Source: an uncultured delta proteobacterium
Lineage (GTDB): Bacteria; Desulfobacterota; Binatia; UBA9968
Assembly: GCA_963847445.1 (NCBI GenBank)
Contig: CAWJZV010000015.1
Location: 250,761 to 314,760 of the forward strand
Reading direction: 5' to 3'
Length of the DNA stretch: 64,000 nt
Every line of letters starts with the position of its first letter. Within the stretch, counting starts at the first letter, position 1. This document shows positions 1 to 64,000 of this stretch, one piece after another. The notes under the pieces were generated by a model. The model was not told where the DNA came from. It searched no databases and saw only the letters and a program-made list of their open reading frames with translations. A program made the position numbers and the translations under genes.

Positions 1-302
1 CAGGGATAGTCAAAGGGATGGATTATGTCATCTATCAAAATCGCATGCTGAGCACGATTAAGAATAATTGGGTATGGGTGGGACCGCGCAGCAAGATCAA
101 AGTCGTAGTGCAGTTTAATATCAAAGACAGCGGCGAAATAGTCGGGCTCAAGATTGCCCAGTCATCCGGCAATTCGTCTTACGACGATTCAGTCCTGAGG
201 GCGGTGCGAAAATCGAGCCCGCTGCCAGCGCTCACGGAAAACATTCGCAATGGTTTCTCCGAAGTCGAGCTGGCATTTCGGCCGGAGGATCTGGAGGCTT
301 AA
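1..302 (+). CDS. tolA: TolA/TonB C-terminal domain protein (5' end outside window)
   Basis: C-terminal motif SSGNSSYDDSVLRAVRKSSPLP; directly upstream of tolB-pal-cpoB. Confidence 0.8.
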   Translation, partial: GIVKGMDYVIYQNRMLSTIKNNWVWVGPRSKIKVVVQFNIKDSGEIVGLKIAQSSGNSSYDDSVLRAVRKSSPLPALTENIRNGFSEVELAFRPEDLEA

Positions 303-306
303 TCGG

Positions 307-1626
307 ATGAAAGTTTTGTTCCTGGTGCTAGCGTTCATAGTCAGTTTCAATATCGAAACGGCGTTGGCGCAATTTAAAGGCGAGATCGTCGGTTCCGGCG
401 GCCAGAAGTTTCCCATTGCGGTATCGCCGCTGCGCAATACTCGGCGGGTCGACGGCTGATTCCGGCCGCTTCTCGACGGGAATCGCCGATGCCATCGTCC
501 ATGATCTGGAGCTTTCGGGCTGGTTCCGGGTAATCGATCGATCGAGTTACATCGAAAGCCCGCAAAAGAGCGGCATTACGCTCGGCACCTTCGATCTTAA
601 AGATTGGTCGACCCTCGGCGCGGAGGGATTAGTCAAGGGCGGGTTCTCGGTGCAGGGCGATGAGATCACCGTGGAGTTGCGGTTGTTCGATGTCTACCAA
701 GGCAAAGAGCGCATCGCCAAACGTTACACTGGGGGAGTGCGCCAATTTCGCCGCATCGCCCATAAATTCGTCGACGAGATTATCAACCAATTCACCGGTA
801 TTCCCGGCGTTTTCAATACCCAAATCGCCTACGTCTCCAATAGCGGCGGTCGCTTTAAAGAGATTTACTTGTCGCATCTTGACGGTAGCGAGAAGACTCA
901 GGTCACCGATAACCGGACAATCAACCTCTCGCCGTCCTGGAGCGCCAACGGCCGGTCCATTCTGTATTCATCGTTCAAGGATCGCGGTCAAACCCTCTTT
1001 CTCCGCGATCTCGACAGCGGCAAAGAAGTCAGATTCAATCCTCCCGGCGCGGGCCGGTATCTCGGCGGTAAGCTTTCTCCCGACGGCCAAATGGTGGTGG
1101 CCACCTATGAGTCGGCGGGCAACACCAATCTTTATCTGCTCGATCGCAACGGTGGCGTTATCCGGCGCTTGACCGAGGACCCTGGGATCGAGGTCTCGCC
1201 GGCTTGGTCGCCCGATGGCAAACAGGTTGTGTTCGTGTCCGACCGTAGCGGTTCGCCGCAGATTTTCGTTATCGACATTCAGGGTGGCAAGACCCGGCGG
1301 GTGACTTACAGCGGGAGTTACAACACTTCGCCCGAATGGTCTCCCAAGGGAGACCGCATCGTCTATACCGGTAGGGTCGGAAGCAAGTTTGCTATCTTTA
1401 CGATCGCCGCGGAAGGCGGCGATCCGCGCAAGCTCACGTCGGAAGCGTCAATGACAGCGAAGATCCGACTTGGTCGCCGGATGGCAGATTTATTGCGTTT
1501 TCATCAAATCGCGCCGGCAAGTACCATCTTTATGTGATGCAAGCGAGTGGTGAGAATCAACGGCGACTGACAGGCTCCGGTGGTGACGACACCAAACCGA
1601 GCTGGTCGCCGCGGCTCCTCGACTGA
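307..1626 (+). CDS. tolB: Tol-Pal beta-propeller protein TolB, two apparent frameshifts (~445-460 and ~1450)
   Basis: Signal peptide MKVLFLVLAF from ATG 307, then repeated SPxWSPDG (PD40) motifs in ORF 416-1537; last blades (DPTWSPDGRFIAFSSNR...KPSWSPRLLD*) continue in another frame to TGA 1626. Confidence 0.9.
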
Positions 1627-1674
1627 ACTATTTCTCTAAACGGTTGTGACTAAAGCAAGTTTTCGACCAATAAG

Positions 1675-2282
1675 ATGGAGGTTTCGATGACAATTCGTGG
1701 GAGAAATGCAAATTGCGGATTTTTGCTGCTTGGATTAGTTGCGCTCGGCTGTGCACCGACAGCGCCACCCAAACCCGACCCGGCGTTTACGGGGGAACCG
1801 GCTCAGCGTCGGCAAAGTCCTCCGACACTGTACGCTCCGGCGACGGTCAGCGTGGCGCTACCAAAGAGTCGGACGCGACCGCGTCGAGCCTGAAGGCGTT
1901 GCAAGAGGGCAAGCCGCCGATCACGCCGGCGTCGAGTCCCTTGAAAGACGCTTTCTTCGACTTCGACCGCTACGATCTCAGCGCTGACGCGCGCGCCGTT
2001 TTGCGCGCCAACGCCGATTGGCTTAAAGGCAATCCGTCGGTGCGGGTCGAGATAGAAGGCCACTGCGATGAGCGCGGCACCAGCGATTACAATCTAGCAT
2101 TGGGCGCGAAAAGAGCCCAGACGGCGCGGGAATACCTGGTGTCGTTGGGAATAGCGCCGGATCGTTTGTCGACAACCAGCTATGGTGAGGAAATCCCGGT
2201 ATGCCAAGAGCACTCGGAAGGCTGTTGGCGGCAAAATCGCCGGGCACGCTTTGTCGTCGTCGAACGACGCTCCACTTCTTGA
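1675..2282 (+). CDS. pal: Peptidoglycan-associated lipoprotein Pal, frameshift at the G-run ~1791-1795
   Basis: Lipobox VALGC in ORF 1675; OmpA-like domain FFDFDRY...EGHCDERGTSDYNLALGAKRA...SYGEE...NRRA in ORF 1713. Confidence 0.92.
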
Positions 2283-2285
2283 TCG

Positions 2286-3185
2286 ATGGCTATTATTATA
2301 AGGACGGCTCCATTGTTCACTTATAAATATCAAATCCTATTTGTCTTGACCGCTTTGGTGGTTGCGTCCGGCTGTGTGAACCCGCAGCAGGTAGATCTGC
2401 TCGAACGCGACCAACGGCGGCTGCGTGGCGATGTCGGTTCGATACAGTCGAATATCGGTACGATGCAGTCCGATATCGACGCGGTGCGGACAAGTTTGGC
2501 CGATACCCGGGCCAACTTACAGCAGATGCAACGCGATATCAGCGCGATTCGCGAGCGCATCGATGAAACCCGAGTGCAAGTCGGACGGCAAATCGGCCAA
2601 ACCAGCCGGGATGGCGATCAGCGGGTTAAGACTTTAGAGTCTCGTTTGCTCAAACTTGAAGAAGATGCCAAAGCCCAAGCTGAGCATTTGAAAAACCGCG
2701 AAGCCGAGATCCAGCAACTGAAGGAGGCTGCGCAAACGGCGCAAGCTGCTCAAGCCGCTCAAGCGAACGCACCGGATGGCTATGCCGAAGCGGCGCTTGG
2801 CGAGTCGGACGGGGCGCGGCGAGATTTTGACAGCGGCTGGCGTCTGTTCGAACGCAAAGATTTTCGCTCGGCGGCCGGCCGGTTTCGCGAGTTCGTGAAA
2901 AAATATCCCAAGAGCCGGATCGCGGCGAACGCGCAATATTGGCTCGGTGAATGCCACTACGGTCTCAAAGAATACGACAAGGCGATCGTTGAGTTGGACG
3001 AAGTGCGGCGCCGTTACCCGCAATCGGAGAAAGTCCCGGCGGCGCTGTTGCGGCAGGGCTTCGCCTTTGCCGAGCTCGGTGAAAAATTAAACGCCCGTTT
3101 GGTGCTGCAAGATGTCGTCGAAAAGTATTCCCAATCTCCGGAAGCGCTCAAGGCCAAGCAAAAACTCAAATCCCTCGAGTCCTAG
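2286..3185 (+). CDS. cpoB: Tol-Pal system protein YbgF/CpoB
   Basis: Lipoprotein signal, coiled coil, C-terminal TPRs (YPKS...NAQYWLGE); follows pal. Confidence 0.88.
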   Translation: MAIIIRTAPLFTYKYQILFVLTALVVASGCVNPQQVDLLERDQRRLRGDVGSIQSNIGTMQSDIDAVRTSLADTRANLQQMQRDISAIRERIDETRVQVGRQIGQTSRDGDQRVKTLESRLLKLEEDAKAQAEHLKNREAEIQQLKEAAQTAQAAQAAQANAPDGYAEAALGESDGARRDFDSGWRLFERKDFRSAAGRFREFVKKYPKSRIAANAQYWLGECHYGLKEYDKAIVELDEVRRRYPQSEKVPAALLRQGFAFAELGEKLNARLVLQDVVEKYSQSPEALKAKQKLKSLES

Positions 3186-3288
3186 CCCCTTGTCATCCGC
3201 ATAGCGCAACGAAGTGCCGCGCTATGCGCGCCTGCTTGGCGCACCGGTGTGACTCCCAGAGTGGTTCGGTGTTATTGTACGGTATACC

Positions 3289-4239
3289 ATGCAGATAATC
3301 CGTCACATCGACGATCCCGCGCTCGCCTTCGAGGGCGCCAGCGTGACTTTGGGCAACTTCGATGGCATTCACTTGGGCCATCAGGAGCTCATCAAGAATA
3401 CGGTTGACGATGCCAGGCGGCTGGGAGTGTGCTCCGCGGTGTTAACTTTCGAGCCTCATCCACTGCGCGTGCTCGCTCCCGACCGGGCGCCTAAGATGCT
3501 GCTTACCCATAAGGACAAGATGCAGCTGCTGCAAGCGCTCGGTGTCGATTGCGTGGTGATTCAACAGTTCGATCGCGCCTTTGCCGCCATTCCCGCACAG
3601 GAGTTCGTGCGCAAGTATTTGCGCGAGCGGCTGCACGCCAAGAAGGTTTGGGTCGGCAAGGATCTACGCTTTGGCAAGGGACGCGGCGGCGATATCGAGA
3701 ACTTGCGCGCCTGGGGCGCGCAATTGGAGTACGCAGTGGGCATTGTCGAGCCGGTCATGGTAGCTGGCGAGCGCGTCAGTAGCTCGCGGATTCGCGAACT
3801 CATCGGCGCCGGCGCAGTCGCCGCGGTGCAGCCGATGTTGGCGCGATACTATTTCATTTCCGGCAAGGTCGTGCCCGGTCACCGGCGCGGCCGTGAGCTC
3901 GGCTTTCCGACGGCCAACATCGTCAGCCGGGCCGAGATCGTTCCGCGCGACGGTATCTATGCGACCTTGTTCCACCTCGGCGAGAAGGTTCTGCCCAGCG
4001 TTACCAGCGTCGGGCTTAACCCTACCTTCGGCGCCGGCCCGCGCACCGTCGAGAGCTATATATTGCATTTTGATCGGGACATTTACGGCGAGTCGGTGCA
4101 GGTATCGTTCGTCGCTCGGCTCCGTGACGAATTGAACTTCGCTTCGGTGACATCGTTGATCGAGCAGATCCATGTCGATATCGCTGACGCCAAGAAAATC
4201 CTCGCAGTTCAGGGCTTTGCTGTCGACGACATAGGCTGA
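3289..4239 (+). CDS. ribF: Bifunctional riboflavin kinase/FAD synthetase
   Basis: GNFDGIHLGH, TFEPHP, VSSSRIR, GRELGFPTAN motifs. Confidence 0.96.
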   Translation: MQIIRHIDDPALAFEGASVTLGNFDGIHLGHQELIKNTVDDARRLGVCSAVLTFEPHPLRVLAPDRAPKMLLTHKDKMQLLQALGVDCVVIQQFDRAFAAIPAQEFVRKYLRERLHAKKVWVGKDLRFGKGRGGDIENLRAWGAQLEYAVGIVEPVMVAGERVSSSRIRELIGAGAVAAVQPMLARYYFISGKVVPGHRRGRELGFPTANIVSRAEIVPRDGIYATLFHLGEKVLPSVTSVGLNPTFGAGPRTVESYILHFDRDIYGESVQVSFVARLRDELNFASVTSLIEQIHVDIADAKKILAVQGFAVDDIG

Positions 4240-4254
4240 CGCAAAATCTTAAGC

Positions 4255-5319
4255 ATGGGATTGGCACGATTCACGATTGGGGTCGAGACGGCGGGCATGC
4301 GCTTGGATGTGTTCGTCGCGCGCCACTATGCCGCGCCGGCAGCAGCCGAGGCAATGAGCCGTGCCGGGGTACAGAAGCTTATCGATGTCGGTCAGGTGAC
4401 CGTCAACGGTGCGCGCATGAAGTCCAGTGTCCGGGTGAAATTGGCCGACCGTATCGAGATTCACATCCCGGCCGTGCGTGAGATCGGTTTGATCGCTGAG
4501 GATTTGCCTTTGACGATTCTCTATGAAGATCAAGATATTATTGTAATTCACAAAGCCGCTGGCATGGTCGTTCACCCCGCGGCGGGGCGTACGAGTGGCA
4601 CATTGGTCAACGCAATCTTGCACCATTGCCCGGCGATCGCGGGTATTGGCGGTGAGCGGCGGCCGGGGATCGTGCATCGTCTCGATAAGGACACGTCGGG
4701 TGTGATGGTGGTTGCCAAAAACGATTTGGCGATGCGCAGTTTGGTGGATCAATTCAAGGGCCGCACGGTGCGCAAAGAATATATTGCGCTGGTACATGGG
4801 CGCATGGCAGGGGAGCGGGGCGAGATTGACCGGGCCATCGGCCGCCATCGCAGCGATCGGAAACGGATGTCGAGTCTGCGCGTCCTCGGTAAGAGCCGTG
4901 AAGCTACGACTGAGTGGATCGTTGAGAGTCGATACGCCGTGCCGCTGGCGGACCGGGGGGTCGCTTGGTACTGTTTGATCCGTCTGTTTCCCCGCACCGG
5001 TCGCACGCATCAGATCCGCGTTCACCTCGCCGATCTTGGCCATCCTTTGGTTGGCGATCGAGTCTACGGTCGCCGTCGGACTGCGGCGCCACAAAATGAA
5101 TTATTCGGCGCAGGCATCGACGGCTTCTTGCGCCACGCGCTGCACGCCGAGAAGTTGAGCTTCGATCATGTGCGCAGCGGCGAACGGCTGGAGTTTCGCG
5201 CGCCTCTAGCCGACGACCTAGTGAACTTGGTTCAATCGCTCGAAAACCACGCGGTATCCAGCGAATCGGTCCGGGTGAAATCTTCGCGGCCAACTGGGTT
5301 GACAAGATTCGGAGTTTAA
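4255..5319 (+). CDS. rluD: RluA-family 23S rRNA pseudouridine synthase
   Basis: N-terminal S4 domain, HRLDKDTSG, TGRTHQIRVH. Confidence 0.9.
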   Translation: MGLARFTIGVETAGMRLDVFVARHYAAPAAAEAMSRAGVQKLIDVGQVTVNGARMKSSVRVKLADRIEIHIPAVREIGLIAEDLPLTILYEDQDIIVIHKAAGMVVHPAAGRTSGTLVNAILHHCPAIAGIGGERRPGIVHRLDKDTSGVMVVAKNDLAMRSLVDQFKGRTVRKEYIALVHGRMAGERGEIDRAIGRHRSDRKRMSSLRVLGKSREATTEWIVESRYAVPLADRGVAWYCLIRLFPRTGRTHQIRVHLADLGHPLVGDRVYGRRRTAAPQNELFGAGIDGFLRHALHAEKLSFDHVRSGERLEFRAPLADDLVNLVQSLENHAVSSESVRVKSSRPTGLTRFGV

Positions 5320-5327
5320 AATACTAT
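5299..5327 (+). promoter_or_regulatory. Sigma70 promoter for rho
   Basis: TTGACA(5299-5304)-N17-TACTAT(5322-5327). Confidence 0.75.
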
Positions 5328-5638
5328 TATTTCACCGAGGATCAGTTCAGCAACTCTTTTTGATCGTCCCCGCGCCATAAAAATATTCGTTCGCAGCTTA
5401 TCGATCAGAGCTTATTTTGTTTTTCAAAAAAGAGATTCTTGTCTGCGTTTAGTAGTTTGTCCCACGGACGCACTTGCCTGTGCAGCTGCGTCCGGCGCCA
5501 GCGTTGACTCGTTGCCATTGAAGTTTCGTGCAGCCACTGGCGTCTTCGGTGCTTGAATTTCCCAGCAAGCGACTGTTTAGACCTGATTGCGTCAAAAGTG
5601 GATTACAGCTTTGAGTGTTGAAAGGAGAGGCATAGTGT

Positions 5639-6964
5639 ATGGTGCGTGGTAGAACTCGATCCGCCGAGCCGGAGACCGAAGAAGAAATCGTCAAAGAAGT
5701 TGTCAAAGATAATGGGTTGAATCTCAAAGCCCTCAAGGAAAAGAAGATCGGCGATCTTGCGCTGATCGGCAAAACTTTTAATATCGAGGGCGCCGCCAAT
5801 ATGCGCAAACAGGATCTGATTTTTGCGATCCTGCAGGCGCAGACCGAGCAAAACGGTCATGTCTACGGTGAGGGTGTGTTGGAAACCCTACCCGATGGTT
5901 TCGGCTTTCTGCGCGCCCCCGATTATAACTATCTGCCTGGACCAGACGATATTTATGTTTCCCCCAGTCAGATTCGTCGCTTCAGTTTGCGCACCGGCGA
6001 TATCATTTCCGGTCATATTCGACCGCCCAAGGAAGGCGAACGTTATTTCGCCTTACTCAAGGTCGAAACGATCAATTATGAAGACCCTGAACGCGCCCGG
6101 GAAAAAATTCTTTTCGACAACCTGACGCCGCTTTATCCCAACGAGCGTTTGTGTTTAGAAAATCAGCCTACCGACTACACTACCCGAATCGTCGATTTGT
6201 TGGTGCCTATCGGTAAGGGGCAACGTGGTTTAATCGTGGCCGCGCCGCGCACCGGCAAAACCATGATGTTGCAGCATATCGCCAAAGCGATAGCGCATAA
6301 TCATCCAGAGGTGGTGTTGATCGTCCTGTTGATCGACGAGCGGCCGGAAGAGGTCACCGACATGCAGCGCTCCGTCAATGGCGAGGTGATCAGCTCGACC
6401 TTCGACGAGCCGGCGACGCGCCATGTGCAAGTGGCTGAGATGGTGATCGAGAAAGCCAAGCGCTTGGTTGAGCATGGCAAAGACGTGGTGATCTTGCTCG
6501 ATAGTATCACTCGCTTGGCGCGTGCCTATAACACCGTCGTGCCGCCAAGTGGGAAGATCCTCTCCGGTGGTGTCGACTCGAATGCGCTGCATAAACCCAA
6601 GAAATTCTTCGGTGCCGCCCGTAATATCGAAGACGGTGGCAGTTTAACCATCATCGCCACGGCCTTGATCGATACGGGTAGCCGCATGGATGAAGTGATC
6701 TTTGAAGAATTCAAAGGCACCGGCAACATGGAAGTCCATTTGGACCGGCGCTTGATGGATAAGCGGGTGTTCCCGGCCATCGATATCAATAAGTCGGGAA
6801 CTCGCAAAGAAGAATTGCTGATTCCGCGAGAAGATCTCAATCGTATTTGGATACTGCGCAAAGTCTTGTCGCAGTTGAGCGTCGTCGAATCGATGGAATT
6901 CCTGCTCGATAAGATGCATGGCAGCAAGACTAACAAAGATTTTCTCGATTCGATGAATCAATAA
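5639..6964 (+). CDS. rho: Transcription termination factor Rho
   Basis: [36 protein letters not shown]. Confidence 0.99.
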
Positions 6965-7108
6965 TAGCGATCGCGCCGGTCGTCAAACTTGCGTCATTGG
7001 GCGTTCTCTGTTAAAACCCGGAGCATTGCGTCATTTGTGTCGTCCTTAGGATCTTGAGCGCTTGCCCGCCTGGAAACGTTCTCGATCCGAAGGTTTTATC
7101 AATTCACT

Positions 7109-7186
7109 ACACACCCTTGCCGATCGTTATCGCGGTGCCTAAGAACTAGGTGCGGTGGCGAAAAGACGCGAGGGGAGGGAAAACCA
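7109..7186 (+). promoter_or_regulatory. rpsB leader (S2 autoregulatory RNA element)
   Basis: ACACAC...GGTGCC...GGAGG...AACC landmarks as in the proteobacterial rpsB leader; stems CGTTATCGC/GCGGTGGCG and CCCTTGC/GCGAGGG; directly upstream of rpsB. Confidence 0.7.
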
Positions 7187-7198
7187 CGGGAGAGCAGT

Positions 7199-7975
7199 AT
7201 GGCAGAGATTACAATGAAACAGTTGCTGGAGGCCGGTGTCCATTTTGGCCACCAGACCAGCCGGTGGAACCCGAAGATGAAACCTTACATCTTCGGTGCG
7301 CGCAATGGCATTCACATCATCGATCTGCAGCAGACGGTGTCGATGTTCAAGGATCTCGAAGCGGTGGTGCGCGACCTGGCGGCTTCCGGCGGCCATGTGC
7401 TGTTTGTCGGCACTAAGAAACAAGCCCAGGATGCGATCCGCGAAGAAGCGACCCGCTGCGGCATGTACTATGTCCACAACCGCTGGCTCGGCGGTACGCT
7501 GACCAACTTTACGACGATTCGCCAGAGCATCGAACGATTGCGTAAGATCGAAGAGATGGAGAATGATCCTAAGGTCGTCGATGCGCTAACCAAGAAAGAA
7601 ATGCTCGGTCTCAGCCGTGAAAAAGACAAGCTGGAGCAGTCGCTGGGTGGGATCAAGGCGATGAAGAAACTGCCCGACGCAATTTTTGTCATCGATCCAA
7701 AACAAGAAGAAATCGCCGTCAAAGAAGCACGTAAGCTCGGTGTTCCAGTGATCGCGGTGATCGACAGTAATTGCGATCCAGATATGATCGATTACAAGGT
7801 GCCCGGCAATGACGACGCGATCCGGGCGATTCGATTGTTCTGCTCGGCGATCGCCGAGGCGGTGATCGAAGGGCGAACGATGTACGAGCAATCCTTAGTA
7901 AAGGACAAGGTCGATGACCGGCAGGGTAGCGATGGCGCCGCGGCGACGATGGAAAGCGCGGTCGGAGGAGTTTAG
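7199..7975 (+). CDS. rpsB: 30S ribosomal protein S2
   Basis: [37 protein letters not shown]. Confidence 0.99.
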
Positions 7976-7980
7976 GCGAC

Positions 7981-8589
7981 ATGGAAGTGACAGCGAGTTT
8001 AGTCAAAGAGCTTCGGGAAAAAACCGGAGCCGGTATGATGGATTGTAAAAAAGCTCTTGCCGAGACCGCTGGAGATTTGTCAAAGGCGGTCGATTATTTG
8101 CGTCAAAAGGGGTTGGCCGCGGCGGCAAAGAAAGCCGATCGCGTGGCTACGGATGGCGCCATCGGCGCTTATGTCCATGCCGGCGGCAAGCTTGGCGTCT
8201 TGGTCGAAATCAATTGCGAGACCGATTTCGTCGCCCGCACCGCGGAGTTCCAAAGTTTGCTGAAGGATGTCGCCATGCAAGTCGCGGCGACCAATCCGCG
8301 ATGCGTGCGCCGTGAGGAAGTCTCAGCCGACGAATTCGAGCGCGAAAAGGTTATCTATCGCCAACAAGCGCTGGAGTCGGGCAAGCCGGAAAAAGTCATC
8401 GAGATGATTGTCCAGGGCAAGATGGAGAAGTTTTACTCTGAAGTCTGCTTGCTGGAACAGTCGTTTGTTAAAGATCCCGATAAGAAAGTCATTGATGTCG
8501 TCAACGATGCGATCGCGCGATTGGGAGAGAATATTCAGGTGCGCCGCTTTGCCCGCTATCACCTTGGCGAAGGGGTGGCGAAGGGCTAG
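7981..8589 (+). CDS. tsf: Elongation factor Ts (short form)
   Basis: [28 protein letters not shown]. Confidence 0.99.
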
Positions 8590-8596
8590 CGCTTAG

Positions 8597-9894
<1,298 letters not shown>

Positions 9895-9914
9895 CCCTAC
9901 ATCGCAATATTGCC

Positions 9915-10778
9915 TTGCCTTCCCTGTGCCCTATCCAACGTCACCCTCTCGACGATATTTTCTCATTTACCGATGAACGCTTATCTAGGCAGGCTGTCGT
10001 GGAGTTAGACGGTGTCGATAAGAGTCGTTTGCCGCAACATGTCGCCATCATCATGGACGGCAATGGGCGCTGGGCAACCCAACGGCATAAGCATCGCATT
10101 GAAGGCCATCGGCGCGGTAAAACCTCGGTGCGCGTCATCGTCGAGATGAGCCGAAAGATCGGCATCCGTTACCTTTCCCTCTACGCTTTTTCCACCGAAA
10201 ATTGGTTGCGTCCCGATGACGAGGTCGAGGCCCTGATGGGGTTGTTGGAACATTATCTCGTAGCGGAGCAGGCCAAGATGATGCGTTATGGAATTCGCCT
10301 GCTCACTGTGGGCGACCGCAGCCGGCTGCCCGCTGGCGTGCGGCGCACCCTGGAGAGCGTCCTTGCAACCACGGCAAACAACCAGCGCATGACCGTCGTC
10401 CTGGCACTCAGTTATAGCGGCCGCGATGACATCGTGCGTATGGCCAGAAACTTGGCGCAGCAGGTGAAAACCGGCCAGTGTCAGCCGGAGGCCGTCGATG
10501 AGCAGTGGATTTCCTCCCAGCTCGACACCGCGGGGGTGCCCGATCCCGATCTCTTGATTCGCACTAGCGGCGAGATGCGTATCAGCAATTTTTATCTCTG
10601 GCAGATCGCTTACAGCGAGCTTTATATCACGCCGACACTGTGGCCGGATTTTCGTGAAAAGGAATATCTCCAAGCGCTGCTCGATTATCAACGGCGGCGC
10701 CGCCGTTTTGGCCGTACCGACGAACAACTGGCGCAAAACCCGATGGCCGCGATGGGGGCGGGTGGACCGAAATCTTAA
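9915..10778 (+). CDS. uppS: Undecaprenyl diphosphate synthase (true start probably GTG ~9999)
   Basis: HVAIIMDGNGRWA, YAFSTENW, IRTSGEMRISNF. Confidence 0.97.
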   Translation: MPSLCPIQRHPLDDIFSFTDERLSRQAVVELDGVDKSRLPQHVAIIMDGNGRWATQRHKHRIEGHRRGKTSVRVIVEMSRKIGIRYLSLYAFSTENWLRPDDEVEALMGLLEHYLVAEQAKMMRYGIRLLTVGDRSRLPAGVRRTLESVLATTANNQRMTVVLALSYSGRDDIVRMARNLAQQVKTGQCQPEAVDEQWISSQLDTAGVPDPDLLIRTSGEMRISNFYLWQIAYSELYITPTLWPDFREKEYLQALLDYQRRRRRFGRTDEQLAQNPMAAMGAGGPKS

Positions 10779-11568
10779 AGCGCGGTTTGCCACTGCCGCT
10801 GTCGGGCTGCCGCTTTTGGGCTGGTTGGTTGGCTGGGGTGCGCCATGGCTTTTCTCGCTAACCTTTTTTGTGCTCACCGTTGCAGCGTTGCAAGAATACT
10901 TCGCGATGATCTGGCCCGGCGATCCTGGGCTGCAGTGGCGCGGCATTCTGTTCGGTAGCGCCGTCGGTCTGACCGTCATGCTAATTCCCACGACTGCTTC
11001 GGCTCTCTGTCTAAGTGTGCTCTTGCTGCTATTGTTCGCCAGCACGTTATGGTCCGGCGGCTCGCTTGCGGAGCGCTTCAACCGGCTTGGTTGGACGTTG
11101 TTGGGTGGATTATACATCGGTTTTTTAGTGCCGCATTTGGCGCTGCTATTTCAGCTCAAAGATGGCCGTGGCTGGGTGGCTTTTGTCTTCGTTGTCATTA
11201 TGGCCGGAGATTCCTCGGCTTATTTCATCGGCAAACATTTCGGCAAGCGGAAGCTGGCGCCGGAGTTGAGTCCGAGTAAAACCGTCGAAGGCGCGATCGC
11301 CTATCTGATCGGTAGCGTTGTCATTGGCGTGCTTGCCATGACGGTATTATCGTTACCAGTGGGAATGTTCGAAATTGTCTTGCTCTCGCTAGTCCTCAGT
11401 GTCCTCGGCCAGATCGGCGATCTTTTTGAGTCTTTGATCAAGCGCGCGTTCGCCGTCAAGGACTCCGGTGAGCTATTGCCGGGCCATGGCGGAGTTTTGG
11501 ATCGTCTCGATAGTTTGATTTTTCCGGTAGTCTTCGCGACATTCTATTTAAAGGTGATTCATCCATGA
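10654..11568 (+). CDS. cdsA: Phosphatidate cytidylyltransferase (true start probably ~10762)
   Basis: SPSKTVEG, GDLFESLIKR...KDSGELLPGHGGVLDRLDS. Confidence 0.96.
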   Translation: MKRNISKRCSIINGGAAVLAVPTNNWRKTRWPRWGRVDRNLKARFATAAVGLPLLGWLVGWGAPWLFSLTFFVLTVAALQEYFAMIWPGDPGLQWRGILFGSAVGLTVMLIPTTASALCLSVLLLLLFASTLWSGGSLAERFNRLGWTLLGGLYIGFLVPHLALLFQLKDGRGWVAFVFVVIMAGDSSAYFIGKHFGKRKLAPELSPSKTVEGAIAYLIGSVVIGVLAMTVLSLPVGMFEIVLLSLVLSVLGQIGDLFESLIKRAFAVKDSGELLPGHGGVLDRLDSLIFPVVFATFYLKVIHP

Positions 11569-12713
11569 GAACAATCGCGCTGCTGGGTTCCACCGGTTCG
11601 ATCGGTGTTAGCACTTTGGCGCTGGTCCGCGAATTTCCCGAACGCTTCGAAATCCACGGCATGGTGGCAGGCCGCAATGTGGCGCTGCTGGCCCGGCAAA
11701 TAAAAGAATTTTCCCCGGCGGTGGTGGCCATTGAGCGCGCGGAAGATATCGCGTCACTGAGCAAATTAGTAGGCAAACATAAAGTCGAAATCTTATCTGG
11801 CCAGGCCGGGGCCAGCGCCGTGGCCACCGCCGCTAAAGTCGATGTCGTGTTGGCGGCGATCGTTGGCGGCGCCGGCTTGATGCCGACGCTACAGGGAGTT
11901 TTAGCTGGCAAAGAAATCGCCCTGGCCAACAAAGAAGCGTTGGTCATGGCCGGCGAGTTGTTCGTCAAGGCGGCCAAGAAAACGGGCGTGCGGCTCTTGC
12001 CGGTGGATAGCGAGCACAGCGCGATCTTTCAGTGCCTGCAAGGCAACCAGCGCGGCGACGTCGACAAGCTCATCTTGACCGCGTCGGGCGGGCCGTTCCT
12101 GCACACGCCGCTCAATCGCCTGGCCAAAGTCTCGATAAATCAGGCGCTCAAGCATCCCAATTGGAAAATGGGCCGGAAAATCACCATCGATTCGGCGACG
12201 ATGATGAACAAAGGGCTGGAAGTCGTCGAGGCACGCTGGGAATTCGACATGGAGCCCGGCGGTATCCAAGTGGTGATCCATCCGCAGAGCGTGGTCCATT
12301 CGATGGTGCGTTATCAGGACGGCGCGATTATGGCGCAACTGGGCATTGCCGACATGCGCATACCGATCGCTTACGCGTTGGCCTATCCGCACCGTCTCAA
12401 GGGCAGTTGGGAGCCACTCGATTTGACCGAGCACGGCGAGCTCAACTTCCTCCCGGTGGAGAAAAAGCGCTTTCCCGCTCTCGCATTGGCCTACGGTGCG
12501 TTACGCGAGGGCGGCACCATGCCCACCGTGCTTAATGCCGCGAACGAAGTGGCGGTGGCGGCTTTTTTAGCGGGTAGGATAGGATTTCGCGAAATTCATC
12601 GTATAATTGAGCGAACCATGCAGCGCCATCAAACTACGCATGCCAAGAACGTCGAAGACGTCATCGACGTCGACCGCTGGGCGCGCGAGGTCGCATCGGC
12701 CTACGTCGATTAA
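11565..12713 (+). CDS. dxr: 1-deoxy-D-xylulose-5-phosphate reductoisomerase
   Basis: GSTGSIG, LANKE, PVDSEHSAIFQ, HPNWKMGRKITIDSATMMNKGLE. Confidence 0.99.
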   Translation: MRTIALLGSTGSIGVSTLALVREFPERFEIHGMVAGRNVALLARQIKEFSPAVVAIERAEDIASLSKLVGKHKVEILSGQAGASAVATAAKVDVVLAAIVGGAGLMPTLQGVLAGKEIALANKEALVMAGELFVKAAKKTGVRLLPVDSEHSAIFQCLQGNQRGDVDKLILTASGGPFLHTPLNRLAKVSINQALKHPNWKMGRKITIDSATMMNKGLEVVEARWEFDMEPGGIQVVIHPQSVVHSMVRYQDGAIMAQLGIADMRIPIAYALAYPHRLKGSWEPLDLTEHGELNFLPVEKKRFPALALAYGALREGGTMPTVLNAANEVAVAAFLAGRIGFREIHRIIERTMQRHQTTHAKNVEDVIDVDRWAREVASAYVD

Positions 12714-12739
12714 TCGAGTCTAGCTAAAGGAGTATCGCG

Positions 12740-13822
12740 ATGGAAAGTGTTCTTTATTCAATCGTTTCAGCGGTCGTCGGTTTGGGCTTATTGATCGTAT
12801 TTCACGAGTTCGGCCATTTCCTAATCGCCAAGTTATCCGGTGTCGGCGTGCTGACCTTTTCCGTCGGCTTCGGTCCCAAGCTTTTGGTCCGCAAGAAAGG
12901 CGAGACCGAGTACGCCTTGAGCGCGTTTCCCTTGGGCGGCTACGTCAAGATGATCGGTGAAGACCCGGACGAAGAGGTCTCCCAAGCCGACCGGGAAAGA
13001 TCCTTCGCGCACAAGAGTCTATTTAAACGTTGCGCCATCGTCTTTGCCGGTCCGGGATTTAATTTGATGTTGGCGGTGTTGCTGCTCATGCTGGTGTTTG
13101 TTTTTTACGGCGTGCCGGTAATGTCGACGCTGGTGAGTGGGGTGGAGAAGGGGTCGCCAGCGGAACAGGCCGGTGTCGCCAAAGGCGATCGGATCGTCGC
13201 CATAGACGGTAAAGCGGTGGCGGAGTGGGAAGAGTTATCGCAAACCATCAAAGGCAGCCAGGGCAAAGCTATTAATCTAGAAATCCGCCGTGGCAGCGAA
13301 ACGGTCAAGGTCGCGGTGCAGCCGACAAAAAAAGAGGGCCGCAGCATTTTTGGCGAGCGCAAAGACGACTGGATGATCGGTATCGGCAGTCAGGGCACCA
13401 TCGAAAAAGGCAAGCCGGGGCTCGCTATCGGCAAAGCTTTTACGCAAACCTGGGACTACATCAAGATTACGCTCCTGGCTTTTTATAAAATGATCACGGG
13501 CGATGTCTCGCCCAAGAATATCGGTGGTCCGATTCTGATCGCCCAGATGGCCGGACAGCAGGCCCAAGAGGGGGTTGGCAACTTTCTCCATTTTCTCGCC
13601 GTGCTGAGCATCAATTTGGGTGTGCTTAATCTCTTGCCAGTGCCGGTGCTCGATGGCGGTCACCTGTTATTTTTTCTGGTCGAGGCGGTGATCCGCAAAC
13701 CGGTCTCGGTGCGTGTGCGGGAAATGGCCCAACAGGTAGGTATCTGTCTGTTGGCCTTATTGATGGTCTACGCCTTTTACAACGACATCGTGCGTTTTTT
13801 CGAGAAGCAGGTCGGTGGATGA
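12740..13822 (+). CDS. rseP: RIP metalloprotease RseP
   Basis: HEFGH, PDZ domain, NLLPVPVLDGG. Confidence 0.97.
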   Translation: MESVLYSIVSAVVGLGLLIVFHEFGHFLIAKLSGVGVLTFSVGFGPKLLVRKKGETEYALSAFPLGGYVKMIGEDPDEEVSQADRERSFAHKSLFKRCAIVFAGPGFNLMLAVLLLMLVFVFYGVPVMSTLVSGVEKGSPAEQAGVAKGDRIVAIDGKAVAEWEELSQTIKGSQGKAINLEIRRGSETVKVAVQPTKKEGRSIFGERKDDWMIGIGSQGTIEKGKPGLAIGKAFTQTWDYIKITLLAFYKMITGDVSPKNIGGPILIAQMAGQQAQEGVGNFLHFLAVLSINLGVLNLLPVPVLDGGHLLFFLVEAVIRKPVSVRVREMAQQVGICLLALLMVYAFYNDIVRFFEKQVGG

Positions 13823-14565
13823 GGATACTTGGCGTTGACACCTCGACAACCACCGCCAGTGTTGCATTAATCGCCGACGACCTACTGATCGCCGAAGCCG
13901 GTGATGGGCGCGAAACTTCCATCGGCTTAACCCGTGCTCGGGGCAGTCACTCAGAGACCATTTTGCCGCTAATCCAAGCGGTGCTCGACAAAAGCGAGTG
14001 CCGGCTTGCTGATCTCACGGCTATTGCCATAGCCATCGGTCCCGGTTCGTTTACCGGATTGCGCGTCGGTCTCGCTGTCGTCAAAGGGTTGGCCTACGAC
14101 GGCAACTTGCCGGTCATTGGGGTGTCGAGCCTTGAGGCGCAAGCCGCGCGTGTGCAAGATTTGGCCGGGCCTATCTGTCCGTTGCTCGACGCGCGCAAGC
14201 AAGAAGTCTACGCTGCCTTATTCGATCGGCGCGATGGCATCCTGCTGCGCCGGATGGCCGATCGGGCGTGTGCCATTACTACCCTCGCAAGCCTGTTCGA
14301 TCCAGCACCTTCAGCGCCGCAAATAGCTTTTGTTGGCGCCGGTGCCGAACGTTATCGCGAGGAGTTACTGCGCATGTGCGACGGGCGGGCGCGGTTCGTC
14401 GGCGAAGCTGGAGCCGTGAGTGCAGCCCACGCGGTGGCGCGCTTGGCAATTGAGCGGTTTGCCGATGCTCCCGGGGGTGATTTAGGTCAGCTGGCGCCGT
14501 TCTATTTAGGTGCTCCTCTGGGCCTCGGAAATACTCGGGAAATTGTCCCTAACTCGTTGAAATAA
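13819..14565 (+). CDS. tsaB: t6A biosynthesis protein TsaB
   Basis: LGVDTST, GPGSFTGLRVG, DARKQEVY. Confidence 0.96.
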   Translation: MRILGVDTSTTTASVALIADDLLIAEAGDGRETSIGLTRARGSHSETILPLIQAVLDKSECRLADLTAIAIAIGPGSFTGLRVGLAVVKGLAYDGNLPVIGVSSLEAQAARVQDLAGPICPLLDARKQEVYAALFDRRDGILLRRMADRACAITTLASLFDPAPSAPQIAFVGAGAERYREELLRMCDGRARFVGEAGAVSAAHAVARLAIERFADAPGGDLGQLAPFYLGAPLGLGNTREIVPNSLK

Positions 14566-14581
14566 TAAAGAGAAAGCCGCG

Positions 14582-14610
14582 TTGACAATCCACTGACCGT
14601 AAGTTAGATT
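14582..14610 (+). promoter_or_regulatory. Sigma70 promoter for DUF465-ilvBN
   Basis: TTGACA-N17-TAGATT. Confidence 0.65.
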
Positions 14611-14652
14611 GAGCCCGCTCAGAATTAAGATTTCCCAAAGGAGGTCGCTGTT

Positions 14653-14871
14653 ATGGAAATTACTGAAGAATCGGTGATCGTCTCCCTGCTGGATAAGGAT
14701 CCAGAGCTGAAGAAATACTACGATGAGCATCTAGCCCTCGAGAAACAACTTGCCGCATTTCAACATAAAGGGCATCTGTCGGCGGATGAAGAAATTGAAA
14801 TGAAACGTATCCAAAAACTTAAACTCAACGGCAAAGACAAGATGATGGAGCTGCTCGCCAAGCACCGTTAG
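14653..14871 (+). CDS. DUF465/YdcH-family small coiled-coil protein
   Basis: EHLALEKQL...EMKRIQKLKLNGKD pattern; GGAGG RBS. Confidence 0.8.
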   Translation: MEITEESVIVSLLDKDPELKKYYDEHLALEKQLAAFQHKGHLSADEEIEMKRIQKLKLNGKDKMMELLAKHR

Positions 14872-14897
14872 TTCGGTCGCCGGAGCTAAAGAATCTT

Positions 14898-16679
14898 ATG
14901 AAAATTACCGGAGCAGAAATTTTTTGCGAATCGTTGCGCCGCGAAGGGGTGAAAACCATTTTCGGTTTGCCCGGCGGCGTCGTCCTGAAAATTTTCGATG
15001 TCTTGTGCCAGCGCAAAGATCTGCAGTTGATCTTGACTCGCCATGAGCAGGGCGCGGCCCATATGGCCGAGGGTTACGCCAAGGCGACCGGCAAGGCTGG
15101 CGTGGTGCTGGTGACCTCCGGACCGGGCATGACGAATATTGTCACCGGCTTGGCCGACGCGCACATGGACTCAGTGCCGTTGGTCGCGTTTACCGGGCAA
15201 GTTTCCACCGATTTGATCGGCAACGATGCGTTTCAAGAAGCCGATAATGTCGGTATCAGCCGCCCCTGCACCAAGCATAACGTGTTAGTGAAAGACGTGA
15301 ACGATCTCGCTCAAGCGGTCAAGGAAGCGTTTTACATCGCGACTAGCGGCAGACCGGGGCCGGTTTTGGTCGATATCCCCAAAGATGTCAGCATCGCCAA
15401 GGCCGAATTCAAATATCCTGACAAGATTAATTTGCGCGGCTATCGCCCGTTCACCGGCGGCGATAAATCGCAGATCAAGCAAGCGGCTGAAGCGATCATG
15501 ACGGCGAAGAGGGCGATCATCTACGTCGGCGGCGGTGCGGTGTTTGGCGATGCTGCCGACGAAGTGCGCGAGCTCGCTGAGATCACGCAAATTCCTGTGA
15601 CCATGACGTTGATGGGGCTCGGGACCTTCCCTGGAACCCACGAGCTATCCTTGGGAATGTTGGGAATGCATGGTGGCTACTGGAGCAACATGGCGATGCA
15701 CCAAGCCGACTTATTGATCGCTGTGGGCGCGCGGTTCGACGATCGCGTCACCGGCAAACTCTCAGAGTTTTGCCCCGAGGCACGGGTGATTCATATCGAT
15801 ATCGATCCGACGTCGATACGTAAGACGTTTCACGCCCATATTCCGATCGTCGGTGATGTCAAATCGGTGCTGCGCCAGCTGAACGTTGTGTTGCGTTCGT
15901 TGGACGGCAACCCGACGGCGATGAAAGCGCGGCGCGCGCCATGGCTCAAGCAGATCAACGCTTGGAAGAAAGAGCATCCGCTGGTTTACAAGCAAGACGA
16001 CAAGATCATCAAGCCACAGTATGTCGTCGAGAAGCTCTACGAGTTGACCAAGCATGAAGCCATCGTCGCCACCGATGTCGGCCAGCACCAGATGTTCGCG
16101 GCACAGTATTTCAAGGGGAAGAAGCCGCGCACCTGGCTTACCTCCGGCGGTTTGGGCACCATGGGTTTTGGTTTCCCCGCCGCCATCGGCGCCCAGGTGG
16201 CGTATCCCAACCGGCAGGTGGTTTGTATCACCAGCGAAGGTAGTTTTCAGATGAATCTGCAGGAGCTGGTGGTGGCGGCCGAGCATAACCTGCCGGTGAA
16301 GATCGTCTTGCTCAACAATGGCGTGCACGGCATGGTGCGCCAGTGGCAGGATCTATTTTACGAGAGCCGCTATTCGGCGAGCTTGCTGGGAAATAAGCCG
16401 GACTTCGTGAAGCTTGCCGATGCCTATGGCATTAAAGGCTTGCGCGCACTGAAGCCTGGCGAAGTCGAAGGAGTGCTCAAAGAAGGGTTAAAGCACAAGG
16501 GACCGGTGCTGATGGATATTCACACTGACCCGTTTGAGAATTGCTATCCAATGATTCCCGCCGGCGGGGCGCAGCATGAAATGATGCTCGAAGATCCGCC
16601 GGAACTGAGACAGTCGCGTAAGGGTGGCGCAGTACATAAGAGAAAGGTGGATGAAGGCGAGGGTGTTCTTCCTGCCTGA
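14898..16679 (+). CDS. ilvB: Acetolactate synthase large subunit
   Basis: RHEQGAAHMAEGYA, TSGPG, DVGQHQM, SGGLGTMGFG. Confidence 0.98.
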   Translation: MKITGAEIFCESLRREGVKTIFGLPGGVVLKIFDVLCQRKDLQLILTRHEQGAAHMAEGYAKATGKAGVVLVTSGPGMTNIVTGLADAHMDSVPLVAFTGQVSTDLIGNDAFQEADNVGISRPCTKHNVLVKDVNDLAQAVKEAFYIATSGRPGPVLVDIPKDVSIAKAEFKYPDKINLRGYRPFTGGDKSQIKQAAEAIMTAKRAIIYVGGGAVFGDAADEVRELAEITQIPVTMTLMGLGTFPGTHELSLGMLGMHGGYWSNMAMHQADLLIAVGARFDDRVTGKLSEFCPEARVIHIDIDPTSIRKTFHAHIPIVGDVKSVLRQLNVVLRSLDGNPTAMKARRAPWLKQINAWKKEHPLVYKQDDKIIKPQYVVEKLYELTKHEAIVATDVGQHQMFAAQYFKGKKPRTWLTSGGLGTMGFGFPAAIGAQVAYPNRQVVCITSEGSFQMNLQELVVAAEHNLPVKIVLLNNGVHGMVRQWQDLFYESRYSASLLGNKPDFVKLADAYGIKGLRALKPGEVEGVLKEGLKHKGPVLMDIHTDPFENCYPMIPAGGAQHEMMLEDPPELRQSRKGGAVHKRKVDEGEGVLPA

Positions 16680-16691
16680 TATAGTTAGCGA

Positions 16692-17213
16692 ATGGAACAT
16701 ATCATATCGGTTCTTGTCGAAAATAAATTCGGCGTTTTAGCCAGAGTCGCAGGTCTTTTTAGCGCAAGAGGGTACAATATCGAGAGTTTGTCGGTGGCGC
16801 CAACGCTGGACCCGACGACTTCGATGATCACGATCGTGACCGTCGGTGACGATCGCATCATTGAACAGATCATGAAGCAGCTCAACAAAGTCGTCGAGGT
16901 GTTGAGCGTCGTCGATCATACCGAAACCGACTTTTTGGACCGCGAGACGGTGTTGATCAAAGTCCACACCAAGCCGGAGCACCGCGACGAAGCGATTCGC
17001 ATCGCGTCAATATTTCGCGCCAAGATTGTCGACTCGTCGCCGCTCACCTACACCATTGAAATTACCGGTGATGTCGACAAAGTCGAGGCGATGATCAACA
17101 TGCTCAAGCCGTTGGGAATTAAAGACCTGATCCGCACCGGCCGGATTGCGATCGCCCGCGAAACCACTAGAACCGCGTCGCCGCGCCGGGAGCCGGCTTT
17201 GTTAAAGCCGTAA
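16692..17213 (+). CDS. ilvN: Acetolactate synthase small subunit
   Basis: ACT domain VENKFGVLARVAGLFSARGYNIESL. Confidence 0.98.
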   Translation: MEHIISVLVENKFGVLARVAGLFSARGYNIESLSVAPTLDPTTSMITIVTVGDDRIIEQIMKQLNKVVEVLSVVDHTETDFLDRETVLIKVHTKPEHRDEAIRIASIFRAKIVDSSPLTYTIEITGDVDKVEAMINMLKPLGIKDLIRTGRIAIARETTRTASPRREPALLKP

Positions 17214-17246
17214 AACGACGCTGCCAATTCGTCCCAACAGTTCACT

Positions 17247-17292
17247 AAAAAAAACACCGGTCATGAACATTCATGGCCGGCGTTTTGTTTTA
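17247..17292. terminator. Probable bidirectional intrinsic terminator
   Basis: A-tract, stem CCGGTCATGA / TCATGGCCGG, then CGTTTTGTTTT. Confidence 0.7.
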
Positions 17293-17322
17293 CGGCGGGC
17301 TCGCTTACGGGCCGGTAGGTGG

Positions 17323-17597
17323 TTAGGTCATGATATCTTTCATTTTTATCGACGGCGTCCTTACGAACTTCCTTGCCTTTATCGACAGCCTTGTCCCTTG
17401 CGCCACCGCCGGCGCCCTTGGCATTGGCACTGGCCGCTTTGATGGCGTCGGCAGTTTTTTTGACGGTGCCACCGGCGATTTCATGCCCCTGAACGATCGC
17501 ACGCCTAACTGTAGCGCCAGCGAGCCTGAAGGGACTTCGGAACGAACATCCGTTGCCGATTACCGCGCTTCACTCAACAGTTATCTACGTAGCGCAT
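17323..17597 (-). pseudogene. Disrupted small Ala/Lys-rich (LEA/YtxH-like) protein gene
   Basis: Minus frame reads AVIGNGCSFRSPFRLAGATVRRAIVQGHEIAGGTVKKTADAIKAASANAKGAGGGARDKAVDKGKEVRKDAVDK; removing one A gives ending MKDIMT*; 5' part broken; converges on the terminator. Confidence 0.45.
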
Positions 17598-17624
17598 GGC
17601 GATGCCCCCATCGGTTGCCGGTAG

Positions 17625-18785
<1,161 letters not shown>

Positions 18786-18789
18786 GCTA

Positions 18790-19458
18790 GTGGCCCGATG
18801 GGTGATAACTCGCTCTAGGCGGCACACGATGCGTATCGCAAAGGAAGGTTGGCCGTTGATTCTGGCGGCCGCAGCGCTGGCGTTGCTGGCGTTGTTGTTC
18901 GGCTGGCTGGCGGCTGGTATCGCATTGGCGATCCTAACGCTAGGGGTTGCGGCATTTTTTCGCGACCCGGAGCGCGCGATCCCCACCGGTGACGGCCTCG
19001 TGGTTTCGCCCGCGGACGGCCGGGTTGTCACCGTCGCTCCGGTGCAGGGCGATGGCCTGTTCGGTGACGCGGTGATGCGAATAAGTATTTTCCTGTCGCC
19101 TCTCGACGTGCATATCAATCGCGCGCCGGTCGCCGGCCGGGTTAACGACGTGCGCTATCAAACCGGCAAATTTCTCGCGGCCTTCAAGGAAGACGCCTCG
19201 CGCGTCAACGAGCAGAATGCGCTGCGGCTTGTCGACGAACGGGAGCGCAATTGGGGCGTGGTGCAAATCGCCGGTGCGGTCGCCAGGCGCATTGTTTGCC
19301 ATTCGAAAGCCGGTGATGTGTTGGGCCGCGGCGAACGCTTCGGTTTGATCATGTTCGGCTCGCGTACCGATATTTATTTGCCTCAAGGGTGTGGTATCGA
19401 AGTGGTGGAGGGGCAAAGGGTTAGAGGCGGGGAGACCATCATCGGGAGGTTGCCATGA
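18790..19458 (+). CDS. psd: Phosphatidylserine decarboxylase proenzyme (start likely ATG 18829)
   Basis: FFRDPER, SPADG, DVHINRAP, FGSRTD cleavage motif. Confidence 0.95.
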   Translation: MARWVITRSRRHTMRIAKEGWPLILAAAALALLALLFGWLAAGIALAILTLGVAAFFRDPERAIPTGDGLVVSPADGRVVTVAPVQGDGLFGDAVMRISIFLSPLDVHINRAPVAGRVNDVRYQTGKFLAAFKEDASRVNEQNALRLVDERERNWGVVQIAGAVARRIVCHSKAGDVLGRGERFGLIMFGSRTDIYLPQGCGIEVVEGQRVRGGETIIGRLP

Positions 19459-20315
19459 GCGCGATGAATGCTCCAGAGCCCGAGCAGCCGCAGGAAAAAG
19501 ACAAGTTGCGCTTGCTGCGCCGCCGGCGCGAGCGGCCGCGCATCACCTTGCGCCAGAGAATGCCGGCGGAGAAACTGCGCAAGGGCGTTTATCTGATTCC
19601 CAGTCTCTTTACCGCGGGCAACTTGATGTGCGGTTTTTTTTCGATCATCGCGACCTTTCGGGGTGAGTATGTCAACGCGGCTTTGCTGATTCTGCTCGCC
19701 AATGTGTTCGATGGCGTGGACGGTTATGTCGCGCGCTTGACCCGGACCACCAGTCAATTTGGCGTCGAGTTCGATTCCTTGGCCGACGTTGTCGCTTTCG
19801 GTGTCGCCCCGGCGGTCTTGGTCTACATATGGGCACTGGTGCCGTGGCAAAACTGGGGTTGGCTGGCGGCGGCTACCTACGTCGTGTGTGGCGCGGCGCG
19901 GCTGTCGCGCTTCAACGTCCAGGCCCAAGGACCGGCGAAGAACCATTTCGTCGGTCTGCCGATTCCCGCTGCGGCGCAGATGATTAGCTCGTCGGTGCTC
20001 TTGTATTACTATATCGGCTTCGAGGGAACGCCGACGCGCCATTTGACGTTTCTCTTGGTGATTTATGGATTGGCGATTTTGATGGTTAGCAGTATTCCGT
20101 TCTTCAGTTTGAAGAATAACGACATGAGAAAACGCCACCCGGAATGGATGTTTCTTTCCGGCGTGATTTTGATTACACTGATCATTGCCGCGTGGCATAT
20201 TATGTTTTTCACCATAGTCTTACTGTACACGTTATCCGGGCCCTTGTTATGGTGCTTAACCAAGCTTAAGCAACGACGGGAGTCGAGCCGGGGGGGGGCG
20301 CAAGCGTTGCCGTGA
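19455..20315 (+). CDS. pssA: CDP-diacylglycerol-serine O-phosphatidyltransferase
   Basis: DGVDGYVAR...FGVEFDSLADVVAFGVAP, FVGLPIP. Confidence 0.96.
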   Translation: MSAMNAPEPEQPQEKDKLRLLRRRRERPRITLRQRMPAEKLRKGVYLIPSLFTAGNLMCGFFSIIATFRGEYVNAALLILLANVFDGVDGYVARLTRTTSQFGVEFDSLADVVAFGVAPAVLVYIWALVPWQNWGWLAAATYVVCGAARLSRFNVQAQGPAKNHFVGLPIPAAAQMISSSVLLYYYIGFEGTPTRHLTFLLVIYGLAILMVSSIPFFSLKNNDMRKRHPEWMFLSGVILITLIIAAWHIMFFTIVLLYTLSGPLLWCLTKLKQRRESSRGGAQALP

Positions 20316-20341
20316 ATTTCCGGCTCGAGTAAAGGCGAAAC

Positions 20342-20378
20342 AAACTCCCGTTGGCCCTGCCGCGGGAGTTTTCATTTC
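20342..20378 (+). terminator. Hairpin with T-tract between pssA and leuA
   Basis: AAACTCCCG...CGGGAGTTT followed by TCATTT. Confidence 0.4.
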
Positions 20379-20416
20379 GGGGTGGGCCAGCGGACAACGG
20401 TAGAGGAGACATTCAA

Positions 20417-21982
20417 ATGGATCAGATGGCCAACGATAACGTGGTACAAATTTTCGATACGACGCTGCGCGACGGCGAGCAATCGCCGGGGGCGAGCATG
20501 ACGGTGGAGCAAAAGGTCGTGATCGCGCGCCAGTTGGAGAAGCTCGGCGTCGATGTCATCGAAGCGGGCTTCGCGGCGTCGTCGGATGGCGACTTCGAGT
20601 CGGTGCGGCGAGTCGCGAAAGAGGTCAGCCAGCCACGGGTGGTGAGCTTGGCGCGCGCCCAGGAGGGCGATATTAGCCGCGCCCTGAAAGCTGTCGAGGG
20701 CGCCAAGAAGCCGGGGATTCATACTTTCATCGCGACTTCGGATATTCATCTGAAGCATAAGCTGCGCATGTCGCGTGAACAGGTCGTTGAAGCGGCGGTC
20801 AAGGCGGTTAGTTACGCCAAGCAGTATACCGATTACGTCGAGTTCTCGGCCGAGGACGCTTCGCGCAGCGACCCGGAGTTTTTGCTGCAAATCTTCCGCG
20901 AGGTCATCCGCGCCGGTGCTAAGACGCTCAATGTCCCGGATACCACCGGCTACGCGATTCCCTCCGAATTCGGCGCTTTGATCGCCAACTTGATCGAGCG
21001 TACCGCTGGCGGCGACCGGGTGATCTGGAGCGCCCACTGTCATAACGATTTGGGCCTGGCGGTGGCCAATTCGCTGGCTGCGGTGCACAACGGCGCGCGC
21101 CAGATCGAGTGCACGATCAACGGTATCGGCGAGCGCGCCGGCAATACGTCTCTCGAAGAAGTGGTCATGGCGCTGCGCACGCGCAAGAATTATCTCAATC
21201 TCGACACCAACATTCACAGTGAACAGCTTTTTCCGAGCTCGCGTTTGCTGTCGCAGGTGACCGGCATCGCGATCCCGATCAACAAACCGATCGTCGGTGA
21301 TAATGCCTTTGCCCATGAGGCCGGCATTCATCAAGACGGCGTGCTCAAGCATAAGCAGACCTACGAGATCATGACGCCGGAGTCCATCGGCATTCCGGGG
21401 AATAAACTGGTCATGGGCAAACATTCCGGGCGCCATGCCTTCGATGAGCGGTTGAAGCATCTGGGCTTTAACTTGAGCAAGGAAGATATGAACCGCGCCT
21501 TCGTGCGCTTCAAAGAATTGGCCGACAAGAAGAAGAACGTTTACGACGAGGATATCGAAGCCGTGGTTGCCGAAGAAGTTTTGCGCATGCCGGGGCGGCC
21601 GGATAAGTTCGAGCTGCTCTACATGAACGTCAACTCGAGCACCGACGGGGTGCCGACGGCGACCGTCAAGATGCGCGTCGCCGACGCGGAAAAGATGGAC
21701 CATGCCTCGGGCGACGGCGTGGTCGATGCCTGTTACAAGGTGATCACCAAAATCACCGATTCGCAGTCGCAGCTGGTGCGCTACTCGGTCAACGCGCTCA
21801 CCGGCGGCACCGATGCCCAGGGGGAAGTCGCCTGCTTGATTGAAGATGACGGCATCCGCGTGTCGGGCCAGGGATCGCATACGGACATCATCATGGCGAG
21901 CGCGCTGGCGTATATCAACGCGCTCAATAAGTTGGAAGAACGCAAACGCTATCGGCAGGTGGTGGAAAAAGAGGGACCATGA
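20417..21982 (+). CDS. leuA: 2-isopropylmalate synthase
   Basis: [35 protein letters not shown]-terminal regulatory domain; GAGGAG RBS before ATG 20417. Confidence 0.98.
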
Positions 21983-23073
21983 ACTACAACATCGCGGTTT
22001 TTCCCGGAGACGGCATCGGCCCTGAAGTGATGGGCGAAGGCACGCAGGTGCTCAAGCAGGTAGCGCAGCTTTACGGTTTCACCGTTTCACTGGAGCCCGG
22101 CATCGTCGGCGGCGCATCCATCGACGCCCATGGCAAGCCGCTTACGGATGCGGTATTGAATCTCGCTAAGCAGAGCGACGCGGTTTTGCTCGGCGCCATG
22201 GGCGGCCCTAAGTGGGATGGTCTCGACTATGCGATCCGGCCCGAGCGCGCCCTCCTAGCGTTGCGGTTAGAGTTGGGCCTATTCGCCAATTTACGTCCGG
22301 TAAAACTGTTTGCCGCGCTCGCCTCGGCGTCGACGCTCAAGCGGGAGGTGGTCGAGGGCACCGATATGCTGGTGGTGCGCGAGCTCACCGGCGGGATTTA
22401 TTTTGGCCAACCCAAGGGCGTGACGATGCTTCCCGATGGCACCGAGCGCGGCGTCAATACCGAGGTTTATACGACACCAGAGATCGAACGCATCGCCCAT
22501 GTGGCATTTCAGGCGGCGCTCAAGCGGCGCAAGAAAGTGACCTCCGTCGACAAGGCCAATGTGCTCGAAGTCACCGAGCTGTGGCGCAAGGTGGTGACGC
22601 GCGTTCACAAGAACCAAGAAGGCTATGCCGGCATCGAGTTGGAACATATCCTGGTCGATAACTGCGCCATGCAATTGATCCGTAACCCCCGGCAATTCGA
22701 TGTCGTCGTCACGACCAATATGTTCGGCGATATCTTGAGCGATGAAGCGGCGATGCTGACCGGCTCCATCGGCATGCTGCCGTCGGCGAGTCTCGGCGGC
22801 AAGGTCGGTATGTACGAGCCGGTGCATGGCAGCGCGCCCGATATCATGGGCCAGGACAAGGCGAATCCTTTGGCAACGATTCTCAGCGTCGCCATGATGC
22901 TTCGCCATTCCCTCGATCAGGGTGCGGCGGCGGACCGCATCGAGAAGGCCGTCGAAGTTGTCCTCGACGAAGGTTATCGCACGGCGGATATTCAAGAGCC
23001 CGGTTGTAAGCTGTTGGGCTGCAAGCAGATGGGCCAGTTGGTGCGCGACCGGATCGCGGCAGCGAAGGGATAG
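21979..23073 (+). CDS. leuB: 3-isopropylmalate dehydrogenase
   Basis: [40 protein letters not shown]. Confidence 0.98.
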
Positions 23074-23079
23074 GTTTTT

Positions 23080-24102
23080 GTGAAGAAGGAAAAGTACAAC
23101 GTCGCGATCGTTGGCGCCACCGGCGCCGTCGGCGAGCAGATGCGCGAAGTGCTCGATGAGCGCCAATTCCCGGTGGGCGAGTTGCGGTTGTTAGCCTCGG
23201 AGCGATCGGTTGGCCAGTTCCTGCCGTTTCAAAGCCGGCAGTTGCCCGTCCAGGTGTTGAAGGCCGATTCGTTTAAAGACATCGACATCGGCTTGTTCTC
23301 CGCCGGCGGCAGCGTAAGCGCGGAGTTCGCGCCGCTAGCGGTGGCGGCCGGCGCGGTGGTAGTCGACAACACTTCGGTGTTTCGCCTGGAGCCGGATATT
23401 CCTTTGGTGGTTCCGGAGGTCAATTCCAAAGCGATCGCCAATTACAAAACCCGCGGCATCATCGCCAATCCCAATTGTTCGACGATTCAAATGGTCGTCG
23501 CGCTCAAGCCGATTCATGACACAGCGCGGATCAAACGCGTGGTGGTTTCCACCTATCAGTCGGTTTCCGGCGCGGGACGCAAGGCGATGGAGGAATTGAG
23601 CCAGCAGGTAGCGGCGCTGTTCAACGGCAAGGAAATCGAAAAGGTCAAGTTTCCGCATCAGATCGCCTTCAATTGCATTCCCCATATCGATGTCTTCATG
23701 GCTGACGGCTACACCAAGGAAGAGTGGAAGATGATCGAGGAGACGCGCAAGATCCTCGGCGAGCCGAACTTGCCGGTCACCGCGACCACGGTGCGGGTGC
23801 CGGTGTTTTGCAGCCACTCGGAATCGGTGAATGTCGAAACCTACGTCAAGCTGTCGGCCAACGAGGCCCGGCGGATTCTACGGGAAGCGCCCGGCATCAT
23901 CGTCGCCGATGAGCCGGAGAACAATCTTTATCCGATGGCCATCGACGCCGCCGGCAAAGACGCTACCTATGTCGGCCGTATTCGCGAAGATAAGTCGGTC
24001 GCCAACGGTCTCAATCTTTGGGTGGTGTCGGATAATCTGCGCAAAGGCGCGGCGCTCAACGCTGTGCAGATCGCCGAGATTTTGATCCGCGATTATTTAT
24101 AA
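23080..24102 (+). CDS. asd: Aspartate-semialdehyde dehydrogenase
   Basis: GATGAVG, NPNCSTIQ, DNLRKGAALNAVQ. Confidence 0.98.
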   Translation: MKKEKYNVAIVGATGAVGEQMREVLDERQFPVGELRLLASERSVGQFLPFQSRQLPVQVLKADSFKDIDIGLFSAGGSVSAEFAPLAVAAGAVVVDNTSVFRLEPDIPLVVPEVNSKAIANYKTRGIIANPNCSTIQMVVALKPIHDTARIKRVVVSTYQSVSGAGRKAMEELSQQVAALFNGKEIEKVKFPHQIAFNCIPHIDVFMADGYTKEEWKMIEETRKILGEPNLPVTATTVRVPVFCSHSESVNVETYVKLSANEARRILREAPGIIVADEPENNLYPMAIDAAGKDATYVGRIREDKSVANGLNLWVVSDNLRKGAALNAVQIAEILIRDYL

Positions 24103-24143
24103 ACCTTCATCGGCGCTGGACGAGTCGCGGGGTGGTTATGTTG

Positions 24144-24178
24144 TCGAACCCGAAACTCAAAACGCGAAACCCGGAACC
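24144..24178. repeat. Tandem heptamer array (CGAAACN) at asd-truA junction
   Basis: cgaaact caaaacg cgaaacc cggaacc. Confidence 0.8.
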
Positions 24179-24186
24179 ACTCTGCC

Positions 24187-24927
24187 GTGAACGTCAAACT
24201 CACCGTCGAATATGACGGCACCAACTATCATGGTTGGCAGGTCCAGGCGAATTACCCGTCCATTCAAGCGGTTTTAGAGAAAGCGGTTTCGACGTTTCTC
24301 GGCGTGCCCACCCATATCAACGGCTCGGGACGCACCGATGCCGGTGTCCACGCGCTTGGCCAGGTGGCCAATTTTTTCACCGATAAACAATACCTGCCAT
24401 ACCGGATACTGCGCGGTCTCAATGCGCTAACGCCGAGAGACATCACTGTGAAGGATGTCGAAATCGTCGATGATTGTTTCGACGCCCGGCGCGACGGCCG
24501 AAGCCGGCTTTACGAATATCTGATTCTCAACCGCTCAACACCCTCGCCGTTCCACCACAATCGCGCCTGGCATATCCATGAGCCGTTGGATGTCGAAGCG
24601 ATGGCCAAGGCTGTCGAATGCTTGGTCGGCGAGCATGATTTCTCGTCGTTTCGCGCCGCCAATTGCGATGCGTCGCATCCGATTCGCACCGTTTACCAGA
24701 CCGGTCTCGAATACCGCGGCGAGATTCTGGTGTACAGCATCGAAGGCACGGCTTTTCTGCGCCATATGGTGCGCAACATCGTCGGCACCCTCGCCGACGT
24801 GGGCCGTGGCATCCGCACCGCCGAATCGTTCGCCGAGCTGCTCGATGCGCGCGACCGCACCCAGGCTGGTTACACCGCGCCGCCGGTGGGGTTGTATTTG
24901 GTGCAGGTCAAATACGACCCGACTTAA
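24187..24927 (+). CDS. truA: tRNA pseudouridine(38-40) synthase
   Basis: YDGTNYHGWQ, GRTDAGVHA, FLRHMVRNIVG. Confidence 0.98.
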   Translation: MNVKLTVEYDGTNYHGWQVQANYPSIQAVLEKAVSTFLGVPTHINGSGRTDAGVHALGQVANFFTDKQYLPYRILRGLNALTPRDITVKDVEIVDDCFDARRDGRSRLYEYLILNRSTPSPFHHNRAWHIHEPLDVEAMAKAVECLVGEHDFSSFRAANCDASHPIRTVYQTGLEYRGEILVYSIEGTAFLRHMVRNIVGTLADVGRGIRTAESFAELLDARDRTQAGYTAPPVGLYLVQVKYDPT

Positions 24928-24966
24928 TCGGTGCCTCATTCGCTCGTCGGCGCGCGTGGTTTTGCA

Positions 24967-24995
24967 TTGACACACCAGGGCGATTTACTTATACC
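24967..24995 (+). promoter_or_regulatory. Sigma70 promoter
   Basis: TTGACA-N17-TATACC upstream of 25039. Confidence 0.55.
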
Positions 24996-25038
24996 CAAAC
25001 GGTGCGATTTTGTTCGCTCATAGAGGAGGTGCCAGACC

Positions 25039-25950
25039 ATGATGCCCGAGCATGATAATTTTTACGACGTATATTCCAAGGCGAAAAAGCTCAAGATCAA
25101 ATGGCCCAACGGCGCGCGCCTGGCGATCGCGCTGGCGGGCAATTTGGAAGCGTGGACCGAGATCCCCAACGCCAAGCACCGGCGCACGCACCATGTCGGC
25201 GGCTCCAATCCGATCAAGGAAGACGACGTGGTGTCGCAGTACGACTGCCGAACGGCCAGTGAAAACGACTACGGCGGCCGCACCGGAGTGTGGCGGATTC
25301 TGCGCATCCTCGACAAGTACGGCGTCAAGGCGTCGTTCAACACCAACGCGCTGTGCATTCATCGCTATCCCGAAGCGGTGAAAGCCGTGCATGAGCGCGG
25401 CCATGAGATCGTCGGCCATTCCTACGCCGAAGACATTCAACTCACACAACTGACGGCGGAAGGAGGAGCGCGACGAGATCCGCACCTGCGCCAAGATGTT
25501 TGAGGAGTTCACCGGCGTGCGCCCACCGGTTGGCTGACCTCCGGCATGCGCCACACCGAACGGACTCTGGGCATTCTCGCCGACGAAGGTTTCGCCTGGC
25601 ATGGCGACGCGGTCAACGACGATAATCCTTATCCGGCTGTGGTTAACGGCAAAACCATGATCATCGTGCCGTACAAAAACGCCGTCAGCGGGTTGAACGA
25701 TACCGGCATGTACCGGCGCGGCATCACGGCGAGAGATGTTTTCAATTCGTTCAAGGACGAGTTCGATTTGCTTTATGAGGAGTCCGCGACGGACCCGAAG
25801 ATGTTGACCTTGGCGATGCACTGTCAGATGGCGTTTCCGGCGACGGGAAAAGTCTATGACGACTGCATCAAGTACGCCAAGTCGTTTCCCGATCTGTGGT
25901 TCGCCAAGCGGTGTGAGATTGTCGAGTGGGTGAAGAAGAACTGCATGTGA
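25039..25950 (+). CDS. Polysaccharide deacetylase (PuuE-like CE4) protein, two frameshifts ~25460 and ~25523
   Basis: WPNGARLA, DYGGRTGVWRIL, GHEIVGHS, DDNPY, FKDEFDLLYEE across ORFs 25039 and 25546. Confidence 0.85.
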
Positions 25951-25963
25951 GCTCAATGGGACT

Positions 25964-26027
25964 GTTTCGAGTCTTGGGTTACGAGTTTCGAGTTCAAACC
26001 GAAACCCGGAACGCGAAACCCGAAACT
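25964..26027. repeat. Inverted heptamer-array element (GTTTCGA x4 / CGAAACN x4)
   Basis: Left gtttcga gtcttgg gttacga gtttcga; right cgaaacc cggaacg cgaaacc cgaaact. Confidence 0.85.
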
Positions 26028-26039
26028 TGAGGAGCCTCC

Positions 26040-27423
26040 ATGTGCGACACAGCCGATGATGGCGTTGGGCTTAGTAGTTCAATTCCGCGGGAACTGCAGC
26101 TCCGTAACAAGGGACTGCGATCAGCCGATATTTCGCCGTTGATGCCGTTCGCACGGCAGCTTGCCAACTCGCGCGAGAACCGCGACAGCCATATCGGCTT
26201 TGTCGGTTACGACAAGACCAAGACGGGCAATAAAATTCTCATCGCCATCGACCGCGAGTACGATCTCGACGTGCCCCACGCCGTGGCGGCGGCGCTGCGC
26301 GAGAAGGGTGCCCATGTCGATTTGCTGGTCGCCGATATGGGCGAGCCCGATCGCGTGTTCGACTACACCGACGAAGTCGACGTGATCATGCGCCGCGAAC
26401 CGTGGGAGAACAAGCCGCGCCGTTGGGAAGGCATGCCTTACATCGAGCACTTCGCCCTGCGCGGCGGTTATGATTTGCTAATCCACGGCAAGGGCGGGCC
26501 GATTCCGCAAACCGAATTTCGCTACGAGCAGATTCCCTGGTTGCGCGCCGAGCATTTCTTGCAGCGCTCAACGACCTATCCTCTCGATTTACATCTGCTC
26601 ATCAACAAAAAAACTTGGGACCCGATCTGGGAGTACGGCCGCGGCGGCCGCGCGCGGCTGACCGATGCCGAAGGGACGGATATCTCTTGGACCTACTGGG
26701 ACGAATATTACGACGGCACGCGCTACGGATTCTCCTCGACGCCGCGCAACGGTCATCTGTTCGGCCATCCGGTGCCGCCGATCATCGCCAAGGAAGACGC
26801 CGCTGGCGTGGTGGCTGGGACGACGAGCCATTTCTCGAAAGCGTTTCCCCAGGTCAAAGTTGAGCTGGAGGGTGGTCAGGTCGTGAAAGTTCACGGCGGC
26901 GCGGCTTACGGTGACGCTTGGCGCACACTGCTCGACGAAAGTCGACATACCAAGTATCCCTGCTTTCCACGGCCCGGCCTGTTCTACCTTTGGGAAGTAG
27001 CCATCGGCACCAATCCGAAGATCATGCGGCCGAGCGGCATCGAAAAGCATTCCTCCGGCGGTTTCGAGTGGGAGCGGCGCCGCTCCGGCGTGATCCATAT
27101 GGGCTTCGGCACTCTGTGGCGCTCAGCCGAGGAGAAGTGGGCCGGCGAAAACGGCATTCTCTATGGCCATCTGCATATTCACTTGCTTTTCCCGACCTTC
27201 AACATCACCACCAAGAGCGGCAAGGAATACACCATTATCCGCAACGGCAGACTCACCGCGCTTGATGATCCCGAGGTGCGCAAGCTCGCCGAGAAATACG
27301 GCGATCCCGAGTGATCTCTTGAGAGAAGATTGGATTCCGCAGATTCCCGGAATTACGTCATCGGGATCGTACGAAGATTACGCTCGTAATCCGGGCAAGT
27401 GGATTTATGGGAAGAGTGCGTAA
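26040..27423 (+). CDS. Hypothetical metalloenzyme, distant M29 aminopeptidase/NicX-like fold; frameshift ~27310
   Basis: GTDISW, EVAIGTNPK, GVIHMGFG, GHLHIH motifs; tail DLLREDWIPQIPGI...GKSA* in next frame. Confidence 0.55.
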
Positions 27424-27653
27424 AATAGAAGTTGGCTGAGAATGTTTAGTTTGCCACGCGTGTCTCTGAGAGGTCCTAATATGATATGAGCGCGATCACG
27501 AGTTACGAACACGGAAAATATTTTAATGTGGTTCTGACGATTCCACTATCATGATCAATTCACCGTAATACCGCAGTTCAATCTCGCAACCCTACACGGC
27601 TCTTGAAGTCCCAGATAGCGACCGATATTATCCCGCCGAAGGAGAATTTCTCG

Positions 27654-29051
27654 ATGGCCGAACGGACTCTTTACGACAAGATTTGGCAGTCGCATACGGT
27701 GGGTATCCTGCCGACCGGCCAAACCCAGCTGTTTATCGGGTTACATTTAATTCATGAGATCACCACCGCGCCGGCGTTCGACATGCTGCGGGAAAAGGGC
27801 ATGGACGTGGCGTTTCGCGATCGCACCTTCGCGACCGTAGATCACATCGTTCCCACCGACATGCGCCAGCGGCCGTTTCTTGACAAAGAAGCGGAGGATC
27901 TCACCCAAGCGCTGGAAAGAAACGTCGCGCAGTTCGGCGTGGAATTCTTCGGCCTGGACAGCATGAACCAGGGCATCGTCCATGTCATCGGGCCGCAGTT
28001 GGGGCTCACACAGCCGGGCATGACGCTCGCCTGCGGTGATAGCCACACCAGCACCCATGGCGCTTTTGGCACCTTGGCCTTCGGTATCGGTACCAGCCAG
28101 GTGCGCGATGTATTGGCGACGCAGACTCTGGCGATGGACAAATTGAAAGTGCGCCGCATCAACATCAACGGCGCGCTCGGCACCGGCGTTTACGCCAAGG
28201 ACGTGACCCTGTACATCATCCGCCAATTGGGCGTGGGCGGCGGCAAAGGCTTCGCGTACGAGTACGGCGGCGCGGTCATCGACCGGATGAACATGGAAGA
28301 GCGCATGACCGTGTGCAACATGGCCATCGAAGGCGGCGCCTTGGTCGGTTACGTCAATCCGGACCAGACCACATTCGATTACATCAAGGGCCGGCCCCAT
28401 GCGCCCAAGGGCGAGGCGTTCGACAAGGCGGTGAAGTATTGGCAGTCGGTGGCTTCGGATGCCGACGCCAAGTATGACGACGTCGTGAATTACGAAGGTA
28501 AAGACATCGAGCCGACGGTGACCTGGGGCATCAATCCGGGCCAATCGGTGGGCGTCTCGGAAAATCTGCCGTTGCCGGACAAGTCGAGCGATCCCGAGAG
28601 CGCGAAAAAAGCCTACGAGCATATGGGCTGGACGCCGGGTGCGCCGATCATCGGCACGCCGGTGAACGTGGCGTTTATCGGCTCCTGCACCAACGGCCGG
28701 CTGGCGGATTTTCGCGCCGCGGCAAAGATCGCCAAGGGACGCAAGGTAAATCCCAATGTGCGCGCGCTGGTGGTGCCCGGTTCAGCCGAGGTGAAAAAAC
28801 TTGCCGAGGCGGAGGGCTTGGACAAGATTTTCGAAGAAGCGGGATTTCAGTGGCGCGAAGCCGGCTGTTCGATGTGCTTGGCGATGAATCCGGACAAGCT
28901 CAATGGCCGGGAAGTTTCCGCGTCGTCGTCCAATCGTAATTTCATCGGGCGGCAGGGAAGCCCTACGGGTCGCACGCTGCTGATGAGTCCGGCGATGGTG
29001 GCGGCGGCGGCGCTCAACGGCAAAGTCGTCGACGTGCGCCAGTACGAATGA
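27654..29051 (+). CDS. leuC: 3-isopropylmalate dehydratase large subunit
   Basis: [42 protein letters not shown]. Confidence 0.98.
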
Positions 29052-29060
29052 GAGAACGAG

Positions 29061-29159
29061 GTTCAAATCGTTCAAAAAGTTCAAGCCGTTTAAATCGTTC
29101 CGCGTCTGTAAACGGCTTGAACGGAGCGCAGCGGTTAAACGGTTTGAACGCACTTGAAC
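29061..29159. repeat. Inverted nonamer-array element (GTTCAANNC / GNNTTGAAC) between leuC and leuD
   Basis: gttcaaatc gttcaaaaa gttcaagcc gtttaaatc ... ggcttgaac ... ggtttgaac gcacttgaac. Confidence 0.88.
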
Positions 29160-29182
29160 TGATTTGGACCTACTGAGGAACC

Positions 29183-29797
29183 ATGAGCGAAATAGTCAAG
29201 ATCGTCAAAATCACCGGCACGGCGTTGCCGATGCGCGGCAACGAAATTGACACCGACCGGATCATTCCGGCGCGTTATTTAAAAGAAGTCAGCTTCGCGC
29301 GCATGGGCGACTATCCATTCTTCGACGAGCGTTATACTGGCGAGGGTAAGAAGAAAGACCATCCGTTCAACGATCCCGAGTATAGCGGCGCGTCGATCCT
29401 GTTCGTCAACAAGAACTTCGGCTGCGGTTCGTCCCGCGAGCACGCGCCCCAAGCGCTCAACCGTTTCGGTATCAAGGTCATCGTCGGCGAATCCTTTGCG
29501 GCGATCTTCGCGGGCAACTGCACCATGATGGGCGTGCCGACGGTGACGGCGAGCGAGAAAGACATCCAGCAGTTGATGAAAAGCGTCGAGGAAAATCCCA
29601 AGACCGAATACACCGTCGATATCGACAACAAGACCCTGACCTACGGCAAAGTGAAGATCGCTATCGATCTGCCCGATACCTACCGCACGGCGTTGACCAT
29701 GGGATCGTGGGACTCCACGGCGCTGTTGCGCGCCAACCTCGAGCAAGTCAAACAGACCGCCAAGAAACTGCCTTACATGAATAGCTTCGCCGGCTGA
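29183..29797 (+). CDS. leuD: 3-isopropylmalate dehydratase small subunit
   Basis: IDTDRIIPARYL, NFGCGSSREHAP. Confidence 0.98.
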   Translation: MSEIVKIVKITGTALPMRGNEIDTDRIIPARYLKEVSFARMGDYPFFDERYTGEGKKKDHPFNDPEYSGASILFVNKNFGCGSSREHAPQALNRFGIKVIVGESFAAIFAGNCTMMGVPTVTASEKDIQQLMKSVEENPKTEYTVDIDNKTLTYGKVKIAIDLPDTYRTALTMGSWDSTALLRANLEQVKQTAKKLPYMNSFAG

Positions 29798-29829
29798 AAC
29801 CCTTGTCATCAACTGGAGCGAGTCGAGGA

Positions 29830-30528
29830 ATGGCTGAACGGATCGTGTCCATGCATGCCGCGCACCGCAGCGGCAAGGAAGTCGTCGACGGTTTCTTGTC
29901 CCGGCCCACCGGCGCGGGCGAGCGCCCGGCGATCGTTTTGGTGCACGGCTACCGCGGTCTCGACGACGGCCAGCGGGCGGTGACGCGGCGTTTCGCGCAA
30001 GAGGGGTTTGTCTGCCTGTCGCCGGATCTTTTTCACGGCAAAACTTATCACACTCTCGAGGATTGCGCGCTTAAGAAGACTTCGCTCGATATTCCAACTG
30101 CTGTCAATAATATCGTCGACAGTGTGCCCTATCTGCGCAAGTTGCCCTGGGTCGGCAAGAAAAAAGTCGCCGTATTAGGCTTCTGCATGGGCGGCGGCTT
30201 GGCGCTCTATGCCTTGGCGCAGTCGAAGGCGTTTGACGCCGGGGTGATTTACTATCAAAGCATGTTTCCCGATCCAGAGGATCTGAAGAGTATTACGGCG
30301 CCGATGCTGTGTCACTACGGCACCGACGATCCCGGCACGACCCAGACCGAGATCGAAATGTTTCGCGACAGTCTGGAACGGCATAAGAAGAAATATCAAA
30401 TCGCGATGTATCCCGGCGCCGGCCACGCTTTTCTCAACAATCCGTCGAGTAAGAGCGCGGCCAACCACGATGCCGCCGATAAGTCGGTGGCCAGCACGGC
30501 GAAGTGGCTGAAGAAACTGCTGGCGTAA
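29830..30528 (+). CDS. Dienelactone hydrolase family protein
   Basis: GFCMGG nucleophile, YPGAGHAF. Confidence 0.93.
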   Translation: MAERIVSMHAAHRSGKEVVDGFLSRPTGAGERPAIVLVHGYRGLDDGQRAVTRRFAQEGFVCLSPDLFHGKTYHTLEDCALKKTSLDIPTAVNNIVDSVPYLRKLPWVGKKKVAVLGFCMGGGLALYALAQSKAFDAGVIYYQSMFPDPEDLKSITAPMLCHYGTDDPGTTQTEIEMFRDSLERHKKKYQIAMYPGAGHAFLNNPSSKSAANHDAADKSVASTAKWLKKLLA

Positions 30529-30552
30529 TTTCAAATTATTTCCTGGGAGGAT

Positions 30553-30861
30553 GTGATGGCGAACAAATGGGACGAGCGTAAGAAGGCCCAAGAAGACGAG
30601 TACTTCGTAAAAAAAGAAAAAGAACAGCTGGCGAAGCTAAAAGCCAAGCAGGAAGCGGAAGCAAAAGAGGTGGCGAAAAAGGCCGCCTCTATGCGCTGTC
30701 CGAAGTGCGGTGACACGCTCAAGGTGCGCAGCTTCCAGAAGGTCGAGATCGATCAGTGCAACGGCTGCGGCGGTATCTGGTTGGACGCCGGCGAGTTGGA
30801 GCAGGTTGCCGAGAAGGATGAAGGCAGCTGGCTGGGTCGGTTCTGGCAAAAAAACGGCTGA
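30553..30861 (+). CDS. zf-TFIIB zinc-ribbon protein with IF1-like N-terminal helix
   Basis: CPKC...CNGCGGIWLDAGELE zinc ribbon; N-terminus WDERKKAQEDEYFVKKEKEQLAKLK; GGGAGG RBS. Confidence 0.88.
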   Translation: MMANKWDERKKAQEDEYFVKKEKEQLAKLKAKQEAEAKEVAKKAASMRCPKCGDTLKVRSFQKVEIDQCNGCGGIWLDAGELEQVAEKDEGSWLGRFWQKNG

Positions 30862-30878
30862 GATGATTCTTGGCGGAA

Positions 30879-31005
30879 GATTCGGAATCGAAATGTTGGC
30901 CGCAAAGAACGCAAAGGACACAAAAAAATTATCACCGTGTAGGGCGGGTTTTAAACCCGCCCTCTTGGAGTATCTGTGCAGCGTCGTAGGGTGCTGCTGC
31001 GCACC
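30879..31005. repeat. Composite repeat: CGCAAAGAA tandem units plus GTAG-type REP hairpin(s)
   Basis: GCCGCAAAGAACGCAAAG, GTAGGGCGGGTTTTAAACCCGCCC (30939-30962), second GTAGGGTGC..GCACC (30986-31005); second copy at ~60095-60172. Confidence 0.8.
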
Positions 31006-31050
31006 GATTGGAATTCGCAGTCGAAATTTAGTTAGCTAAAGGAGGCGACA

Positions 31051-31610
31051 ATGAAAAGAATCGTAAGCTCTCTGTTGCTGGCATTGGCGATGATCTGGGT
31101 GCAAACAGCGGCTCGGGTATCGGCGCAGGAGGGCAAGATCGTGCCTTACGTGCCGACGCCTCAGGAAGTTGTCGACCGCATGCTCGAGTTGGCCCAGGTG
31201 AAGAAGGGCGATGTCGTCTACGATCTCGGATCGGGCGACGGACGCATTGTCGTCACGGCGGCGAAGAAGTACGGCGTCAAGGCGATCGGCTTCGAAATCG
31301 ATCCGGAGCGGATCAAAGAGTCCCATGAGAACATCAAGAAAGCCGGGGTTGAAAAACTGGTCGAAATCCGCCAGCAGGATATTCGCACGGTCGATCTGTC
31401 GGCGCCAACGTCTTGACGATGTATTTGTTGCCCGAGGTGAACTTGATGATCCGGCCGAATATCTGGAAGCAGATGAAGCCCGGCTCGCGCATCGTCTCCC
31501 ACGATTTCGATATGGGCGATTGGAAGCCGATGAAAACTGAACATATCAAAGACGGTTCGAGCTGGGATCACACTCTGTATCTCTGGCACGTCGAGGCAGC
31601 GAAGAAATAG
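31051..31610 (+). CDS. Class I SAM-dependent methyltransferase (FAM173/aKMT-like) with signal peptide; frameshift ~31403
   Basis: VPYVPTP, DLGSGDGRIV, GFEID; continues as TMYLLPEVN...KPGSRIVSHDF in ORF 31413. Confidence 0.88.
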
Positions 31611-31627
31611 TCCGGTTTGCGCAAACG

Positions 31628-32782
31628 ATGAGTATGCAACTGACAAGAGTTTTGTTTGGCGCGCTCGTGGCGCTCGGCTATTTGTCAAGTCTTGCTGCGG
31701 CGCAGATCAAGATCGGCGTCGCCGAAGCGTTGACCGGCAATGCCGCGCAGTACGGCGTGCCGATCCGCAAGGGGTTCGAGTTGGCGGTGAGCGAGATCAA
31801 CGGTAGCGGCGGTATCAATGGCAACAAGATCGAGCTCATTGTCGAAGACGAGCAGGGCAAAAAAGAAGAAGCGATCAACGTTTTCAAGAAGCTGATCTTT
31901 CAGGACAAAGTGTTGATGCTGTTCGGTCCGACGCTGTCCAATTCGGCGCAGGCCTCCGATCCGGTGGCGCAGGCAGCCAAGGTGGTGGTCTTCGGCACCT
32001 CGAATACCGCCGATGGCATCACTTCCATCGGCAATTACGTGTTTCGCAATTCGGTCACCGAGGCCGATATTTTGCCGGTGACCTTGAAGGTCGCGGCGCA
32101 GAAGACCGGCTTGAAAAAAGTCGCGGTGCTTTACGGCAACGACGATATTTTTACCAAGAGCGGTTACGATAATTTCAAAAAAGCACTGGAGACTCTTAAG
32201 ATCCCGGTGACCACCACCGAAACCTTCGCCAAGGGTGATGTCGATTTCAAGCCGCAGCTGACCAAGATCAAAGCCAGTAAGGCCGATGCGATCGTCCTGT
32301 CGGCGTTGGTTGCGGAAGGCGCGCCGGCGATGGTGCAAGCGCGCCAGCTGGGTATCACTCTGCCGTTGATCGGCGGCAACGGTATGAATTCGCCTAAGGT
32401 CTTCGATCTGGCCAAAGACAACTCCGACAACCTGTGGGTCGGCAGCCCCTGGTCCAGCGAGAATCCGGCGGCGGAGAACAAACGCTTCATCGCCGCTTAT
32501 CAGAAAGCGCACAGCGCGATGCCGGACCAGTTCGCCGCCCAAGCCTACGACGCCATGCATATCGTCGCCCAGGCGCTGAAGCAGGTGAAACTCACCGGCA
32601 AGCTCGAAGCCGATCGCAACGCGCTCCGCAACGCCTTGCCGGCGGTGCAGATCGCCGGCGCCACCGGACCCTTCAAGTTTCGCCAGGTCAAGGACAAGGA
32701 CGGCAAGCCGGCCGGTTACGACGCCGTGCAGACCGCCATCGTGATGATGACCAAGGGTAACCAATACGTGATTCAAAAATAA
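31628..32782 (+). CDS. Branched-chain amino acid ABC transporter substrate-binding protein
   Basis: ALTGNAAQYG, GGING, DFKPQLTKIK, AAQAYDA. Confidence 0.93.
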   Translation: MSMQLTRVLFGALVALGYLSSLAAAQIKIGVAEALTGNAAQYGVPIRKGFELAVSEINGSGGINGNKIELIVEDEQGKKEEAINVFKKLIFQDKVLMLFGPTLSNSAQASDPVAQAAKVVVFGTSNTADGITSIGNYVFRNSVTEADILPVTLKVAAQKTGLKKVAVLYGNDDIFTKSGYDNFKKALETLKIPVTTTETFAKGDVDFKPQLTKIKASKADAIVLSALVAEGAPAMVQARQLGITLPLIGGNGMNSPKVFDLAKDNSDNLWVGSPWSSENPAAENKRFIAAYQKAHSAMPDQFAAQAYDAMHIVAQALKQVKLTGKLEADRNALRNALPAVQIAGATGPFKFRQVKDKDGKPAGYDAVQTAIVMMTKGNQYVIQK

Positions 32783-32785
32783 CCG

Positions 32786-33668
32786 ATGCTCGCCCAGCAA
32801 TTCGTCAACGCGATCTCCCTGGGCGGTGTCTATGCGCTGTTCGCTCTCGGTTTCACCCTGATCTTCGGCGTCCTGAACGTCGTCAACCTCGCCCATGGTG
32901 CTATATTCATGCTTGGCGCTTACACGGCGCTGCAAGCGGTGGTGCTTTTCAAATTCCCTCTGGCTGCTGGCGATGGGCGCGGCGATCGTCGTCACCGGTG
33001 CCGCCGGCTGGTTGCTTGACCGCTTGATCTTCGCGCCGCTAAGAGCGCGCCAGGCGCCTCATTTGGCGCCGATGATCGCCACCATCGGTTTGGGGATTTC
33101 TCTCAACAGTACCATCCAGGGTATTTTCGGCGCCGAGAATTTGCGCTTCCCGGTGCATGGCTTGGCCGCTGAAAGTTTGCAGTTTGACGGCGTGCAAGTT
33201 ACCTGGCTGGAGATTCAGATAATTCTTCTGGCGTTCGTCCTCATGGCTGTCCTGCTATGGTGGCTCAAACACACGCGCATGGGTTGTGCCCTGCGCGCGT
33301 TGGCGGAGTCGCGCAAGGCGGCGGCGCTGTTGGGCATCGACGTCGAGGGGCTGTTTCGCGTGACTTCGGTCATCGCCGCGCTCCTGGGTGGCGTGGCCGG
33401 CGTCTTGATCGCGCTCTACACCAACGCGGTGTTTCCCCAGATGGGTCAACCGATGCTGCACAAAGGCATCGCGGTGGTCATCCTCGGCGGCATGGGCGAT
33501 ATCCGCGGCGCTCTGCTCGGCGGTTTCTTTCTTGGCTGTGCCGAGGTTTTTTCCGTGGCTTATATCGGCTCGACCATGCGTGACGCAGTCGCCTTCGGCC
33601 TGCTGTTCGCTATCCTGTTACTCCGACCCGAAGGCTTGTTCGGCAAAGCTGCGCAACGGCGCGCCTGA
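32786..33668 (+). CDS. livH: BCAA ABC permease (LivH-like), frameshift ~32958
   Basis: GVYALFALGFTLIFGVLNVVNLAHG; VILGGMGDIRGA; LRPEGLFG. Confidence 0.9.
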
Positions 33669-33686
33669 TCTGAACGCCCTACGGGG

Positions 33687-33714
33687 CGTCAAGGTTCAAG
33701 GTTCAAAGTTCAAA
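33687..33714. repeat. Tandem heptamer array (GTTCAAR) between livH and livM
   Basis: cgtcaag gttcaag gttcaaa gttcaaa. Confidence 0.7.
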
Positions 33715-33777
33715 TTCGGAGTGCAGAGTTCGTCAAGCTGCGATACGGAGTGTAATTAGTGACTTTAGCTCAACGAC

Positions 33778-34632
33778 ATGGAATGGCTCGAAACTTTTTG
33801 GGCGACTTATAGCACGTTGGTGCTGTCCATCGGCACCAACGTGCTGTTGGCGTTGTCGATCTATCTGACCCTCGCCTGTGGGCTCTTGACCGTCGCCAAT
33901 GCCGCGTTCATGGGTATCGGCGCTTACACCGCGGCGCTCCTTAGCTTGCATAGCGGTATGCCTTTTCATTTATCGTTGCTGTTGGGGGCATTGCTGCCGG
34001 CGGTGGTGGCGTTGTTGCTCGGTCCGCCGACGCTGCGGCTGTCGGGAGTTTATTTGGCGATGGCGACGCTCGCCTTCGGTGAGATCGTGCGGATATTTTT
34101 GCTCAACGCCGAAGGTTTGACTGGCGGTGCGTTAGGGTTGAACGGTATCCCGCAGCACAGCCAATGGTTCGACGTTGCGCTGGCGGTGAGCGCGGCTTTG
34201 TACGTGCTGCTGCGCTTCGCCGGCTCGCAGATCGGCCGCACTCTGGCGGCGATCTGCCAGGATGAAACCGCCACCGAGCTGATGGGGCTCAACGTGCGCG
34301 CCTACAAACTCTTCGCCTTCGTGCTCGGCGCGGGGCTGGCCGGTCTGGCGGGCGGGTTGAATGCCCACTTTACTTTTTTCATCAGTCCTAATGAGTACGG
34401 TTTCGACCGCGGCGTCGAAATCTTGGCGATGGGTGTGCTCGGCGGCACCGGCAGCCCCTGGGGCGCGGTGATCGGCGGTGTGGTGATTACACTGCTGCCG
34501 GAGTTGCTGCGCGGTCTCGGCGATTACCGGCCGCTGATTAACGGATTGATTTTGATCGTGATCATTCTTTACTCGCCCAAGGGTATCTGGGATCTCACGC
34601 GCTATCTGCATCGGCGCGCCGCGGTCGATTAG
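33778..34632 (+). CDS. livM: BCAA ABC permease (LivM-like)
   Basis: LRLSGVYLAMATLAFGE, TGGALGLNGIP. Confidence 0.92.
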   Translation: MEWLETFWATYSTLVLSIGTNVLLALSIYLTLACGLLTVANAAFMGIGAYTAALLSLHSGMPFHLSLLLGALLPAVVALLLGPPTLRLSGVYLAMATLAFGEIVRIFLLNAEGLTGGALGLNGIPQHSQWFDVALAVSAALYVLLRFAGSQIGRTLAAICQDETATELMGLNVRAYKLFAFVLGAGLAGLAGGLNAHFTFFISPNEYGFDRGVEILAMGVLGGTGSPWGAVIGGVVITLLPELLRGLGDYRPLINGLILIVIILYSPKGIWDLTRYLHRRAAVD

Positions 34633-34634
34633 TC

Positions 34635-35424
34635 ATGCTGCGCTTGTCATCCATCACAAAGAATTTTGGCGGTTTGCAGGTGTTGCAGAACATCAGCCTG
34701 ACCGTTCCCGAGCGTGGCATCTTTGGCCTGATCGGTCCCAACGGCGCGGGCAAGACCACGGTGTTCAATTTGATCACCGGTTTGCTGGCGCCGACCAGCG
34801 GCACCATCGAGTTCCGCGGCCGACCGTTAAACGGATTAGCACCGCATCGAATTACCCGTTGCGGCATTGCCCGCACCTTTCAAAATATTCGCATTTTCAA
34901 GGAGATGACTTTGGCCGAAAATGTCTTGGTCGCCGTCGGGCGGCAGGACGCGCTACGGCGTCATGGGCGTTCTCTGGCCGTCGGCGCGCTTGCGGGCAGC
35001 GCAGCAGCGGCAACGAGCCGAGTCTAAGGAGCTGTTAGCCAAGGTCGGTCTTGCGGACAAAGCGGCCATCTTGGCCGGTAAGCTTTCCTATGGCGAACAG
35101 CGCCGTTTGGAAATCGCCAGGGCGCTGGCCACGGCACCCAAGCTTTTGCTGCTCGACGAGCCGGCGGCGGGGATGAATGGAGCGGAGAAGCAGCAGCTCA
35201 TGGAAGAGATCGTCAAATTGGCAGAGAGCGGCTTGAGCATGTTGATCATCGAACATGACATGCGCTTTGTCATGGGACTGTGCCGGCAGATCGCGGTGCT
35301 CAATTTCGGCCGGCTGATCGCCCAGGGCACACCGGAAGAGATTCGCGCCAATCCCGCGGTCGTCGAAGCTTATTTGGGCGAAGAGAGCGCCGACGATGAC
35401 GCGCCGGCGCAGAGATTGTTATGA
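34635..35424 (+). CDS. livG: BCAA ABC ATPase (LivG-like), frameshift ~34940
   Basis: GPNGAGKTT, ARTFQNI, LSYGEQRRLEIARAL, LLDEPAAG. Confidence 0.92.
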
Positions 35425-36134
35425 GCGCGTTACTTCGCGTTGAAAATTTGCAGGTGCGTTATGGTGCCATCGAAGCGGTCAGAGGCATCAGTTTCACTCT
35501 TGAGCTGGGACAGATCGTCACCTTGCTCGGCGCCAATGGCGCGGGCAAGTCGACCACGCTGCTGGCGCTGTCGGGGCTGCTCAATATCAGCGCCGGCTCG
35601 ATCCAATTCGACGGCAAGGAGTTGCGCGGCCGGGCGCCGCACCAGATCGTCGATCTGGGGCTGGTCCAAGTCGCCGAAGGGCGCGAGATTATCGCCACGC
35701 TGACGGTGCGCGAGAATTTGCTCCTGGGCGCCTATCGGCGCCATATCCGTGCTGAGATCAACAATGACTTAGAAAAAATGCTCGAAATGTTCCCGCGCTT
35801 GAGCGACCGGCTCGGCGCTGCCGCCGGTAATCTTTCCGGCGGCGAGCAACAGATGCTTGCCATCGCCAGGGCATTGATGGCGCGGCCGCGCCTGCTGCTG
35901 TTGGATGAGCCGTCGATGGGTTTGGCGCCGCTCTTGGTTCAAGAAATCTTTCGGACTTTGCGGCAGCTGCGTCGGAGCGGTTTGACGATCTTGCTGGTGG
36001 AGCAGAATGTCCGCCAAGCGCTCAAGATCGCCGAGTACGCTTACGTCATGGAGAACGGCGCGATTGTCTTGTCGGGGCGCAGCGATGAGCTGCTGCACAA
36101 TGACCAGATCATCGCGGCCTATCTCGGCGGTTAG
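35421..36134 (+). CDS. livF: BCAA ABC ATPase (LivF-like)
   Basis: GANGAGKST, LSGGEQQMLAIARAL, DEPSMGLAP. Confidence 0.95.
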   Translation: MSALLRVENLQVRYGAIEAVRGISFTLELGQIVTLLGANGAGKSTTLLALSGLLNISAGSIQFDGKELRGRAPHQIVDLGLVQVAEGREIIATLTVRENLLLGAYRRHIRAEINNDLEKMLEMFPRLSDRLGAAAGNLSGGEQQMLAIARALMARPRLLLLDEPSMGLAPLLVQEIFRTLRQLRRSGLTILLVEQNVRQALKIAEYAYVMENGAIVLSGRSDELLHNDQIIAAYLGG

Positions 36135-36389
36135 TATCGCCTCGCCACGCTGGCTTACATCACATCACTGTTGGAAAACACTACACAACGCACTCGCGGC
36201 AGTTGTCGTAGTTGCAGGAGTCTGAAGGGAAACCAGCGGGTTTCCGGCGACGGGCGGAGAACTTACAGGTTTGTTCCTAATTGCGCCGAACATCGCTGTT
36301 TGTGCACTTTGTGGTTGCTGCGATTTCACGGTTTGTCCGATAGTTGCGCGACTGGCCGCTTCTGTCCCGAGAAACCAGCCGGGTGTTTG

Positions 36390-36405
36390 TGGCATGGATT
36401 CTGCC
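36390..36405 (+). promoter_or_regulatory. Sigma54 (-24/-12) promoter
   Basis: TGGCATGGATTCTGC = GG-N10-GC, about 47 nt upstream of ATG 36452. Confidence 0.6.
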
Positions 36406-36451
36406 TTATGCTGTTCCTAGAATTTTGATTCCAAGAGAAGGAGGAGTTTCG

Positions 36452-36656
36452 ATGGATGAAATTTTGACCGCGGGTGAAGTAGCTGAGCTGCTTACAGATC
36501 CATCCGCGGACGGTTTACAAGCTGGTCAAGCAGGGGTCGATTCCTGGGCGCAAGTTCGGCGGGGGATGGCGTTTTAGCCGAACCGATATCGTCGCAATGG
36601 TTTCGCCCCAAGGACAACCACCGGCGCCGCGCCAGCTGCACACCGAAGAACGCTAG
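36452..36656 (+). CDS. Excisionase-like helix-turn-helix (HTH_17) protein, frameshift ~36492
   Basis: MDEILTAGEVAELL / QIHPRTVYKLVKQGSIPGRKFGGGWRFSR; GGAGG RBS. Confidence 0.85.
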
Positions 36657-36681
36657 TTTCCCAGATCGACTTTCCACTAAG

Positions 36682-36730
36682 AAACCCTCCCGGATCGAGT
36701 CGTGCCGACTTCGAACGGGAGGGTTTTTTA
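36682..36730 (+). terminator. Intrinsic terminator
   Basis: AAACCCTCCCG...CGGGAGGGTTTTTT. Confidence 0.8.
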
Positions 36731-36833
36731 TTTCAGCGTTTCAAATCCCCATCACCACAGCCCGCGCCGGCTTGCTTCCAATACGCTGAGCAGCTAGGAA
36801 GGACGGATCAATCTGTTTCTAAGGACGGCAACC

Positions 36834-38009
36834 ATGGATGGGGCACTGGCGGGCATCAAAGTCATCGAAGCGGCGAGTTATGTCACCGGACCGTTCGCGT
36901 CGCAGCTACTGGCGGATTTGGGCGCGGAAGTAATCAAGGTCGAAGAGCCGCAGCGCGGCGATCCGTTTCGCGGCTGGGGCGAGCGTAACTACTCGTCGAC
37001 GTTTTGCAGTCTTAACCGCAATAAGAAAAGCGTTACATTAGATTTTCGTACCGATGAGGGGCGCGATGTGCTGCTGCAGTTATTAACCAGCGCCGATGTG
37101 TTTATTCAAAACTTTCGCCCCGGCGTCTTGGACAAGCGCGGCCTCGGTTACGACGATGTCAAAAAGCTCAATGCAAAAATCGTTTACTGTTCGATTTCCG
37201 GCTTCGGTCCCAAGGGGCCGTACCGCGACATGCCGGGCTACGATACCATTGGCCAGGCGCGCAGCGGATTATTGAGCTTGCTGACCGATCCGGGCAAGCC
37301 GCAAGGCATGGGCATCTCGTTTTCCGATCATCTGACCGGCATGTACGCCTGCTACGGTGTGTTGGGCGCGCTGATGAATCGCACGCTCAGCGGCGAGGGG
37401 CAGCATGTCGAGACTTCGCTACTGCGCGCGTCGGTCTCCTTTGTCGGCGAGAACGCGGCGCGCTACTTCGAGACCGGCCATGTGCCGCGGCGCAAGCATC
37501 GCACGACCACCGCCGGCGTGTTCGCTTTCGAAGACCAAGACGGCCTGGCGTTCGTGTTGCACATGTCGTCGCCGGATAAGTTTTGGCTTGGCCTGTTCGA
37601 CGTCGTCGGCAAACCGGAGTGGGCCCAGGACCCGCGCTTCAACAACCGCAAAGCGCGGGTGGAAAACTACGACGCCATGAATGAACAGCTGGCGCCGATA
37701 TTTCGCGCCGGCAAGCGCGACGATTGGCTGCGCCGGCTGATCGCCAAAGATGTGCCGGCGGCGCCAATCAACACCCTCGACGAAGTGTTCGCCGATCCGC
37801 AGGTCAAAACTTACGGCTTCCCGATCGAAGTGGAGCATCCGCAAATGGGCAAGATGCAGCTCATCGGCAATGCTGTCGACATGAGCCGGACACCGCCGAC
37901 GATCGATCGTCCGCCGCCAGTGCTAGGCGAGCAGACCGAAGAGATTCTCAGCGCTCTGGGGTTGGATACCGCGGCGATCGCGAGTTTGCGCGCCAAAGGA
38001 GCAGTCTGA
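36834..38009 (+). CDS. CaiB/BaiF class III CoA-transferase
   Basis: LADLGAEVIKVE, NRNKKS, NFRPG, SISGFG...PGYD. Confidence 0.95.
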   Translation: MDGALAGIKVIEAASYVTGPFASQLLADLGAEVIKVEEPQRGDPFRGWGERNYSSTFCSLNRNKKSVTLDFRTDEGRDVLLQLLTSADVFIQNFRPGVLDKRGLGYDDVKKLNAKIVYCSISGFGPKGPYRDMPGYDTIGQARSGLLSLLTDPGKPQGMGISFSDHLTGMYACYGVLGALMNRTLSGEGQHVETSLLRASVSFVGENAARYFETGHVPRRKHRTTTAGVFAFEDQDGLAFVLHMSSPDKFWLGLFDVVGKPEWAQDPRFNNRKARVENYDAMNEQLAPIFRAGKRDDWLRRLIAKDVPAAPINTLDEVFADPQVKTYGFPIEVEHPQMGKMQLIGNAVDMSRTPPTIDRPPPVLGEQTEEILSALGLDTAAIASLRAKGAV

Positions 38010-38017
38010 GAAGAAGT

Positions 38018-38082
38018 TAGAGCGTTGGAGTAATGGAGTAGTGGGTCCGGATAACCCAACACTCCAATACTCCATCACTCCA
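38018..38082. repeat. Inverted octamer-array element (TGGAGTAN / NTACTCCA)
   Basis: tagagcgt tggagtaa tggagtag tgggt ... acccaac actccaat actccatc actcca. Confidence 0.85.
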
Positions 38083-38098
38083 GTCCGTTGAGCCCCCC

Positions 38099-38637
38099 AT
38101 GCGTCATCCTAGCTTAGTTCTGCTGTCGCACGACCATCACCATGGTCTGGCGCTGGCCTTGCGCTGCCGCAAGCAGGGGCTTGGCCAGATCAAGCCCATG
38201 GGCGCCGAGGGGTTGCGCGCACGTGCTAAGGAAGTTTTAGAATTCTACCGAGCTAATCTGGTGGCCCATTTCAAAGCTGAAGAAGAAGTCTTGTTCCCGC
38301 TGATGCGCGAACAGGTGGCCGGCTGCGCAGAGCTGCTCGATCAATTAATCAAAGATCATGAACAGCTGCGCCGCGCCGATGCCGCAGCTCGAAGCTGGCA
38401 CGGGTTTGGCGAAGCTCATTTTTGACTTGGGTGATCTTGCTCGAACGCCATATTCGCACAGAAGAGCGGGAGCTGTTCCCGCTCTTCGAGGCTCATGTGG
38501 ATGCGGTGCAGGCTGAGCAGATCGGCGTGAAATTAAAAGAACTGCTCAAGTCGTCAAAGTTAGCTACAGCCGAAGACTGGGGAGCGGTCTCTATCTCAGT
38601 CTCTGTCTCAGAGTCCTGTCTGTCATCAGTCCATTAA
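38099..38637 (+). CDS. Hemerythrin-like (HHE) domain protein, two frameshifts
   Basis: RHPSLVLLSHDHHHGL, HFKAEEEVLFP, HIRTEERELFP. Confidence 0.85.
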
Positions 38638-38979
38638 CTTCAACAACACATGCCGCCGGTTTTTCGTGTGCGGACGCACTTGGCTCGGCCAGCGGCCGTC
38701 TTCGATGGCCTTGTCCCAGGCCGGGCTGGTGAGCACGTCGGGGCTTTCTAACTCGTAGATCGCCGTGTAGGTCGGTTCGTTAGGGATCTCGATGGTCTTG
38801 CTCTCGCCACCGATGTTCATGGTCAGCGTGCCGCGTTTGTAGCGCGATACGCCGAGGACGCCGGGGACTTTAAGCAGATTGGGCACATGCTCTTGGTCGT
38901 AGACTTCGTTGAAGATCGCGTCATGCTCGGCGTCGACATCCATGCTCGCGATCATCAAGTATTTTGCTTTACCTGCCAT
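38626..38979 (-). CDS. Dimeric alpha-beta barrel (DUF4286/EthD-like) protein
   Basis: FNEVYDQEHVPNLLKVPG, YTAIYELESP. Confidence 0.75.
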   Translation of the reverse strand: MAGKAKYLMIASMDVDAEHDAIFNEVYDQEHVPNLLKVPGVLGVSRYKRGTLTMNIGGESKTIEIPNEPTYTAIYELESPDVLTSPAWDKAIEDGRWPSQVRPHTKNRRHVLLKLMD

Positions 38980-39033
38980 GTTTTTCTCCTCGTGCTGCGA
39001 TTGGAAACTATCGATTAAGATTACTGGATCGAA

Positions 39034-39103
39034 TTCACCGCAGAGACGCTGAGAACGCTGAGAAAAGAATTTAATCTCTGCGAACTCGCGTCTCTGCGGT
39101 GAA
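39034..39103. repeat. Inverted-repeat element with nonamer units (CGCWGAGA)
   Basis: Perfect 16-bp terminal inverted repeat TTCACCGCAGAGACGC (39034-39049) / GCGTCTCTGCGGTGAA (39088-39103). Confidence 0.88.
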
Positions 39104-39123
39104 GATTCTCTTCGTTCTAATCT

Positions 39124-39486
39124 CTACATGCCTAAGAAGCTGCCGAGCTCCGGCGCCGGCGATTTGATCTCGACGACGATGGACTCCTCGATGCCCTCGA
39201 CGCCATGGGGCACGCCCTTGGGGTGGCGGCAGACATCGCCGGGGCCGAGGATGAACTCTTCCTTGCCCACGGTCATTTTGACTTTGCCTTTGACCACGTA
39301 GGCGAGGGATTCATGGGTATGCACATGCAGCGGCGCGCCGACGCCGGGGGTATAATGGATTTCCAGAAACGTCATCTCATCGCCGGTGATCAACGGTTTC
39401 ACCAGCAGGTCGCCGCCGTACATCGGCTTGCCTTCGATGGCTTTGACGGTGATCGCTTTAACATCGGCGTTTTTCGATAGAATCAT
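39124..39486 (-). CDS. Cupin domain protein
   Basis: PLHVHTHE...PKGVPH. Confidence 0.92.
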   Translation of the reverse strand: MILSKNADVKAITVKAIEGKPMYGGDLLVKPLITGDEMTFLEIHYTPGVGAPLHVHTHESLAYVVKGKVKMTVGKEEFILGPGDVCRHPKGVPHGVEGIEESIVVEIKSPAPELGSFLGM

Positions 39487-39652
39487 TTGGCGCTCCTTTG
39501 AATGGCTTCGGCGGATCGAATCGGGAACAGGGCGGATTCTAGCCAGGGGTTCAAGTTCAAGTCAATGTAATCGGCTCTGTAAGGCATGGCTTCTCGCGTT
39601 TTTCGTCAATCCTTGATAGTTGAGGAAAGCGGATTTAGCAGCGGAGGAAATC

Positions 39653-40492
39653 ATGTTGGTGCAAGCTCTGGATCATTTCGTCGTGCCGGTTAACGACATT
39701 GTCGTCGCTGAGGATTTTTACGTGCAAGTGTTCGGCGGCAGGATCGCCAAACGCAACGGTCTCAACGTCAAATCGCAAAGCCTCGGACCGCATACGTTCA
39801 TGGATATCGCCGGCAAACGCATCGGCGTTTATCTGCAAAAAGAAGAGCGCGGCCAACCGATCACCCCGCGCGGCACACCGACCTATTCGTTTACCACCAC
39901 CAAGCATGGCATCGAAGAGGTGATGGATGTGCTGGCGAATTGGAAGATCCCTTTCGAAGGGCCGCAAAAAAACACCCATCCGTTCGCCACCACGACGCTA
40001 TTTTTTGCCGATCCCGCGGGTAACAATTTCGCGGTTTATGTGCCGAGCATCGATGGCCAGAGCGCAGCCGCAACGGCTCAACGGCTCACCGGGGTCGGCT
40101 ACTTGGAGTTGGAGGCGCCCAAGCTCGACGAGTCGATCAAATTTTACCAGGCGGTGTTGGGTTTCGAACTGCTCAACCGTGGACTGGATATTAAGACCAA
40201 TCGCAATCAAGCGGCCATGCGCATGGCTAGCGGTCAATACTTGATTCTCACGGAATCTGCTTTCCGCCCGAAGGGTTATCCGATGAGCCGCAAGATCCCT
40301 GGACCCCATCTGGGCTTTTACGTCGCGCCGGCTCAATGGCGCGACGCGCTCGCCCAGCTCGACCGTCTCGGCATTCCCAACGGCGACCGCGGCGAAGAAG
40401 CCAAAGGCCGCCACCCCGGCGGCACCGCCGGAACGTATATGGACGATCCGGCGGGCTACGTGATTCAGTATATCAGCGAGGGAATGCAGTGA
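39653..40492 (+). CDS. Two-domain VOC (glyoxalase/extradiol dioxygenase-like) protein
   Basis: LDHFVVPV, FFADPAGN, PHLGF, DDPAGYVIQ. Confidence 0.85.
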   Translation: MLVQALDHFVVPVNDIVVAEDFYVQVFGGRIAKRNGLNVKSQSLGPHTFMDIAGKRIGVYLQKEERGQPITPRGTPTYSFTTTKHGIEEVMDVLANWKIPFEGPQKNTHPFATTTLFFADPAGNNFAVYVPSIDGQSAAATAQRLTGVGYLELEAPKLDESIKFYQAVLGFELLNRGLDIKTNRNQAAMRMASGQYLILTESAFRPKGYPMSRKIPGPHLGFYVAPAQWRDALAQLDRLGIPNGDRGEEAKGRHPGGTAGTYMDDPAGYVIQYISEGMQ

Positions 40493-40838
40493 GGCGGCTG
40501 CGGCCGTAAGCGACGAATACGCAGAGCATGCCGGTCGCGAGCGGCATCAGCGCCGTTACGGGATCACTGAAGATCAAGGTCACCACAACGGCGCCGATCA
40601 TGATGATGGCTAAACCGGCGGCGGCGAGGGGCGTGAGCCCAGGGCGAATCTTTAGAAGCCATGGAAGTATCAAGCCGATGGCGCCGAGCATTTCCGCTAC
40701 GCCAATGAAGCGGAGAAACCCGCCTGGCATGGCAATCTCCTTGGTCATTTCCTCGATGGGGGTGATCAGCTTCATGCCGCCGGCGAATAGAAAGAGCGCG
40801 GCGAGCAATCCTTGGGTAATCCACAGTGCAATGTTCAT
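40473..40838 (-). CDS. DoxX-like membrane protein
   Basis: LWITQGLLAALFLFAGGMKL, FIGVAEMLGAIGLILP. Confidence 0.9.
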   Translation of the reverse strand: MNIALWITQGLLAALFLFAGGMKLITPIEEMTKEIAMPGGFLRFIGVAEMLGAIGLILPWLLKIRPGLTPLAAAGLAIIMIGAVVVTLIFSDPVTALMPLATGMLCVFVAYGRSRLTAFPR

Positions 40839-40907
40839 GATGGGTTTCCTTTGTGGCGACCGTCCTCTGTCAGGGGTTGCTGCATGGCACGATCCGTTGA
40901 GCGGTGA

Positions 40908-41444
40908 TTATTTGCCGGTTGTTTCCGCCACTGATTTCAATTGCGCCAGACCCTTCTCGAAATCGCCGCCGACCATTTTATCCATGTTCATGACTAGGCC
41001 GAAAGCCTTGGCCATGAAATTGTTTTCACCTGCCATACTCCAGGTGACCAGGGTCTTGTCGGCATCGGGTTTAAAGCTGAACTCGGTGGTGTTGGTCGCC
41101 TCAAATGGTTTCTTGAATTCGAGCTTGATACGCACGAGCTCGCTGGGTCGGCTCTCCGTCAGTGTCATGCGCCCTTCGCCGACATCGCTATTGCCGGCCC
41201 ACGAGTAGATCGCACCGGTTCCGGCGGGCGCGCCTTCGTGAGTTGTTTTCATGTTCGGATCGAGCTTCGCCCAGGGCGACCAGCCATCCCATTTGTGAAA
41301 GTCGTTGACCTGCGCGAACACCGCCGGGGCGGGTGCGGCAATGATAGTCGAGCGGGTGACGCGAAATTCTGCGGGTTGCAGGGCAACGATCACGATAAAT
41401 ATGGCGACCAACGCGACCAGCGCAATGAAAATTTTCTTGATCAC
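40908..41444 (-). CDS. SRPBCC/polyketide cyclase family protein with N-terminal anchor
   Basis: VNDFHKWDGWSPW, GNSDVGEG, GGDFEKGLAQLK. Confidence 0.9.
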   Translation of the reverse strand: MIKKIFIALVALVAIFIVIVALQPAEFRVTRSTIIAAPAPAVFAQVNDFHKWDGWSPWAKLDPNMKTTHEGAPAGTGAIYSWAGNSDVGEGRMTLTESRPSELVRIKLEFKKPFEATNTTEFSFKPDADKTLVTWSMAGENNFMAKAFGLVMNMDKMVGGDFEKGLAQLKSVAETTGK

Positions 41445-41537
41445 AACAATTCCTCCTCAACGATTCACTCCGGGCAGTAAGGCGCATACTCACTGCGCGC
41501 CGTAGCGTTATAAGCCGGTTTAAATCCTTCGATCATA

Positions 41538-41834
41538 TTAACCGCCGGCGAGGGCGCCGACGATCATGAACGGCTCGGCGCCGGAAGCGACGGCGCCCGG
41601 CAACGGCGCGTCGGGCGAATCATGGGATAGATCCTCGCCGCAGGCGAAGAAGCGCACGAACGCGCGGCGCTCATGCGTGACATGATCGCGAATCGTCCCG
41701 CGCAACATCGGATAGCGTGCTTCGACGGCGTCGAGCACCGAGCGTTGGGTGACTGGCCCGGCAACGTCGACTGATACCTCGCCATCGACTTGCGCGAGCT
41801 TGCGCAAGTGGGCCGGCAGCGTGACGCGGATCAT
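41538..41834 (-). CDS. MoaD/ThiS ubiquitin-like protein
   Basis: Beta-grasp-type sequence ending IVGALAGG. Confidence 0.9.
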
Positions 41835-43018
41835 GGCAATGTCTGGACTTCGACGGACACTACTGGCGGAAGATCACGCACGATCGGCTGCCAGTTGTCG
41901 CCGGCGTCGGCGGATACGTAAACTTGCCCACCGGAGGTGCCGAAATACACACCGCACTTATCGAGCGAATCGACCGCCATGGCATCGCGCAGGACGTTCA
42001 CGTAGCAGTCGCTTTGCGGCAGCCCCTTGGTCAGCGCTTCCCAGTCGTTGCCGCCGCTGCGGCTGCGGTAGACGCGCAGCTTGCCGTCGGGCGGGAAGTG
42101 CTCGGAGTCACTCTTGATCGGCACGACGTAAATCGTGTTGGGCTCGTGGGCGTGAACGTCGATGACAAAGCCGAAATCGGTGGGTAGGTTGCCGCTGATC
42201 TCGTGCCAGGAATCGCCGCCGTCATCGCTGCGCATGACATCCCAGTGCTTTTGCATGTACAGCACGTCCGGACGCGATCGGTGCATGGCGATGCGATGCA
42301 CGCAATGGCCGACCTCGGCAGTCGGGTTGGGGATGTAGAGCGAATGCAGACCGCGGTTGATCGGCTGCCAGGTCTTGCCGGCATCGTCGGTGCGAAACGC
42401 CCCCGCCGACGAGATCGCGATGAAGATCCGGTTCGGGTTGCGCGGATCCAGGAGGATTGTGTGCAAACACATTCCACCGGCGCCCGGCGCCCAGAATTGC
42501 CCCGAGCCGTGACCGCGCAGTCCGGCCAGTTCCTGCCAGGTTTGGCCGCCGTCGTTAGAGCGGAACAATGCGGCGTCTTCGACACCGGCGTAAACCATGT
42601 TCGGATCGGACAGGGAGGGTTCGAGATGCCAGACGCGCTTGAACTCCCACGGATGCGCCGTACCGTCATACCACTGGTGCGTGGTCAGGGGCTTGCCGGT
42701 TTCAGCAGAGGTGTCGTAAACAAACTTGTTGCTCTCGCCCTTGGGACTTCCGTCCGGAGCGGTGGTGGGTTCGCCGGGAGGGGTTCCGGGTTGGTGCCAC
42801 GTCTTACCGCCGTCGTCCGAACGTTGAATGATTTGGCCGAACCAGCTGCTCGTCTGTGACGCATACAAACGATTCGGATCAACCGGAGAACCTTTGATGT
42901 GGTAAATCTCCCAGCCGGCGAAATGGGGCCCGCTAATATCCCATCGTTCGCGCTTACCGTCCGCCGTCAGAATAAACGCGCCCTTGCGGGTGCCAACTAG
43001 AACTCGAACTCCGCTCAT
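41831..43018 (-). CDS. BNR/Asp-box beta-propeller protein (exo-alpha-sialidase-like annotation family)
   Basis: Repeated RSDDGGKTW / RSNDGGQTW / RTDDAGKTW Asp-boxes; AGGAG RBS before ATG 43018; no signal peptide. Confidence 0.9.
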
Positions 43019-43064
43019 AATCTGCTCCTTTGTAAGTTTGACGCTAAATAGCCCCGACCCGGAT

Positions 43065-43412
43065 TCACATCGACCGCCCGTCGAAATGTTGAACTGGAAC
43101 TGCTTCCAGGTCAATTCCCTCGAGGCAACGAATGTTAATCGCCGCGATCAGATTGCCCTTCGGATCAACACCTTCGCCAAACGGATGAATGCCGCAGGCC
43201 GGGCAAAAGCGATGTTTGATGACATGCTTGTTGAACGTGTACGTGCCGATATCGTCTTCGGCAGTGAGCAAGCGCAGCTGGCCGCGCGGCACAAACCACA
43301 GAAGCGAGCCTTTACGGCGACACATGGAGCAATTGCACGCCATCGCCCCGGCGAGGTCGCCTTCGACTTCAAGCGTTATCTTGCCGCAGTGACAGCTACC
43401 TTTGTACTTCAT
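43065..43412 (-). CDS. GFA/Mss4-like zinc protein
   Basis: GSCHCG, CNCSMC, FCPACG. Confidence 0.93.
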
Positions 43413-43854
43413 GGGGATCTCCTGGGATTTGTGAATATCCATGATCGGCATCAAGGGCGAGTTCGTCATAGCCGCGCCCGAGAAATTGGACAAAACAGAA
43501 GCCGTGGCCAAACGGATCAACCATAAGAGCGAGCTTGCCCCACTTGTGTACTGCCAAGGGTTTTTCCAGCCGCGCGCCGGCCGATACGGCTCTCTCAATC
43601 GCCGGTTCGATCTCATCAACGACAAAATCAAGATGGACCGGCGTCCAATGGCGCTCGTAGCTTCGCCGCTGCGCTGTGGTTTGCGATGCCGGTGTCCCAG
43701 TGGATTTGACAAGCAAGTAAATTGGCGCAGGACCCCCAAGCATCTCGACTCCGAAGTCACCGAAGCGCCGGCCAACACTCAGGCCAAACGCATAACTGTA
43801 AAAAGCGGTTGCTTTGTCGAGATCATCGACATCGAGGTTCACGATAAAGTTCAT
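43396..43854 (-). CDS. VOC family protein
   Basis: VHLDFVV, WGKLALMVDPFGHGFC. Confidence 0.88.
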   Translation of the reverse strand: MNFIVNLDVDDLDKATAFYSYAFGLSVGRRFGDFGVEMLGGPAPIYLLVKSTGTPASQTTAQRRSYERHWTPVHLDFVVDEIEPAIERAVSAGARLEKPLAVHKWGKLALMVDPFGHGFCFVQFLGRGYDELALDADHGYSQIPGDPHEVQR

Positions 43855-43906
43855 TTGCCGCGCTCTACTTTCCTGGCGAAAGCGATTGCTCTTCTGGCGC
43901 TCGCGA

Positions 43907-44272
43907 CTAGCCCAGCGGCAGCCCTGGGATCTCGATCACCGGCCGAACTTCGACGGTTCCCTTGCGCGCCATGGGAATCCGCGCGGCGACACCGAGCGCG
44001 TCGTCGAGATCCTTGGCGTCGATCAAGAAGTAACCGCCCAACTGTTCGCGGGTCTCGGCGAACGGGCCGTCGGTGACTAGCCGTTTGCCATCGCGCACGC
44101 GCACGCTGGTCGCCATCGTTGTCGGGTGCAGGGGATTGGCGCTTAGGTATTTGCCATTAGAATGTAGCTCCTGTGCAAGCTGAGTCGACTCGGCATAACA
44201 CTCCTGCCGCTCGTTTTCGCTCAAAGGTTTTTGTTCGTCCAGATAAATTAGCAACATATATTTCATAGTCAC
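43907..44272 (-). CDS. YciI/DGPF family protein
   Basis: TDGPFAETREQLGGYFLIDA. Confidence 0.95.
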   Translation of the reverse strand: MTMKYMLLIYLDEQKPLSENERQECYAESTQLAQELHSNGKYLSANPLHPTTMATSVRVRDGKRLVTDGPFAETREQLGGYFLIDAKDLDDALGVAARIPMARKGTVEVRPVIEIPGLPLG

Positions 44273-44279
44273 TCCGTGG

Positions 44280-44748
44280 TTATTTTTTCTCAGCCGCTGC
44301 GGCCATGGCGGCAGCGCGCATCTTTAACTCTTTTAGTCGGCACATCTTCTTTGTGCGTTGCCACATGCCAGACATGACCGAAGGGATCTTCCAGGGAGCC
44401 GCTGCGGTCGCCGTAAAACTGGTCCGTCACCGGACGCAGCACTTTCGCGCCGGCGGCGACCGCCTTTTTCACAACCCGGTCGACGTCTTGGACGTAGAGA
44501 TGAATATGCACCGACGTGCCGCCAAATGATTTCGGCCCGCGAAAGTTCATATCCGGATATTCGTCGGCGAGCATGATATGGGAATCGTCAATCTGGATTT
44601 CCGCATGGCCGATGGTTCCTCCCGGCGCCGGCATGCGCATGATCTCCTTGGCTGCGAAAGCTTTCTTGTAGAACGCGATGGCGGTGGCCGCGCCTTTCAC
44701 ACTCAAATACGGTGTGACCGCGTGGTATCCCTGAGGAATCGGTTTCAC
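44280..44748 (-). CDS. PhnB-like VOC protein (frameshift near C-terminus)
   Basis: PQGYHAVTPYL, DQFYGDRSG...DPFGHVW. Confidence 0.9.
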
Positions 44749-44778
44749 GGCTTTTCGGTTCTCATTAAGACGGCGCCT

Positions 44779-45142
44779 TCAGTTAAGGCCGAGCATGACG
44801 CTTGAAGCCGCCCCAAAACATGCGCTTGCCGTCAAACGGCATGGCTTTGGGATCCATCATCTTCGCCAGGCGCGGGTCTTTCATCACTTTGGCGTTGACG
44901 CGGTCGCGCTGTGCGCGCGACTTGTAGACGATGTAAGCGAAGATCACGGTTTCGCCGGGTTTCAGTTTGACGCTCTGCGGAAATGACGTGTGTTTGCCCG
45001 GCTTCACGTCGTCAGCCACGCATTCTACGTACTCAAGGGCGCCATGGTCGCGCCAGACTTTACCGGCGGTCTGGGCCATGCGCCGATAAGCTGCGAGGTT
45101 TTTCTTCGGCACGGGTAGAACGAATCCGTCGACGTAACGCAT
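44779..45142 (-). CDS. DUF1428 (YbaA-like) protein (frameshift near C-terminus)
   Basis: YVDGFVLPVP, MPFDGKRMFWGGF. Confidence 0.92.
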
Positions 45143-45165
45143 GAGGAATCTCCTTTTGTCAACTA

Positions 45166-45639
45166 TTATTGTCGGTCGTACGCTTGCTTCAATATGGTAA
45201 TGTCTATTTTGCCCATTTGCATCATCGCGGCCATGACGCGTTTGGATTTCTCAGGGTCCGGGTCCTGCAACATCTCGACCAATGCGGAGGGGACCACTTG
45301 CCACGACAATCCGAATTTGTCTTTGAGCCATCCACACTGGCTCTTTTGACCGCCGTCGGATAACTTCTCCCACAGGTCGTCAACTTCTATTTGAGATTTG
45401 CAGTCCACCGACAACGAAATCGCTTCGTTGAATTTGAATATCGGGCCGCCGTTCAAAGCGATGAAATCCTGACCCTCGAGTTGGAAGGCGATGGTGAGGA
45501 TGGATCCCTTCGGCCCCGGACCCGCATCGCCACAGCGCAGGATTTTGTTAATCTTCGAGTTCTTGAAAATAGACAGGTAGTGGTTTACCGCCTCTTCAGC
45601 GTTGTTATCGAACCATAAACACGGCGTGATTTTTTGCAT
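45166..45639 (-). CDS. PhnB / 3-dmu-9_3-mt VOC protein
   Basis: KITPCLWF, ALNGGP, CGWLKDKFGLSWQ. Confidence 0.93.
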   Translation of the reverse strand: MQKITPCLWFDNNAEEAVNHYLSIFKNSKINKILRCGDAGPGPKGSILTIAFQLEGQDFIALNGGPIFKFNEAISLSVDCKSQIEVDDLWEKLSDGGQKSQCGWLKDKFGLSWQVVPSALVEMLQDPDPEKSKRVMAAMMQMGKIDITILKQAYDRQ

Positions 45640-45666
45640 AATGTCTCCTTACCTTATTCTTCGGTC

Positions 45667-46033
45667 TTATTCTCCCGGCAACCCGGAAATCTCCCGCAAA
45701 GGCCGTACTTCGACGGGGCCGATGCGCGCTCCTGGCACCTCGTCGGCGATGCTCACCGCGTCATTGAGATCCTTGGCATCGATCAGAAAATAGCCGGCGA
45801 TCTGTTCGCGGGTCTCGATGAACGGCCCGTCGGTGACGATGGATTTGCCTTGCGCGCACCCGAACGATCACCGCCGTCGCCGCCGGCTGCAGCGGCGAGG
45901 CGCTGAGATATTGCCCATTGGCGTGGAGCTGGTGGGTGAGCGCGATGGATTCAGCCAGCATCTGCTGTTGCTTGTCTTTGCTGATCTGGTCAAAGGCGAC
46001 CTCGTCATGGTGAACCAATAACATGAATTTCAT
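45667..46033 (-). CDS. YciI/DGPF family protein, frameshift ~45850
   Basis: MKFMLLVHHDE... then TDGPFIETREQIAGYFLIDA in shifted frame. Confidence 0.88.
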
Positions 46034-46065
46034 AAGCCTAACTCCAGGCGTTCTCCGTCTGCATG

Positions 46066-46481
46066 TCACGTTGCTACCGTCACCATCCAGCCGACGCCGA
46101 AACGGTCGGCGACCATGCCGAAGCAGGGCGACCAGAACGTCTTTGCCAGCGGCATGCTGCACTTGACCGCCTTCGGCCAACGCTGCGAACTTGCGCTTGG
46201 CATCGGCTTCATCGGCGGCTGTTAGCGACAGGGAGAAACCCTTGGAAACTGGTTTGCCCGCTGCAGTGACCGTCGGAGGCCATGACGTTGGCGTCGCCAA
46301 CGCGCATGCACAGATGCATGATTTTATTGTCCGAGCCGGGCGGGACCATGCCAGGCGCGGGCGGTTCCGGACTGTCTTTGAAGCGCATCAGCATCAAGAC
46401 TTCGGCGCCGAGAGCTTTCTTGTAAAATTCGACCGCCTCTTCGCAGCGGCCATTGAAAAATAGATAGGGTTCGATCGCCAT
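46066..46481 (-). CDS. PhnB-like VOC protein, two frameshifts
   Basis: PYLFFNGRCEEAVEFY, KIMH, MPLAKTFWSPCFGMVADRFGVGW. Confidence 0.88.
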
Positions 46482-46600
46482 GCTCGTATCTCCTTTTTTT
46501 GTTTCCTGCGGTTTGCCCGTTCTACTTATTCCGTTAGGCAGCCCACGTTTACCGGTTTACTTATTTTTGCAGGGAGTCGGGCGCCATCGCTCGGCCATTT

Positions 46601-46975
46601 CTATTCGGCCGGGTTGACCTTCGCTGTCGACTCCTCATCGAGCGCACGGATTTCGAAGGTCGCCACGCGGATACCGGGATGCTTCGCCATCAAGTCCGTG
46701 GCTTGTTTCAGGTCGTGGGCATCGAGCAAGAGGATGCCGCCGATTTGCTCTTTAGTTTCCGCGAATGGTCCATCGGTGATAGACACTTTTTCGTTTTGGT
46801 AGCGCAAGGTTTTAGCGTTTCGCGCACCGTCTAGCGCCTCCAGGCGCATGAAATGACCGCTCTTTCGAAGGACATCGTCGTATGCGGAACATGCCTTGAC
46901 GAAGCTCTCGCGCTCGCTTTCAGACAGTATCTCGAATTTCGTTTCATCCAGGTACGAAAGGCAGAGAAATTTCAT
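46601..46975 (-). CDS. YciI/DGPF family protein
   Basis: TDGPFAETKEQIGG, KHPG. Confidence 0.93.
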   Translation of the reverse strand: MKFLCLSYLDETKFEILSESERESFVKACSAYDDVLRKSGHFMRLEALDGARNAKTLRYQNEKVSITDGPFAETKEQIGGILLLDAHDLKQATDLMAKHPGIRVATFEIRALDEESTAKVNPAE

Positions 46976-47029
46976 GGTTCCGTTCTCCTACCGGTCATTA
47001 CGGCGGTCAACCCGTTTGTCTATCAACCA

Positions 47030-47058
47030 TAGTCGAACACGAATCAGCCAATTCGACA
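47030..47058 (-). promoter_or_regulatory. ECF42-type promoter
   Basis: TGTCGA-N17-CGACTA on minus strand upstream of 46975. Confidence 0.8.
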
Positions 47059-47089
47059 CATCCGTTAGAATTCTTCGTTGCTGCGCCGC

Positions 47090-47968
47090 TTACCGCGAAA
47101 TCGGAATCCAGAATTCCATGCCGCCCATGCCGGTCTGGGGATTAAACTCTTCATTGTAGCGTTCGAACCACGGCGACTCGTCGACCTTTAGCCCGGATTG
47201 GCGAATCCAGCCATTCCATATCTTGTCGATCGTAGTGCCAATGGCCGATACATGATCCGAGTGCGTTAAGACCGCATATTCTTGGCCCGGGAGACGTACG
47301 GTTGCCAACTCGGGCGGCAGCTTCGCGGCATCTGTCACTTCGACGCCGGAGAGATAGTCGAATCCATGGCCCGGCCGATTGTTCCAGCAGACGCCATAAG
47401 CAACCTTGCCCACCTGTCCAGGAACTTTGCCGATTTGAGGGATGAAATTTTCCCACTGCATGGGAATTTTGCTCCGGTTCTCGAACGTATAGCTCTGGTT
47501 CAATCCCGCAATCAGCATTTCCCGCCCATGTTCGAATCGAAGCGCGCCCAGGCCCAGCGCTTGGGCGCGAATGCCGGCTTCCTGCCTTCTGAGTTCGGGA
47601 GTAAACTCTGCGCCAAAGTCCTCGGCTTCGAACACCTGGCGAATCTCGATTTCACAATCTTCGTTATGGGGATTGGGGCAGCGCTTGACCCACTGGATTG
47701 CCTCTTCCTTTGACTTTACTTGCCACATCCAGAATCCAGCGATTAGTTCTTTGGTCTCGACGAAGGGTCCATCGATCACCGTCCGCGTGCTTCGAGAAAA
47801 CTGAACGCGCGCGCCTTTTGAGCTTGGATGGAGTCCCTCACCGGCGAGCATGACACCGGCTTTCACCAGTTCTTCGTTGAAGTTGCCCATTTCGGCCAGT
47901 AGCTGCTCGCTGGGCATCACGCCCGCTTCCGAATCCTTGGTGGCTTTAATTAAGATCATGAATCGCAT
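47090..47968 (-). CDS. YciI/DGPF domain fused to GyrI-like ligand-binding domain
   Basis: IDGPFVETKELIAGFW...RCPNP, then FDYLSGVEV, YAVLTH, FERY, MEFWIPI. Confidence 0.88.
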   Translation of the reverse strand: MRFMILIKATKDSEAGVMPSEQLLAEMGNFNEELVKAGVMLAGEGLHPSSKGARVQFSRSTRTVIDGPFVETKELIAGFWMWQVKSKEEAIQWVKRCPNPHNEDCEIEIRQVFEAEDFGAEFTPELRRQEAGIRAQALGLGALRFEHGREMLIAGLNQSYTFENRSKIPMQWENFIPQIGKVPGQVGKVAYGVCWNNRPGHGFDYLSGVEVTDAAKLPPELATVRLPGQEYAVLTHSDHVSAIGTTIDKIWNGWIRQSGLKVDESPWFERYNEEFNPQTGMGGMEFWIPISR

Positions 47969-48041
47969 TTATGTCTCCTTTTTGGCTTAATTCCCCGATG
48001 CGCCGCACGATTCCAGCCAGGCTACCGGTTCTTACATCAAG

Positions 48042-48070
48042 TAGTCGTTTAGCGGGTTGCCAAATCGACA
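48042..48070 (-). promoter_or_regulatory. ECF42-type promoter
   Basis: TGTCGA-N17-CGACTA upstream of 47968. Confidence 0.8.
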
Positions 48071-48176
48071 AAGGCTCAATTAATTTTCTCGTTCAGCCGG
48101 GGACTGCCAGTAACTCAGCGCCGGCATCCATGCCATCGCTCTCGCCCGGATTGCGGTTATCACCAGCGATGAATTT

Positions 48177-49820
48177 TTACAGATCTTCGATACTCAGCTT
48201 CACCGTAGCGTCGCTCCAGGCAGCGACAAACTGCTGTTCGACCAGCGTGGCTTCGCTATGGCGGTTTTGCGCCAGCAAGCTTTGCCACAGGCCAAAAAGT
48301 AGCCGGCCGTCACGCGGTTGTTTCCCCATGGCTGCCCGAAGAACAGTTTCCGCCTCCCTAGGCCGCCCGCTGCGCAGCAGCGCGGCGGCTAACGATTGCC
48401 GCACCGGGTAGAACCATGCCGGCGGCTCGTCGTATTGGATTTTGGCCTCAAGTTTGACGGCCCGGCGCCATGCTTCGATGGACTGGTCTTTTTCGCCGCG
48501 CTCCCAGGCAAGCTGGGCATCGAGAGTGGCAGCGGCGAGGGCAAGAATATCCGACGATTTATTGTTAATCAAAAATTGCGATTCCGCCGGCACCGCCTTG
48601 CGCATGGTTTCAAACTGCTTTCGCTCCGCCGCCGCGTCGGCGAGTTTGCCCTGTCCTGCCAGCGCCATCGCGCGCGCGTAATGGCGGAAACTCCGGTGCA
48701 GCTTGCGCTCGGGACCCGGATCCGCCGCGTTGAGAATTTCGTCCCAGCGATGGAAGCGCAGATCGACCATCAACGGGTAGAGGTGAAAGCCTTCAAGCAT
48801 CTGCATCTGGGAATCTGCGTCGCCGACATTTTTTGCCATTTGCAGCGCTGCTTGCTTCGCGTCGTCGTAGCGTCCCTGCTGCGCGCGCGCGTAAGAGATA
48901 AAGTGAATGTTGTGGGTCCAGTACATCAACGGATACATGCCGGAAGCTCCCGTCCGCTGAACAAACGCCGCGTCCGCCGCCGCCGCATCGACATTGGTTT
49001 TCGCCGCCAGTTCGTAGTCGCCGGTCTGGAGAAAAATATGGCCCGGCATATGGACCAGATGTCCGGCACCGGGAACCAGCGTCATCAGGCGCTGGGCGCT
49101 GGGGATCGCGCGTTCGAGGTTGGGCGAAGCTTCCACCGCATGAATGTAGAAATGGTTTGCACCCGGGTGATGGGGATTGCGCTTCAAGACGGATTCAAGC
49201 ACCGCGACCAGCTCGAGGGTGCCGGACGCTGGCTTGCCGTCGGCTGTCCAGAGCTGCCACGGCCGAAGCATCATCAGGCTCTCCGCAAACAGAGTGGCGG
49301 CATCGAGGTCGTCGGGGTATTTTTTCATCAGCGCGCGCATGGCGTTGCTGTATTCGAGGTGGAACTTCTTCCAGTCCGACTTCGGGTTCGCCGAAGGATA
49401 GCGCTTCTGTAAAGCGCGGATGTAGTCTTGCTCGCGGGCGCTCGCCCTGGGCGCGCGCTCGAGCGCTTGCCGGACCGCGCCGTAGGTCGCTTTGGCGCGG
49501 TTAGCATCCACCGCGTTATCGTTGTAGTTCGGCCCGGTGGCAAGCGCGATTCCCCAATACGGCAGCGCGGCTTGGGGGTCGAGCTCAGCGGCGCGGTGAA
49601 AGTAACGCGCGGCTTCGTCATGATTGAAGCCGTAGAGAAGCGTCAGTCCCTGGTCGAAGAAGGTTTGCGCTTCAGCGCTTTTGGTTGTGATCGGATGATG
49701 GTAGTTGCCCAATCCAGGGTGAAGCTCAAGGACTTTCGCCTGTTTATTTTCATGCGGGTGCTGACCCATTGCTGCAGAAATGAGAAATGTAAGAATGAAA
49801 AAGACCACCATTGCTCGCAT
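48177..49820 (-). CDS. Exported TPR-repeat protein with conserved His motifs
   Basis: Signal peptide; YGFNHDEA, HPGANHFYIH, AGHLVHMPGHIF, HNIHF, YDEPPAW. Confidence 0.8.
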   Translation of the reverse strand: MRAMVVFFILTFLISAAMGQHPHENKQAKVLELHPGLGNYHHPITTKSAEAQTFFDQGLTLLYGFNHDEAARYFHRAAELDPQAALPYWGIALATGPNYNDNAVDANRAKATYGAVRQALERAPRASAREQDYIRALQKRYPSANPKSDWKKFHLEYSNAMRALMKKYPDDLDAATLFAESLMMLRPWQLWTADGKPASGTLELVAVLESVLKRNPHHPGANHFYIHAVEASPNLERAIPSAQRLMTLVPGAGHLVHMPGHIFLQTGDYELAAKTNVDAAAADAAFVQRTGASGMYPLMYWTHNIHFISYARAQQGRYDDAKQAALQMAKNVGDADSQMQMLEGFHLYPLMVDLRFHRWDEILNAADPGPERKLHRSFRHYARAMALAGQGKLADAAAERKQFETMRKAVPAESQFLINNKSSDILALAAATLDAQLAWERGEKDQSIEAWRRAVKLEAKIQYDEPPAWFYPVRQSLAAALLRSGRPREAETVLRAAMGKQPRDGRLLFGLWQSLLAQNRHSEATLVEQQFVAAWSDATVKLSIEDL

Positions 49821-49870
49821 TACTTGCCTCCTTTGGATTTATTCAAGCGTCTCCCTACACGCCAGATTGT

Positions 49871-49896
49871 GATTTCTCGCTTCGTTCGAAATGACA
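49871..49896. repeat. REP-like half element
   Basis: GATTTCTCGCTTCGTTCGAAATGACA; related CCCTTCGTTGCGCTCAGGATG at ~56343. Confidence 0.35.
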
Positions 49897-50030
49897 CCCG
49901 CAAAGGATCGCGCCATTCGACGATGAACCAGCAAGATGTATTTCATTCGTGTAGCTCAGTTGCTCTTGCCGATAGGCCCGCGGCTTGCGCTAAGCGCCCG
50001 GCGACGGCATTCCTTGTTGGGCTAGCTACG

Positions 50031-50942
50031 TTATCTATAGCCAGCTACGTCGGCGGGTTTGCCGGCGTCTTGAACTTCGGTGAGATATCTCCAGCCATCC
50101 GGTTGGCTGCCGTCGAGATCGGTGAAGCTATAGATTTTCGCTAGCTGCCCGCTGGACAATGACTTGCCGTTCCAGCGCGACACGTCGGGATCTTGCGCGA
50201 GCGCCGCGACGGCGCGGCCGACGAACGCCGGACTCTCGGAAATGGCGAAGTGGGGACTGATCTTTGTCGCGTCACGCCAGGTTGATTCGGTGACGCCGTA
50301 GGCCTCGAGCATGAACTCTGACCGCAGCCAACCGGGAGTGAGCGACACGGCCGTCGCGCTATAAGGCTTCAGCTCGTGTGCCAGCGCGAACGCCATTCGA
50401 TTCACCGACGCCTTGGCCAGGTCGTAGAAAAAGGAGACCCGGTAGTGGGCCGCATTGTACTCATCGGTCCCGTCAGTCACCTCGATAACCAGACCACCTG
50501 GGGTCTTAATAAGCAGCGGTATCGCGAAGTGGCTGGTGATGGCATGGGTGTCCACAGCCAAGCGCAGGGTGCGCAGTCCATAGTCCAAAGAGGATTCCCA
50601 GACCGATTTGTTCCATTCCATTCTGGTGGCGCCCCAAATGTCGTTTACCAGGATGTGCAGGCCGCCCTGTTCGATTTCAATGCGAGTGACTAGCGCGCGC
50701 ACCTCTTCGGGCACGAGATGGTCGACCTGGACCGCGATGCCGCGGCCGCCGGCATCGTCTACGAGAGCCGCGGTCTCTTCAATCGTCTCCGGCCGGTTCA
50801 TCTCCGATCGCTCGGACCGGGTAGTTCTTCCGGTGACGTAGACAGTCGCTCCGGCCGCACCTAGCTGTACGGCTATCCCGCGTCCCGCTCCGCGAGTCGC
50901 TCCGGCGACCAAGGCAACTTTTCCTTTAAGTCCCTGACTCAT
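50031..50942 (-). CDS. Short-chain dehydrogenase/reductase
   Basis: GATRGAGRG, YDLAK catalytic motif, TPGWLRSE. Confidence 0.93.
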   Translation of the reverse strand: MSQGLKGKVALVAGATRGAGRGIAVQLGAAGATVYVTGRTTRSERSEMNRPETIEETAALVDDAGGRGIAVQVDHLVPEEVRALVTRIEIEQGGLHILVNDIWGATRMEWNKSVWESSLDYGLRTLRLAVDTHAITSHFAIPLLIKTPGGLVIEVTDGTDEYNAAHYRVSFFYDLAKASVNRMAFALAHELKPYSATAVSLTPGWLRSEFMLEAYGVTESTWRDATKISPHFAISESPAFVGRAVAALAQDPDVSRWNGKSLSSGQLAKIYSFTDLDGSQPDGWRYLTEVQDAGKPADVAGYR

Positions 50943-51001
50943 CGTTCACCTCTATCTCGTTCGTTTTCGCCTAGGATGCCACAGAGGGTCGCCAATGGGT
51001 T

Positions 51002-51394
51002 TTATTGTCGTTTTTGGTTTTTTGCTTCTGCTCTTGCCAGATTTTCCTTTACTCTAAACTTCACAATTTTACCGATCAAGGTGTAAGGAATGGGTTTATC
51101 GAGTGGAAACCTCAAGTTGCCCTTGGGTCCTTCATAAATTGATTTCTCTTTCTTGAATTTATCATCTCCCCCTGTTACCGGAGGATAAAACCCGATATGG
51201 TTTTTGAAAGCGGCAAAATAAACCAGATGGCCTTTCAGAGCGAAGGCCGGCATCTGATAGCCAATTGTTTCCTGTGCCTCCGGTGCCGCTTTTTTAATCG
51301 TCATCCGGATCTTTTCTAGAATCTTCTGAACTTCATTTGGGAACTTCGCAATATACCCATCTATGTCTTTGGCTGCCTGTGGCTTGGTTCTCAT
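51002..51394 (-). CDS. DUF1801 (YdhG-like) protein
   Basis: IDGYIA, ETIGYQMPAF, FAAFKNHIGFYP, KGNLRFP. Confidence 0.92.
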   Translation of the reverse strand: MRTKPQAAKDIDGYIAKFPNEVQKILEKIRMTIKKAAPEAQETIGYQMPAFALKGHLVYFAAFKNHIGFYPPVTGGDDKFKKEKSIYEGPKGNLRFPLDKPIPYTLIGKIVKFRVKENLARAEAKNQKRQ

Positions 51395-51469
51395 CCTAAT
51401 TCCTTCGCAAGATCCTCAGCCATAGTCATCGCTTCTTTTGGTTCGCGTTAATTCACGATCTACACTACT

Positions 51470-51498
51470 TAGTCGTCCGGACATGTCGTCAATCGACA
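51470..51498 (-). promoter_or_regulatory. ECF42-type promoter
   Basis: TGTCGA-N17-CGACTA upstream of 51394. Confidence 0.8.
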
Positions 51499-51507
51499 AC
51501 CGCCAGA

Positions 51508-52776
51508 TTATTTTTTCAGCTCCTCAAGCCGGCGCGCCAAAAACCGCCTTTCGGGCCCTTGTTGGGTCAGGCCCAGCGCCCGTTCGTAGGCATCTCGGGC
51601 GTCGTCGGTTCGCCCCAACCGACGGCAAAGATCCGCCCGCGCCGCATGGGCGAGATGGTAATTCTCGAGATCGCCGCGCGCCAGAATTGCTTCGATTAAA
51701 TTGAGGCCAGGCTCGGGACCGTCACGCATGGCGACGGCCACCGCGCGGTTCAGTTCGATTACGGGCGATGGCTCGGCCCGCGTCAGGAGATCGTACAATG
51801 CCACGATCTGAGCCCAGTCGGTCGCGCTGGCATTGGCTGCGTTTGCATGCACGGCTGCGATCGCTGCTTGAATGGTGTAAGGGCCGACCTCGCCGGCCGC
51901 GACCGCGCGTTGCACGAGGGCGGAACCTTCTCTGATGTAATCGCGGTTCCACAGCGACCGGTCCTGGTCTTCCAACAGCACCAGGTCGCCGGTGGGGGAC
52001 ATGCGTGCCGCGCGCCGCGAATCTTGCAGCAGCATGAGCCCTAGGAGCCCCGCGACGTCCGGCTCCGGGAGCAAATCGAAGAGTAACCGGCCGAGGCAAA
52101 TCGCCTCGCTGGAAAGATCGTGGCGCGTGATTGCCGCGCCTGAGGATGCCGAATATCCCTCGTTGAATACCAGATAGACGACGCGCAGCACCGCGTCCAA
52201 GCGCTCGGGTAGATCGGCGCGCGACGGTACCTGGTAGGGGATTCGCGCGTTGCGGATTTTTCCCTTGGAGCGCACGATGCGCTGGGCCAATGTCGAAACC
52301 CCGGTCAGAAATGCGCTGGCGATTTCTTCGGTGGTGAGCCCGCACACCTCGCGCAAAGTGAGCGCCACTTGAGCATCCAGCGCCAGAGCCGGATGGCAGC
52401 AGGTGAAAATCAAGCGCAGCCGGTCGTCTTCGACGTTGTCGTTGTCAGGCGCAATAGAGTCAACGTTCTCGGTCGTGAACCGTTCGGCGAAATCGTTCGG
52501 CAGTGGGTCGAGCCGAGAGCGCCTGCGGATCGCGTCTATGGCCTTGAATCGTCCCGTCGACACTAACCAAGCCCGCGGCTTGGCCGGTACGCCGTCGCTC
52601 GGCCACTGCTCCAATGCTGCTTTAAAGGCTTCGTGTAGCGCTTCCTCGGCGAGATCGAAGTCGCCGAGCAAGCGAATCAGAGTCGCGAGGACCGCACGCG
52701 ATTCGGTACGGTAGACGGTGTCCACCGTTTTGCGTGTCTGCTCGATTGAGCTGACTTGTGTATCGCCATCTTTCAC
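51508..52776 (-). CDS. ECF sigma factor, group ECF42 (C-terminal TPR extension)
   Basis: DDRLRLIFTCCHPAL, AQRIVRSK, YLVFNEGY, QDRSLW, GPYTIQAAIAA; next to DGPF genes. Confidence 0.93.
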   Translation of the reverse strand: MKDGDTQVSSIEQTRKTVDTVYRTESRAVLATLIRLLGDFDLAEEALHEAFKAALEQWPSDGVPAKPRAWLVSTGRFKAIDAIRRRSRLDPLPNDFAERFTTENVDSIAPDNDNVEDDRLRLIFTCCHPALALDAQVALTLREVCGLTTEEIASAFLTGVSTLAQRIVRSKGKIRNARIPYQVPSRADLPERLDAVLRVVYLVFNEGYSASSGAAITRHDLSSEAICLGRLLFDLLPEPDVAGLLGLMLLQDSRRAARMSPTGDLVLLEDQDRSLWNRDYIREGSALVQRAVAAGEVGPYTIQAAIAAVHANAANASATDWAQIVALYDLLTRAEPSPVIELNRAVAVAMRDGPEPGLNLIEAILARGDLENYHLAHAARADLCRRLGRTDDARDAYERALGLTQQGPERRFLARRLEELKK

Positions 52777-52968
52777 GTTTCGCCTGCCTCACCCAGATAC
52801 GACTACGGCTTGCGTTAGATCGATTGTACGATGAATCGATGCGTGTGTTTAGGGCGAGACCTAAAAAAATCGCGCGATCATTTAGCAATATTAACCTTGC
52901 ACGGTTTCGGCTTAGATATAGCGGCTTCAGCCTGCTATGATGCGGACCACGAAAGGGCAAAAGTCACG

Positions 52969-53970
52969 ATGCATAAAATCACGTTGATTCCGGGTGATGG
53001 GATCGGTCCCGAAGTAGTTAAGCCGGCACTCGATATAATCAAGACCGCCGGAGTGAAAATCGCCTGGGACTCCCATCTCGCCGGCACCGAGGCGCTGAAA
53101 AAACATGGGACGACGATCCCGCGGGCGCTGATGGATTCGTTCGACAAGACCAAGGTCGCTCTCAAGGGACCGGTAACTACGCCGGTAGGTGAAGGTTTTA
53201 GCAGCGTGAACGTGGAGCTGCGCCAGACCTTCACTCTGTATGCCAATCTGCGGCCGATCAAAAATTTACCGGGAGTCAAAGCGCGTTATCAAAACGTCGA
53301 CTTGGTGGTCGTGCGGGAGAACACTGAGGGGCTTTATTCCGGCATCGAGCATGAAGTTGTCCCCGGCGTCATGGAGAGCTTAAAGATCATCACAGAAAAA
53401 GCTTCGACGCGGATCGCCAAATTTGCCTTTGAGTACGCCAGGAAAAATGGCCGGAAAAAAGTCACGGCCGTGCATAAGGCCAATATCATGAAACTCACCG
53501 ACGGATTGTTTCTAGATTGCGCCCGCAAGATGGCGCAAAAATACAAGCGCATCGCCTTTAGCGACATCATCGTCGACAACGCCTGCATGCAGTTGGTGCT
53601 CGATCCGCTGCAGTTCGATATCTTGCTGTTGGAAAACCTTTACGGCGACATCGTGTCGGATTTGGCTGCAGGTTTGGTCGGCGGTTTGGGGCTGGTCGCC
53701 GGCGCCAATCTCGGCGATCACCACGCGCTTTTCGAGCCGGTGCACGGCAGCGCACCGGATATCAAGGGGAAGGGGATCGCTAATCCGTCGGCGATGATCA
53801 GCGCGGCGATCATGATGTTGCATCACATCGGCGAGCGCGCCGCGGCCAACCGAATTGACGCGGCGTTAGAAAAAGTCCTGTGGCGCGGCGATTGTGTGAC
53901 GCGCGATCTCGGCGGCACGGCGACGACAAAAAGATTTGCCGAAGCGATCATCAAAGAAATCGAGAGGTAG
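52969..53970 (+). CDS. Isocitrate/isopropylmalate dehydrogenase family (NAD-IDH3-like)
   Basis: [51 protein letters not shown]. Confidence 0.92.
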   Translation: MHKITLIPGDGIGPEVVKPALDIIKTAGVKIAWDSHLAGTEALKKHGTTIPRALMDSFDKTKVALKGPVTTPVGEGFSSVNVELRQTFTLYANLRPIKNLPGVKARYQNVDLVVVRENTEGLYSGIEHEVVPGVMESLKIITEKASTRIAKFAFEYARKNGRKKVTAVHKANIMKLTDGLFLDCARKMAQKYKRIAFSDIIVDNACMQLVLDPLQFDILLLENLYGDIVSDLAAGLVGGLGLVAGANLGDHHALFEPVHGSAPDIKGKGIANPSAMISAAIMMLHHIGERAAANRIDAALEKVLWRGDCVTRDLGGTATTKRFAEAIIKEIER

Positions 53971-53974
53971 GGGT

Positions 53975-54631
53975 GATGATTCGTGGTGTTGGTTGCTGGT
54001 GCCGATCCGCGATGTCGACGAGTCGATCAAGGAGATCAAACGCGCCGCCAAGATCGGCGCCGCCGCCGTCATGTTGCAGGGCATGGCGTGGGACAAGTTG
54101 CTTGGCGATGAAAGCTTGTTTCCGTTCTTTCAAATCGCGGCGGATTTGAATCTGCCGGTCTGCGTGCACCTGGGCTGGGGCTGTCCGGCGTTGACGCGCA
54201 TTTTCGACGCGACGACAAATTTTTACAGCGCAATCCTGCCGGTGGTCATGGGTTTCAATAGCATCATGAGTTCGGCGGCGTTCGAGAAGATTGCCAATCT
54301 CCGTTTCAGTTTTCTCGAAGCCGGCGCGGCGTGGCTGCCGTTCATCATCAAGCAAGTACGGCGCGCCATCCTGCGCCGCAAGTTAGCCAAGGATCCCATC
54401 GAGTATTTCACTACCGGCAGGGTGTTCGTCAGCGCCGAACCGGACGAAGACTTGACTGGCATTGCCGCGTTAGTAGGTGAAGACTCGTTTGTCCTGGGTT
54501 CCGACTATCCTCACGGCGATCCGTCACGCCAGGAAGATATGGTCGCGGAATTCAGAGAACGTAAGGATCTCTCGCAGACGATGGTCGAAAAGATGCTGTC
54601 CGACAATCCCAAACGGCTTTACGGATTCTAG
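53975..54631 (+). pseudogene. Amidohydrolase_2 family, C-terminal half only
   Basis: LPVCVH, FLEAGAAW, GSDYPHGD, DNPKRLY present; N-terminal DxDxH metal motif and a clear start/RBS absent. Confidence 0.7.
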
Positions 54632-54744
54632 AGTATCGGCGAGATTCCGATTTTTCAGGTAGTGGACTTCCAACCTTTGATCGAAGCGCGGCGCGAGTTG
54701 GGGTTGAAATAGGAACTCAGCCTGCCTGTTTCGATGAGGTGAGT

Positions 54745-55077
54745 TTAGCGAGTGAATCGTTCGAGCAATAAATCTTCCGCGTTGCGTCTGCTGTCGATCA
54801 CCATCATTACGTAAACGTCGCCATCGACAACGCGGTAGATCACCCGCCATGGCGCACTGATAACCTCGCGATAAAAATGAACCCCTATGTCCGCGAGCTC
54901 TGGAACGACCCTGCCGCGTAGTGGAAACGATTTAAGGTTCGCGGCGCAGTTTCGGAGCTGAGCGAGAATGTCGAGAGCGTTGGAGACGTTTTCACGGGCG
55001 ATGAAATCGATAATCGATTCAAGATCGACGCTAGCTGCGTGAGTCCAATGGACTTTATAGTGTTTTCTTGTCGCCAC
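54745..55077 (-). CDS. RelE/ParE family toxin
   Basis: ASVDLESIIDFIA, FPLRGRVVPEL, WRVIYRV. Confidence 0.93.
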   Translation of the reverse strand: MATRKHYKVHWTHAASVDLESIIDFIARENVSNALDILAQLRNCAANLKSFPLRGRVVPELADIGVHFYREVISAPWRVIYRVVDGDVYVMMVIDSRRNAEDLLLERFTR

Positions 55078-55360
55078 GGGCCTTTTTGCGGTGCGTCAAT
55101 TTTTTTTCCAAACGATTGAAAAGTTTTTCCTGTCCTTCGGTGTTGCCGGAGCGAATGTCCTTTTCACCGGCTATCAAAAGTTTCAGGAGGCCAATGGCCG
55201 CCCTGGTTTGTTCGTAGCTCTCGGGGTCCTGCATCACGGCACGAGCCGCGCCATTTTGAGTAATTACAATCGGCCGGCGGGTTTCATTGAGCTGGGCGAG
55301 CAACTCTGCGGCGCGGAACTTTAAATAAGTCACCGGTCGGATGTCTTCGCTAATTTTCAT
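55055..55360 (-). CDS. Phd/YefM family antitoxin
   Basis: IRPVTYLK, PIVITQNGAARAV; overlaps toxin start. Confidence 0.93.
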   Translation of the reverse strand: MKISEDIRPVTYLKFRAAELLAQLNETRRPIVITQNGAARAVMQDPESYEQTRAAIGLLKLLIAGEKDIRSGNTEGQEKLFNRLEKKLTHRKKARGDKKTL

Positions 55361-55377
55361 AAAGTCCCCTCAGTCCG

Positions 55378-55393
55378 AATAAAGTACTTTATT
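55378..55393. promoter_or_regulatory. Probable toxin-antitoxin autoregulatory operator
   Basis: Perfect 16-bp palindrome AATAAAGTACTTTATT just upstream of antitoxin ATG. Confidence 0.65.
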
Positions 55394-55504
55394 GAGCCCG
55401 ATCTATCAAATACGAAATGTTGAAAGACGGTGGCTGGCAACATCACCGTTGCGCCTTAGCGCCCTCGACGTTGCTTACTGCATGTGTGTTTGCGTCACTG
55501 CGGG

Positions 55505-56305
55505 TCAGCGGCCGGCAGCAGATGGCATCAAGTTGTTGGCACGCAGGAATTCTATCACGAAGGCGTCGAAGCCGGCGGGGTCTTCGATGTTGCAGGCATG
55601 GCCGGTCTTGGGCAGGATTTTGTGCACCGCGCCGGGAATGAGCGACGCGGTTTTCTTGCCGCCGGCGAGCGAATTGTCGTATTCGCCGTTGATCACCAGC
55701 GTCGGAACTTTCATCGTCGCCAGCCGCGGCGTCATGTCGAGACCGCCGCGGGCGCGAAAGATTTGTCCGATGGATTCTCCCGACAGCCAGGGATCGCGTT
55801 CGACAAAAGTATTGAGCAGATATTTCCCCAGTTTGGTTTCGGGAAAATCCGGCGCGACCAGTTCGCGCAAATGCTGTATATGATATTTCTCGATGCCGAC
55901 TTTGGTGTAGCCGTGGATGCGCTCGTCGATGGAGCCGCCGGGACCGCTGCTGCCGCCGACGAGAATAATCGCCTTGAACATTTCCGGATGGTCGAGTCCC
56001 AATAGAATTGCCATGCCCGAGCCGACGCTGACGCCGCCGAGGATCGCTTCTTTGATTTCGAGGTCGCGGCAAACGCCGAGGATATCGTCAGCCATGTCCT
56101 TGAGGCTAAACGGCGTCTCCGGTTTATCCGAGCGGCCGTAGCCGCGGATGTCGATGCCAACAACTTTGAAATAGGTCGAGAAGTGGGCGATCTGGTACAT
56201 CCACAAGTTATGGTCGAACGGATTGGCATGGACCATGACGAAGGGGAGACCTTCGCCGGAGACTTCATAATAGATCTTTAAGCCGTTCGATGTACTGTAG
56301 GGCAT
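55505..56305 (-). CDS. Alpha/beta hydrolase
   Basis: DIRGYGRS, GVSVG, GEYD, TGHACNIE. Confidence 0.92.
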   Translation of the reverse strand: MPYSTSNGLKIYYEVSGEGLPFVMVHANPFDHNLWMYQIAHFSTYFKVVGIDIRGYGRSDKPETPFSLKDMADDILGVCRDLEIKEAILGGVSVGSGMAILLGLDHPEMFKAIILVGGSSGPGGSIDERIHGYTKVGIEKYHIQHLRELVAPDFPETKLGKYLLNTFVERDPWLSGESIGQIFRARGGLDMTPRLATMKVPTLVINGEYDNSLAGGKKTASLIPGAVHKILPKTGHACNIEDPAGFDAFVIEFLRANNLMPSAAGR

Positions 56306-56321
56306 GGCTTCATTCTTAAGG

Positions 56322-56443
56322 GTTCAAAACGTTCAATCGCTTCCCTTCGTTGCGCTCAGGATGGCGCTCGGTTCAAGCCGTTCAAATCGTCTCGGAGGTT
56401 TTCTGGAGTCCCACTTGACTTGAACGGTTTGAACTGCTTGAAC
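56322..56443. repeat. Inverted nonamer-array element (same family as 29061)
   Basis: gttcaaaac gttcaatc ... gttcaagcc gttcaaatc ... cttgaac ggtttgaac tgcttgaac. Confidence 0.85.
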
Positions 56444-56447
56444 GAGT

Positions 56448-57152
56448 TTATGCCTTAATCCGTGGCCGTTCCTGTTTGATCTTTTCTTTGACTTCGTCAA
56501 GCTTCATTACATCGGTGTATTTGTGGTGCATGTCGAACAGGTTCACTTTGTGAGAGAGCTGGCTGCGGTCAAAGACGCATTCTTCGACGATCGACACATG
56601 ATAGCCGAGCGAGTAGCCGTCGACGCAGCTGGCGCGCACGCAGCCGCTGGTGCTTTCGCCGCAGACGATCAGGCTATCGCAGCCCAATTGGGTCAAGTGC
56701 GCAACCAATGGCGTGCCGAAGAAGCCGCTCGCGCGTTCTTTAAAAATCACCACATCGCCCGGCTGCGGTTTAAACTCTTCCTTGATCTCGAAGGCTTCCG
56801 GATCGATCTTCACGCGTTGGCGGTTGGTCGCGTAGATCGCTTCGGGTTTAGCTTCTTTTCTAGTTTCAGTGGTGGTGTAGAAGACCGGGATTTTCAAGCT
56901 GCGCGCCAAGGCGAACAGTTCCTGGGTCGGCTTGATTGCGTTATGGGCATATACGCCGCAGGAGCTTTTGTAGCTGTCGATCAATTCATGCGGCTCTTTG
57001 GCGCCGCCTTGATAAGCCAGGTTGTAGAGATCGATGGCCAACAGCGCCGGCCTTTGGCCGATGAAGGTTTCGCGATGATAGGGCGTGTAGGTTTTGAGGA
57101 TTTCCGGTGAGACGATATCTTTCCAACAATGATCTTCGAAATCGGCAGCCAT
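56448..57152 (-). CDS. Isochorismatase-family cysteine hydrolase (maleamate/N-carbamoylsarcosine amidase-like)
   Basis: PALLAID, KERASGFFGT, GESTSGCVRAS. Confidence 0.9.
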   Translation of the reverse strand: MAADFEDHCWKDIVSPEILKTYTPYHRETFIGQRPALLAIDLYNLAYQGGAKEPHELIDSYKSSCGVYAHNAIKPTQELFALARSLKIPVFYTTTETRKEAKPEAIYATNRQRVKIDPEAFEIKEEFKPQPGDVVIFKERASGFFGTPLVAHLTQLGCDSLIVCGESTSGCVRASCVDGYSLGYHVSIVEECVFDRSQLSHKVNLFDMHHKYTDVMKLDEVKEKIKQERPRIKA

Positions 57153-57195
57153 AATGGGCCTCCTAAGGGATTTATCATTTTTTATGTAACTGGAG

Positions 57196-57262
57196 CGCTG
57201 CCGGGTTGTCAAGCAACCCGGCAGCGATTTGCATTGACCGCGCCGGTGCCATTGGTTATACC
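57196..57262. promoter_or_regulatory. Divergent promoter region with 13-bp inverted repeat
   Basis: CGCTGCCGGGTTG-TCAAG-CAACCCGGCAGCG; plus-strand TTGACC-N17-TATACC at 57234-57262. Confidence 0.55.
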
Positions 57263-57300
57263 GGTTGCGGAAATCGTCATGCAGTTACGGAGGATCGCTC

Positions 57301-58995
57301 ATGAAAAATGCCAGAAAATCATCGTTGACCCGGAGACAATTCGTCAAACTGACCGGTGCCACGGCAGCGGGAGCGCTGTGGGTGCCACAGCTATTCGCGG
57401 CTCAACCGGGGCGCAAGCGCATCGTCATGCACGGCGAGCGGCAGGTGACCAGCCTCGGTTATCATAACCGGCGCGAAACCGAGCATGTGTCGATGGTCGA
57501 CGCCGGCCTAGTCGGACAAAACCCGACTACTTTCGAGCGTGTGCCGGTGCTCGCTGAGGAATTGCCGTCGGTCAAGAAGGGCACCTGGAAGATCGATGTG
57601 CAAAAGAAGACCATGATCACGGTCTACAAGCTGCGGCCCAACCTCAAATGGCACGACGGCAAGCCTTATACTTCGAAAGACTTTGAGTTTGGCTGGCAGA
57701 TCGCCAAGCATCCGGAATTTCCCATGCCGGATCGCCTGGTGCCGGAGATGATTACCAAGATCGAGACCCCCGACGATCGCACCATCGTGATTCACTGGAA
57801 CGATCTCTACAATGAAGCCTACGCGATTCAATACACCCATGTGCGCGCTTTTCCGCGGCACCTTCTACTTGACGCTTTTCAAGGCGGCGACATGAAGGCC
57901 TTTGCCAATTTGCCGTATTGGAACAAAAACTTTGTCGGCGCCGGCGCGTTCAAAGTCGTCGAGTGGGATCAAGGCAGCCGCGTGGAGTTGGAAGCGTTCA
58001 ACGATTTCGCTCTCGGCCGGCCTAAGATCGACCGCATCACCTACAAGACCGTTGAAGATACCAATACCAATCTCGCCGCGGTCATGGCCGGCGAGGTCGA
58101 TATCTGTATGCGCAGTACGATCTCGTTCGACGGCGCGATGATCTTGCGCGATCAATGGGAAAAGCAGGGCAAAGGCAAGGTGTTGATCAGCCCGGCGTCG
58201 TGGAGTTGGCTCAGCCTCAGCCGGGACAATCCTTGGTTCAGCGACGTGAGAGTGCGGCGCGCTTTGCTGCATGCCATCGACCGCGATGCGATGGTGCAAA
58301 ACCTCTTCAAAGGCGAGAAGGTGGTATCGCATTTACCGCTATCGCGCGCCCGTAAGGTCAACAACAAAGCCCTGGCGGCGTCGACGATTTACAAGTTCGA
58401 TCTCGAGCGCGGCAAAAAACTCTTGGCGGAAGCAGGTTGGAAGCCTGGGGCCGACGGCGTAGTCGTCAACGGCAAGGGCGAGAAAATGGAGTTCGAATTC
58501 CGTGTCACCGCCGAGCGTCGCGACCATGAACAGGCGCAGGCGATCATCGCCGACTATTGGAAAAAGATCGGTGTGCGCACCAACATCAAAAATATGCCCA
58601 ACCGCCTGCTCAACTCGGCGGACAATCGCAACCGCTGGCCGGGCGCGTATATCGGTTCCCATAACGTCACCGTGGAGGAGTGGCCCGAACGGTTTCACTC
58701 CAAGAACATCCCGACGGCGGAAAACAAATTCGCGCCGGAGAATGTTTCCGGTTGGAATGATCCCAAGAAGGACGCAATCCTCGATGAGATCAACTCGATC
58801 ATCACGCCTGAACAATCGGAAAAACTGCAAATCGAATTCTGCAAGATGTTTAGCGCGGCGCTGCCGCATCTGCCGCTGTTTTTCACACCGGAAGTTCTCG
58901 TAGTGAAAAGGGGCTTAACCGGCATCACGCCGCGCCAGGAGAGCGGCGGGCAGAATTCGAGCTCGTGGAATACCCATTCGTGGAACAAGGCCTAG
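57301..58995 (+). CDS. Peptide/nickel ABC transporter substrate-binding protein (Tat-exported)
   Basis: TRRQFVK twin-arginine signal; KWHDGKP, RVRRAL, WKKIGV. Confidence 0.92.
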   Translation: MKNARKSSLTRRQFVKLTGATAAGALWVPQLFAAQPGRKRIVMHGERQVTSLGYHNRRETEHVSMVDAGLVGQNPTTFERVPVLAEELPSVKKGTWKIDVQKKTMITVYKLRPNLKWHDGKPYTSKDFEFGWQIAKHPEFPMPDRLVPEMITKIETPDDRTIVIHWNDLYNEAYAIQYTHVRAFPRHLLLDAFQGGDMKAFANLPYWNKNFVGAGAFKVVEWDQGSRVELEAFNDFALGRPKIDRITYKTVEDTNTNLAAVMAGEVDICMRSTISFDGAMILRDQWEKQGKGKVLISPASWSWLSLSRDNPWFSDVRVRRALLHAIDRDAMVQNLFKGEKVVSHLPLSRARKVNNKALAASTIYKFDLERGKKLLAEAGWKPGADGVVVNGKGEKMEFEFRVTAERRDHEQAQAIIADYWKKIGVRTNIKNMPNRLLNSADNRNRWPGAYIGSHNVTVEEWPERFHSKNIPTAENKFAPENVSGWNDPKKDAILDEINSIITPEQSEKLQIEFCKMFSAALPHLPLFFTPEVLVVKRGLTGITPRQESGGQNSSSWNTHSWNKA

Positions 58996-59005
58996 GATTG
59001 AACCC

Positions 59006-59045
59006 GTTCCAATCGTTAAAAACGTTCAAGCCGTTCAAATCGCTC
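59006..59045. repeat. Nonamer array, left arm only (same family as 29061)
   Basis: gttccaatc gttaaaaac gttcaagcc gttcaaatc. Confidence 0.82.
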
Positions 59046-59086
59046 GGGTGTTGCTCGGTCGGTAGATTTACTGAATAGCCAACGAC

Positions 59087-60058
59087 ATGTTGCTCTACGT
59101 TCTACGCCGTCTGGTGCAAACTGTGCCGTTATTGCTGGTCATATCGGCGCTGATTTTTACTTTGCTGTATCTGATGCCTGGCGATCCGCTATACCGGATG
59201 CTCGAAGGCATTCCCAACCTGCGGCCGCAGGATTATGACCGGCTGCGCAAACTCTACGGCTTTGACGATCCGGTTTACCTTCAGTACGGCAAGTGGCTGT
59301 GGCAGTTGCTCCAGCTTAATCCCGGCTACTCGCGCGAGTATGGCCAGCCGGTATTCGATATTATTCTGCCGGCGCTAAAAAATACTCTGGTGCTGACCAT
59401 CGCCGCCGTGGTGCTGGGTAAAATCATCGCCATCGCCCTCGGCATCTTTTCCGCGGTGCGGCAGTATTCCATCGGCGACTATATTCTGACGGCGACGACT
59501 TTTGTCGCCTACTCGGTGCCGGCGTTTTGGCTCGGGCTGATGATGATCATCCTGTTCTCGGTCAAGCTCGGTTGGCTGCCGACCTCCGGTATCGTCAACA
59601 GCGAGCTGGCGCCGGGCAGCTGGGAGGCGACGGTGGACTGGATGAAGCATTTGATCTTGCCGGTGGCGGTGTTGGCGATCTCCGAGATCATTCAAGTGCA
59701 GCGCTTCATGCGTTCGAGTTTACTCGAAGTGCTGCGCCAGGATTATTTGACGACGGCACGCGCCAAAGGATTATCCGAGAGCGTCGTCATCGGCCGCCAT
59801 GCGCTCAAGAACGCGCTGATTCCTGTGGTGACGATCATCGCCGTGACCATGCCGCGGGTGGTCGGCGGTTCGACGGTCGTAGAAACCGTGTTCGCTTATC
59901 CGGGCATGGGCCGGCTGCTCTATACGTCGATTATGGGTAACGACTATGTCGTCGCGATGACCGTGGTGATGATCATCGCCGTGACCGTGGTGTTTTTCAA
60001 TTTACTGGCGGACGTGGTTTACGGCTGGCTCGACCCGCGCATCCGCTATCGGAGTTGA
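59087..60058 (+). CDS. Peptide ABC permease (OppB/DppB-like)
   Basis: MPGDP, QDYLTTARAKGL, HALKNAL, LDPRIR. Confidence 0.95.
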   Translation: MLLYVLRRLVQTVPLLLVISALIFTLLYLMPGDPLYRMLEGIPNLRPQDYDRLRKLYGFDDPVYLQYGKWLWQLLQLNPGYSREYGQPVFDIILPALKNTLVLTIAAVVLGKIIAIALGIFSAVRQYSIGDYILTATTFVAYSVPAFWLGLMMIILFSVKLGWLPTSGIVNSELAPGSWEATVDWMKHLILPVAVLAISEIIQVQRFMRSSLLEVLRQDYLTTARAKGLSESVVIGRHALKNALIPVVTIIAVTMPRVVGGSTVVETVFAYPGMGRLLYTSIMGNDYVVAMTVVMIIAVTVVFFNLLADVVYGWLDPRIRYRS

Positions 60059-60069
60059 AGAGAAGAGAT

Positions 60070-60172
60070 TTAACCACAAAGTTCACAAGAATTGGATTCG
60101 GAAATTAGCCGCAAAGAACGCAAAGTGCGCAAAAAAAAGATCGAGACGTAGTGGCGGGTTTTAAACCCGCCC
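60070..60172. repeat. Composite repeat, second copy
   Basis: GATTCGGA...GCCGCAAAGAACGCAAAG...A-run...GTAGTGGCGGGTTTTAAACCCGCCC. Confidence 0.8.
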
Positions 60173-60188
60173 GTCCTGGTGGTGCCAA

Positions 60189-61094
60189 GTGACCATTGAT
60201 AGTCCAGCGATCATCGAACTGAATCCCTTGCCCGGCGCCGAGCCGGTGGGTTACTGGCGCGTCGTTTGGCGACGCTTTAAACAGCACCGGGTTGCCTACG
60301 TCGGCTTCTTTTTCTTCGTTACTTTATTAGTCGCGGTGATCGTCGGTCCTTATTTGGTTCCCTTCGAACTCGATCAGGTGTCATTGGCCGAGCGCATGCA
60401 GACGCCGTCGGCGCGCCATTGGCTCGGCACCGATGAGCTCGGGCGCGACACCTGGGTGCGTATCATGCATGGCGGGCGGGTTTCGTTGACCGTCGGATTG
60501 GCGGTGGCGCTGAGTACCGTTCTCATCGGCGGATTGATCGGCATTCTGGCCGGTTATGTCGGTGGCGCGCTCGACAATGCTTTGATGCGTTTGGTCGATA
60601 CGATTTACACCATTCCGCGCATCGTCTTGCTGCTGGTCCTGTCGAAATTAGCCGGGCCTGGTTTGCTCAACATCATCATCATTCTCGTCGCCCTGGAATG
60701 GACCAATGCGGCGCGCTTGGCGCGCAGCGCCGTGCTGTCCTTTCGCGAGCAAGAGTTCGTCTTGGCGGCTCAATGCCTCGGCGCATCGCGCTGGCGCGTC
60801 ATGCTGCGCCATCTACTGCCCAACGCGCTCGGTCCGTTGATTGTTTCGGCGACGCTCGACGCCGGCGCGGCGATCCGCGCCGAGACCACGCTGAGCTTTC
60901 TCGGTCTCGGCATCCAGCCGCCGACGCCGAGCTGGGGTAACTTGCTCACCAACGCCGCGACCAATATTTTCATCGCGCCGTTGCAAGTGTTTCTGCCGGG
61001 ACTGTTTATCTTTTTCGCTCTGATGAGCTTTAACTTGCTCGGCGACGCTCTGCGCGACGCCCTCGATCCGAAGATGTCGAAGACAAGGGGATAA
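60189..61094 (+). CDS. Peptide ABC permease (OppC/DppC-like)
   Basis: HWLGTDELGRD, LSFLGLGIQPPTPSWG, LGDALRDALDP. Confidence 0.95.
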   Translation: MTIDSPAIIELNPLPGAEPVGYWRVVWRRFKQHRVAYVGFFFFVTLLVAVIVGPYLVPFELDQVSLAERMQTPSARHWLGTDELGRDTWVRIMHGGRVSLTVGLAVALSTVLIGGLIGILAGYVGGALDNALMRLVDTIYTIPRIVLLLVLSKLAGPGLLNIIIILVALEWTNAARLARSAVLSFREQEFVLAAQCLGASRWRVMLRHLLPNALGPLIVSATLDAGAAIRAETTLSFLGLGIQPPTPSWGNLLTNAATNIFIAPLQVFLPGLFIFFALMSFNLLGDALRDALDPKMSKTRG

Positions 61095-61099
61095 AGAAT

Positions 61100-61195
61100 G
61101 GGTCGAGGATGGAGGATGGAGGATGGACGATCGCGATCCTCGATTGGCGATCTGCGATTTTCCATCCTCGATCTTCTACCCTCCATCCTCGACCC
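61100..61195. repeat. Inverted heptamer-array element (GAGGATG / CATCCTC)
   Basis: Perfect 16-bp terminal inverted repeat GGGTCGAGGATGGAGG / CCTCCATCCTCGACCC. Confidence 0.88.
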
Positions 61196-62541
61196 TGTTT
61201 CCTAACGGTCTGACCGCTTCCCAAGGTTTGATTAGCATTGCCGTGAGAATGGTCCCGAGCACCAGCAAGCCACAAAGTCCCCATAGTGTGGCCGCGTAGC
61301 TTTGACTGCGGTCGTAGATTGCGCCGGCGACGACCGGGCCGATGACGCCGCCCCAGGTGTAGAAGAACGCCATGGTGCCGCGGATGGTGGCGAAGTATTT
61401 ACGGCCGAAGAAGTCGCCGATGGTGGCCCAGACGACGGGAAAGGAAGCATCGATGACCGTGAAGAGAATCGTGAATAGCCAAAGCGGCCAGAGTCCGCCG
61501 CCCCAGATCAGAAACAGTATCGACCCGGCCGCGGCCAACATGCAGCCGGCAAGGAGCTTGGGACGATTCATCATATCCGCTAGAGGGCCGATGACGTAGT
61601 GGGCGGCCCAGTTCAGAAATGCGAAGGCAGCGAGCAAGTAAGCGCCGTGTTCCTGGCTCAAGCCCTTCCAGACCATGATCGGTATGAAGTGCACACTGAT
61701 GGTGCTGTAGGCCGCCACGCGCACGGTCATGCCGATGGTGAATAACCAGAAGACCTTGGTCTTCATCGCTTGACGCACGCTGGGGTCTTCGAGCGGCGGC
61801 TTTCTCCTCCGAAGCTATTTCCGGCTTGCCGCTGGTGCTTGCTGCCGTTCGCGGCGCGTCGCCGTCGGGCAGGAGTCCCATGCTTTCGGGCGATGGTCGC
61901 ACGCCGATGCCGATGGGGATGCCGATAACTAAAAATAGCACTCCCGCGATAATCGCGCCCCAACGCCAGCCCCAGTTTTGCACGGCGATGGCGAGCAGCG
62001 GCGTCAGGAGCGTGCCGCCGATGGGCACGGCCGAACTGATCACCGTCATGGCGCGGGCTCGGTATCGAATAAACCAGGTGTTGCCCACCGCCATGGAAGC
62101 GTGGACGAAGCCGGGCGTGAACGACAGCGAGATGACACCGAGATAGACGATGAGGAAATTTGTGTAGTTGTCGACCCAGGCGAGCATGATGTATCCCAAG
62201 CCGCAGAGGATGGTCGCCACCAGGATGATTGGCCGGGGACCGAAGCGGTCGATGAGATAACCGACGAAGGGGCCTTCGAGAGCGCCCTCGGCGCGGGCGA
62301 GGGAAAACGCCAGCGAGGTCGCGGCGCGGCTCAAGCCCAAGTCTTGGCTGAGCGGCAAAAAGAACACCGTGAAGCCGTAGTTATGCAGCCCGCCGCCGAG
62401 CACTCGCAGCGCCGAGACCAGGCCGACCATGCGCCAACCGATAAAAGTCCGGGATAAAAATTGCCGAAGAGTTTTCAGGGTGATGCCTCGATGTTGCCTA
62501 AGCGCTCTCTCGTTTCTCCCAAAAGCGGCGCGGGAAGGCAA
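61176..62541 (-). CDS. MFS transporter, frameshift ~61790 (start uncertain)
   Basis: GYLIDRFGPR, WGWRWG, GDFFGRKYFATIRG, AGAIYD across ORFs 61399-62541 and 61176-61778. Confidence 0.88.
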
Positions 62542-62628
62542 GGCAAATATTTTATGACAACGATGCGCAGCACTCAGGTTTGCACCGATGGGAAATATCC
62601 GTTAGTTTAAAATTCTACAGTTGGCCCG

Positions 62629-63921
62629 TTGGACACCGCATTGGAATCACGCAACCCAAGTACCTCGACAACTGCGAATACGTCGAAGCCGAAAGTTGCC
62701 TTCGCGGCGCTCAAGCATAAGGACTACCGTTGGTTTCTTAGCGCCACCATGCTGGCGATGATGGCCGACAACATCGAGCATGTGATCAGCTACTGGGTGT
62801 TGTTTCAAAAGTTTCAGTCGCCGGTACTTGCCGGGTTCGCCGTCATCAGCCATTGGACGCCGTTTCTTTTGCTATCGGTCTATTTCGGCGGCTTGGCCGA
62901 CCGCTACGACTGCCGCAAGCTGATTCAAATCGCGCAAATCATGTACATGGGCGTGACAGTGGTGTGGGCGATATTGTTTTTGACGGATACGATTCAAATC
63001 TGGCACGCCTGCGTTCTTCTCGTCATTCACGGTATCGCCGGGGTGTTCTGGACTCCGGCCGAGATTCTCCTGATTCACGATATCGTTGGCGGCGATGATT
63101 TGCCGAGCGCAGTCAGGCTTAACGCCACCGCGCGCCAGCTTGGCATTCTTTTCGGTCCGGCGGTGGGCGGCGCTATGATGCTGTGGTTAGGTGCGCCGGC
63201 GGGTCTATTGATCAACGCGCTCATCTACGTGCCGTTTACGGTCTGGTTGATGCTCGTCCCTTACACTGGCCACTTGCGCGAGGGCGCGCCGGCGCGCCGC
63301 GGGCTGAGATGGCGCGACGCCTTTGGCGTGCTGCGCGAGGTCGCGCAACACCGCTCCATCGTGACGATGATCGTTCTTGGCGGCGCGGCGTCGTTGTTTG
63401 TCGGCAATGCTTTCCAAGCGAGCATGCCGGAGTTCGCCCATGATCTCGGCACCGACAAGGCCGACTTCGCCTACAGCGCGCTGCTCGCTGCCAATGCCGC
63501 CGGTTCGGTGTTCGGGGGGTTTGTCCTCGACGGCAAGCAGTGGGTGCCGCCGACGGTGAAAGCGGCGATCGGCTGCGCGATTTTTTGGTGTCTGACGATG
63601 ACGGTGTTCGCCTTTTCCAACAGCTATCCGCTGTCATTGACGTTGCTGTTTATCGCCGGCGCGTTGAATCTCGCTTTCTACTCCATCGCCCAAACCATCG
63701 TGCAACTGGAAGCGCCGATGCACTTGCGCGGCCGCTTGATCGGTTTGTTCTCGATGTCGGCGTTCGGTCTGCGTGCCTTTAGCGGTGTCACCGTCGGGGT
63801 TATCGGCGGACTGATCGGCGTGCATTGGTCGCTGGCGCTGAGCTCGCTAGTCCTGCTCGCCGTGACGTTGGCATTGTTCGGCTTCGCCCAGCAGCGCCAG
63901 ACGGCGGTGGAGCCTGGATGA
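62629..63921 (+). CDS. MFS transporter (DUF894/MFS_3-like)
   Basis: FAALKHKDYR, GGLADRYDCRKL, LPSAVRLN, LRGRLIGL. Confidence 0.92.
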   Translation: MDTALESRNPSTSTTANTSKPKVAFAALKHKDYRWFLSATMLAMMADNIEHVISYWVLFQKFQSPVLAGFAVISHWTPFLLLSVYFGGLADRYDCRKLIQIAQIMYMGVTVVWAILFLTDTIQIWHACVLLVIHGIAGVFWTPAEILLIHDIVGGDDLPSAVRLNATARQLGILFGPAVGGAMMLWLGAPAGLLINALIYVPFTVWLMLVPYTGHLREGAPARRGLRWRDAFGVLREVAQHRSIVTMIVLGGAASLFVGNAFQASMPEFAHDLGTDKADFAYSALLAANAAGSVFGGFVLDGKQWVPPTVKAAIGCAIFWCLTMTVFAFSNSYPLSLTLLFIAGALNLAFYSIAQTIVQLEAPMHLRGRLIGLFSMSAFGLRAFSGVTVGVIGGLIGVHWSLALSSLVLLAVTLALFGFAQQRQTAVEPG

Positions 63922-64000
63922 ATGGGATGTTCAAATTCATCGGCGAATGTTCCAGCAAAAATTGATTAGCGTTCCCCGGTTTTTGACAGTTCGATTCATT

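Follow-up and report, generated by a model that had tools for sequence, protein, structure and literature searches.

The mitochondrial inhibitor IF1 has as its hallmark a C-terminal coiled coil for dimerization with a histidine-rich pH switch, while the zeta subunit of alphaproteobacterial F1Fo has a helical bundle as its globular part and is encoded outside the atp operon, as are the genes of the family described here. According to passages of PMC10469736 and of a 2022 review (PMC9317440), zeta is a bacterial protein that blocks F1 by means of its N-terminal helix; the review also reports that BLAST detects no prokaryotic IF1, and on this ground dates the origin of IF1 to after the mitochondrial endosymbiosis and regards it as only analogous to zeta. 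The literature that we searched reports no prokaryotic IF1 homologue, and reports elsewhere are possible.

The gene examined here lies in a 64,000-nucleotide stretch of DNA, referred to as the window, the host of the protein being a bacterial genome and its homologues being annotated at source as Candidatus Binatia. The open reading frame list agrees with the initial annotation in placing the frame at 30553..30861 on the forward strand, with 102 residues read from a GTG codon. However, a start at this GTG (30553) adds one residue, and the ATG at 30556 is the likely start because the homologues, which are about 101 residues long in 120 of 120 among the matches listed, begin with MANKW in those inspected. 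A GC-rich hairpin downstream of the stop codon (Table 1) is possibly the end of the transcription unit. It is absent from the calls of a terminator scan, which missed it because it is not followed by a T run, and the promoter and terminator scan around the gene returned sites no commoner than in shuffled sequence. One 239-nt contig from a freshwater-sediment RNA library, which could reflect DNA carry-over, spans 30681–30917 with 3 differences and ends, at 30917, 5′ of this hairpin; the remaining contigs cover the upstream hydrolase gene only. Shares were small, and stretches that no contig covers carry no information.

The product, a small cytoplasmic protein from a widespread bacterial family, is made up of a conserved helix at the N-terminus, a zinc ribbon with four cysteines (PF13453) and, at the end, a tail that is short and amphipathic. 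AlphaFold2 predicts a helix at residues 2–44 (pLDDT 64–79), placing the IF1-like motif at the free N-terminus of a long helix with a globular domain behind it, and models the tail as a short helix at residues 92–100. The ribbon belongs to PF13453 (63.8 bits against a cut-off of 22, E 9e-18, residues 47–86), and the CPKC...CNGC pattern recognized in the initial annotation lies within this match as C48-P-K-C51 and C68-N-G-C71, with the four cysteines invariant in the broad alignment A2. The protein had also been described as ending in the ribbon, which is incorrect, as 15 further residues follow; among these, W92 is invariant in alignment A5 (described below), and L93 and F96 are invariant in the orthologs. 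Nothing in NCBIfam comes close to any cut-off for the window protein.

Table 1. Features of the gene and its product, with window coordinates, strand and supporting evidence.
Feature	Position	Strand	Evidence
Coding sequence, 101 aa + stop	30556..30861	+	ORF list; homologues
Ribosome-binding site GGGAGG, 5 nt 5′ of ATG	30545..30550	+	Read directly
IF1-like N-terminal helix, residues 3–45; core A11, E13, Y16, F17, E23, L25, L28	30562..30690	+	Pfam IATP, PDB alignment, AlphaFold2
Zn_ribbon_TFIIB domain, residues 47–86; C48, C51, C68, C71	30694..30813	+	PF13453, E 9e-18
Conserved C-terminal tail, residues 87–101, containing SWLGRFWQK	30814..30858	+	Conservation; model helix 92–100
GC-rich hairpin, GGGCGGG, 7-nt loop, CCCGCCC; 81 nt 3′ of stop	30942..30962	+	Read directly

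Residues 5–29 of the protein read WDERKKAQEDEYFVKKEKEQLAKLK. In a HMMER search, residues 5–42 align without gaps with residues 22–59 of bovine IF1 (2v7q_J, E 0.019, 18.8 bits), and counting on this alignment confirms the 12 identities in 25 positions, ungapped, that had been put forward for IF1 residues 22–46. The identical positions are R25, A28, E30, Y33, F34, K39, E40, Q41, L42, A43, L45 and K46 of IF1, among them all of those named at the outset as kept for F1 binding (E30, Y33, F34, Q41, L42, A43 and L45), while A21, Q27 and A44 differ and F22 is replaced by W. When the residues are classed following passages of Bason et al. 2011, with the register taken from the HMMER PDB alignment, the identities fall on 9 of the 12 strong-effect residues (R25, A28, E30, Y33, F34, K39, E40, A43 and L45) and on 2 of the 4 intermediate ones (Q41 and L42), compared to 0 of 6 no-effect residues and 0 of 3 in the untested class. 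A hand calculation for the concentration of 11 identities in these 16 positions gives C(16,11)/C(25,11) = 9.8e-4. Treating the tryptophan as an equivalent of F22 is justified within the ortholog group, where W5 is found, but not beyond it, since neither the F22 nor the R25 equivalent is conserved outside this group, and F22W weakens bovine IF1 according to a passage of Bason et al. 2011.

The E-x-x-Y-F pattern highlighted in the initial annotation is conserved across homologues, with this core and the glutamate that follows being the best-conserved helix positions of the family: A11, E13, Y16 (or F), F17 and E23, which correspond to A28, E30, Y33, F34 and E40 of IF1. In the 122 orthologs, W5, R8, E13, F17 and E23 are invariant. 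The match to the profile of the Pfam IATP family (PF04568) is real but borderline, as the window protein matches over residues 3–37 with 21.4 bits (E 3.5e-4), which is below the cut-off of 25 bits, and four orthologs that are 81–82% identical to it lie above this cut-off, at 26.1, 26.0, 25.8 and 25.4 bits. An IATP match at E ≤ 0.001 is present in 69 of the 122 orthologs, compared to at most 2 for any other non-ribbon family, and other branches match the same IATP region (paralog A with 17.4 bits and a homologue in genome G161 with 19.8 bits). Individual IATP matches are sparse elsewhere: of 12 representatives of the class only 3 have one, and in the broad alignment 30 of the 121 members do.

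At the level of family profiles, alignment A4 was partly picked by IF1-like look, and a test was therefore added with profile A5, which takes one member per taxonomic family (two from f6), unselected for IF1 likeness. Bearing in mind that E-values of short charged helices are less reliable than those of globular domains, the A5 profile matches bovine IF1 at E 1.3e-4 (25.3 bits) and the A4 profile matches IF1 at E 1.2e-4. IF1 chains account for 13 of the 16 matches ranked below the ribbon structure with A5, and generic coiled coils do not appear among them. Both profiles also match plant At2g27730, which is labelled a complex I subunit in the PDB, showing that an IF1-like helix is able to sit on other complexes, a point against the F1 reading given below. 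At the level of sequence, the helix is either related to the helix with which mitochondrial IF1 inhibits, or mimics it very closely.

Taking these observations together, the best reading of this protein, which we put forward tentatively, is that it would be a stress-linked, IF1-type inhibitor of ATP hydrolysis by F1. The IATP matches, the A4 and A5 profiles, the identities at functional positions, the architecture of the N-terminal helix and the presence of an F-type operon all speak in favor of this reading, and a helix at the free N-terminus, followed by a globular domain, is the layout expected if the protein acts in the manner of IF1 or zeta. On de-energization of the membrane or under cellular stress, this helix would enter a catalytic alpha/beta interface of F1, where E13, Y16, F17, L25 and L28 would pack on the C-terminal domain of beta in the manner of E30, Y33, F34, L42 and L45 of IF1. 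ATP hydrolysis would then be halted and ATP spared for ATP-dependent chaperones and proteases. Since the genes of its relatives usually adjoin one for a heat-shock chaperone, the protein may serve to limit the waste of ATP under stress. We infer, in addition, that the zinc ribbon and tail would remain outside, replacing the IF1 coiled coil as a regulatory or dimerizing module that is possibly redox-sensitive, and that at the canonical locus the protein would be made along with the PGPGW protein, a small membrane protein and possible tether to the membrane, and divergently from clpB. That the ribbon could act as a redox or metal switch is speculation by analogy with one precedent, Ruc, which is a different zinc-ribbon protein.

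An F-type operon is present in the window's genome and is intact in the related genome G014, and its beta subunit retains a DELSEDD...ARARK stretch, presumably the region that holds the residues contacting F34 and E30 of IF1. These beta residues are named in a passage of Bason et al. 2011. Epsilon of this lineage retains its own C-terminal helical domain, such that a second inhibitor is not obviously needed, which speaks against the preferred reading. Five family-bearing genomes (G237, G266, G268, G299 and G309) yielded no gamma subunit and no beta ortholog, their best beta match being 30–35% identical, but 5 such genomes among 121 are about the number predicted from assembly gaps. We also predicted complexes of the helix (residues 1–45, supplied as an ortholog alignment) with alpha 95–502 and beta 80–469 of G014, obtaining helix scores of 0.44, 0.44 and 0.45, compared to 0.00 with two unrelated partners. 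The score rises to 0.55 when alpha is swapped for an unrelated protein, and is thus not specific to the alpha/beta pair; by the rule of the prediction tool, the outcome counts neither for nor against binding.

Of the 121 genomes sampled from one class, 88 have members of the family, with 4855 members in the database and 3–4 paralogs per genome (a tally that takes in the unpublished genomes G005 and G035), a number for which a single-target inhibitor does not account. The gene for clpB lies head-to-head with a family member, within 3 kb, in 36 of the 88 genomes and in 10 of 17 taxonomic families, and in 34 of the 88 a gene for a small membrane protein, PGPGW, lies directly upstream in the same orientation. 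Adjacency to an atp gene was seen in 0 of these 88 genomes, where the smallest distance to an F-ATPase gamma gene on the contig of the family member is 31.6 kb, and in 0 of 5 genomes checked individually (G279, likewise unpublished, is included in both the F-ATPase-gene and the clpB tallies; no claim depends on the unpublished genomes alone). No genomic link to ATP synthase was found, which counts against the preferred reading. Rather, the conserved neighbors point to a role in stress or proteostasis, with which F1 inhibition would be consistent without being called for.

This brings in the main rival reading, a serious if doubtful one, according to which the protein belongs to the heat-shock regulon and serves proteostasis, with DnaK or AAA+ machines (ClpB, FtsH) as its targets or partners. 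Its part could be that of an adaptor, of a regulator or, like Ruc, of a holdase with a zinc switch, and its IF1 likeness would be due to convergence, or to common ancestry without a common target. The clpB, PGPGW and ftsH neighbors are accounted for more directly in this way than by F1 inhibition, and a precedent is available in that the zinc-ribbon protein Ruc, as published, is encoded near dnaK, clpB, ftsH and ridA and becomes a holdase once oxidation frees its zinc. Here, two paralogs in the window's genome, A and B, adjoin ftsH: paralog A does so in G000 and G014, and paralog B lies directly downstream of ftsH in G000, G014 and G015. A RidA-like gene, identified by eye from its translation, stands beside the copy in G120, which is in keeping with the same reading. 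However, the ftsH adjacency is local, being missing for paralog A in G015 and for both paralogs in G019, and occurring in none of the 16 genomes from other parts of the phylum for which all FtsH matches were listed; FtsH was accordingly rejected as a family-wide partner, the adjacency being limited to the window's genus. Similarly, clpB is not adjacent in families f1, f6, f7, f81, f85 and f88, and the CIRCE heat-shock operator was not found in two clpB-linked loci. The window gene itself has leuD and methyltransferase, hydrolase and ABC-transporter genes as its neighbors, and is a derived paralog that is without the family's extra N-terminal stretch and has been relocated beside leuD. The comparison to Ruc also has its limits, as the active region of Ruc is variable and disordered, whereas the helix here is among the best-conserved parts of the protein, which suggests one specific binding surface. 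Finally, a role in proteostasis leaves the identities at the F1-contact residues of IF1 unexplained.

It is also conceivable, but improbable in our view, that the IF1 likeness has arisen by chance or from the composition of an amphipathic, charged helix and is uninformative on function, in a zinc-ribbon protein with some other, unforeseen role. The position of the window protein below the IATP cut-off would agree with this, as would the broad profile A2, built mostly from paralog-B-type sequences, which detects IF1 at E 0.068 and hence more weakly than the single sequence does; together with the few individual matches across the class, these points weigh against F1 inhibition as well. The protein atlas gave no usable match for the window protein, and when the helix on its own was searched exhaustively against 1.84 billion representatives, a library size at which a match of about 20 bits is unable to pass, there were 18 matches, all to close relatives in frameshifted or truncated form, and no eukaryotic IF1, stand-alone helix or other architecture. 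Apparent short stand-alone forms of the helix were rejected as truncations. Chance would, however, have to produce identities that fall on functional IF1 positions, four orthologs above a curated threshold, and two family profiles that reach IF1 at E of about 1e-4 with IF1 chains in almost all of the next ranks. The IF1 match also goes beyond chance or composition in that IF1 chains make up 11 of the 19 PDB sequences matched by the window protein at E ≤ 10, and that charged-helix controls came back empty: the b, b′, delta, epsilon and gamma subunits of ATP synthase of this lineage show no IATP match at E ≤ 10, and equally K/E-rich family members of the EEEYF type show none at E ≤ 0.05.

Least probable, and in our opinion very much so, is a small zinc-ribbon regulator of transcription or another nucleic-acid process, transcribed divergently from its target clpB and using the helix for dimerization, because although divergent regulator–target gene pairs are common, the Pfam family is named after a transcription-factor zinc finger, some sources label homologues as nucleic-acid-binding Zn-finger proteins and the helix shows a heptad-like stripe of conserved small or hydrophobic residues (A11, V18, which is A in most other members, L25 and L28), these zinc-finger names are automatic annotations, no DNA-binding domain was detected with Pfam or NCBIfam profiles, a regulator that binds DNA would not ordinarily have a co-oriented PGPGW partner, many members of the family lie away from clpB, and the IF1-specific pattern would be unexplained.

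Returning to inhibition of F1 by an IF1-type helix, such an activity would place this family beside epsilon and zeta as a third type of F-ATPase inhibitor in bacteria, and would tie the control of ATP hydrolysis to the heat-shock response. A conserved bacterial family with the IF1 inhibitory signature would in itself reopen the question of the origin of IF1. In the most far-reaching version, which we consider unlikely, the family would be the missing prokaryotic relative of IF1, a stress-regulon inhibitor of F1Fo hydrolysis that is tethered by PGPGW, gated by zinc or redox state and co-regulated with ClpB, from which eukaryotic IF1 would have descended through loss of the ribbon and acquisition of a coiled coil; this would overturn the view, held in the literature, that prokaryotes have no counterpart of IF1. 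Even with ClpB or FtsH as the target, the clpB, PGPGW and helix-ribbon genes would form a conserved and uncharacterized stress module.

In comparison with known systems, the ribbon resembles 8yoz_A, a solved example of PF13453 that is matched at E 2e-5 by the window protein and at 5.4e-12 by the A5 profile, but that has its ribbon at the N-terminus of an 82-residue chain, without a preceding IF1-like helix; we found no report on 8YOZ or PF13453 in the literature searched. The FmdB-type model TIGR02605, to which we take Ruc to belong, scores poorly on the window protein (E 0.33). Ruc (Rv0991c-type) proteins share with this family a small size, a four-cysteine zinc ribbon with a hydrophilic extension, and a location near clpB, ftsH and ridA in various lineages; of this chaperone neighborhood, the family has clpB in 36 of 88 genomes and its paralogs ftsH, and the window gene itself neither. 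They differ in that the ribbon of Ruc is N-terminal and its extension variable and disordered, whereas the extension here is N-terminal, helical and highly conserved, and in that the cysteine pairs are spaced by 17 residues in Ruc compared to 16 here. The resemblance to zeta proposed in the initial annotation was not borne out by HMMER, which matched no zeta family or chain: zeta is absent from the best 25 of 28 Pfam families at E ≤ 10, and zeta chains are absent from the PDB matches at E ≤ 10 for the single sequence, A2 and A4, or at E ≤ 1 for A5. What is shared with zeta of Paracoccus denitrificans is the concept, namely an N-terminal helix that blocks F1, or in the present family would do so, with a globular domain outside, this domain being a zinc ribbon here. 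Unlike IF1, which is eukaryotic and targeted to mitochondria, the window protein is bacterial and encoded in a bacterial genome, has W at the F22 equivalent, and carries in residues 46–101 a zinc ribbon and short tail rather than a His-rich C-terminal coiled coil. Its first residue corresponds to residue 18 of IF1, and it is thus without the segment that contacts gamma, given as residues 13–20 in a passage of Bason et al. 2011. What it has in common with IF1 is an N-terminal amphipathic helix with the same core, held in both of these small proteins at the free N-terminal end.

The zinc-ribbon gene that the initial annotation had placed at 30553-30861 is present, as both the open frame and the ribbon domain confirm (see the table). 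The codon after the GTG that opens the frame is, as read from the sequence, an ATG at 30556 with GGGAGG upstream, and because GGGAGG precedes this ATG and the homologs begin with MANKW, translation most likely yields a protein of 101 aa. An NCBIfam scan of this protein returned no model close to its cut-off, and its AlphaFold2 model, which drew on 121 homologs, reaches a mean pLDDT of 68, a modest confidence.

Features of the window gene, its product and related loci
Feature	Location	Basis or detail
Open frame from GTG, 102 codons	window 30553-30861 (+)	ORF list
Zn_ribbon_TFIIB domain	residues 47-86	Pfam PF13453, E 9e-18
IATP (mitochondrial ATPase inhibitor) match, sub-threshold	residues 3-37	PF04568 profile positions 50-84 of 98
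Long helix	residues 2-44	AlphaFold2 model
Ribbon strands	residues 54-60 and 63-68	AlphaFold2 model
Two short helices	residues 78-87 and 92-100	AlphaFold2 model
Methyltransferase gene	window 31051-31610	two frames, 121 aa + 65 aa
ATP-synt_ab-type match	window 6185-6796 (G000:C15:256945-257556)	98.9 bits, 442-aa frame
Zinc-finger gene between paralog A and ftsH	L027:3395-3898 (-)	167 aa, NMD3-family match E 7.5e-7
PGPGW genes (examples)	L044:3810-4064 (-); L052:3292-3657 (+); L038:4623-5048 (-)	PF09656
Three family paralogs in a row	L041 (G190:C26:40000-49000), 3769-5878	interleaved with two ~135-aa genes
atp operon of the window's genome	L005 (G000:C7:262000-278000), about 5250-9780 (-)	
Second F-type ATPase locus	G014:C1:123888-129087; G000:C20:19324-19956 (L002)	beta upstream of alpha

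The proposed profile match to the F1 inhibitor IF1 (Pfam IATP) was obtained as a real hit (E 3.5e-4), but at 21.4 bits it lies under the Pfam cut-off of 25. Among PDB sequences, the window protein matched first a zinc-ribbon structure (8yoz_A, E 2e-5) and then bovine IF1 (2v7q_J, E 0.019), and at E<=10 the search matched 19 sequences, 11 of them IF1 chains. The alignment is ungapped, as had been claimed, with residues 5-42 on IF1 22-59, and the count of 12 identities over 25 positions (IF1 22-46) was reproduced. This likeness goes beyond a composition effect, because members of the family whose helix is just as charged, and shares the YF but not the second half, have no IATP hit at E<=0.05; ATP synthase subunits b, b', delta, epsilon and gamma from a sister genome gave zero IATP hits at E<=10. 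Four orthologs with 81-82% identity to the window protein exceed the Pfam cut-off (26.1, 26.0, 25.8 and 25.4 bits), and 69 of 122 orthologs match IATP at E<=0.001, while every other non-ribbon family matches at most two of the 122. The zeta-like start also put forward by the initial annotation found no support in any Pfam or PDB sequence search, single-sequence or profile.

Beyond the orthologs, the same part of the IATP profile is matched by paralog A, a further copy in the same genome (17.4 bits), and by the G161 homolog, which belongs to a different taxonomic family (19.8 bits, bovine IF1 at E 0.0027). A first broad profile (A2) of 121 sequences, the majority of paralog-B type, matched IF1 more weakly (E 0.068), with IATP hits at E<=0.1 in only 30 of the 121 members. 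A profile of IF1-like members (A4) gave E 1.2e-4; since its members were partly picked by eye, we built another (A5) from the window protein and one member per other sampled taxonomic family, chosen regardless of IF1 likeness. A5 matched bovine IF1 among PDB sequences at E 1.3e-4 (25.3 bits), and the 16 hits below 8yoz_A comprised 13 IF1 chains from diverse eukaryotes, two of plant At2g27730 and one of an entry called PSK; taken singly, only 3 of 12 A5 members match IATP at E<=0.01. At2g27730 (labelled complex I subunit P2/NDUP2) and PSK (7dtl_A) have an IF1-like helix pattern in common with the family profile, matching at E 0.018-0.1 in the PDB sequence searches. An exhaustive helix-only search of 1.84 billion representatives, a size at which a 20-bit match cannot pass, returned only the family itself.

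Bason et al. 2011 (PMC3041923) grade positions 21-45 of IF1 by how far mutation disturbs F1 binding, as strong (A21, F22, R25, A28, E30, Y33, F34, K39, E40, A43, A44, L45), intermediate (Q27, R37, Q41, L42) or little to none (K24, E26, E29, E31, R32, R35), with G23, A36 and A38 left out of the mutagenesis. In the PDB alignment register, the window protein is identical to IF1 at 9 of 12 strong-effect and 2 of 4 intermediate positions, and at none of the six no-effect or three non-mutated ones. By hand calculation, the chance that 11 random identities over 25 positions would all fall in the 16 important ones is C(16,11)/C(25,11) = 9.8e-4; this value and the HMM score are not independent, since the positions that matter for binding are conserved as well. 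The pattern does show a match to the IF1 signature, not to its charged background. The helix is best conserved family-wide at A11, E13, Y16 (Y or F), F17 and E23 (IF1 A28, E30, Y33, F34 and E40), but W5 and R8 (IF1 F22 and R25) are kept in the ortholog group only; F22W weakens bovine IF1, according to the same paper.

The tight ortholog group comprises 710 database proteins (78-100% identity among the 120 matches listed, several with the source name Candidatus Binatia), and many database copies are frameshifted. Among the genomes sampled it is limited to one taxonomic family, occurring in 30/30 genomes of the genus, 34/36 of the family and 0/19 of sister family f3, tallies that take in the unpublished G005 and G035. 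Paralogs A (107 aa) and B (~114 aa) coexist with it at 33-47% identity and retain E-D-x-Y-F. The wider family counts 4855 members in the database. In the class, 88 of the 121 genomes sampled have it, usually in one copy, and the phylum-wide figure is about 32 of 151. Most members, paralog A included, carry an additional conserved N-terminal stretch, E-K-D-R-L-G-D-K-L, which is lost from the window protein's group; a second N-terminal type, E-K-E-E-E-Y-F-A-R, occurs elsewhere in the phylum. Where three paralogs stand in a row (L041), only the middle one has the YF motif, and the two interleaved genes resemble, by eye, GreA/Rnk-type C-terminal domains.

Upstream of the window gene lie leuC, leuD and a dienelactone hydrolase gene, the last separated from it by 27 nt, with a methyltransferase gene downstream; this order is repeated in G014, another sampled genome, and, minus the hydrolase, in another genus. 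The methyltransferase (one frame of 153-199 aa in relatives) is split by a frameshift near 31410, an assembly error or pseudogene. Across the class, the family gene and clpB stand head-to-head, at most 3 kb apart, in 36 of 88 genomes (34 within 1.3 kb), spanning 10 of the 17 taxonomic families having a member. Directly ahead of the family gene and in the same orientation, 34/88 genomes from 10 families have the gene of a PGPGW transmembrane protein (PF09656), and one link or the other occurs in 13 of the 17 families; the window's own genome has no PGPGW match. This small protein may tether the family protein to the membrane. Two ftsH genes stand near paralogs in the window's genome: one comes after paralog A and an NMD3-like gene, and the other lies directly upstream of paralog B; both arrangements recur in G014, that of B in G015 and neither in G019, and no family gene was near ftsH in any of the 16 genomes from the rest of the phylum for which every FtsH hit was listed. 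There are about five ftsH copies in the window's genome (contigs C48, C23, C28, C17 and C6) and five loci in G014, most of the phylum sample having one to three. In G226 and G313 the family gene is followed by a convergent DUF1329 (LolA-like) gene and an MMPL gene (L037, L045, L046), an arrangement that by eye appears to be present in G130.

No family member adjoins atp genes in the 88 class genomes that have one, the closest gamma gene on a shared contig being 31.6 kb away (coordinates compared by hand), nor did any of five family genes checked earlier. Several frameshifts, probably assembly errors, interrupt alpha, gamma and epsilon in the atp operon of the window's genome, with beta intact; in G014 alpha, beta, gamma and epsilon are all intact. 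The contig of the second F-type ATPase locus, whose gene order is that of N-type ATPase operons, carries no family member. The ATP-synt_ab-type match in the window probably belongs to a RecA-like ATPase, of Rho type or another.

Taking these results together, we tentatively favor the window protein as a candidate inhibitor of F1, while stopping short of calling this probable. Against it stand the missing atp linkage, the sub-threshold IATP score of the protein itself, the presence of several paralogs in one genome, the inhibitory-type C-terminal domain that the epsilon subunit itself retains, and the PDB matches to At2g27730, labelled a complex I subunit. A role with ClpB or FtsH, or as a holdase, is a somewhat more doubtful possibility, which fits the gene context and leaves the coincidence with the IF1 contact residues unexplained. 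It is unlikely that the IF1 likeness is meaningless and the protein has some other role. That it is a regulator seems more improbable still.

Literature searches found no prokaryotic relative of IF1, which prokaryotes lack according to one review (PMC9317440), and no description of the IATP-ribbon domain pair, of the clpB-PGPGW locus or of a PF13453 function. The Pfam IATP model already touches a few orthologs, and therefore databases may show the domain pair.

In IF1 and zeta, as described in PMC9317440, PMC10469736 and PMC3041923, an N-terminal helix plugs F1 and a second domain stays outside. Ruc, a small protein with a zinc ribbon, is found near clpB, ftsH and ridA and becomes a holdase once oxidation frees its zinc. 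The sequence evidence favors the former frame and gene context the latter, and the two could be reconciled if an F1 inhibitor of this kind acted as a stress-induced brake on ATP hydrolysis, which would spare ATP for ClpB, FtsH and DnaK. Ruc differs in having a variable tail, whereas the helix of the window protein's family is strongly conserved, which also counts against the ClpB/FtsH or holdase role.
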